Below are positions 1 to 5,405 of a stretch of DNA of 5,405 nucleotides, one piece after another. How positions within the stretch are numbered: position 1 is the stretch's first letter; every line of letters begins with the position of its first letter. The notes beneath the pieces were generated by a model. The model ran no database searches. It was given only the letters and a program-made list of their open reading frames with translations, and had not been told where the DNA came from. Source of the stretch: a virus (lineage: Duplodnaviria; Heunggongvirae; Uroviricota; Caudoviricetes). The stretch lies in the IMG/VR virus record IMGVR_UViG_2534681653_000013. The stretch is one strand, 5' to 3'. The translations under genes were made by a program, and so were the position numbers.

Positions 1-212
1 TCAGCACCTGAATCCGCGATTATCACATATACCTGGTTGCTGATTGCCCCTCCGCACAGGGGGATTCACCATGCGAAATTTTTTTAACAAACGCTCAGCA
101 TGTCAGGCAACATTCAACTGCCTGAATTGTGAGGCATTTAACATTTCACTGTCCGGTGTCTTTCCTGTAATAAAAAGCCCGCAAAAGAGAGTCAGGGCAG
201 ATAAGTGTGGTG

Positions 213-289
213 TGGCGCGTTGTACTGGATTCGGACCAGTGACCGATTGCTTAGAAGGCAATTGCTCTGTCCGGCTGAGCTAACAACGC
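213..289 (-). tRNA. tRNA-Arg, anticodon UCU (reads AGA)
   Basis: Hand-folded minus-strand cloverleaf: acceptor GCGTTGT/ACAACGC, D-stem GCTC/GAGC, anticodon stem ATTGC/GCAAT with loop CTTCTAA, T-stem ACTGG/CCAGT, discriminator G, encoded CCA. Same layout as E. coli argU. T-loop reads TCCGAAT (C at position 55). Confidence 0.75.
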
Positions 290-302
290 TGAATACCGAT
301 AA

Positions 303-379
303 TGGACCGCCATCGGGGACCCGAACCCCGCGCAACCAGCTTCGAAGGCTGGCGCTCTGTCCTGATGAGCTAATGGCGG
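303..379 (-). tRNA. tRNA-Arg, anticodon UCG (reads CGA/CGG)
   Basis: Hand-folded minus-strand cloverleaf: acceptor CCGCCAT/ATGGCGG, D-stem GCTC/GAGC, anticodon stem CCAGC/GCTGG with loop CTTCGAA, T-stem CGGGG/CCCCG, encoded CCA. T-loop reads TTCGGGT (G at position 58). Confidence 0.7.
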
Positions 380-388
380 TATGTGATA

Positions 389-464
389 TGGTGGCCCTTG
401 CTGGATTTGAACCAGCGACCTGGCGATTATGAGTCGCTCGCTCTCACCACTGAGCTAAAGGGCT
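389..464 (-). tRNA. tRNA with anticodon CAU (Ile2 lysidine-type like ileX/ileZ, or elongator Met)
   Basis: Hand-folded minus-strand cloverleaf: acceptor AGCCCTT/AAGGGCC (A1:C72 mismatch), D-stem GCTC/GAGC, anticodon loop CTCATAA, T-stem GCTGG/CCAGC with canonical T-loop TTCAAAT, discriminator A, encoded CCA. Overall resembles E. coli ileX as I recall it. Confidence 0.75.
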
Positions 465-626
465 GGGCGCAGGATAATAACGGTACGTAACTAATCCTGC
501 AATATCATCCGTTCTGACTGACTAAATCCTGAACTTCCCTGACCGTCTGCTCAAAACGTTCAGTCTCCAGCTCAACGCCAATTGCACGACGCCCCAGCGA
601 CATTGCTGCTTTGACGCTACGGACAT

Positions 627-655
627 AAAAAAGCCAGCCACTGGGGGAGGCTGGC
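627..655 (-). terminator. Intrinsic terminator on minus strand (candidate tR' of the late operon)
   Basis: Minus strand reads GCCAGCC-TCCCCCAGT-GGCTGGC followed by TTTTTT: a perfect 7-bp GC-rich stem, 9-nt loop and T-tract, about 255 nt downstream of the Q stop. Confidence 0.6.
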
Positions 656-726
656 AAACTCGTAGAGCAAAATGCTGTTACGCAAACTTCGTTACAGGGT
701 CATCCTGCAATACAAAAAATACACAA

Positions 727-756
727 TATTTAGAAAACTAATAGTGCCATGTGCAA
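727..756 (-). promoter_or_regulatory. Candidate sigma70-like late promoter (PR'-like) between the two terminators
   Basis: Minus strand TTGCAC, an 18-bp spacer, then TAAATA; the start site would lie about 70-90 nt upstream of the 627-655 terminator. Weak match, alternatives exist. Confidence 0.2.
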
Positions 757-835
757 TTTTTAAGATTTTGTTATTAATTGTGGTCGCACCTTCCTTTCTG
801 TGTACTTTCCGTATAGCTCACAGGATTCTGGGTAC

Positions 836-858
836 AAAAAAACCCGCGCATCGGCGGG
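836..858 (-). terminator. Intrinsic terminator-like hairpin about 50 nt downstream of Q
   Basis: Minus strand reads CCCGC-CGATGC-GCGGG followed by TTTTTTT: a 5-bp GC stem, 6-nt loop and 7-T tract. Confidence 0.5.
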
Positions 859-908
859 TTAATAAGCAGCGTGGCAATGTAACCACTCTTATCATGATAT
901 GCAGATTT

Positions 909-1343
909 TTACGATCGTAAACTATTTTTTCGCTGATAAAATACAGAGGTTCTCCCTCCCGGCAATTCACGCTCAACATACCGATCCATCTCAAGCCTCA
1001 CTCCCAGCATCATCAGCATGCCTTCAACAATCCCCTCCGCTTTGTGAAGGCGTTTACCTATACAGGTGTCAGAGCACCCATGTTTCCGTGCCAGCGCCAT
1101 GAACGTCTCCCCCAACACGTAATAATCAACCAGCAAGTCATGCAGATCGCGATTGTTCCGGTAAAGGCGGGCTATACACCCGCATATCACCATCGCATCA
1201 TCGTCACAGCACTGCGGGCGTGATTTTACTTTTTCGGGGATCAGTCCCTTAAAACCGGCGGCAATGGACGACCAGGTCACATCTTCATGATTATTAGCCG
1301 CCCACGCTCCCCAACGCTCAAGAACCATCTGAATATCACGCAT
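909..1343 (-). CDS. quuD: Late-gene antiterminator Q (quuD/Q933-type), 144 aa
   Basis: Track ORF 909-1358; I place the start at the ATG at 1343 because GGAG lies 7 nt upstream (the track's TTG at 1358 is less likely). Translation [24 protein letters not shown]... matches my memory of DLP12 QuuD / 933W-type Q. Cysteine clusters (QCCDDD, CGC, GCSDTC) fit a zinc-binding Q. Sits directly after the nin-type genes. Confidence 0.88.
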
Positions 1344-1389
1344 CAACTTACTCCACAAAAATCAGACCAGAACGCCAATTACAAGCAAA

Positions 1390-1415
1390 AATCAACAAAA
1401 CAGTATTAGTTGATT
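1390..1415 (-). terminator. Weak AT-rich hairpin with T-run between ylcG and Q (possible leaky terminator)
   Basis: Minus strand AATCAAC-(12 nt loop)-GTTGATT followed by TTTTGC; the stem is AT-rich, so predicted stability is low. Confidence 0.2.
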
Positions 1416-1428
1416 GTTATCTCTGACT

Positions 1429-1569
1429 TCATACTCCTGCTCCTGTCAGGGTTTTGGCGTAATTCTTCAGTATTCGGTAATCGGTCAAAACAGAACCGGG
1501 GAAACGATATAAGCGCAGACGCCCCCAGCGGTGGCGAAGAAGTTCTGCCATATTAAACTCAAACATCAT
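1429..1569 (-). CDS. ylcG: Small protein YlcG-like, 46 aa
   Basis: Hand translation: [46 protein letters not shown]. Its ATG overlaps the rusA stop (ATGA). Position between rusA and Q matches the K-12 DLP12 order. Below the track length cut-off. Confidence 0.6.
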
Positions 1570-1928
1570 TCATTCCCCATTTCGGTGATGGTCAGTTCCA
1601 GCCTCCCACCTTTGGTAACAGGCATCTTCACAACGCGGTAATCAACGACCTGAGCATCATCCAGCCAGAAACCTGCTTTAGTGAGTGCGTCAAAAGCGGC
1701 TTTTTGCAGATTATCCAGGTCACGGCGACGGCGATCCGGCATGTGGCACTCAATGCGGATTTTCACAGGCATAGCCAGGCCGATATCCAGCATTGCGTTT
1801 TTAATGATTCGGGCGACGTTATCGCGGTATGCCTGCCCCTCTGCACTGACGTGCGTGCGCCCGCGATTATGGCGGTAATAGCGATTATTGCTCGGAGGCC
1901 AGGGTAATGTGATACTGTAGGTATTCAC
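1566..1928 (-). CDS. rusA: Holliday-junction resolvase RusA, 120 aa
   Basis: Track ORF; translation [26 protein letters not shown]... with the acidic [18 protein letters not shown] region typical of RusA. GTG start at 1928 overlaps the ybcO stop (GTGA). Confidence 0.92.
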
Positions 1929-2215
1929 GCCTTAATAACCCCCTCTTTCAGCCAGATAACCTGTGTTCTCGCCATACCTTCCAGCGCGCATTCTTTTGCA
2001 TATGCAGCATCGACAAAATGTGTGCGGCGGTCGATTTCGTCGTGGCAGGCAGAACATGCAATGGTGGCAATCAGGTCTGGCGGTTTGATACCGGTACCGC
2101 ACAATCCAGCCAGCCGGATATGTGCCAGTACAGACGTTTCAGAATTGCCATTACATACGCCAGGGATTCTTACCTGGCATTCCCGACCACGCGCTGCTTT
2201 TCTCAAATCAGCCAT
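1925..2215 (-). CDS. ybcO: YbcO-like (DUF1364) Cys-rich putative nuclease, 96 aa
   Basis: Track ORF 1925-2254 trimmed to the ATG at 2215, which has AGGAGG 5 nt upstream. Translation [24 protein letters not shown]... carries conserved Cys/His. Its start overlaps the ninE 3' end by 8 nt. Confidence 0.85.
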
Positions 2216-2378
2216 GATTCCTCCTTGCTGCCAGTCGCAACCATTTTTTATCAACCAGGCTAGCGGTATATCCGAGCAGTGTTGGTATTTCGGATGGCTT
2301 CAGCTCAGGCTTACGCTTACGACGATTTGATACTCTGTAGATGTGTCCGTTCATGACACGAATAAGCGGTGTAGCCAT
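2208..2378 (-). CDS. ninE: NinE-like small basic protein, 56 aa
   Basis: Hand translation: [56 protein letters not shown]. Its ATG overlaps the ybcN stop (TAATG). Below the track length cut-off. Confidence 0.75.
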   Translation of the reverse strand: MATPLIRVMNGHIYRVSNRRKRKPELKPSEIPTLLGYTASLVDKKWLRLAARRNHG

Positions 2379-2833
2379 TACGCCTCCTGCTTGTCACGGA
2401 GCTGCTGGAACTCGCAGCTCTGCGGAATAGTCAGATGGCAACCAATATTCATCGCCCAGGCTTCAACCTTACACAGGAAGACATACATCTCTCCGGTATC
2501 AAGATCGGAGGTATGGCGTAACGACTGGATAGTGGTGATATCACCGGTTACGACATCAACCAGGTCTTTGGTTTCATAACCGAGATATGTGTGTTTGAGA
2601 GCATCTTTTACCCAAGCTGGAGTGGCGAACGTTTTACCCCTGCTGATGAGGTATTCACTGATTTCGCTGTACCACATGTGGCTGAGTGCATTCTGGGAAA
2701 GACTGCGTTTCTCACGCCACGGTTTAAGCACCATGCGAAAGCATTTGCCCTCCTCCAGATAAGGCTGGATCTGCCGACCGATAGCGGTGAAGTTGCCGCG
2801 ATGTAATTTGATGCCGTCTTGTGAGAGGTTCAC
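2378..2833 (-). CDS. ybcN: YbcN / NinB-family recombination (DNA base-flipping) protein, 151 aa
   Basis: Track ORF; GTG start at 2833 preceded by GGAGGTG with a 4-nt spacer. Translation [30 protein letters not shown]... matches my memory of DLP12 YbcN. Confidence 0.9.
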
Positions 2834-2931
2834 GCTTCACCTCCGCAGAGGTCAAACGCTAGATGCAAAGAATTGCAGGTGCATTTCTGCATCTGTGAAG
2901 GGAGAAGAGAGTTTGGATTGTATGTGCGCAT
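2830..2931 (-). CDS. ylcH: Small ORF YlcH-like, 33 aa
   Basis: Hand translation: [33 protein letters not shown]. Its stop overlaps the ybcN GTG start (GTGA); GGGGA lies upstream of the ATG. Position matches ylcH in K-12 DLP12. Short, so coding status is uncertain. Confidence 0.5.
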
Positions 2932-2954
2932 AAACGTCCCCGTTTAGCGCAGAA

Positions 2955-2983
2955 GTCACCGGAGTTGTTCAGGCTCCGGTGAC
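2955..2983. repeat. Perfect 10-bp palindrome GTCACCGGAG-N9-CTCCGGTGAC
   Basis: Read directly from the sequence. Lies in the ybcM-ylcH intergenic region, immediately downstream of the candidate -10 at 2987-2992. Confidence 0.6.
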
Positions 2984-2986
2984 ATA

Positions 2987-3015
2987 ATTATGCCGTGTTG
3001 ATTTCCCAAAATCAA
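2987..3015 (-). promoter_or_regulatory. Candidate sigma70 promoter for the ylcH-ybcN-ninE-ybcO-rusA-ylcG-Q block
   Basis: Minus strand TTGATT (-35, 3010-3015), 17-bp spacer, CATAAT (-10, 2987-2992). The predicted start site falls within the right arm of the adjacent palindrome. Confidence 0.3.
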
Positions 3016-3047
3016 AATCGATAGAATTGCTCCTTCTTAAAACACTT

Positions 3048-3845
3048 TTACTCTCTGGAAGCTTTTCTTATCTCTCTTGGTGTTATATTAAAACGATTAT
3101 GAAATCTTTCAGTAAAACGCGAAGGACACTTATAACCATTTTCTCTGGCAATCTCGCTTATAGGTTTTACCGTCGTTTGTATAGCAGACAACGCATTATT
3201 TAACCTCACATCGTCCAGTATACTTTGGAAACTTACCCCCTCGCTTGCTAGACGGCGATGTAATGTAGAAACAGAAATGTAGAGATATCGAGCAACCTTG
3301 TTTGCTGTCCATTTTGTGCCGGGTTCGGATAGCAGCAGGTTATAACAACGACTTATCAATGATTGTTTACTATATGATAAAAGTAAATGATTAACATGAT
3401 TCACTCCTAACGAAAGTAGAACGCCCATTGCTAAGTGCTCCTGAATTTTAGTTGAGAAGCCTCGGGAAACAGATGTTTTTAGTTGCTCCCAACAATATAT
3501 TAACTCAGGATTCTGAGGTAAAAAGAAACTTGTTTTGTTACGTATTTGATCAGTTACCGTATAAAGCTTTTGGAAACTCTCAATTAAATCAATGGGTAAG
3601 TAAAGCATTTCTGCAAGATAAAGCCCTGCTTCAGGATAATTCTCAATATAAAATTCATAACCACAAGGAAATAATATTATTTGATTATTATCAACAGTTA
3701 AAGTATGCGTCTCCCAATTGATAACTTTCTTTCCCTGACGGATACGACACAAAGCTGGCATAAGAGGCTTAACCCTATGAATCTCATGATGTTTATGCAT
3801 CCGTATTTCTTCGATCTTTAAGTTAGTCTTACCTCTTGCCAGCAT
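3048..3845 (-). CDS. ybcM: AraC/XylS-family transcriptional regulator YbcM, 265 aa
   Basis: Track ORF; ATG at 3845. The C-terminal region ([43 protein letters not shown]...) looks like a tandem AraC-type helix-turn-helix. Visibly AT-rich coding sequence. Confidence 0.88.
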
Positions 3846-3854
3846 ACTCTCACC

Positions 3855-4406
3855 CTACTTTATCTCATAAACTGGTGTTATCTCAGCGGTTGCGATTTTA
3901 TTAGCATTAAGCATATAACCAACTAACGCTCCGCTGGAGTTAGAATCTACAGGAATCTTTTCAGTTTTTAGAGCCCATACTTTAAACTGGTAATGATGTG
4001 GTTTATCTCCTTTAGGAGGACATGCGCCACCAAACCCAGCATAGCCAAAATCATTTCGGCCTTGAACAGCACCAGTCGGCAGTTTTGTTCCATCACGTCT
4101 CCCTGCATCAACGGGCAAATATGTTACTGTTGCTGGAATATTAACAACAGTCCAATGCCACCAACCACTGCCTGTAGGTGCATCTGGATCATATACAGTT
4201 ACGGCAAAGCTTTTGGTACCTTCAGGAACACCAGACCAGGTTAATGAGGGCGATGTATTACCACCTTCACACCCAAATCCAGAAAAGACATGAGACGTTG
4301 TAAGTTGCTCTCCTGTTTTTATTTCATTACTAGCGACCTGAAATGCTGCAGCCTGCGCAGAAAATGTTATGAATGCCAATACAGTTGAAACGATAAGTGT
4401 TTTCAT
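3855..4406 (-). CDS. ybcL: Periplasmic PEBP-family protein YbcL, 183 aa
   Basis: Track ORF; ATG at 4406 with AAGAGG about 6 nt upstream. N-terminal signal peptide MKTLIVSTVLAFITFSAQAAA. PEBP/YbhB-family motifs YDPDAP and GDKPHHYQF. Stop is 9 nt upstream of the ybcM ATG. Confidence 0.9.
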   Translation of the reverse strand: MKTLIVSTVLAFITFSAQAAAFQVASNEIKTGEQLTTSHVFSGFGCEGGNTSPSLTWSGVPEGTKSFAVTVYDPDAPTGSGWWHWTVVNIPATVTYLPVDAGRRDGTKLPTGAVQGRNDFGYAGFGGACPPKGDKPHHYQFKVWALKTEKIPVDSNSSGALVGYMLNANKIATAEITPVYEIK

Positions 4407-4622
4407 AAAAACCTCTTTGTTATGACCTATCGTTATTTTATTTGATATTCCTTTATCTCATTATGCATAAAGGCGCAATGTTCATGCAAAAGCAATCACA
4501 ATTGTACCCCCAACCCAATTATTTGCCACAATATACACAAAGCACATTGATACTATCTAAAAACTCTGCTTTATTATTAGTAATACCTACGAAAGTCGGT
4601 GTTATTTTTTAACCTACCATTC

Positions 4623-4672
4623 AAAATACGTGACATACACCATTTTGCTCATAATAATTTGTCACGTATTTT
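4623..4672. repeat. Perfect 13-bp inverted repeat AAAATACGTGACA-N24-TGTCACGTATTTT
   Basis: Read directly from the sequence. Sits in the AT-rich intergenic region upstream of ybcL; candidate operator or paired half-sites. Confidence 0.5.
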
Positions 4673-4870
4673 CAGTATTTGAATCTGCGACCAAGAGTTC
4701 TCACCTAACAAATGATTAAGATTGTATAGCTCATTTACTACCCCAATACAGCCGTACAAAACTCGCTTGTGGGAGCAAACAAAGTAATTACCCATTAAGT
4801 TTCGTTAAAGATAATTAATTCTGTCTTGCACTTTATCATCATAGCATAACTTAAAATCCGAGATCATTAT

Positions 4871-5329
4871 TTAGAAATAAATCTCACCATCAACCATATA
4901 TTTGAGAGCACTTATCGCCTGCTGGGCAGATATTACTTTCATTAAAGGATAGTGTTTAAAAACAATGCCATTCATAAAATAGATATCACAGGTTTTATTA
5001 TCCGTATTAATTATGATTTTTTCGAATATTTTATAGGCAAGTGTACGGCATAACTCTCGTCCATTTTTACTGGTTAAGTCAATAGCATAAAAATCACTGA
5101 ATGAATTTACACCTTTACTCTTCAAAGTTTTCAATGATACCGAAGCCCTTCGTAATTCCTTATCTAATAGTCTTATTTTCTCTGCTATAGCGGTAACTTC
5201 AGGCGCGACAGACAATGCAACGATTAAATTATTAATTTTCATCTGAAGCTCAATAATTTTTAACTCTAAAGTTTCATTAGCATCTTTCTTGTTTTCAACT
5301 GGTTGAATTTTGCTACAATTAAAAAGCAA
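4871..5329 (-). CDS. Recombinase-like ORF, 152 aa as tracked; possibly the C-terminal part of a disrupted ybcK-like serine recombinase
   Basis: Track ORF starting at TTG with no convincing Shine-Dalgarno at TTG 5329 or the internal ATG. Predicted coiled-coil stretch followed by a C-terminal region that resembles large-serine-recombinase C-termini (impression only). In-frame TAA at 5363-5365 closes the frame upstream, while a different frame is open from the window edge to about 5267. Confidence 0.4.
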   Translation of the reverse strand: MLFNCSKIQPVENKKDANETLELKIIELQMKINNLIVALSVAPEVTAIAEKIRLLDKELRRASVSLKTLKSKGVNSFSDFYAIDLTSKNGRELCRTLAYKIFEKIIINTDNKTCDIYFMNGIVFKHYPLMKVISAQQAISALKYMVDGEIYF

Positions 5330-5405
5330 TTCTGAACCGCCCCGGGTTTCCTGGAGAGTGTTTTATCTGTGAACTCAGGCTGCCAGATCATCGTTTCCGA
5401 TGGAA

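Follow-up and report, generated by a model that had tools for sequence, protein, structure and literature searches.

A probable phage-borne ileZ-argN-argO tRNA cassette beside an empty stx slot in the late operon of a lambdoid prophage of Escherichia coli O157:H7

In the stretch of viral DNA analysed here (5,405 nucleotides, hereafter the window), three tRNA genes follow an antiterminator gene Q, and the question is whether such a triplet marks a Shiga toxin phage whose stxAB genes, or other late cargo, would lie just past the left edge, a possibility raised by the first-pass annotation. Our analysis makes it very probable that positions 147-617 constitute a phage-borne ileZ-argN-argO tRNA cassette in a lambdoid late operon, and that the stx slot beside it is empty. 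No evidence contradicting the ileZ-argN-argO identification was met.

Positions 1-5332 of the window show 100% identity with genomes of E. coli O157:H7, among them EC4115 and TW14359, and an apparent IS629 insertion stands at 5332/5333. The matching prophage of stx1-negative O157:H7 strains, EC4115 being one, is located beside mlrA (yehV), with its integrase adjoining mlrA, and its nin region, consisting of ybcN-ninE-ybcO-rusA-ylcG plus ybcKLM, is of the phage 82/DLP12 type. In the EC4115 prophage IS1203 splits gene P, and within the window the end of an IS lies inside ybcK; the prophage thus looks defective, and the cassette may therefore be free of selection here. The features of the late region are as follows.

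909..1343, minus strand: Q antiterminator of 144 aa, 933W/Sp15 type (PF06530, 173.9 bits)
894..921, minus strand: late promoter pR' (TTTACG, 16-nt spacer, TATCAT), identical to the 933W annotation
873..880, minus strand: putative qut (Q-utilisation) element, ACATTGCC, identical to the 933W qut
836..858, minus strand: first intrinsic terminator-like hairpin after pR' (-11.2 kcal/mol, terminator scan)
627..887, minus strand: pR'-to-tR' leader of ~260 nt, homologue of the StxS sRNA precursor
655..627, minus strand: terminator tR' (-14.5 kcal/mol), identical to 933W terminator 2
505..618, minus strand: pseudogene, the 3' part of a DNA methylase gene, at the left end of the tRNA cassette
474..502, minus strand: candidate promoter pT, the cassette's own (TTGCAG, 17-nt spacer, TATTAT), 29 bp identical to 933W
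389..464, minus strand: tRNA with anticodon CAU, ileZ homologue (ARAGORN; RF00005, 66.3 bits)
303..379, minus strand: tRNA-Arg with anticodon UCG, argN homologue (ARAGORN; RF00005, 54.0 bits)
213..289, minus strand: tRNA-Arg with anticodon UCU, argO homologue (ARAGORN; RF00005, 65.8 bits)
172..193, minus strand: decayed terminator after argO, mapping to the 933W 'terminator upstream of the stx genes'
~171..133, minus strand: empty stx (moron) slot, 39 bp against a 1341-bp stx2AB segment in Stx2a phages
1..103, minus strand: 5' half of the sRNA STnc100 (RF02076, 63.7 bits), its 3' side lost at the window edge

In the window ARAGORN detected three tRNA genes and no more; all are minus-strand and stand at the same coordinates (213-464) at which the cluster had been read from the letters alone. 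The Rfam tRNA model RF00005 (gathering score 29) supported each of them, with E-values from 7e-10 to 3e-13. The three are full length, encode CCA, fold as cloverleaves and keep their anticodon loops, and their anticodon order on the late strand (CAU, UCG, UCU) is the order found in 933W. The comparison with ileZ, argN and argO of 933W that had been recommended gave 75/76, 73/77 and 75/77 identical positions, respectively, and the UCG and UCU tRNAs both match EC4115 at 77/77. RefSeq already labels the tRNA triplet at the EC4115 locus; PGAP names the CAU tRNA tRNA-Ile, and ARAGORN names the same tRNA Met from the anticodon alone. Its identity as an elongator Met, which also appears in several phage annotations, was ruled out, as the sequence is 88.2% identical to K-12 ileX and 67.9% identical to metT/metU. 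Because its body is ileX-like rather than Met-like, the CAU tRNA is most likely of the tRNA-Ile2 type and would read AUA once C34 is modified to lysidine. It keeps ileX-like acceptor and anticodon stems, and the acceptor stem (AGCCCUU...AAGGGCC) contains the pairs C4-G69 and C5-G68, both of which TilS uses in tRNA-Ile2. The predicted decoding of CGA/CGG by the argN type and of AGA/AGG by the argO type is reasonable, and the rare-codon assignments proposed at first reading are in keeping with this. The host ileX/ileY and argU share the anticodons CAU and UCU and the predicted decoding, with identities of only 88% and 71%, respectively. To our knowledge, a tRNA-Arg with anticodon UCG is absent from E. 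coli K-12, and the argN type would thus bring a new anticodon and not an extra copy.

The gene upstream of the tRNAs is Q, as had been recognised: the PF06530 match covers profile positions 1-118 of 118, the protein is 97.2% identical to Q of 933W and 96.5% identical to Q of Sp15, and RefSeq labels it 'antiterminator Q family protein' in EC4115. In the annotation the gene begins with the ATG at 1343, and the mechanical open reading frame extends to a TTG at 1358. The promoter pR' overlaps the Q stop codon and was also recovered by a promoter consensus scan; by homology, it probably functions as the late promoter here. Between Q and the tRNAs, where a late terminator had been predicted, two were found, at 858..836 and 655..627, the former identical to the 933W 'possible rho-independent terminator'. 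The leader from pR' to tR' is 98.9% identical to that of Sp15, 98.5% to that of Stx2a_F765 and 93.9% to that of 933W. The transcription start of pR' and the 3' end at tR' were mapped experimentally in Sp5 and Sp15, and the distance from pR' to tR' was 258 nt by dRNA-seq and Term-seq (PMC7547250), with which the leader length in the window agrees.

The cassette at 147-617 lies immediately downstream of Q, pR' and tR' in the lambdoid late operon and may be regarded as a small self-contained insert or 'moron', in which the methylase-gene fragment is followed by the cassette's own pT, the tRNA trio and what is left of a terminator. Two moron traits are its presence or absence at fixed boundaries relative to Sp15, with blastn homology to Sp15 ending at window 618 and starting again at 146, and its own promoter sequence; its 3' terminator, however, is predicted to fold at only -3.4 kcal/mol, against -14.8 kcal/mol in 933W. 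The fragment at 505..618 is labelled 'DNA methylase, incomplete, missing N-terminus' in RefSeq and had no Pfam match; the nin-region methylases of Sp15 and phi296 were considered as its source and rejected, neither showing any similarity to it. A transcription start for the tRNA promoter has been reported in Sp5 (PMC7547250), and the matching sequence suggests that pT may be active in this prophage.

Beyond the cassette, blastn homology to Stx2a_F765 extends over 1345..172 and starts again at 132. Because the homology that in Stx phages follows stx2B resumes at 132, the stx slot lies inside the window and measures only 39 bp, which gives no support to the suggestion that stx or other late cargo might begin past the edge. 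With StxA1, StxB1, StxA2 and StxB2 as queries, tblastn found no toxin gene, either in the window or across 25 kb of EC4115, in line with the first reading that the 212 bp past the last tRNA contain no stx-like start; the sole match, in the capsid gene, was a chance one (E=0.74). Short-word blastn of stx modules against window 1-700 returned shared flanks only and no stx remnant. The slot is followed by STnc100 (RF02076, gathering score 47), which in EC4115 is full length (160.7 bits; L001, 11911-12103) and which in the Stx2a phage stands after stx2B (207.7 bits). Extension leftward in the 100% matches led into STnc100, the anti-sRNA AgvB (96.5 bits; convergent to STnc100 and just left of the window), a NanS-p-type esterase gene whose product shares 92% identity with 933Wp42, and the lysis cassette; no toxin is present, and the idea of downstream cargo thus largely fails. 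This content agrees with the moron site as published (PMC4104026) and is standard equipment of this phage group.

Comparison with named systems places the locus among known ones. Phage 933W (NC_000924, 21120-21371), from whose annotation the gene names and the putative promoters and terminators are taken, shares with the window the three anticodons, their order and spacing and the type of Q, and its pT, pR', qut and two upstream terminators are identical in sequence, so the 933W-type arrangement described at first reading holds element by element. The window differs from 933W in having no stx2AB after the tRNAs, a decayed terminator after argO, a nin region of the phage 82/DLP12 and not the 933W type, and a few substitutions at conserved tRNA positions, namely G1A, U55C, A58G and, at position 37 in the anticodon loop of the UCU tRNA, A in place of the G of argO. 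The Stx2a phages of the Sakai Sp5 type carry the same ileZ-argN-argO cluster. So do the stx-negative lambdoid phages Nil3 (AM051322), Lahn2 (AM072972), vB_EcoP_phi296 and TL-2011a, in the order Q, tR', tRNA-Ile, two tRNA-Arg, and then STnc100 and the NanS region; this group is 93.4% identical over window 2/46-1345 but is unlike the window in its nin region (NinG, NinH, Roi), and its members include inducible phages that are not IS-ridden prophages. In phi296, unlike in the window, both Arg tRNAs have normal T-loops. The moron site with convergent sRNA pairs AsxR/AgvB (PMC4104026) has the same position and logic as the slot in the window, the Stx2a phage having AsxR where the EC4115 prophage has AgvB; Tree et al. 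(2014) described protein-coding morons such as stx, whereas the insert here is a tRNA cassette only.

Three other origins of the locus were weighed against this reading. That the window belongs to a true Stx-converting phage, with stxAB or another toxin just past its left edge, might be suggested by the 94-99% identity of Q, pR', tR' and the tRNAs to Stx2a and Stx1 phages and by the position of stxA2 in 933W, which begins only 90 bp past argO. We give this almost no credence, however, since the post-stx2B homology is already back at 132, the first 103 bases are STnc100, which in Stx phages is located after stxB, and the next genes in EC4115 are AgvB, nanS-p and the lysis genes. It is similarly very hard to regard the tRNA genes as integration remnants or hot spots of the att type and not as expressed phage genes. 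Many phages do use tRNA genes as integration sites, and a 2026 preprint reads tRNA matches near prophage sRNAs as integration-related (10.64898/2026.05.13.724894), but here three full-length, CCA-encoding genes with cloverleaf folds stand behind a dedicated promoter sequence, ~21 kb inside the prophage and far from the integrase/mlrA junction, and they hold the same internal position in the free inducible phages 933W, Stx2a_F765 and phi296.

A former Stx1 phage, that is, a derivative of Sp15 at yehV from which stx1 was deleted and in which the tRNAs are incidental, is somewhat less remote than these two but still quite improbable. Sp15 / CP-933V (Sakai, EDL933) occupies the same yehV (mlrA) site as the window prophage, its Q and pR'-tR' leader are 96.5-98.9% identical, and the downstream block of nanS-p and lysis genes is 93% identical; whether stx1 was lost from the yehV prophage has been left open in the literature (PMC7175801). 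Between these shared blocks, however, Sp15 has 1484 bp with stx1AB, and the prophage has a different cassette of 471 bp that is absent from Sp15, which points to a cassette difference and not a deletion. No stx1 fragment is left in the prophage, its replication and nin modules differ from those of Sp15 (NinG/NinF/methylase in the nin region of the latter), and a crossover lies inside Q, near window 1069. Direct origin of the window from Sakai Sp15 was ruled out, as Sp15 has no tRNAs and a different nin region. Stx2a phages thus combine the tRNAs with stx2, Sp15 has stx1 without the tRNAs, and the window prophage has the tRNAs only.

Granted a tRNA cassette of phage origin, it may be asked whether this copy is decaying in a cryptic prophage, one or more of its tRNAs having lost function. 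The G1-to-A change in the CAU tRNA, a SNP at window 464 (T here, C in EC4115), creates an A1.C72 mismatch, with which the Rfam score falls from 72.5 to 66.3 bits and the predicted fold becomes less stable by ~4 kcal/mol. G1 is present in 114/117 sampled viral-contig copies of the CAU tRNA; the A1 allele in the context of the triplet is absent from 5426 complete genomes (best match 99.6%) and occurs in one viral contig (L102), which has a different prophage background and is 93% identical. The U55-to-C change in the T-loop of the UCU tRNA was seen among sampled contigs in three only, two of which (L043 and L079) are 98-99.96% identical to the window over ~3 kb. These two alleles favour decay, as do the weakened terminator after argO and the IS elements inside P and ybcK. 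On the other hand, all three tRNAs score well over the Rfam threshold with their anticodon loops preserved, a lone 1:72 mismatch need not abolish tRNA function, and G58 of the UCG tRNA, although at a usually conserved position, is a common allele among the sampled contigs. Decay to loss of function is therefore possible in this copy, though we consider it the less probable case.

The triplet is widespread, being present in 2578/5426 complete E. coli genomes, that is, in about half. Forty viral contigs contained the triplet with enough downstream sequence; 21 ran straight into STnc100 and 6 carried stx. The five codons AUA, AGA, AGG, CGA and CGG are 3 to 5 times commoner in prophage genes than in host genes, with 34.7 per 1000 in the late genes and 48.7 in the early genes of this prophage, against 10.4 in flanking host genes; stx1 and stx2 contain 62-69 per 1000. 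Considering these results and the identity to characterised Stx phages, we propose the following scenario for the cassette. In the lysogen, polymerase starting from pR' would halt at tR', giving a short RNA of the StxS type, and pT would provide a basal supply of the tRNAs. Upon induction, Q would carry polymerase past the terminators, so that the tRNAs would be co-transcribed abundantly with the late genes, transcription continuing into STnc100, the nanS-p-type esterase gene and the lysis genes. Host tRNA-processing enzymes would excise the three tRNAs, which may then decode AUA (with C34 lysidine-modified), CGA/CGG and AGA/AGG. The benefit may be quicker translation of phage genes and other horizontally acquired genes, the codons and their tRNAs being scarce in the host.

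It is a correlation of codon usage that suggests this supply function, and the major capsid gene, for which the demand on translation is highest, scarcely uses these codons (just 4.6 per 1000). A literature search for ileZ/argN/argO or the 933W tRNAs together with rare codons found none, the original descriptions probably being outside the journals covered. A less likely function, which we regard as doubtful, is that the cassette serves mainly against nucleases of hosts or competitors by which certain tRNAs are cut or depleted (e.g. toxins cleaving the anticodon loops of tRNA-Arg or tRNA-Lys) and not in the reading of rare codons. In 14/117 sampled phage contigs Lys(UUU)-Thr(UGU)-Gly(UCC) takes the place of the two Arg tRNAs behind the same CAU tRNA, and because Lys-UUU reads a common codon, the rare-codon idea fails to explain this variant. 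Anticodon nucleases classically attack the UUU tRNA-Lys. The argO-type difference at position 37 was also noted beside this reading.

As a discovery the finding is minor, the annotation of 933W having included ileZ-argN-argO ever since publication of the genome. The identification is correct but ordinary, describing an already known tRNA trio, an stx-type set, in a toxin-less prophage. For the interpretation of related phages, a tRNA triplet behind Q does not mark out a Shiga toxin phage, because stx follows only 6/40 of the triplets in the sampled viral contigs, and the state of the toxin slot, here empty, can be read from the window itself. On sequence comparison, the yehV prophage of stx1-negative O157:H7 appears to differ from Sp15 in which cassette stands between fixed boundaries, and not by a simple deletion, and this presence of tRNAs in place of stx1 bears on the question of stx1 loss at yehV (PMC7175801).

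The window carries exactly three tRNA genes, all on the minus strand (ARAGORN), downstream of the Q antiterminator gene; their coordinates from ARAGORN and the Rfam tRNA model (gathering score 29) agreed exactly with those in the first-pass annotation, which had described a three-tRNA cluster in a Stx-phage-like layout. Features annotated in the genome of the Stx2 phage 933W (NC_000924) were projected onto the same strand, giving the following arrangement.

909-1343, minus strand: Q antiterminator gene, upstream of the tRNAs (Pfam PF06530, 173.9 bits)
921..894, minus strand: late promoter pR', identical to that of 933W
880..873, minus strand: Q-utilisation element qut, identical to that of 933W
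858..836, minus strand: terminator 1, identical to that of 933W
655..627, minus strand: terminator 2 (tR'), identical to that of 933W
502..474, minus strand: pT, the putative tRNA promoter, identical to that of 933W
389-464, minus strand: tRNA with anticodon CAT (Rfam tRNA model, 66.3 bits)
303-379, minus strand: tRNA-Arg with anticodon TCG (54.0 bits)
213-289, minus strand: tRNA-Arg with anticodon TCT (65.8 bits)
103..1, minus strand: prophage sRNA STnc100, 5' half only, truncated at the window edge (Rfam RF02076, 63.7 bits)

Base-by-base comparison with 933W paired the CAU tRNA with ileZ (75/76 identical), Arg-UCG with argN (73/77) and Arg-UCU with argO (75/77), bearing out the resemblance that the first-pass annotation had anticipated. 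ARAGORN and several phage records label the CAU tRNA as Met, a label derived from the anticodon alone; its body is 88.2% identical to host ileX and 67.9% to metT/metU, and it keeps the C4-G69 and C5-G68 pairs, indicating not a Met tRNA but one of the Ile2 type, which is predicted to decode AUA once modified with lysidine. RefSeq likewise labels the genes at the corresponding locus of E. coli O157:H7 EC4115 as tRNA-Ile, tRNA-Arg and tRNA-Arg. The argO type, 71% identical to host argU, duplicates the scarce argU function (AGA/AGG). A host comparison was not applicable to the argN type. E. coli K-12 is not known to have a tRNA-Arg with a UCG anticodon, and this tRNA would therefore be an additional decoder of CGA/CGG. 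The decoding previously assigned (AUA, AGA and CGA/CGG) was thus essentially right, and by every sequence-level measure the genes form a 933W-type tRNA cluster.

The predicted regulatory context also matches that of 933W element for element. Identity of Q is 97.2% with 933W and 96.5% with Sp15, the Stx1 prophage of strain Sakai; two intrinsic terminator hairpins, both with T-runs, separate the Q gene from the tRNAs. For the two Sakai Stx phages, Sy et al. (PMC7547250) mapped a distance of 258 nt between the pR' start and the 3' end of tR', and showed that StxS, an Hfq-binding sRNA, is processed from this terminated transcript. In the window, the 261-nt leader between the predicted pR' start and the terminator 2 end (627-887, minus strand) shares 98.9% identity with Sp15 and 98.5% with an Stx2a phage; a StxS homologue is therefore encoded here too, and this stx-negative prophage should produce the regulatory sRNA. 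The leader contains a conserved GUAUU (RNase E-type) site at 713..709. The terminator-like hairpin at terminator 1 (836-858, minus strand) is strong and has a T7 run; only some 30-50 nt separate it from the predicted pR' start, and it falls within the transcript published as 258 nt long. A 3' fragment (37 codons; 505-618, minus strand) from a DNA methylase gene accompanies the tRNA cassette in all Stx2a-type phages examined; the methylases of the nin region showed no relation to it, and no parent gene was found for it.

With only 212 bp of sequence left past the last tRNA, the content beyond the tRNAs had been regarded as unknown, but the window itself holds the answer. Homology with the phage Stx2a_F765 runs from Q to 172 and resumes at 132, the interval being 1341 bp with stx2A and stx2B in that phage versus 39 bp in the window. 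Homology with Sp15 extends from Q as far as 618, a little beyond tR', and is picked up again at 146; the interval is 1484 bp with stx1AB and without tRNAs in Sp15, versus 471 bp in the window, comprising the methylase-gene fragment, pT, the three tRNAs and a decayed copy (193..172) of the terminator that separates argO from stx in 933W (-3.4 kcal/mol, versus -14.8 in 933W). These gaps indicate that the slot behaves as two independent cassettes in series: Stx2a phages carry both the tRNA cassette and stx2AB, Sp15 carries only stx1AB, and the window prophage carries only the tRNA cassette. A search of the window for an stx remnant found no fragment. The Stx-phage-like layout therefore holds for the 933W-type tRNAs, Q and regulatory elements and fails for the stx genes alone; the slot is empty and the prophage is not Stx-converting.

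Nor was stx found beyond the left edge in a search of 25 kb of the matching EC4115 genome. In EC4115 (locus L001), the full STnc100 (11911-12103; 160.7 bits) is followed directly by the convergent anti-GcvB sRNA AgvB (11849-11910; 96.5 bits) and then by a 648-aa protein with DUF1737, SASA-esterase and DUF6645 domains, 92% identical to the NanS-p type 933W esterase 933Wp42; DUF1378, DUF826, holin, lysozyme, Rz and terminase genes come next. An Stx2a phage has the same series, but with AsxR in place of AgvB. Tree et al. reported this arrangement for Sp3, 4, 5, 9, 10, 11, 15 and 17, at the 'moron' site that follows pR' (PMC4104026), and a 2026 preprint (10.64898/2026.05.13.724894) deals with STnc100 and its association with esterase genes. 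The preprint reads tRNA hits near prophage sRNAs as remnants or hot spots of integration; in the records of 933W, Stx2a_F765, phi296 and Nil3, the tRNA cluster is clearly internal and adjoins STnc100.

Positions 1-5332 match exactly a chromosomal prophage of O157:H7 strains EC4115, TW14359, TR01 and many others, except that two single bases differ from EC4115, at 464 and 5028 (the latter, inside ybcK, A versus G). The remaining window genes are ylcG, rusA, ybcO, ninE, ybcN, ybcM, ybcL and the start of ybcK, and the nin region is of the phage 82/DLP12 type. Because 1069-5332 matches lambda-like (lambda/phage 82-like) ECOR phages (98.6%) and 213-1345 matches the late regions of Stx2a phages (approximately 97%), the two sets of relatives overlapping only in the 5' (N-terminal) part of Q (1069 to about 1345), a mosaic junction is placed inside Q at approximately 1069. 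The EC4115 integrase adjoins mlrA (formerly yehV), where Sakai and EDL933 harbour the Stx1 phage Sp15/CP-933V. The stx2a and stx2c genes of EC4115 are at argW and sbcB, respectively, and no stx1 phage is listed for that strain (PMC7175801).

The window copy of the cassette is perhaps not entirely healthy. All close matches, EC4115 included, have C at 464 where the window has T; G1 of the ileZ-type tRNA is thereby changed to A, and the topmost acceptor-stem pair becomes an A1.C72 mismatch. The Rfam score falls from 72.5 bits (EC4115) to 66.3, and the predicted fold loses approximately 4 kcal/mol. In the window context the A1 allele occurred in 0/5426 complete E. coli genomes, and among the matches listed G1 was present in 114/117 copies, the one other A1 copy lying in an unrelated viral contig from a different prophage (L102). 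U55C in Arg-UCU, which EC4115 shares, is rare: among the matches listed only three contigs have it, and of these L043 and L079 closely resemble the window, being near-identical. The Arg-UCG change A58G is a common allele among the same matches. Both changes fall at normally invariant T-loop positions. Position 37 of Arg-UCU is A in the window versus G in 933W argO. Replication gene P of the EC4115 prophage is split by IS1203 (L001 19353-21367, right of the window), and further pseudogenes include that for tail assembly protein T, suggesting that the prophage is defective. The last 73 bases (5333-5405) match, without a difference, the end of an IS1203/IS629 copy with its terminal repeat (100% identity), which places an IS insertion in ybcK after 5332 in the source strain; the best-matching complete genomes among the matches listed have none there, their matches all stopping at 5332. 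The prophage is probably cryptic.

The 266-bp triplet was present in 2578/5426 complete E. coli genomes (coverage at least 80%), at up to 13 places per genome and at 10 in one O157:H7 strain, and an exact 38-mer of the CAU tRNA matched at least 120 IMG/VR contigs. Among the matches listed, the 117 contigs with a callable CAU tRNA included CAU-UCG-UCU in 59, CAU-UCU in 31 and CAU-Lys(UUU)-Thr(UGU)-Gly(UCC) in 14 (L016, L049, L053-L055, L070, L099, L106, L113-L115, L121, L122 and L126), eight of these 14 having a holin gene directly after the set; Lys-UUU decodes a common codon and falls outside a rare-codon explanation. Again among the matches listed, 40 triplets had at least 1.6 kb of following sequence: STnc100 came directly next, as in the window, in 21, stx in only six, and other inserts or none of the probes in 13, proportions that are rough because the sample is limited in size and rich in prophages from related isolates. 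Stx-negative phages with the cluster (Nil3, Lahn2, phi296 and TL-2011a) are already in GenBank. A tRNA triplet behind Q thus belongs to this phage group in general and does not indicate a toxin.

The genes, their identity, their late-operon position and the identical promoter and terminator sequences are direct observations. In lysogens of near-identical phages, transcription starts constitutively at pR' and ends at tR', and the tRNAs are served by a separate promoter (PMC7547250). Upon induction, Q-modified polymerase would pass the terminators and transcribe the tRNAs along with the late genes, and host processing enzymes would free them, which may increase capacity for AUA, AGA/AGG and CGA/CGG. 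The summed frequency of AUA, AGA, AGG, CGA and CGG per 1000 codons was 34.7 in the prophage late genes, 48.7 in the early and nin genes, 10.4 in eight flanking host genes, 61.9 in stx1AB and 68.6 in stx2AB; these counts fit such a tRNA supply, as a correlation only. The capsid gene, the most heavily translated, avoids the five codons (4.6 per 1000).

The cluster is a correctly recognised, already known element that holds no surprise for a specialist. The gains are modest: the toxin slot is empty within the window itself, its two-cassette structure is set out, and a distinction is drawn between Sp15 and the yehV prophage of stx1-negative O157:H7. The relation of these two prophages, whether by stx1 loss or not, was left open previously (PMC7175801); judged from the alignments, the two differ in their cassettes and in the nin module rather than by a simple loss of stx1.

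Follow-up and report, generated by a model that had tools for sequence, protein, structure and literature searches.

The window analysed here, a 5,405-nt stretch of DNA from an IMG/VR viral record, carries three neighbouring tRNA genes that each depart from the tRNA consensus, and it raises the question of whether such departures are idiosyncrasies of working phage tRNAs, signs of decaying genes, or sequencing errors. The preliminary description had left these three options unranked. ARAGORN calls the three genes on the minus strand as Arg-UCU (argO), Arg-UCG (argN) and a tRNA with anticodon CAU (ileZ), and covariance-model scoring, an earlier suggested check run here with the Rfam model RF00005, gives full cloverleaves at 65.8, 54.0 and 66.3 bits, respectively, well above the gathering score of 29 (model positions 1–71). 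The stem and loop boundaries in the RF00005 alignment are the same as those first proposed from the letters of the sequence, and the odd positions are really present in all three tRNAs. The T-loop of argO reads U54 C55 C56 G57 A58 A59 U60, with C55 at window position 234, and that of argN reads U54 U55 C56 G57 G58 G59 U60, with G58 at 321. In ileZ, A1 (464) stands opposite C72 (393) and A27 (438) opposite C43 (422), and cmscan flags both pairs as non-standard. Each tRNA fails one near-invariant T-loop or acceptor position and retains the remaining invariant positions, a failure that lowers confidence in full function, not in membership of the tRNA family.

A different placement of the T-loop or acceptor boundaries, which had been named as the outcome that would overturn these assignments, was looked for with ARAGORN, Infernal and minimum free energy (MFE) folding, and none of the three offered an alternative register that restores U55, A58 or a canonical 1:72 pair. 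The base 5′ of ileZ A1 is a C, so that neither a –1:72 nor a –1:73 pair is available. The MFE fold gives the same T-arm for argN and leaves A1 of ileZ unpaired; for argO and ileZ, the MFE folds miss the cloverleaf for canonical and window alleles alike, and thermodynamic folding is therefore uninformative on these variants. The open reading frames called across the tRNAs (44-283, 103-261 and 205-432) are mechanical products and were not accepted as genes. A Plastid-ycf2 match in Rfam at 391-464 on the plus strand, antisense to ileZ, reached 32.4 bits against a gathering score of 65.7 and was judged a chance match to the tRNA-like fold.

The rarity of the two T-loop bases was gauged from 155 other unique tRNAs of the same viral contigs, among which U55 is present in 153 and A58 in 150. 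Three of the A58 exceptions are of the A54/U58 type, G58 is confined to two argN relatives that slipped through the filter, and C55 is found once. That sole other C55 belongs to an unrelated phage-borne tRNA-Leu(CAA), which has the same UCCGAAU T-loop as argO. Compared with the canonical alleles of an Stx2a phage, which score 70.1 (argO), 55.9 (argN) and 72.5 (ileZ) bits, the cost of the substitution is ~4 bits for C55 and ~6 bits for A1.

The locus itself is familiar. The window matches a prophage of Escherichia coli O157:H7 TR01 at 99.96% identity, with two substitutions in 5332 nt, at positions 464 and 5028. On the minus strand of TR01, the PGAP annotation runs from ybcK through ybcL, ybcM, ybcN, ninE, ybcO, rusA and ylcG to the antiterminator Q, continues with a truncated DNA methylase pseudogene, tRNA-Ile and two tRNA-Arg genes, and ends with a large ORF, holin, lysozyme and lysis genes. 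The order CAU, UCG, UCU on one strand, with Q upstream and lysis genes downstream, is identical in order and spacing to that of AP012536, from whose GenBank phage annotation the names ileZ, argN and argO were taken; a full-text search for these names in a limited literature set gave no relevant paper. Judged by this arrangement and by sequence identity, the trio is the known ileZ(CAU)-argN(UCG)-argO(UCU) rare-codon cluster of E. coli lambdoid and Stx-type prophages, and the annotation of the host element identifies it as a degraded, stx-less, DLP12-like lambdoid prophage of O157:H7. The prophage is damaged, since its methylase gene is cut to a remnant (the gene is intact, at 1059 bp, upstream of ileZ in Stx2 phages such as Stx2a_1447, L002) and IS1203 interrupts ybcK. 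The IS1203/IS629 insertion is absent from TR01, and the window departs from that genome at 5333. Matches to the cluster were found in 289 phage records and 3073 E. coli records, at up to 13 places per genome, and the O157:H7 genome of TR01 has about 8–10 places for ileZ, argN or argO genes. There is no new kind of element here; the allele-level picture is a modest addition.

Table 1. Features placed on the window, with coordinates, strand and the basis of each assignment.
Feature	Position	Strand	Basis
argO, tRNA-Arg (UCU), T-loop UCCGAAU, stems all intact	213..289	-	ARAGORN, Rfam, AP012536 name
argN, tRNA-Arg (UCG), T-loop UUCGGGU, stems all intact	303..379	-	ARAGORN, Rfam, AP012536 name
ileZ, tRNA CAU, tRNA-Ile2 (lysidine) type	389..464	-	ARAGORN, Rfam, PGAP tRNA-Ile, GenBank name
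DNA methylase remnant (PGAP pseudogene 'incomplete')	505..618 (114 nt) = L001 (TR01) 6356-6469	-	
Intrinsic-terminator-like hairpin and T-run, candidate tR', between Q and tRNAs	841..860	-	terminator scan
Sigma-70-like promoter at 3' end of Q, candidate late promoter pR'	894..921	-	consensus scan, 9/12 matches; putative function
Antiterminator Q gene	909..1343	-	PGAP annotation of 99.96%-identical locus and ORF list
IS3-family IS1203/IS629 end in prophage recombinase gene ybcK	5333..5405	.	TGAACCGCCCCGGG... matches IS1203 copies at 100%

The clusters of the Stx phages Stx2a_1447 (AP012536), Lahn2 (AM072972) and PA8 (KP682374) provide the closest comparison, with the trio present in unchanged order and spacing and a cluster identity of 92–98% to the window. 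In these phages the cluster lies downstream of Q and the methylase gene and upstream of the stx and lysis genes (between methylase and stx2A), and their ileZ shares A27:C43 with that of the window. The window differs in that its methylase is a 114-nt remnant, in the absence of stx genes, in an STnc100-like sequence directly after argO, and in carrying C55, G58 and A1 in place of the U55, A58 and G1 of the phage records examined. The STnc100-like sequence is a match of the first 120 positions of this Rfam sRNA family to window positions 1-103 on the minus strand (63.7 bits), cut by the window end; Stx2a_1447 has a full match of 153.8 bits downstream of stx2B (L002 1418-1633, minus strand). From these likenesses, the window looks like a module of the Stx2a_1447 type minus the stx genes.

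The four deviations are best considered separately, beginning with the A27:C43 pair at the top of the ileZ anticodon stem. The sample comprised 120 IMG/VR loci listed with the ileZ anticodon stem-loop (L003–L122), dominated by E. coli prophages, to which were added five IMG/VR loci with the A1 allele and the annotated loci from TR01, Stx2a_1447 and PA8. A27:C43 occurs in 72 of the 114 CAU copies with this anticodon stem among the matches listed, the dominant allele consisting of 63 identical copies accompanied by variants. When the listed loci are reduced to 34 unique CAU tRNAs whose anticodon stem reads GCGA/UCGC, the 27:43 pair is G·U in ten, A·C in seven, A-U in five, C·U in four, U·C in four, G·A in two, and U-A and A·G in one each; it is Watson–Crick in only 6 of the 34, and never C:G or G:C. 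A non-Watson–Crick pair at the top of the anticodon stem thus seems, from this alignment, to be the rule for the tRNAIle2 class.

The identity of ileZ as a tRNAIle2 is consistent with known modification determinants. TmcA acetylates tRNAMet with C27-G43 as the key positive determinant, and the G27·U43 of tRNAIle2 acts as a negative one for the same enzyme; TilS relies on C4-G69 and C5-G68 (PMC2500205; see also PMC12069591). The acceptor stem of ileZ, A1 G2 C3 C4 C5 U6 U7 opposite A66 A67 G68 G69 G70 C71 C72, contains both TilS determinants, the anticodon is CAU, C27-G43 is missing, and PGAP labels the homologue tRNA-Ile. The chromosomal tRNAIle2 genes of E. coli (ileX/ileY) resemble ileZ in the CAU anticodon, the anticodon loop, the 28-31/39-42 stem, C4-G69, C5-G68, A73, U12-A23, C29-G41 and a non-Watson–Crick 27:43 pair. 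They differ from it in having G·U in place of A·C at 27:43 and G-C in place of the window's A·C at 1:72, and in being constitutive, whereas ileZ is prophage-borne and would be expressed from a late transcript. We therefore read A27:C43 as a genuine family-wide trait and not as a defect, the position being normally non-Watson–Crick in the tRNAIle2 class. The pair is likely to be inherited and selected, standing in for the host G27·U43 wobble as another non-Watson–Crick pair; with A:C at 27:43, ileZ is still without the C27-G43 needed by TmcA. Situated at a known modification anti-determinant, A27·C43 offers a testable detail for TilS/TmcA recognition.

The alignment to homologues that had been proposed as a check separates this conserved pair from C55, G58 and A1, which are all minority variants. 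That all three tRNAs are non-canonical holds as an observation, but as a single class it lumps unlike things together. For argO, 25 of the 63 copies among the matches listed have the canonical UUCGAAU T-loop and four have the window allele (L001, L047, L061 and L119). Across complete genomes, the exact window allele is found in about 200–260 (at most 261) of 2379 argO-bearing E. coli records; the matches listed are full-length at 100%, and up to 70 in the total may be partial. None of 281 phage records has the C55 allele, and no compensating D-loop change was found, the C55 and G58 alleles sharing the D-loops of the canonical alleles. A U55C tRNA is not pseudouridylated, and its T-loop/D-loop interaction (the elbow) has been described as weaker (PMC13492117). 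C55 in argO is probably a derived single substitution, which would remove the Psi55 site and the G18–55 contact. As a minority allele and not a family trait, it most simply fits relaxed selection or early decay, to judge from its distribution. A separate variant concerns the argO of the Stx2a phage PA8 (L129 2411-2487) and of one viral contig (L127 2252-2328), which has G37 for A37 in an anticodon loop CUUCUGA; such a G37 would preclude t6A37.

The exact argN allele of the window was found in 158 of the 819 E. coli records with a megablast match. In the phage collection only 17 records matched, argN being too diverged for 28-nt words, and a megablast count of G58 there is uninformative. Stx2a_1447, PA8 and most intact argN alleles carry A58, and G58 is probably a derived single substitution that would remove the U54–A58 reverse-Hoogsteen pair. 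The corresponding A58G change in Aquifex aeolicus tRNALeu lowers kcat/Km to 0.15 of wild type (PMC2377443). Sequencing error was rejected for both C55 and G58, since identical alleles recur in roughly 160–260 independent complete genomes.

To what extent G58 goes together with wider decay can be seen in 30 unique argN-type alleles, in which 96.8% of stem cells are paired, the exceptions clustering in G58 alleles. Broken stem pairs occur in none of 17 Arg alleles with A58 and in seven of ten with G58, where they include A6:A67, A52:C62, A50:C64, U10:C25 and others, although the alleles are related, mainly through one lineage with A6:A67 and A52:C62, and represent few independent events. One further G58 allele has G18U and U54C, and two G58 alleles, that of the window included, are otherwise clean. 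The pattern is consistent with G58 having arisen early and with constraint having been lost afterwards. At the argN position of L003, L009, L070, L074, L077, L080, L088 and L104, the argN backbone has a Lys-UUU anticodon; all these copies share an A51:C63 mismatch, and they have compensatory changes at 7:66, 27:43 and 30:40. Two further combinations occur once each (loci L053 and L036), namely the argN backbone with a UCU and the argO backbone with a CCG anticodon. These backbone variants look like anticodon or identity switches within one tRNA lineage.

Selection on the three genes was compared through nucleotide diversity across 52 unique cluster haplotypes. The values are 0.0065 for ileZ and 0.019 for argO, compared with 0.147 for argN, 0.10–0.14 for the flanks and 0.20 for spacer 2, so that argN is as variable as the flanks. 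Codon usage per 1000 in the prophage coding sequences of the TR01 locus (L001) is 15.5 for ATA, 11.8 for AGA and 5.7 for CGA, and in stx2A it is 46.9, 18.8 and 6.2, respectively. E. coli averages are exceeded several-fold for ATA and AGA, but not for CGA. Codon demand, as estimated from these coding sequences, parallels the diversity pattern, in which ileZ and argO are strongly conserved and argN drifts. In late prophage expression, the cluster would provide tRNAs that read AUA, CGA and AGA/AGG. From their position, the tRNAs appear to lie on the Q-dependent late transcript, a placement that follows from the promoter-like site (921..894) and the terminator-like hairpin (860..841) found upstream on the same strand. 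A second hairpin, GCCAGCC and GGCUGGC around a 9-nt loop and followed by a U-run, occupies window positions 627-655 on the minus strand, between the tR'-like terminator and the methylase remnant; it was spotted by eye, the terminator scan having missed it owing to the 9-nt loop.

Taken together, these results make it probable that the window holds a known cluster in which A27:C43 is a family trait, C55 and G58 reflect early decay under redundancy, and A1 is recent. Of the three options first put forward, idiosyncrasy is supported for A27:C43, relaxed selection or early decay fits C55 and G58, and sequencing error is rejected for C55, G58 and A27:C43 and possible for A1. The most likely effect of C55 and G58 is a weakened tRNA, not a lost one, and both may persist in chromosomal copies that are redundant and seldom, if ever, expressed. 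With each gene being one of about 8–10 copies and sitting in a damaged prophage, single hits at tertiary-contact positions can be retained. On this reading, relaxed selection would have led to early pseudogenization, which has gone furthest in argN, the decoder of the least demanded codon. We infer a partial loss of function for the C55, G58 and A1 alleles.

Several observations weigh against this explanation. The argN and argO stems are intact, CCA is encoded, and at 54–66 bits none of the three tRNAs lies near the covariance-model threshold or would be called a pseudogene on the usual score-based criteria; PGAP annotates identical or near-identical homologues as ordinary tRNAs and marks none as pseudo. 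The C55 and G58 alleles are unchanged in roughly 160–260 genomes from several STEC lineages, where a tolerated functional variant would look alike, and the cost of A58G is only about 7-fold, in one heterologous system (PMC2377443). It is accordingly conceivable, though unlikely, that the phage tRNAs are fully functional and that all four deviations are idiosyncrasies which they tolerate or which selection has favoured, the T-loop and acceptor-end variants being either neutral in vivo or a means of tuning the tRNAs, for example by evading a host enzyme or nuclease. The high scores, intact stems and encoded CCA, the persistence of the exact alleles, the merely partial A58G defect and the true conservation of A27:C43 all count in favour of such an account. 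It has more difficulty with the absence of C55 from 281 phage records and of A1 from about 280, with the canonical U55, A58 and G1 of the Stx phages examined, with the near absence of C55 and G58 from 155 other phage tRNAs, with the lack of a compensating D-loop change alongside C55 or G58, and with the further stem breaks gained by G58 lineages.

Another proposal, which we regard as distinctly unlikely, is that A27·C43 was selected to avoid TmcA, and that C55, G58 and A1 are tolerated in vivo and shuffled among the 8–10 co-resident clusters by short gene conversions. O157 would then keep a concertedly evolving pool of partly non-canonical tRNAs, and U55 and A58 would be dispensable for function in E. 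coli. Several of the tRNA genes that are counted as ordinary in O157:H7 genomes carry substitutions at tertiary-contact positions, and their share in decoding may be smaller than the gene count implies. Erosion of the prophage tRNA cargo is uneven in this comparison: the AUA and AGA decoders are almost invariant, and that for CGA drifts, breaks, goes missing or switches to another anticodon.

The remaining deviation, A1 of ileZ, has a different distribution. TR01 has G at this position, one of only two differences in 5.3 kb, and A1 together with the upstream flank of the window was found in none of 5426 complete genomes (best match 98.6%). Among the 18 viral-contig or annotated copies with the same flank, A1 occurs in the window alone, and it is found in none of about 280 phage records. 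A1 does occur next to a different upstream flank: five IMG/VR contigs have it, associated with two argN/argO backgrounds, as do many O157:H7 genomes, TR01 itself (at 1.1835 Mb) among them. The estimated cost of A1 is about 4 kcal/mol in acceptor-stem stability. Gene conversion, recurrent mutation and assembly artefact are all possible sources of the base in the window, as far as its distribution indicates.

An error origin for the odd bases in general is very unlikely, given that TR01 and hundreds of independent assemblies reproduce C55, G58 and A27:C43 without change, and that A1 is a real allele elsewhere. What speaks for error concerns A1 only: it is one of the two single-nucleotide differences from the closest genome, no complete genome has it in the flank of the window, and an A1 paralogue exists in the same kind of genome, from which mis-mapped polishing reads could import it. 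A1 is probably a very recent change in this locus, and its most likely source is a short gene conversion, with A1 donated by the ileZ of another, likewise defective prophage that the genome carries. Since argN and the flanks have kept their native sequence, the converted tract would not extend beyond ileZ. Two other sources are possible: G may have mutated to A independently at this site, or reads of the paralogue may have entered the consensus during polishing.

The A1:C72 mismatch also invites the suggestion that ileZ is initiator-like, charged with Met if C34 escaped lysidine formation and permissive for formylation through the 1:72 mismatch, G2:C71, C3:G70 and A73. All four of these features are in the sequence, and the lack of a Watson–Crick 1:72 pair is the main determinant for the formylase. 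The suggestion is nevertheless extremely improbable. The anticodon stem, AGCGA/UCGCC (A27 G28 C29 G30 A31 on its 5′ side), is without the three consecutive G:C pairs (29-31:39-41) required for P-site initiation, and an assignment of ileZ as initiator tRNA-fMet was rejected. Lysidine formation is moreover expected, since the TilS determinants C4-G69 and C5-G68 are intact, and A1 is confined to copies in defective prophages.

The candidate donor for a conversion can be compared directly with the window. The A1 copy of TR01 (L128, 1,176,494-1,190,563) belongs to a second lambdoid prophage, rearranged around IS1203 and with an inverted lysis cassette adjacent. This sister cluster at 1.18 Mb is alike in being the same cluster in an IS-bearing, rearranged prophage, with A1 in ileZ and G58 in argN. 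It differs in that its argN is further gone, having A6:A67, A52:C62 and U32 in addition to the G58 that stands alone in the window argN, and in that its argO is canonical, compared with C55 in the window. Alleles may move between co-resident prophages.

Follow-up and report, generated by a model that had tools for sequence, protein, structure and literature searches.

The closest described relative of the element that is the subject of this report lies in phage 82, in the orf33-orf151-rus-Q stretch. The record for that region, X92588 (the record behind Mahdi et al. 1996, according to PMC4118853), contains this element, with 97.7% of 214 nt identical; its annotation gives a -35 (50–55), a -10 (73–78), an inverted repeat (82–110, 'possible regulator-binding site'), a ribosome site, and orf33, which is ylcH. 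Thus, the element was flagged as early as 1996, as a DNA site guessed from sequence; we interpret it here as an RNA stem-loop, one of three hairpins in a leader transcript. We found no later study: the literature on ylcH, ybcN, the phage 82 promoter, HK639, the AgvB and Pas sRNAs, and SEnd-seq yielded no paper that describes this element. The AgvB-type and Pas sRNAs lie at other places, either downstream of PR' or close to unrelated positions in other genes' neighborhoods. Phage lambda offers a second point of reference: between ren and ninB, and like our element ahead of a gene of the Orf/NinB family, there is a GC-rich hairpin that we take to be tR2.

The locus studied here is a DLP12/phage-82-type nin region, carried in a stretch of viral DNA of 5405 nt (the window, by which we mean the whole stretch that was analyzed), in which all of the genes are on the minus strand. 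Read in the direction of transcription, these are ybcL (4406–3855), ybcM (3845–3048), ylcH (that is, orf33; 2931–2830, 33 codons), and ybcN (2833–2378), followed by ninE, ybcO, rusA, ylcG and quuD; the stop codon of ylcH overlaps the ybcN start (GTGA), and YbcN belongs to phrog_72, the NinB/Orf family. A scan of the window against Rfam 15 (E ≤ 1) returned three tRNA genes and an STnc100 match, all located past quuD, and no family within 2800–3100. The ybcM-ylcH intergenic stretch is 100% identical to that of E. coli O157:H7 strains and 99.6% identical to that of K-12, and window positions convert to MG1655 coordinates as 572251 + (3048 - window position).

A preliminary description of this DNA, made from its letters, had claimed that a perfect 10-bp palindrome, improbable by chance, lies in this intergenic stretch, just downstream of a plausible promoter and upstream of ylcH. 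The palindrome is indeed perfect: its arms, GTCACCGGAG (2955–2964) and CTCCGGTGAC (2974–2983), are 10 nt long, 100% complementary and separated by 9 nt; nowhere else in the 5405-nt window do arms of 10 bp or more match perfectly across a loop of 3–20 nt. When the whole window was shuffled with dinucleotides preserved, a comparable repeat arose in 81 of 1000 trials (~8%); for the 214-nt intergenic stretch the figure was 19 of 5000 (0.4%). Its placement is also correct when followed along minus-strand transcription, since that is the strand on which all of the genes lie. Transcription of the minus strand through 2983–2955 would generate the RNA stem-loop GUCACCGGAG-CCUGAACAA-CUCCGGUGAC, hereafter HP1, with its 5' arm at 2983–2974, its loop at 2973–2965, and its 3' arm at 2964–2955. 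The stem is GC-rich (7 G-C pairs in 10 bp), and its computed folding energy is -17.1 kcal/mol (z = -5.8) for the minus-strand RNA and -20.6 kcal/mol for the plus strand.

The comparisons that follow draw upon 136 related loci, which contain 61 distinct versions of the stretch from the -10 to the hairpin; 19 loci were reached through relatives of YbcN in genomes, 120 are viral contigs reached through a conserved 21-mer of orf33, and several are annotated phages. The promoter-like site TTGATT-N17-CATAAT is present as the preliminary description had it: a consensus scan places the -35-like hexamer at 3015–3010 and the -10-like hexamer at 2992–2987 on the minus strand, which are the putative minus_35_signal and minus_10_signal of X92588, and only 3 nt separate CATAAT from the HP1 stem. 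Of 103 distinct relatives, nearly all retain TTGAT(T/A); the 17-nt spacer is constant in length while its sequence varies. Across 109 aligned sequences, the second base (A) and sixth base (T) of the -10 are invariant, and its other positions are at least 90% conserved, with TATAAT, CATACT, AATAAT, TACAAT and GATAAT among the variants. Functional sigma70 -10 elements are conserved in this way, with -11A and -7T held constant. Furthermore, nucleotides 6 and 7 past the -10 are a pyrimidine and a purine in 104 of the 109 sequences; this is a preferred context for initiation, the rule for start-site choice being established. We therefore predict that transcription starts at the seventh nucleotide past the -10, at 2980 (MG1655 572319, minus strand of the window), which is the fourth base of the HP1 stem. 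With its two hexamers, a spacing within 17±1 bp, and conservation of -11A/-7T, TTGATT-N17-CATAAT has the attributes of a sigma70 site, and we regard it as a candidate promoter that is supported by conservation.

It stays a candidate because the Cappable-seq data of Ettwiller et al. 2016 (MG1655, one growth condition) list no plus-strand start between 571200 and 571799 in U00096.2 coordinates, and no start site within about 300 nt of HP1. Among the rows listed in the SMRT-Cappable-seq supplements there is likewise no entry for this site. Cappable-seq might miss a 5' end that is held in a helix, or a transcript of only ~31 nt. A second palindrome, TTGATTT-N4-AAATCAA (2998–3015), covers the -35 and part of the spacer; most relatives retain it as TTGAT-N8-ATCAA, and phi80 has a compensatory TTGATA..TATCAA. 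This palindrome was noticed in the plus-strand fold and is a candidate operator.

The comparison of HP1 itself among these loci is particularly instructive. There are 47 distinct versions, in which the arms have been swapped wholesale and still pair: the 5' arm may be GUCACCGGAG, UCUGCCAGCGG, GCUGAUGG, GCAGUCGG, GCCGCCGG or GGUUGUCAG, and at the DNA level the arms GTCACCGGAG, TCTGCCAGCGG, GCTGATGG, GCAGTCGG, GCCGCCGG and GGTTGTCAG are unrelated to each other, each being complementary to its partner. Using loop-anchored, ungapped segments, we could compare 41 HP1 variants: 89.8% of their cells are standard pairs, and 10 of the 11 pairs have changed on both sides. The covariation score is 0.757, as against 0.249 in shuffles, none of which (0/500) reached the observed value, and controls in which the partner strand was slid were paired in 23–54% of cells. 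When the same columns are read as antisense RNA, 78.7% of cells are paired. The discrepancy between the two strands is most evident in pairs 2–11, where 19 of 410 cells are unpaired in the sense reading versus 70 of 410 in the antisense reading, which places the G-U wobbles, far commoner on the gene-sense strand, in gene-sense RNA. These fixed-stem pair counts are decisive, whereas mean minimum free energies are not (-14.8 kcal/mol for sense, -14.4 kcal/mol for antisense), because the antisense loop gains additional pairs. RNAalifold, applied to a MAFFT alignment, found HP1 in part and neither of the two hairpins that follow it (HP2 and HP3, below), a shortfall that we ascribe to the alignment not being a structural one.

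The loop behaves differently from the stem. Its core, UGARC, lies mostly inside CCUGAACAA; U, G, A and C are the same throughout, also in members whose stems have no sequence in common (phi80, Siccibacter locus L015, and Phytobacter locus L019, the latter two being the most divergent). Complementary arms that change, a center that remains constant, and wobbles that are confined largely to the sense strand together point to an RNA hairpin rather than a palindromic operator, and we consider it very probable that the palindrome owes its importance to a stem-loop in the sense-strand RNA. The preliminary description had proposed, as its first option, an operator for a dimeric repressor that binds across the start site, which is also the import of the 1996 GenBank note. 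The palindrome in the window is indeed perfect and it does overlap the predicted start, but the half-sites are not conserved as an operator's should be around the invariant UGARC, and the commonest allele, GUCAUCGGAG..CUCCGGUGAC (DNA GTCATCGGAG..CTCCGGTGAC; 33 loci), contains a G-T pair and hence is an imperfect palindrome as DNA. The element also occurs in phages with different immunity regions. We conclude that such an operator is extremely improbable. As for the suggestion that the palindrome be sought in other prophages, the 136 loci give a divided answer: structure and loop are conserved, and the sequence of the arms is not.

Several features of the stem bear upon where the RNA begins. 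In most variants the helix runs 2–5 bp upstream of the predicted +1, and this upstream part shows compensatory changes of its own in phi80 (UCU/AGA), L015 (GGUU/AACC) and another locus, L016 (GGU/ACU). The predicted +1 is base-paired in every variant, and pairs at or after it are intact in 434 of 443 cases (98%). We also inspected the aligned sequences by eye for a partner of the loop, and we saw no conserved GYUCA in the leader; nor is loop-loop pairing between HP1 and HP2 conserved, and some variants lack the MazF ACA and Hfq ARN motifs. A 9-codon reading frame across HP1 (AUG UCA CCG ... UGA) was rejected: many relatives lack its AUG, reading TAAGTC or AAAGTC there, and the codon precedes the predicted +1.

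Another key observation to emerge from these comparisons is that HP1 does not travel alone. Most likely it opens a series of three conserved hairpins, which belong to a portable promoter-leader cassette standing in front of the nin/Q block in many lambdoid prophages. This layout is constant: TTGAT(T/A), a 17-nt spacer, the -10, 3–4 nt, HP1, a short linker that is mostly UUCU, HP2, and orf33. In the window the linker is UUCU plus a G and a C (2954–2949), and HP2 (2951–2925, minus strand) holds the ylcH Shine-Dalgarno sequence (GGGGA) in its loop and the ylcH AUG (2931–2929) in its 3' arm. The 11 distinct HP2 variants are all paired, through several different stems, and their GGGA loop is invariant; in phi80 this hairpin is annotated as IR4. 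The leader frame orf33 is represented by 75 distinct peptides with a conserved core, SQMQKCTC, and no match in PHROG or NCBIfam; its 5' part is C-rich and G-poor (C/G = 3.0), and its stop always overlaps the start of the next gene. A stem inside orf33 (AUGCAGAAA/UUUCUGCAU) was examined as a possible constrained structure and rejected, its variants being mostly synonymous and its pairing broken. The third hairpin, HP3 (2859–2832, minus strand; about -16.8 kcal/mol), would sequester both GGAGG and the GUG start of ybcN, and it is found at the same place in relatives as three covarying sequence types. Some loci have a ybcN-like gene next, and others an unrelated one.

The portability of the cassette is also evident from its distribution. 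It has a match in 2825 of 5426 complete E. coli genomes, and in five loci two cassettes in the same orientation, 2.3–4.1 kb apart, lie around inserted genes; in the second copy of one of these (L054), the stem starts exactly at the predicted +1. Homology to the window in the E. coli genomes mostly begins at ~3016–3017, just upstream of the -35, and the gene upstream of that point is not ybcM. Moreover, 16 of 98 distinct upstream flanks place a canonical hairpin-plus-T-tract terminator right before the -35, from which we infer that the cassette is transcribed as an independent unit. YbcM had been put forward as a candidate repressor; since homology starts at the -35, and the cassette has a different neighbor and lacks ybcM in most genomes, this role is implausible and was rejected, and we conclude from these genome comparisons that YbcM is an unrelated neighbor.

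What happens to RNA at HP1 in vivo can be gleaned from the Term-seq data of Adams et al. 2021 (supplementary file 1). They report 3' ends at MG1655 572349 (+; LB, OD 2.0) and 572350 (+; M63, 0.4), that is, at window positions 2950 and 2949 within the linker, 5–6 nt past the HP1 stem (...GGUGACUUCUG^; the listed sequence puts the end at ...CUCCGGUGACUUCUG^, and we checked the register of such strings against thrL and argU). These ends, with read counts of 1584.5 (LB 2.0) and 1859.2 (M63), were classed as 'orphan', 19 nt upstream of ylcH. There was no end at HP1 in LB at OD 0.4, so that two of three growth conditions were positive, and the counts are low, about 1.6–1.9 thousand as compared with 1e4–1e7 for many other ends. 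Adams et al. 2021 list no Rho-dependent region for the nin-region genes considered here; they note that processing gives rise to many orphan-type ends and that exonucleases shorten RNAs terminated by Rho, and such trimming would give the same picture as termination at these positions.

The preliminary description had remarked on the absence of a T-tract, and this is confirmed: the RNA 3' of the stem is UUCUGCGCUAAAC, and with a tail of UUCUGCGC, HP1 was not flagged by a terminator scan that asks for at least 5 T in 8 nt. The divergent members L015, L019 and L023 likewise lack a U-rich tail. For these two reasons, classical intrinsic termination is unlikely as a general mechanism. The alternative offered in that description, an RNA hairpin that acts as a terminator or processing site for transcripts from ybcM, holds in outline as far as the hairpin is concerned, given the covariation and the Term-seq ends, but its connection with ybcM does not. 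HP1 might nonetheless be imagined to close off, or to protect the 3' end of, whichever 'moron' gene precedes the nin genes: it lies 65 nt past the ybcM stop, the Term-seq ends are the only ones reported downstream of ybcM, and in lambda a hairpin plus T-tract occupies the same map position between ren and ninB. We consider this very unlikely. HP1 travels with the downstream cassette and not with the upstream gene, which differs from locus to locus; a conserved promoter intervenes between the two; 16 of the 98 upstream flanks already end in a canonical terminator; and HP1 lacks a U-tract.

Bearing all of these observations in mind, the reading that we favor, with a probability of roughly 45%, is that HP1 sets the 3' ends of RNA as an attenuator or insulator ahead of nin-Q. 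Under this hypothesis, the GC-rich HP1 helix, whose first base would coincide with the predicted +1 or precede it by a few nucleotides, determines RNA ends: most transcripts arriving there, whether they come from the cassette promoter or from cargo further upstream (ybcM, for example), would finish 5–6 nt beyond, either because a fraction of RNA polymerase stops there or because RNA that had been terminated or cleaved at a more distal point is shortened as far as the helix. The net effect would be to hold nin-Q expression low. Read-through would then need a polymerase that is proficient in antitermination, or translation of orf33 through HP2; the latter would cover the C-rich tract and open HP3. 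We count in favor of this model the portability of the cassette, the way in which HP2 and HP3 would hide start sites, and the silence of rusA in DLP12, where, according to PMC4118853 (citing Mahdi 1996), the gene requires insertions that supply a promoter. Against it count the lack of a U-tract, the low Term-seq reads and the absence of an end in LB at OD 0.4, and the fact that neither a Rho-dependent region nor a Cappable-seq start is listed here. The model also gives no reason for the invariant loop, and stem pairs that lie 2–5 bp upstream of +1 and undergo compensatory change are unexplained by a purely promoter-proximal hairpin; these last two features fit none of the models cleanly.

The same 3' ends take on another meaning if HP1 is a 5'-terminal stabilizer, in the manner of the ompA 5' hairpin, that guards a poorly translated leader from decay by RppH and RNase E at its 5' triphosphate end; the ends past HP1 would then be stable remnants of decay. 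The pairing of +1 in all variants, the near-complete integrity of the pairs from +1 onward, and the second L054 copy that begins precisely there are all consistent with such a function, and a helix-locked 5' end could account for the missing Cappable-seq start. However, the start site from which this argument proceeds is itself a prediction, an RNA that begins at +1 has no use for the covarying pairs upstream of it, and stabilization does not require an invariant loop. We judge this explanation to be unlikely.

Should the promoter be active and the hairpins gate it, the cassette could be a checkpoint that sets the amounts of Q, YbcN and RusA without the classical N pathway; gating of this kind would account for the silence of rusA in K-12. 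In a large group of lambdoid phages and prophages, the cassette immediately precedes the genes leading up to Q, the activator of the late genes. What can be offered at present is a compact RNA motif that is supported by covariation and has an unexplained invariant loop: the cassette is widespread and its structure is well supported, and against this it may be said that the kind of element is an ordinary one, with no sign as yet of an unusual mechanism.

The invariant loop invites comparison with the RNAs through which lambdoid phages modify transcription. Either RNA polymerase or some factor of the host or phage might recognize UGARC, bringing about nut- or put-like antitermination, or control of leader translation, independently of N. 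The constancy of the loop atop variable stems is what such binding would lead one to expect, and, as in HK022 putL (PMC9378689), two stem-loops directly follow a promoter. The cassette also occurs in phages that apparently lack N: the depositors of HK639 annotate only a putL-like RNA and a terminator upstream of the cassette, and PhiR34_1 has no N-sized reading frame between cI and gam. Yet phi80 has N as well as the cassette. Furthermore, HP2 carries a ribosome site, which is ill-suited to a polymerase-bound RNA, and a covariance model of HP1 found no further copies in 1.3 Mb of phage loci, with none near PL or PR of phi80, HK639 or PhiR34_1. This reading seems rather unlikely to us; that the loop is a docking site for RNA polymerase or a host factor which renders transcription from the internal promoter resistant to termination, or gates it, we consider quite unlikely. 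If it were true, the loop would represent a third kind of cis-acting antitermination or attenuation RNA among lambdoid phages, after nut and put, and would extend N-independent control over Q and lysis to a cassette found in about half of complete E. coli genomes.

The structural comparisons with these families are as follows. The put RNAs of HK022 and HK639 resemble HP1/HP2 in being lambdoid, in consisting of two stem-loops right after a promoter, and in acting as RNA, and HK639 carries both a putL-like RNA and the cassette. Nevertheless, put RNAs have long, irregular stems with bulges and a triplex and extend for about 70 nt (PMC9378689), whereas HP1 and HP2 are short, regular helices of 60 nt in total; put RNAs also lie downstream of early promoters, where HP1 has no copies, and they suppress termination through the beta' zinc-binding domain of RNA polymerase. 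When folded, the put-like RNA of HK639 gave bulged, irregular stems that contrast with the perfect HP1 and HP2. Lambda nut shares with HP1 the principle of a small hairpin in which the loop is conserved rather than the stem. On the other hand, nut comprises a boxA (CGCUCUUA-like) and a GNRA-like pentaloop on a 5-bp stem near PL/PR, and HP1 has no boxA-like sequence, a 9-nt loop and a 10-bp stem, and sits between the ren-side and nin genes. It is similarly unlike the boxA/boxB of the annotated phi80 nutL, the hairpin of which, CACGUAAACGUG, bears no resemblance to HP1.

Leader-ORF attenuators and translational-coupling hairpins, of which the tna leader is an example, are another established class. 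The cassette recalls them in its short, C-rich and G-poor reading frame, in a start codon placed within a hairpin, and in the predicted sequestration of the next ribosome site until the leader is translated; HP1 differs in that it lies upstream of this logic. Finally, the lambda ren-ninB hairpin, for all its likeness in position and composition, is followed by a TTTTTATTT tail and has neither a promoter before it nor a leader ORF, in contrast to HP1 with its UUCUGCGC tail, its promoter-like site upstream, and HP2 and orf33 downstream. On the strength of these differences from the lambda hairpin, the put RNAs, and phi80 nutL, we assign the element to the structured leader RNAs of phages, outside the nut, put, and intrinsic-terminator families.

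A second palindrome, TTGATTT-N4-AAATCAA (window 2998-3015, both strands), overlaps the -35 element and spacer of the promoter-like site of the cassette, and it is a better operator candidate than HP1, the palindrome that the preliminary description had put forward as a possible repressor-binding site. Most relatives retain it in the form TTGAT-N8-ATCAA, and the phi80 version is compensatory: TTGATA..TATCAA. The plus strand carries a promoter-like site of its own, TTGATT-N18-TAGAAT (window 2998-3027), directed into ybcM in antisense; this site is probably fortuitous, because its -10 falls in a flank that is not conserved among the relatives.

In five viral contigs (L053, L054, L139, L120 and L132), the promoter-leader cassette is present twice; the two copies point the same way, are separated by 2.3-4.1 kb and flank inserted genes. 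The copies lie at 2240-2420 and 4560-4740 in L053, and at 13130-12900 and 10700-10480 in L054; in the first copy of L053, orf33 is interrupted by an internal stop codon (CAG to TAG). Gene blocks may be joined by recombination at the cassette.

Phage PhiR34_1 (PV340559.1, locus 4690-11090) has the full DLP12 arrangement, in the order ren-emrE-ylcJ-ybcK-ybcL-ybcM-cassette-ybcN...Q. This phage is intact and grows on MG1655; the cargo genes of 'cryptic' DLP12 are thus carried by a live phage as well. In the region at 790-1350 (minus strand) of this phage, the cI-gam interval has no N-sized ORF, and the PL-proximal transcript includes a long stem, UCAUCGCAAC...GUUGCGAUGA, which may be a put-like RNA; the folding energy of this stem was not better than that of shuffled sequences.

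Downstream of quuD, the window holds three tRNA genes (216-464, minus strand) and a partial match to the STnc100 sRNA (1-103, minus strand; 63.7 bits) that is interrupted by the window edge, an arrangement typical of O157-type prophages. In MG1655 grown in M63 medium, Term-seq places an RNA 3' end at 574366 (minus strand), antisense to ybcQ/quuD, following a GGGGCG..CGCCCC hairpin and then a T-run (Adams et al. 2021). By position, this end corresponds to window ~933 (plus strand); the hairpin sequence is known here from MG1655.

The ylcH/orf33 reading frame itself (33 codons; window 2830-2931, minus strand) matches no PHROG or NCBIfam family, and its peptides share a conserved SQMQKCTC core (75 variants). 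At its end, hairpin 3 (2832-2859, minus strand) sequesters the GGAGG and GUG start of ybcN, the ylcH stop and ybcN start overlap (GTGA), and the hairpin occurs in relatives as three covarying versions; together, these features suggest that the first nin gene is translationally coupled to ylcH. Over the ylcH start, hairpin 2 (2925-2951, minus strand) holds the Shine-Dalgarno sequence in its loop and the AUG in its 3' arm; its GGGA loop is invariant and its stem pairs in all 11 of 11 variants. A loop GGA above a ribosome site resembles a CsrA-type site. The first half of ylcH/orf33, rich in C and poor in G (C/G = 3.0), is Rho-site-like.

What the first reader, a model, noticed from the sequence alone, without database searches (positions are those of the whole stretch)
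3048..4406. ybcL-ybcM cargo pair (secreted PEBP-family protein plus AraC regulator) embedded in the phage early-right region
A signal-peptide-bearing PEBP/Raf-kinase-inhibitor-like protein and an AraC-family regulator sit between the recombinase-like gene and the nin genes, and are visibly more AT-rich than the nin block (composition not computed). As I recall, the YbcL variant from uropathogenic E. coli was reported to suppress neutrophil migration, with activity depending on a single residue difference from K-12. Which allele this strain carries would need a residue-level comparison.
Basis: partly seen in the sequence, partly recalled or inferred. Interest (0 to 1): 0.5.

Follow-up and report, generated by a model that had tools for sequence, protein, structure and literature searches.

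The report
Known ybcL-ybcM prophage cargo operon
This is the already-described ybcL-ybcM gene pair (a periplasmic PEBP-fold protein plus its own AraC-type regulator) riding as AT-rich cargo in an E. coli O157:H7 lambdoid prophage; it carries the laboratory K-12 type allele, not the uropathogen allele reported to block neutrophil migration, so it is essentially ordinary.

Summary
Window 3855-4406 (-) encodes YbcL, a 183-aa PEBP protein with a signal peptide. Window 3048-3845 (-) encodes YbcM, a 265-aa AraC-family regulator. Only 9 nt separate them. They lie between the serine recombinase gene ybcK and the nin genes of a prophage that sits at mlrA/yehV in the closest complete O157:H7 genomes.

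The pair is clearly AT-rich: GC 0.43 and 0.37, GC3 0.26 and 0.29. The nin block has GC 0.51.

The residue question is answered. YbcL here equals K-12 YbcL except for T25A. It carries the K-12 residue at every position where K-12 differs from UPEC UTI89. That includes V99 (mature residue 78), which is T in UTI89. It is therefore the allele type reported as non-suppressive.

YbcM regulation of ybcL is already published (K-12 ChIP-exo), and the bound sequence is identical here.

- The ybcL-ybcM cassette occurs in 75 of 80 species loci across Gamma- and Betaproteobacteria.
- It keeps a conserved double 17-bp box, spaced 21 bp, plus a -10 element at a fixed offset.
- In UPEC the pair sits in a fully decayed DLP12-like prophage remnant next to fliE.

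Verdict: a known element with a low-interest allele. The conserved operator is a modest side result.

The parts
3855..4406 (-). ybcL CDS, 183 aa. Periplasmic PEBP/RKIP-fold protein of the K-12 allele type, with T25A.
   Evidence: ORF. PF01161 at E 3e-42. NF007330 equivalog at 399 bits. Residues 20-183 match 1FUX except at residues 21 and 25; K-12 itself has A21, so the residue-21 difference belongs to the 1FUX construct. One nt and one aa differ from MG1655.
4344..4406 (-). Codons 1-21 of ybcL: Sec-type signal peptide MKTLIVSTVLAFITFSAQAAA.
   Evidence: Sequence features. The 1FUX chain begins at residue 20. Periplasmic location is stated in PMC4810123. A cleavage site after residue 21 is inferred from the published residue number 78, which corresponds to precursor 99.
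4110..4112 (-). Codon 99 of ybcL (GTT, Val), which is mature residue 78. This position distinguishes the K-12 type (V), the UTI89 type (T, ACT) and the commonest E. coli type (A, GCT).
   Evidence: Alignments A1 and A4. Codon sequences. Allele counts.
4332..4334 (-). Codon 25 of ybcL (GCT, Ala). This is the only difference from K-12 (ACT, Thr). It is unique among 79 homologs, where S or T predominates.
3048..3845 (-). ybcM CDS, 265 aa. AraC/XylS-family regulator, 100% identical to K-12 YbcM.
   Evidence: ORF. PF12833 at 61.5 bits. Alignment A2. Published ChIP-exo and H2O2 phenotype in K-12 (PMC8464067). Nalidixic-acid hyperlethality of ybcM::Tn5 (PMC2824699).
3063..3293 (-). C-terminal HTH_18 DNA-binding domain of YbcM (residues 185-261).
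   Evidence: Pfam coordinates. Translation.
4480..4496 (-). Distal YbcM-type box, ATTGCTTTTGCATGAAC. It lies inside the K-12 ChIP-exo peak.
   Evidence: Phylogenetic footprint. The ChIP-exo peak at 570015-570048 in NC_000913.2 coordinates equals window 4474-4507.
4459..4475 (-). Proximal YbcM-type box, CGCCTTTATGCATAATG, 21 bp from the distal box. It overlaps the predicted -35 position.
   Evidence: The same CTTTATGCAT decamer lies beside the second-strongest K-12 ChIP-exo peak, at ucpA.
4435..4440 (-). Predicted -10 hexamer TAAAAT of the ybcLM promoter. The predicted transcription start is near 4428 and the Shine-Dalgarno AAGAGG is at 4412-4417.
   Evidence: A TAnnnT hexamer sits at this exact offset from the proximal box in 44 of 44 homologous upstream regions. 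The background rate is 0.014 per position. Sequence. The transcription start is not experimentally mapped.
2831..4561 (-). The transferable cargo module: promoter region, ybcL, ybcM and the ylcH segment. It is shared at 89% identity with the phage-free fliE-yedK islet of UTI89, Nissle 1917 and most E. coli.
   Evidence: blastn. Annotation of the islets.
2830..2931 (-). ylcH (33 aa, orf33 of phage 82). This is phage-backbone sequence preceding ybcN/ninB, not part of the AT-rich cargo.
   Evidence: Annotation. Window 2831-3016 also matches many lambdoid phages that lack ybcLM. GC 0.48. The reading frame is disrupted in UTI89.
4871..5332 (-). 3' portion (153 codons) of ybcK, a large serine recombinase gene. 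It is cut at 5332/5333 by an insertion sequence.
   Evidence: Annotation. Pfam Resolvase, Recombinase and Zn_ribbon_recom domains on the K-12 orthologue. blastn break point.
5333..5405 (.). Terminal 73 bp of IS629/IS1203 (TGAACCGCCCCGGG...), inserted in ybcK.
   Evidence: 100% match to the end of the IS1203 copy in EC4115.

Best explanation
The interval is the ybcL-ybcM operon, a self-contained cargo ('moron') module in the early-right (PR) region of a DLP12/phage-82-like lambdoid prophage of E. coli O157:H7. It lies between ren-emrE-ybcK and the nin genes.

Shown:
- YbcL is a PEBP-fold protein with a Sec-type signal peptide, and its conserved pocket residues are intact.
- YbcM is an AraC-family DNA-binding protein encoded 9 nt downstream.
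- In K-12, whose sequences are identical here, YbcM's strongest in vivo binding site lies 68-101 bp upstream of ybcL.
- Loss of ybcM sensitises cells to H2O2 and nalidixic acid.

Inferred:
- YbcM binds two 17-bp direct repeats spaced 21 bp (window 4480-4496 and 4459-4475).
- The promoter-proximal repeat overlaps the -35 position of a promoter whose -10 is TAAAAT (4435-4440).
- YbcM therefore most likely acts as a class-II-type activator of its own operon, probably in response to a small molecule sensed by its N-terminal domain. This drives export of YbcL to the periplasm.

The cassette is ancient and chromosomal in many Proteobacteria. In E. coli it is a foreign, AT-rich acquisition that travels on lambdoid phages and outlives them.

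The YbcL allele here is the K-12 type, with V at precursor 99 (mature 78). By the published UPEC work it is not expected to suppress neutrophil transepithelial migration. Its likely role is bacterial stress physiology, not host manipulation.
For: Identity:
- Family matches for both proteins.
- 1FUX identity over the mature protein.
- 100% nucleotide identity to O157:H7 genomes annotated ybcL/ybcM.

Context:
- Prophage at mlrA/yehV in EC4115.
- Same gene order in K-12 DLP12 and in the complete phage PhiR34_1.

Allele:
- Alignments A1 and A4 and the codon list.
- UTI89 ybcL was located at L008:32400-32951.
- Review statement on the single-residue determinant (PMC4810123).

Regulation:
- K-12 ChIP-exo site with S/N 357, 'operon ybcLM', RNAP-bound, and an 8-fold H2O2 survival defect in the ybcM deletion (PMC8464067).
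- The coordinate version was verified through the ucpA site.
- The window is identical to K-12 from -170 to +3.
- The double box at 21-bp spacing appears in 44 of 79 upstream regions by regex, against 2 of 1046 control windows.
- By position weight matrix it appears in 74 of 74 loci with an adjacent ybcM and 0 of 5 without.
- A TAnnnT hexamer sits at the fixed offset in 44 of 44.

Functional constraint: dN/dS is 0.10 (ybcL) and 0.13 (ybcM) between the prophage and islet copies.

Cassette conservation:
- A YbcM-like gene lies immediately downstream on the same strand in 75 of 80 species loci.
- No other neighbour is conserved across these loci.
- The pair's GC tracks the host genome elsewhere and is low only in Escherichia.

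Cargo status:
- Composition.
- Many lambdoid phages have the ylcH/ninB junction but lack the module.
Against: - No transcription start, footprint or reporter data were available to me. The direction of YbcM control (activation or repression) is inferred from geometry only.
- The ChIP-exo peak also covers a second promoter-like site, GTGGCA-17-TACAAT at 4529-4501. That would imply repression. A supplementary table of PMC8464067 lists 'Repressor' next to YbcM.
- The position weight matrix was trained on 44 of the 74 positive loci, and many loci are related species (about 30 are Pseudomonas). The counts are not independent events.
- The molecular activity of YbcL and the YbcM inducer are unknown.
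'V78T' rests on my memory of its abstract. The allele call does not depend on it, because the window matches K-12 at every K-12/UTI89 difference.
- The effect of the extra T25A change is untested.
- No intrinsic terminator was found after ybcM.
Confidence: 0.8

Rival explanations
1. YbcM is an autorepressor. It binds over the -10 and transcription start of an upstream promoter (GTGGCA-17-TACAAT, window 4529-4501) and shuts off ybcLM until a signal releases it.
For: - The consensus scan finds this promoter-like site.
- The K-12 ChIP-exo peak (window 4474-4507) begins at that TACAAT.
- UTI89 has a perfect TATAAT at the same place.
- A supplementary table of PMC8464067 lists the predicted role 'Repressor' for YbcM.
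Against: - The scan found no more promoter-like sites than in shuffled sequence: 7 against 7.8 +/- 2.7.
- The element conserved across orders is the double box plus a TAnnnT at a fixed offset downstream of the proximal box, in 44 of 44 regions. That is the geometry of AraC/XylS-type activation.
- I did not test whether the upstream TACAAT is conserved outside Escherichia.
Confidence: 0.2
2. The O157:H7 YbcL is a host-directed effector like UPEC YbcL. It would be released by lysis, for example on prophage induction, and would dampen neutrophil recruitment in the gut.
For: - 96% identical to UTI89 YbcL.
- Periplasmic, and released by bacterial lysis in UPEC (PMC4810123).
- It sits in an inducible-type prophage context.
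Against: - It has V at precursor 99 and the K-12 residue at all K-12/UTI89 differences.
- The review states that K-12 and commensal homologs cannot suppress PMN migration because of a single residue change.
- The UTI89 allele is also carried by the probiotic strain Nissle 1917, so the allele alone does not mark pathogens.
Confidence: 0.08
3. The pair is silent, decaying junk: AT-rich foreign DNA kept off by H-NS, with no current function in this strain.
For: - Strongly AT-rich with many rare codons: ybcM has 26 rare codons out of 265.
- It lies in a degrading prophage. ybcK is cut by IS629 here, and the P gene is cut by IS1203 in EC4115.
Against: - dN/dS is 0.10-0.13 over dS of 0.19-0.35.
- Both reading frames are intact in every genome examined.
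- The module is retained where all phage genes are gone.
- The operator is conserved.
- RNAP is bound at the K-12 site, and the ybcM mutant has stress phenotypes.
Confidence: 0.07
4. The pair serves the phage, for example in superinfection exclusion, anti-phage defence, or control of the adjacent nin/Q genes.
For: - Its location in the early-right operon beside ren, an exclusion gene.
- Three complete temperate phages carry it.
Against: - No PADLOC defence-family hit for YbcL, YbcM or YbcK.
- PHROG families 5139 and 6899 have unknown function.
- The cassette is chromosomal, not phage-linked, and compositionally native in most other taxa.
- It persists in phage-free islets.
Confidence: 0.05

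Closest known systems
ybcL-ybcM (b0545-b0546) of cryptic prophage DLP12, E. coli K-12 MG1655
   Same: - Same genes in the same order (emrE-ylcJ-ybcK-ybcL-ybcM-ylcH-ybcN-ninE-ybcO-rusA-ylcG-Q).
- 97.8% nucleotide identity over window 1011-5332.
- YbcM is 100% identical, and YbcL differs only at residue 25.
- The promoter region from -170 to +3 is identical.
   Different: - The host prophage is integrated at mlrA/yehV, not argU.
- The Q gene 3' end and everything downstream differ. Here there are three tRNA genes in place of nmpC.
- ybcK is interrupted by IS629.
- YbcL has A25 instead of T25.
YbcL of uropathogenic E. coli UTI89 (WP_001313946.1), the reported neutrophil-migration suppressor
   Same: - 96% identical protein with the same signal peptide type and the same PEBP pocket residues.
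- The same downstream ybcM and the same upstream boxes.
   Different: - Seven residue differences: T3K, T8S, A25T, V60A, V88A, V99T, E149D. Position 99 (mature 78) is the only V/T difference.
- The UTI89 copy is not in a recognisable prophage. It sits in a fliE-yedK islet that is colinear with DLP12 but lacks ylcJ-ybcK and ybcN-to-Q.
YbhB, the cytoplasmic core-genome PEBP paralogue of E. coli (PDB 1FJJ, 1VI3)
   Same: Same fold family, with the DPDAPTGSGWWHW motif conserved. E 9e-50 to the window protein.
   Different: - YbhB has no signal peptide; the alignment starts at window residue 22.
- YbhB scores below the cutoff of its own equivalog model when the window protein is scanned (NF007609, 201 bits against a cutoff of 226).
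- I recall no adjacent AraC gene next to ybhB, but that was not checked here.
AraC/XylS-family activators that bind tandem direct repeats overlapping -35 (for example RhaS, XylS, AraC at I1-I2)
   Same: - C-terminal dual-HTH domain.
- Two about 17-bp direct repeats at 21-bp spacing, with the proximal one abutting the -35 position of a promoter that has a weak -35. The comparison with those regulators rests on established knowledge of the family.
   Different: - No equivalog match; the best NCBIfam scores are far below cutoffs.
- The N-terminal domain gives only a sub-threshold ExsA_N hit.
- The inducer is unknown, and activation has not been demonstrated.

Membership tests
PEBP/RKIP family, YbhB/YbcL subfamily | Significant match to the PBP domain (PF01161) and to the YbcL equivalog model. 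| tested here: met
   PF01161 at 144.5 bits against a cutoff of 24. NF007330 at 399.2 bits against a cutoff of 277. TIGR00481 at 189.5 bits against a cutoff of 57.75.
PEBP/RKIP family, YbhB/YbcL subfamily | Conserved ligand-pocket residues (DPDxP motif, following His, and the later His-x-Tyr). | tested here: met
   D73, P74, P77, H84, H137, Y139 and G102 are invariant in 79 aligned homologs and present in the window protein. D75 is present in 74 of 79.
PEBP/RKIP family, YbhB/YbcL subfamily | PEBP fold shown by structure. | tested here: met
   Residues 20-183 match PDB 1FUX (K-12 YbcL) except at residues 21 and 25 (E 7e-112). K-12 itself has A21, so the residue-21 difference belongs to the 1FUX construct. 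No new model was needed.
Secreted (periplasmic) YbcL type, as opposed to cytoplasmic YbhB type | N-terminal Sec signal peptide. | tested here: met
   MKTLIVSTVLAFITFSAQAAA has a basic residue, a hydrophobic core and an AxA site. The 1FUX chain starts at residue 20. Periplasmic localisation is stated in PMC4810123. No dedicated predictor was available.
UPEC-type, neutrophil-migration-suppressing YbcL allele | Thr at mature residue 78 (precursor 99), as in UTI89. | tested here: not met
   The window has Val (GTT) and UTI89 has Thr (ACT). The window also has the K-12 residue at every other K-12/UTI89 difference. The residue number comes from my memory of the primary paper. The single-residue statement itself is in PMC4810123.
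UPEC-type, neutrophil-migration-suppressing YbcL allele | Suppression of transepithelial PMN migration in an assay. | not testable with these tools
   Needs the cell-culture or mouse cystitis assay.
AraC/XylS family transcriptional regulators | C-terminal dual helix-turn-helix domain. | tested here: met
   PF12833 at 61.5 bits against a cutoff of 33.6, residues 185-261. PF00165 at 29.1 bits against a cutoff of 26.6.
AraC/XylS family transcriptional regulators | N-terminal ligand-binding or dimerisation domain. | tested here: inconclusive
   Only a sub-threshold ExsA_N hit (20.5 bits against a cutoff of 27). About 180 N-terminal residues are conserved among 73 orthologues, but their function is unknown.
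AraC/XylS family transcriptional regulators | Sequence-specific binding at target promoters. | tested here: met
   Published K-12 ChIP-exo peak upstream of ybcL (PMC8464067), on a sequence identical to the window. A conserved double box co-occurs with ybcM in 74 of 74 loci and in 0 of 5 loci without it. There was no direct binding assay here.
Phage moron / lysogenic-conversion cargo | Inserted between conserved phage backbone genes and absent from related phages. | tested here: met
   It lies between ren and ninB-like ybcN. At least 14 lambdoid phage records match only the 2831-3016 backbone junction and lack the module.
Phage moron / lysogenic-conversion cargo | Base composition distinct from the surrounding phage genes. 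| tested here: met
   GC 0.393 against 0.507, z = 6.4. GC3 0.26-0.29 against 0.44-0.59.
Phage moron / lysogenic-conversion cargo | Own promoter and own terminator. | tested here: inconclusive
   A conserved promoter with operator is predicted, and the K-12 site is RNAP-bound. No convincing intrinsic terminator lies between ybcM and ylcH.

The most novel reading that the evidence does not exclude
The secreted PEBP gene, the AraC-type regulator gene and the double-box operator may form one ancient, autonomous sensing unit. It is conserved from Pseudomonas and Chromobacterium to Enterobacterales, and E. coli acquired it on lambdoid phages. If YbcM activates the operon in response to a small molecule, that inducer is likely the physiological ligand or substrate of the periplasmic PEBP. 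Bacterial PEBP function is a long-open question, and an inducer screen on a simple reporter would then give it a direct experimental handle. Neutrophil suppression by the UPEC T99 allele would be a recent side use of a variable surface loop. I found no mention of this cassette or operator in the papers I could read. One review states that PEBP genes are rarely in conserved gene neighbourhoods (PMC8793217).
Probability: 0.4. Interest if true: 0.5.

Novelty: already known. Interest (0 to 1): 0.25.

Why it matters
For this window it matters little. The genes are annotated and structurally solved, the regulator's binding site is published, and the allele is the inactive laboratory type.

Three points are worth keeping:

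1. Numbering trap. The published residue 78 counts from the mature protein and equals precursor 99. Precursor T78 is invariant and irrelevant.

2. Three-state polymorphism at position 99. V occurs in about 535-670 complete genomes. T occurs in 386, including UTI89, Nissle 1917 and ATCC 25922. A occurs in most of the remaining roughly 2250, and as far as I know its activity is untested.

3. The conserved cassette and operator offer a cheap way to look for the signal that controls bacterial secreted PEBPs.

Tried and rejected
- Primary papers. I tried to read Lau 2012, Lau 2014 and the JoVE method by PMC id and PubMed id. None is held. A search for 'V78T' returned only ytterbium chloride and unrelated hits. 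Other citing papers give no residue detail.
- Numbering. I first read 'residue 78' as precursor T78 (DAPTGSG). That position is invariant in all alleles, so I rejected this reading. The only V/T difference is at precursor 99.
- Locating UTI89 ybcL. I looked at the DLP12 site (argU). The prophage is almost entirely absent there. A first guess at the fli region landed in the HPI/pks islands. The gene was found on the third try.
- Conserved neighbours. I looked for neighbours of the pair in 78 loci. Only ybcL and ybcM are shared, and the other clusters are clade-specific or antisense artefacts.
- Defence scan. PADLOC gave no hits.
- Opposite-strand and small ORFs. ORFs at 3027-3203, 3452-3721, 3993-4244, 4442-4612 and 4649-4795 have no Pfam match. 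I treat them as non-coding.
- Generic promoter scan. It found no more sites than in shuffled sequence and missed the conserved promoter, because the -35 is weak.
- E. coli-style motif. ATGCAT-type motifs are not conserved outside Escherichia. The conserved core is GGCACAA.
- Structure prediction and fold search were not run, because a near-identical solved structure exists (1FUX).
Full report
**1. What is in the window**

All genes lie on the minus strand. From high to low coordinates they are:
- the terminal 73 bp of an IS629/IS1203 element (5333-5405);
- the 3' 153 codons of ybcK (4871-5332);
- a 464-bp AT-rich spacer;
- ybcL (3855-4406) and ybcM (3048-3845);
- ylcH (2830-2931), ybcN (2378-2833), ninE, ybcO, rusA and ylcG;
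- a Q antiterminator gene (909-1343) and a methylase gene fragment;
- three tRNA genes (213-464).

These assignments rest on Pfam matches, ARAGORN and the RefSeq annotation of E. coli O157:H7 EC4115. That genome matches window 1-5332 with two mismatches.

In EC4115 the region belongs to a lambdoid prophage integrated at mlrA (yehV). The order there is cI/cro-type genes, O, P (cut by IS1203), ren, emrE, ylcJ, ybcK, ybcL, ybcM, the nin genes, Q, tRNAs, lysis genes, then head and tail genes.

**2. The observation**

- YbcL (183 aa) matches PF01161 at E 3e-42 and the NCBIfam YbcL equivalog at 399 bits against a cutoff of 277.
- Its residues 20-183 match the crystallised K-12 protein 1FUX except at residues 21 and 25. 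K-12 itself has A21, so only residue 25 is a real difference.
- The N-terminus MKTLIVSTVLAFITFSAQAAA has the features of a Sec signal peptide. A review reports the protein as periplasmic (PMC4810123).
- YbcM (265 aa) has the AraC-type HTH_18 domain at residues 185-261.
- The two genes are 9 nt apart, with a GGTGAGAG ribosome-binding stretch between them.

Composition separates the pair from the nin genes.

| Region | GC | GC3 |
|---|---|---|
| ybcM | 0.365 | 0.293 |
| ybcL | 0.426 | 0.255 |
| nin genes (per gene) | 0.48-0.53 | 0.44-0.59 |
| core chromosomal genes | not listed | 0.571 |

The whole module has GC 0.393 against 0.507 for the nin block, z = 6.4. ybcK and the spacer are even more AT-rich, at 0.31-0.33.

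**3. Which allele**

UTI89 has lost almost all of DLP12 at argU. Its ybcL lies between fliE and yedK. It is identical to the Nissle 1917 protein.

K-12 and UTI89 YbcL differ at T3K, T8S, V60A, V88A, V99T and E149D. The only V/T difference is at precursor 99. That equals residue 78 once a 21-residue signal peptide is removed. It matches the 'V78T' I recall from the abstract of Lau et al. 2012. Precursor T78 is invariant and is not the site.

The window protein has the K-12 residue at all six positions. It differs from K-12 only by T25A, a single nucleotide change.

Whatever the true numbering, this is therefore the K-12-type allele. The review describes that type as unable to suppress PMN migration because of a single residue change.

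Position 99 lies in a hypervariable loop. Among 79 homologs it is A, S, R, T, V, K or E, while the pocket residues are invariant.

Across 5426 complete E. coli genomes:

| Residue 99 | Codon | Genomes |
|---|---|---|
| V | GTT | 535 with the exact 66-mer, plus 138 with one or two mismatches |
| T | ACT | 386 with the exact UTI89 66-mer |
| A | GCT | most of the remaining roughly 2250 |

The A estimate rests on three fetched genomes that all read GCT.

E. albertii has GTT, which suggests V is ancestral and T arose through A.

**4. Does YbcM regulate ybcL?**

This is already published for K-12. ChIP-exo under paraquat found 12 YbcM sites. By far the strongest (S/N 357, RNAP-bound) lies upstream of 'operon ybcLM'. 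A ybcM deletion survives H2O2 8-fold less well (PMC8464067). A ybcM::Tn5 mutant is hyper-killed by nalidixic acid and is complemented by the cloned gene (PMC2824699).

The dataset uses NC_000913.2 coordinates. I verified this with the ucpA site. The peak therefore maps 68-101 bp upstream of the ybcL ATG, which is window 4474-4507. K-12 and the window are identical from -170 to +3.

**5. A conserved cassette and operator**

A scan of one genome per species found 493 YbcL relatives, and I kept the best 80 loci.

In 75 of the 80 loci a YbcM-like gene (30-60% identity) lies immediately downstream on the same strand. The taxa include Escherichia, Yersinia, Edwardsiella, Enterobacter, Klebsiella, Serratia, Pseudomonas, Undibacterium and Chromobacterium. 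No other neighbour is shared across these taxa.

Outside Escherichia the pair's GC follows that of its flanks, from 0.37 to 0.74, so it is native there.

The upstream regions share two direct repeats of a box with consensus GAGCGTTTCGGCACAA, spaced exactly 21 bp.
- A crude pattern finds the pair in 44 of 79 regions, against 2 of 1046 control windows.
- A weight matrix finds it in 74 of 74 loci that have ybcM and in 0 of 5 that lack it.
- In 44 of 44 cases a TAnnnT hexamer lies at one fixed offset downstream of the proximal box. The background rate is 0.014 per position.

The matrix was trained on 44 of these loci, and many species are related. The counts therefore overstate independence.

In the window the elements are as follows:
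- distal box ATTGCTTTTGCATGAAC (4480-4496, inside the ChIP-exo peak);
- proximal box CGCCTTTATGCATAATG (4459-4475);
- -10 hexamer TAAAAT (4435-4440);
- Shine-Dalgarno AAGAGG (4412-4417).

The decamer CTTTATGCAT also lies beside the second-strongest K-12 peak, at ucpA.

This geometry is typical of AraC/XylS activators whose proximal site overlaps -35. I therefore infer positive autoregulation.

Repression from an upstream TACAAT site remains a live alternative. One supplementary table of the ChIP-exo paper lists 'Repressor' for YbcM.

**6. Cargo status and history**

Window 1011-5332 is 97.8% identical to K-12 DLP12, without gaps.

Window 2831-4561 is 89% identical to the fliE-yedK islet of UTI89, Nissle 1917 and a stool isolate. 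That islet is colinear with DLP12 but lacks ylcJ-ybcK and everything from ybcN to most of quuD. It keeps only emrE, ybcL, ybcM and an nmpC-like porin gene. It is a prophage remnant in which the cargo genes alone survive.

Distribution across 5426 complete genomes:
- About 2564 carry the islet-type copy.
- About 669 carry the prophage-type copy.
- Few genomes carry more than one copy: 3332 places in 3234 genomes.

Three complete temperate phages (PhiR34_1, PhiR68_2, PhiR70_1) carry the module at 99.7-99.8% identity, in the same position. Many other lambdoid phages share only the 186-bp ylcH/ninB junction and lack the module.

dN/dS between the prophage and islet copies is 0.10 for ybcL and 0.12-0.13 for ybcM, so both genes are under purifying selection. 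No anti-phage defence model matches.

**7. Verdict**

The finding is real and correctly interpreted, but it is an already known element and the allele is the uninteresting one.

The most useful outcomes are the allele call with the numbering clarification and the position-99 polymorphism. A side result is that the secreted PEBP, the AraC regulator and the double-box operator form a widely conserved unit. I did not find that reported. One review says PEBP genes are rarely in conserved neighbourhoods (PMC8793217).

Noticed in passing
window 5333-5405 (junction at 5332/5333): The window ends in the terminal 73 bp of IS629/IS1203 (TGAACCGCCCCGGG...), inserted in ybcK 153 codons before its stop. 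ybcK is therefore a pseudogene in this strain. The best-ranked of 5426 complete E. coli genomes all stop matching at 5332, so this insertion site seems absent from that collection. Only 66 genomes cover at least 80% of the window in one place.
   Followed up: partly
L008:29671-33528 (UTI89); also L005 (Nissle 1917) and L006: The fliE-yedK islet of UTI89, Nissle 1917 and most E. coli is colinear with DLP12 but retains only emrE, ybcL, ybcM and an nmpC-like porin gene. ylcJ-ybcK and ybcN-to-Q are cleanly missing. It is a prophage reduced to its cargo genes. The ylcH frame is broken there.
   Followed up: yes
ybcL codon 99, window 4110-4112; hits H128-H167: Position 99 has three states in E. coli: V (GTT), A (GCT) and T (ACT). 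The A allele appears to be the commonest, in about 2250 of 5426 genomes by sampling. It differs from the UTI89 protein only at this residue in some strains (WP_001310919.1). I know of no test of its activity. The probiotic Nissle 1917 carries the 'suppressive' T allele.
   Followed up: partly
window 213-464: Three tRNA genes lie downstream of Q: Arg-UCU, Arg-UCG and a CAU-anticodon tRNA that RefSeq calls tRNA-Ile. They decode rare codons. ybcM is rich in exactly such codons (11 ATA, 6 AGA, 2 CGA in 265 codons). Position 464, the first base of the CAU tRNA gene, is one of only two differences from EC4115.
   Followed up: no
window 2955-3015: Just downstream of ybcM there is a promoter-like site (TTGATT-17-CATAAT, 3015-2987) followed by a perfect 29-bp palindrome, GTCACCGGAGCCTGAACAACTCCGGTGAC (2983-2955). 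The phage 82 record X92588 annotates these as a putative promoter and a 'possible regulator-binding site' ahead of orf33/ylcH and the rusA operon.
   Followed up: partly
window 909-1011: Homology to K-12 DLP12 stops at window 1011, inside the Q gene. The last ~100 nt of Q (435 nt here, 384 nt for quuD) and everything downstream differ from K-12. This is a mosaic junction inside the antiterminator gene.
   Followed up: no
L094:2742-2754 (K-12 ucpA upstream): The decamer CTTTATGCAT of the proximal ybcL box recurs next to the second-strongest published YbcM ChIP-exo peak, upstream of ucpA. This hints at the E. coli form of the YbcM recognition sequence.
   Followed up: partly
loci L027, L034, L042, L054, L084: Five YbcL homolog loci (Tahibacter, an Elusimicrobia MAG, two Pseudomonas and a Janthinobacterium MAG) lack an adjacent ybcM-like gene, and they also lack the double box upstream. 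L042 is held for only about 950 bases beyond the ybcL match, at the contig end, so ybcM may simply be cut off there.
   Followed up: no
window 4649-4795 (-): A 48-aa ORF in the ybcK-ybcL spacer is annotated as a hypothetical protein in phage PhiR34_1 (L092:8819-8965). It has no Pfam match and is not annotated in RefSeq O157 or K-12 records, so it is probably not a gene.
   Followed up: partly

Follow-up and report, generated by a model that had tools for sequence, protein, structure and literature searches.

Analysis of the window, a 5405-bp stretch of DNA examined at its full length, showed that the spacer between ybcL and ybcK holds a perfect inverted repeat whose arms, AAAATACGTGACA (4623..4635, 13 nt) and TGTCACGTATTTT (4660..4672, 13 nt), are 100% complementary across a gap of 24 nt, with a span of 50 bp and a centre-to-centre distance of 37 bp. 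Neither the ybcLM promoter nor the mapped YbcM operator includes the repeat. Sequence comparison shows it to be foreign to both the ybcLM cassette and the ybcK module in the forms that these take elsewhere, and it marks an orphan joint between them. The repeat may be a weak, non-canonical 3′-end or insulator hairpin at this mosaic joint, the most economical of the readings but a tentative one, which we regard as possible rather than probable. At most, it would be an unannotated hairpin of that kind in a cryptic prophage, and would matter little in itself. An earlier, sequence-only reading of this DNA was partly supported by the analysis: the coordinates and sequences that it gave for the perfect 13-bp repeat, with arms 24 bp apart, proved exact.

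The window was identical (100%) to O157:H7 E. coli chromosomes and represents, read on the reverse strand, the nin region of a lambdoid prophage of the DLP12 type. The genes ybcK, ybcL and ybcM follow one another in that order, all on the minus strand: the 3′ part of ybcK, encoding a large serine recombinase (4871..5329), the spacer between the ybcK stop and the ybcL start (4407-4870, 464 bp), ybcL, encoding a periplasmic protein of the phosphatidylethanolamine-binding family (3855..4406), and ybcM, encoding an AraC-family regulator (3048..3845). In the window's strain, ybcK is interrupted by IS1203 at ~5332. The last bases of the window (5333-5405) are the end of this IS3-family IS1203/IS629 copy within ybcK, and the gene is uninterrupted in K-12 and in other O157 strains. 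Also present are the prophage genes quuD, ylcG, rusA, ybcO, ninE, ybcN and ylcH, and a minus-strand cluster of three tRNA genes (213-464; tRNA-Arg(tct), tRNA-Arg(tcg) and tRNA-Met/Ile(cat)) downstream of the Q antiterminator gene. Positions 1-103 on the minus strand matched the small RNA family STnc100 in part (63.7 bits). Just upstream of ylcH, at 2955-2985, lies a GC-rich hairpin, GTCACCGGAG-N9-CTCCGGTGAC, that is kept in the backbone of all compared ybcK-bearing prophages and has no T-tract after it on either strand. RefSeq records for O157 and K-12 MG1655 carry no annotated feature in the spacer. The spacer had been described as an AT-rich intergenic region of ~460 bp, and this was confirmed, with a GC content of 0.32-0.35. 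The whole ybcM-ybcL-ybcK block (~2950 to 5400) has a GC content of 0.30-0.43, however, and is as AT-rich as the spacer, so that the composition of the spacer is undistinctive.

Among perfect inverted repeats with arms of 11 nt or longer and no more than 120 nt between them, this repeat is the only one in the window. When the 464-bp spacer was shuffled with its dinucleotide composition preserved, 5 of 2000 replicates (0.25%) produced a perfect repeat with arms of 13 nt or longer no more than 60 nt apart, and a chance origin of the repeat inside the spacer is unlikely. The outer ends of the arms are AAAAT/ATTTT, and the 24-bp stretch between the arms (4636..4659) is asymmetric. The right arm has an imperfect tandem repeat, GTATTTTCA/GTATTTGAA, at its outer edge (4666-4680); with 8 nt of this tandem taken out, the arms would reach 17 nt (ATTCAAAATACGTGACA / TGTCACGTATTTTGAAT).

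Published data place the ybcLM promoter, the transcription starts and the YbcM footprint within 4428-4530, well away from the repeat. K-12 coordinates were converted to those of the window through the ybcL ATG (570,116 in U00096.2; 570,893 in U00096.3), the spacer being 464 bp in both strains. ChIP-exo of YbcM, which autoregulates ybcLM, gave only one site ahead of ybcLM, a very strong one (U00096.2 570015-570048, signal/noise 357; PMC8464067), corresponding to a minus-strand footprint at 4474..4507. Genomic SELEX identified a constitutive sigma-70 promoter, GTGGCA-17-TACAAT (4501..4529, minus strand), and listed the spacer as H-NS bound (PMC3946193), and SELEX with RpoS holoenzyme gave a peak at 570042, or window 4480 (PMC5493296). 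The 5′ UTR of 47 nt tabulated for ybcL corresponds to a start site at ~4452 (PMC4448311), which would fit a candidate promoter read from the sequence, TTGCAT-18-CATAAT (4459..4488, minus strand). Cappable-seq (PMC4782308) gives a start site at U00096.2 570094, or window 4428, in a minus-strand start region (4428..4440) with TAAAAT at 4435-4440, and gives no further sense-strand start between 4428 and the interior of ybcK. An alignment of ybcLM loci showed that the YbcM footprint and the promoter are spanned by a block conserved at all of them.

The repeat, by comparison, lies between two co-directional units, 199 nt past the ybcK stop and at least 116 bp upstream of every mapped ybcL promoter element. 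With the promoter and the YbcM footprint this far off, the mapped YbcM operator must be distinct from the repeat. The ybcL-ybcM promoter that the sequence-only reading had expected in the spacer is indeed there, but it was already known and lies elsewhere than the repeat. Annotation of the repeat as the operator or promoter of ybcLM would be unwarranted, as those are already mapped ~120-200 bp away.

If the hairpin reading is correct, minus-strand transcription out of ybcK would allow the arms to pair as a stable, non-canonical stem-loop ~200 nt beyond the ybcK stop, with the ybcLM promoter cassette, complete in itself, following shortly after. A hairpin so placed would serve to mark the 3′ end of the ybcK transcript or to protect it, and would partly shield ybcLM from read-through. 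The sense RNA folds with a 13-bp stem at -18.9 kcal/mol (z-score -3.8) and the antisense RNA at -14.9 kcal/mol (z-score -4.6), and no other strong hairpin follows ybcK in the ybcK-ybcLM arrangement. Its position is that expected of an intrinsic terminator, downstream of the ybcK unit and ahead of the next promoter. With its AAAAT/ATTTT arm ends, its place downstream of a gene and a stable hairpin on both strands, the repeat resembles the bidirectional A-tract/T-tract intrinsic terminators. Where the repeat lies, that its arms pair and that it is independent of the promoter are shown by the data; any effect of the hairpin on transcripts is something that we infer.

The stem itself departs from the canonical form in several ways. 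Only 4 of its 13 pairs are G-C, and the loop is 24 nt long, whereas intrinsic terminators have G+C-rich stems of ~5-14 bp and loops of 3-8 nt. In place of a U-tract, there are four U at the 3′ end of the stem (AUUUU, within the arm) followed by GAAUGG. The tail score was 1.76, as against 3.7-4.7 for canonical neighbours, and a d'Aubenton-Carafa-type score was -56, far below the +22 to +26 found for the canonical terminators after homologous recombinase genes. A scan with the terminator consensus returned no hits. In the sense RNA, the stretch between the arms forms a 6-bp A-U/G-U helix no better than that of shuffled loops, and the extra pairs found by RNAfold in the loop and flanks were likewise at shuffle level (P = 0.36 and 0.71), so that nothing beyond the arms indicates selection at the RNA level. 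Extra structure specific to the sense strand was considered and rejected, as shuffled loops and flanks folded equally well. The copies are too alike (97-100% identity) to show covariation. In the Term-seq table, the only end falls inside ybcK and none at the repeat; ybcK is silenced in K-12, so the table is uninformative on this point.

Comparison with related loci provided a positional parallel, although a single case. The emrE-ybcL spacer of E. albertii carries a canonical terminator (3703-3726 of locus L051; 10-bp stem, 4-nt loop, six-T run) that ends 22 nt short of the point where homology upstream of ybcL starts (window 4597), and the repeat of the window ends 26 nt short of it. The two thus occupy the same place relative to the conserved block upstream of ybcL. 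Unlike the repeat, however, the E. albertii terminator is GC-rich and canonical and follows emrE rather than ybcK, and the two sequences are unrelated. Relatives of ybcK in other genera are also followed by a canonical terminator, 30-360 nt past the stop codon. In phage lambda, the sib/tI retroregulator lies downstream of int. The repeat is similar in being a hairpin a few hundred nucleotides after a phage recombinase gene, whose mRNA stability it could control. It differs in that there is no sign of RNase III cleavage or of a stem that is extended only on read-through; the additional pairs are at chance level.

The distribution of the repeat was examined across genomes carrying either of the flanking modules. 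Of 5426 complete E. coli genomes, 3258 carried ybcLM, only ~670 of them with a copy of DLP12 type; in ~2590 of the 5426, a ybcLM copy 90-95% identical was found without the repeat. Copies of ybcLM without the repeat are ~4-fold commoner than those with it, and retain their own upstream block. In the two loci opened (L003 and L004), this copy lies between fliE and yedK, with no ybcK; emrE is 168 bp upstream of ybcL, and a porin gene is nearby in one of them. The fliE-yedK locus looks like an old, decayed prophage remnant. Homology of that locus to the window runs from within ybcL to 4561, where emrE takes over. The order emrE-ybcL-ybcM also occurs in E. albertii and Shigella, and there too the repeat is absent, as it was from all six loci in GTDB genomes with YbcM.

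On the other side of the joint, ybcK was found in 1431 complete E. coli genomes, and the segment bearing the repeat in only 675 of them. Among the classified ybcK loci of IMG/VR, 30 of 78 had the repeat and 48 of 78 did not, while YbcK was 97-100% identical across loci with and without it. In the repeat-less loci, ybcK is followed by a gene for an alpha/beta hydrolase, by a P22AR-C gene, or by hardly any sequence ahead of ylcH-ybcN. With ybcLM included, at least four types of cargo (ybcLM, alpha/beta hydrolase, P22AR-C gene, nothing) were observed after 97-100% identical ybcK genes (L006, L007, L008 and L055-L134), and in each case the flanks were the same, the ybcK tail on one side and the ylcH-ybcN backbone on the other. 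This arrangement makes the region downstream of ybcK a hot spot for cargo swapping beside a large serine recombinase.

These comparisons delimit the joint. The 3′ tail of the ybcK module (4793..4870, minus strand) is common, with some divergence, to ybcK loci carrying other cargo, and the segment that contains the repeat (4598..4792, or from 4562 if the E. coli boundary is taken; ~195-230 bp) is present only where ybcK adjoins ybcLM. Its bounds are the points at which homology stops: 4561 for E. coli loci lacking ybcK, ~4597 for E. albertii, and ~4793-4801 for other ybcK phages. All copies of the segment are 97-100% identical and come from one near-clonal prophage arrangement. Searches with distant blastn settings, using the spacer and a 300-bp sub-segment against phages, plasmids and the 5426 E. 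coli genomes, returned only DLP12-type copies (97-100%). In IMG/VR, a strict pattern for the repeat gave 40 matches, all in the same prophage, and a relaxed pattern added 14 unrelated matches, none near a relative of YbcK. The repeat occupies one place per genome in the 675 genomes, not several copies as for dispersed repeats of the MITE, REP or ERIC kind. The unit ylcJ-ybcK-repeat was also considered as a 2085-bp recombinase-only mobile element, as suggested by its absence from the fliE-yedK ybcLM locus. This was dropped, since the junctions showed only ATTATT microhomology, that locus resembles a decayed prophage, and homology to other ybcK phages breaks elsewhere (~4793-4801).

A conservation check across prophages had been proposed by the sequence-only reading. 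The left arm was unchanged in all 47 copies examined, although this invariance is limited to the ybcK-ybcLM arrangement. When 41 full-length copies were compared, the spacer contained 17 polymorphic sites, none of them in 4618-4706. Only ~3 would be expected in that interval, and its freedom from polymorphism is therefore weak evidence for constraint.

The repeat may instead have no function, being a neutral by-product in a junk joint formed when ybcK and ybcLM were brought together, and preserved only because all its known copies are recent. This is possible too, and almost as likely as the hairpin reading. The repeat could have originated, for example, in a template switch or quasi-palindrome correction event, or as a decayed terminator. 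Such a relic would agree with the orphan character of the ~195-230 bp segment, for which no homologue was returned by the E. coli, phage, plasmid and IMG/VR searches, with the near-identity of its copies and the small number of polymorphisms expected in 4618-4706, and with the wide occurrence of both flanking modules without the repeat. It would also agree with the lack of signal at the repeat in the ChIP-exo, Term-seq and Cappable-seq data, the last for the sense strand. A few perfect 13-bp repeats would, moreover, be expected by chance in a genome-wide scan. Against this, the chance probability within the spacer is 0.0025, and the repeat, with its A-tract/T-tract ends and its place corresponding to that of the E. 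albertii terminator, looks more hairpin-like than random. With near-identical copies only, the sequence would be compatible with a hairpin, a relic or a protein site.

The last of these, in which a host or prophage transcription factor other than YbcM would bind the arms as half-sites in dimeric or tetrameric form, is unlikely. Symmetric arms around an asymmetric 24-bp middle would suit two half-sites better than a hairpin, and the 50-bp span matches that of known AraC-family sites. RhaS and RhaR sites consist of 17-bp inverted half-sites 16-17 bp apart. A protein bound here would also cover the -35 element and the start region of a promoter-like sequence within the repeat, GTGACA-17-AATAAT (4630..4658, plus strand). 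However, no candidate protein is known, the ChIP-exo of YbcM had no peak on the repeat, and the AppY motif from ChIP-seq, ATGSCWGM, is absent from it. By eye, the known CRP, Fur, PhoB, IHF and LexA motifs gave no convincing match to the repeat. The spacing of the arms, 3.5 helical turns, would place them on opposite faces of the DNA, and the site is not conserved outside one lineage.

A role as an attP-like or res-like recognition site of the adjacent large serine recombinase YbcK, in line with the recombination site that the sequence-only reading had linked to the neighbouring gene, seems quite improbable, and this idea was weakened by the distribution described above. YbcK contains all three recombinase domains, and its relatives occur at prophage ends beside ssrA or lepA, as would be expected of integrases. 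The attP sites of phiC31, Bxb1 and A118 are ~50 bp long with symmetric outer parts. The repeat, 199 bp from the ybcK stop, resembles them in its 50-bp length, its outer symmetry and its nearness to a recombinase gene. Within the ~40-50 bp palindrome shape of att or res sites, however, only the outer 13 bp of the repeat are perfect, and the inner 12 bp of the halves agree at only 3 of 12 positions. Unlike an attP site, the repeat is also not co-inherited with the recombinase gene: it accompanies 675 of the 1431 ybcK genomes and 30 of the 78 IMG/VR loci, despite the 97-100% identity of YbcK, and relatives with 50-61% identity to YbcK have no comparable repeat nearby. Split halves, the expected product of recombination, were not found in the 5426 genomes, all 675 segment copies being full length, and there was no second copy of an arm at any module boundary that could serve as a partner site. 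That the repeat is the cognate site of YbcK, and that DLP12-type phages would carry a second serine-recombinase module in the nin region, is very improbable. Were it true, the YbcK module would capture or exchange cargo (ybcLM, the hydrolase gene, the P22AR-C gene and, in relatives, DinI/KGG), or would integrate at an alternative site.

The relatives of YbcK themselves showed a variety of contexts. Those with 50-61% identity (in L135, 4001-6432, and in L159, L137, L140 and L161) were seen at prophage ends by ssrA (Atlantibacter) or lepA (Erwinia), beside ogr in a P2-like Yersinia prophage, or in lambdoid nin regions, where DinI/KGG cargo followed. Sequences resembling tRNA 3′ ends (T-arm plus ...CCA) were observed 95-230 nt past the recombinase stop in two loci (L137, ~5705-5760; L155, ~5663-5700), hinting at attachment sites in tRNA genes for the YbcK recombinase family, and ARAGORN called no full tRNA on L137. 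In L140, the recombinase and cargo island is flanked by 230-bp direct repeats that are 82% identical (3623-3851 and 6609-6831). Both are derived from the 5′ portion of a DUF1367 gene, and the upstream one is a truncated ORF of 81 aa. No flanking direct repeats like those of L140 were found around the E. coli island. The variable cargo after near-identical ybcK genes, together with the relatives at prophage ends, may merit separate study.

It is highly improbable that the spacer encodes a small protein or a small RNA, or that an antisense transcript starts within the repeat. An unannotated small RNA had been suggested for this region; Rfam gave no match in 4407-4870 when the whole window was searched at E-values up to 1, and the Cappable-seq data contain no sense-strand start between ybcK and 4428 (PMC4782308), and hence none near the repeat. 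The promoter-like GTGACA-17-AATAAT, a predicted match at 10 of 12 positions, is antisense to ybcK and could initiate such a transcript; promoter-like matches in the region numbered 4, however, against a shuffle expectation of 3.1. The sequence-only reading was essentially right that the spacer holds no convincing ORF. A 48-aa ORF (4649..4795, minus strand), which ends in the stretch between the arms, has been annotated by a gene caller in three phage records. It is not supported as a gene: it has no Pfam or PHROG match and no Shine-Dalgarno sequence, a search of 5.8 billion proteins returned only the ORF itself, and both polymorphisms inside it are non-synonymous. On the plus strand, an ORF of 56 aa (4442-4612) likewise has no Pfam or PHROG match.

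The remaining proposal, that the repeat is an upstream YbcM operator forming, for example, an AraC-like loop with the promoter-proximal site, is barely tenable and already largely refuted. The AraC-family YbcM is encoded next door and autoregulates ybcLM, and the repeat and the mapped site are ~150 bp apart, with the repeat upstream, a separation over which AraC-type looping occurs. ChIP-exo, however, found one strong site (4474-4507) and none at the repeat, and ybcLM and its promoter block are kept without the repeat in ~2590 E. coli genomes, in E. albertii and in Shigella. The repeat is like the operator pairs of RhaS/RhaR-type AraC-family proteins in its ~50-bp span, inverted half-sites and adjoining AraC-family gene; it is unlike them in that the mapped YbcM site is elsewhere and unrelated to it in sequence. 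At ybcL and ucpA, the sites of YbcM agree with each other at 11 of 12 positions, while the best match in the repeat is 9 of 12, which is the background mode. A sequence common to the two strongest YbcM ChIP-exo regions, CTTTATGCAT(A/C)AT, was observed at ybcL (4455-4468) and at ucpA (NC_000913.3 ~2544740-2544753); it could be part of a YbcM motif, or merely the -10 regions.

Follow-up and report, generated by a model that had tools for sequence, protein, structure and literature searches.

Probable disruption of the prophage recombinase gene ybcK by IS629/IS1203, and not by a frameshift, in a lambdoid prophage sequence

Results and Discussion

The 152-aa recombinase-like open reading frame (ORF) at the right end of the window (the whole 5,405-nt stretch of viral DNA analyzed here) is very probably an insertion pseudogene remnant, left where a copy of IS629/IS1203 disrupts ybcK, and not the outcome of a frameshift. 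We propose that a 1310-bp copy of the element would separate ybcK codons 355 and 356 and share the orientation of the gene. A C-terminal remnant of YbcK, presumably promoterless and made up of the residues after the zinc ribbon (356-508), would then abut the right terminal inverted repeat (IRR) and the last nine transposase codons, and the window would end 73 nt into the element.

The ybcK Remnant and Its Breakpoint

Positions 1-5332 of the window match many Escherichia coli O157:H7 chromosomes as one gapless 5332-nt piece with ∼99.98-100% identity. The matched region is a lambdoid prophage comprising Q, ylcG, rusA, ybcO, ninE, ybcN, ybcM, ybcL, and ybcK, all on the minus strand of the window, and in those genomes ybcK is intact and encodes a 508-aa "recombinase family protein" (WP_000709082.1). 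Aligned with the prophage copy of strain TW14359, which has an intact ybcK and served as reference for the gapless alignment, window positions 2100-5332 contain one mismatch (5028) and no gaps. The ybcK match reaches to 5332, where codon 356 has its first base, and no further; beyond this point the window and intact ybcK are unrelated.

The 3' remnant of ybcK thus delimited (4871..5332, minus strand) comprises codons 356-508 and the stop codon, and its gapless match to the intact gene ends at 5332. It is identical to YbcK residues 356-508 at 152 of 153 positions, the sole substitution being T457I, which arises from the nucleotide difference at 5028. This position is the only nucleotide difference from the TW14359 copy, and the I457 allele is also found in a draft contig (GCA_024911915.2). 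Judged by its translation, the 152-aa ORF (4871..5329, minus strand, first codon TTG) is YbcK residues 357-508, with Leu357 as its TTG "start", so that the earlier note was right to see in it part of an inactivated large serine recombinase of the YbcK type.

Intact YbcK has the Pfam domains Resolvase (PF00239, residues 4-161), Recombinase (PF07508, 191-284), and Zn_ribbon_recom (PF13408, 302-357), which together mark it as a large serine recombinase. The 152-aa ORF has no match to any Pfam family. The N-terminal resolvase catalytic domain (PF00239), which bears the serine nucleophile, is not present in it, and the recombinase domain and zinc beta-ribbon (residues 191-357), both upstream of the breakpoint at residue 356, are absent from the remnant. 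Lacking all three, the remnant would be unable to act as a recombinase and is best regarded as a pseudogene fragment; on sequence grounds the window piece is a fragment of a member of the large serine recombinase family rather than a functional member.

The IS629/IS1203 End

The right-hand 73 nt of the window (5333..5405, minus strand) are the end of an IS629/IS1203 element of the IS3 family and are 100% identical to the end of a 1310-bp element at the equivalent locus of E. coli O157:H7 strain F7386 (NZ_CP038360.1, 3090269-3093109). The transposase has the orientation of ybcK, and the element continues off the window edge. Positions 5325-5405 match at 24,656 places, chromosomal and plasmid-borne, across 4,068 of 5,426 E. 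coli genomes, a pattern that marks an insertion sequence. The terminal inverted repeat IRR (TGAACCGCCCCGGGTTTCCTGGAGA, 5333..5357, plus strand) begins TGAACCGCCCCGGG... and agrees at 22 of 25 positions with the reverse complement of the other end of the F7386 element. It is the only IS terminal end in the window, and at 5333-5357 it has the 5'-TG...CA-3' end with imperfect inverted repeats of the IS3 family, as far as can be seen from one end. Further inward (5375..5404, minus strand) are the last nine codons and stop of OrfB, SIGNDDLAA*, with TGA at 5377-5375; the 296-aa OrfB of F7386 ends in the same residues. On the ybcK side, the element is bordered by ATTC (5329..5332, plus strand), a 4-bp target sequence of which F7386 has a copy at either end of the IS. 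Target duplications of IS629 in O157:H7 are 3-4 bp long, and 62% of its copies there reside in prophages (PMC3271280).

The F7386 locus, which we examined in detail as one of six that carry this junction, contains the whole element. It is annotated as 'IS3-like element IS1203 family transposase, programmed frameshift', is 1310 bp long with the ends TGAACC...GGTTCA (inverted repeats 22/25), and encodes orfA (108 aa, with HTH_Tnp_1) and orfB (296 aa, with HTH_21 and rve), which are annotated as a coding sequence joined by a programmed frameshift; of these the window holds the last nine OrfB codons only. The F7386 element is flanked by a 4-bp ATTC duplication, reading ...GCAATTC, then the IS, then ATTCATTAATG..., and the undisrupted target in intact ybcK reads GCAATTCATTAATG. 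Beyond the far side of the element lie ybcK codons 1-356, and RefSeq labels the recombinase piece on the near side "incomplete; missing N-terminus", a pseudogene. The window stops inside the IS; the far junction of this copy, with a second ATTC and the N-terminal part of ybcK, would fall beyond position 5405. Simple insertion would place ∼1237 more nucleotides of IS629 to the right of 5405, with an IRL ending ...GGGGCGGTTCA. By analogy with F7386, that other IS end is probably followed by another ATTC and by the first 355 codons of ybcK.

Reading Frames across the Junction

Three-frame translation of the minus strand from 5405 recovers the layout that was described in the earlier note. The frame of the 152-aa ORF is closed upstream by the TAA at 5365-5363 that the note reported and also by a TGA at 5377-5375 that was missing from its account. 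A second frame, as it had noticed, is open from the right end of the window (5403) to a TAG (5268-5266), a length of 46 codons within which sits a 41-aa ATG ORF (5266..5391). The two frames overlap by 64 nt, inside the ∼60-100 bp that had been estimated; by coordinate arithmetic the 152-aa ORF is indeed offset by -1 from the second frame, which is one base ahead, and the A5 run is present at 5321-5325.

The interpretation placed on this layout fares differently. The earlier note offered a frameshift as the mechanism, that is, an inactivated or programmed-frameshift recombinase in which ybcK would pass from one frame to the other by slipping 1 nt near the A5 run. Two overlapping open frames offset by -1, with the run inside their overlap, are what such a slip would leave, but the upstream frame is IS629 DNA rather than ybcK, and intact ybcK has no similarity to the window past 5332. 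A single alignment that changes frame within 5267-5365 had been suggested as a check; the alignment to intact ybcK is gapless, stays in one frame and ends at 5332. The A5 run is ordinary ybcK sequence of the same length and position in the intact gene of TW14359 and in F7386, which removes it as a slippage site. With no frame switch, no indel and no homopolymer change relative to intact ybcK, neither defining mark of a frameshift is present, and we give that hypothesis practically no chance of being correct.

What lies upstream of the remnant is instead unrelated to recombinases, namely the IS, with the transposase C-terminus in the frame of the ORF, and the second open frame differs even from the transposase frame; a match to an unrelated protein upstream was among the outcomes that the note itself would have counted against its reading. 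The transposase end and the ybcK remnant share a frame by coincidence, and this together with their common orientation explains the two upstream stops, of which the one at 5377-5375 is the transposase's own and both are within IS DNA. Among the alternatives that had been listed, two separate genes came closest. The second frame, with its 46 codons, is no longer than A+T-rich DNA would yield by chance. It (5266..5403, minus strand) crosses the IS/target junction at 5332/5333 and is out of frame in both the IS end and the ybcK DNA, and therefore it cannot be an evolved gene and exists only as a by-product of the insertion.

A further possibility is that the 152-aa ORF functions as a stand-alone gene, yielding, for example, a coiled-coil fragment by way of read-through out of the IS. 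In its favor are an unbroken ORF and an IS transposase whose direction of transcription is that of the ORF. Inspection of both candidate starts, TTG 5329 and ATG 5242 (the latter giving a 123-aa version), nevertheless revealed no recognizable AGGAGG-like sequence upstream of either, in agreement with the earlier remark that the ORF has no good Shine-Dalgarno sequence, and when 4400-5405 were scanned for promoters and terminators, the minus strand had no promoter-like site near the junction. The ORF is cut off from the transposase frame by two stops. A contig look-up by product returned no gene on record that encodes the exact 152-aa product, and the sole record of the 123-aa version is a gene truncated by the end of a draft contig inside ybcK (GCA_024911915.2). 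RefSeq, moreover, calls the equivalent piece in F7386 a pseudogene. A functional stand-alone gene is accordingly an exceedingly improbable reading. We had also considered IS-driven expression of the ybcK remnant, which was dropped given that the same scan contains no outward minus-strand promoter-like site at the junction; the remnant is probably not expressed.

Distribution and Origin of the Junction

The junction is already known from complete genomes. Positions 5325-5405 are 100% identical (81/81 nt) in six complete O157:H7 genomes, in which an IS1203 transposase is annotated beside a partial recombinase family protein and the IS-split ybcK carries a RefSeq pseudogene annotation. We found no report of this insertion site in the literature on IS629 and ybcK together. 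The six genomes hold, in addition, an intact copy of the TW14359 type, and their junction is in a paralogous prophage. Aligned with positions 5538-6081 of the F7386 locus, window positions 4862-5405 have eight differences, all within 4865-5147, and 5148-5405 are 100% identical. The combination seen in the window, the junction with ybcL and ybcM downstream, was found in none of the 5,426 complete E. coli genomes and in none of the phage records. Because the junction is absent from these sources in the prophage background of the window, a rearrangement, a prophage exchange or an assembly join is possible as its origin.

The junction may have arisen when an IS inserted independently at this very nucleotide or when two prophages exchanged homologous DNA; an assembly join through the shared stretch of 185 nt is a less likely origin. 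All eight differences being at or below 5147, the comparison implies that an insertion hit the same site or that a crossover took place within 5148-5332. It is conceivable, although we consider it unlikely, that the junction is real and did not come from a simple local insertion, having been brought about by recombination or gene conversion between paralogous prophages, with a crossover within 5148-5332, or by a rearrangement between IS copies; the N-terminal part of ybcK need not then adjoin the far side of the IS. Consistent with this, the same junction occurs in the paralogous prophage with the distribution of differences just described, the two prophage types are ∼98% identical over P-ren-emrE-ybcK, and the TW14359-type prophage has a further IS629 end ∼1.4 kb upstream of ybcK beside a truncated P. 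An independent insertion at the same site would look alike, however, in a window that ends at 5405, and an IS end abutting ybcK codon 356 is explained equally well under either origin. Taken by itself, the junction shared between two paralogous O157:H7 prophages may record homologous exchange, with a crossover in 5148-5332 that carried the IS across, a suggestion we make tentatively and at somewhat below even chances; the alternative to such an exchange is a strict IS629 hot spot in which the same nucleotide was struck twice.

The window could also be an assembly chimera, in which ybcK is in reality intact and the IS end was misjoined through the 185-nt stretch 5148-5332 shared with the IS-disrupted paralog. 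The absence of the junction plus ybcL/ybcM combination from 5,426 complete genomes would fit, as would the presence of an intact TW14359-type copy in each of the six genomes with the junction, and the draft contig with the same I457 allele breaks inside this very stretch. Assemblers, however, usually halt at such branches, as happened in that contig, instead of crossing them, and a misjoin appears very unlikely. We retain IS629/IS1203 insertion into ybcK as the explanation of the disrupted gene.

Other Features of the Prophage

The further IS629 end in the TW14359 copy occupies positions 1-44 of that locus, is from the IRL side in the opposite orientation and abuts the truncated P; a second IS629 copy so near ybcK in this type of prophage could take part in rearrangements. 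At the left of the window, three tRNA genes (213-464, minus strand) follow downstream of the Q antiterminator: Arg-tct, Arg-tcg and one with a CAT anticodon, which is assigned to Met by ARAGORN and to Ile by RefSeq. Stx-type lambdoid prophages typically have such a tRNA trio downstream of Q. The TW14359 annotation shows no stx genes in the ∼4.5 kb beyond the tRNAs. Between Q and the tRNAs, a 50-aa ORF (505-657, minus strand) is the remnant of a DNA methylase and is a partial pseudogene in TW14359 according to RefSeq.

Implications and Comparison with Known Systems

For annotation, neither the 152-aa nor the 41-aa ORF should be called a gene, and we suggest the label "ybcK pseudogene fragment beside IS629 end". 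IS629 insertions in prophage genes of O157:H7 are common and well described, and they serve in strain typing; the IS629-ybcK site could likewise be a lineage marker. The identical junction in two prophage backgrounds is only a mild curiosity, and the importance of the finding is otherwise small.

Among the closest relatives of the window are the O157:H7 prophages with intact ybcK (WP_000709082.1), itself the ortholog of ybcK in the DLP12 prophage of K-12. They share with it ybcL, ybcM, ybcN, ninE, ybcO, rusA, ylcG, and Q, and differ in that their gene is uninterrupted, whereas the window keeps codons 356-508 only, with T457I. F7386 and the five other genomes resemble it in the opposite respect: their junction is nucleotide-identical, with the same IS end, orientation and ybcK breakpoint at codon 356, but the prophage around it is a paralogous one without ybcL and ybcM downstream and with the eight nucleotide differences in 4865-5147. 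In its general character the element agrees with IS629 as described from O157:H7 prophages, an IS3-family element that is mainly prophage-borne, inactivates genes and leaves duplications of 3-4 bp (Rump et al. 2011, PMC3271280).
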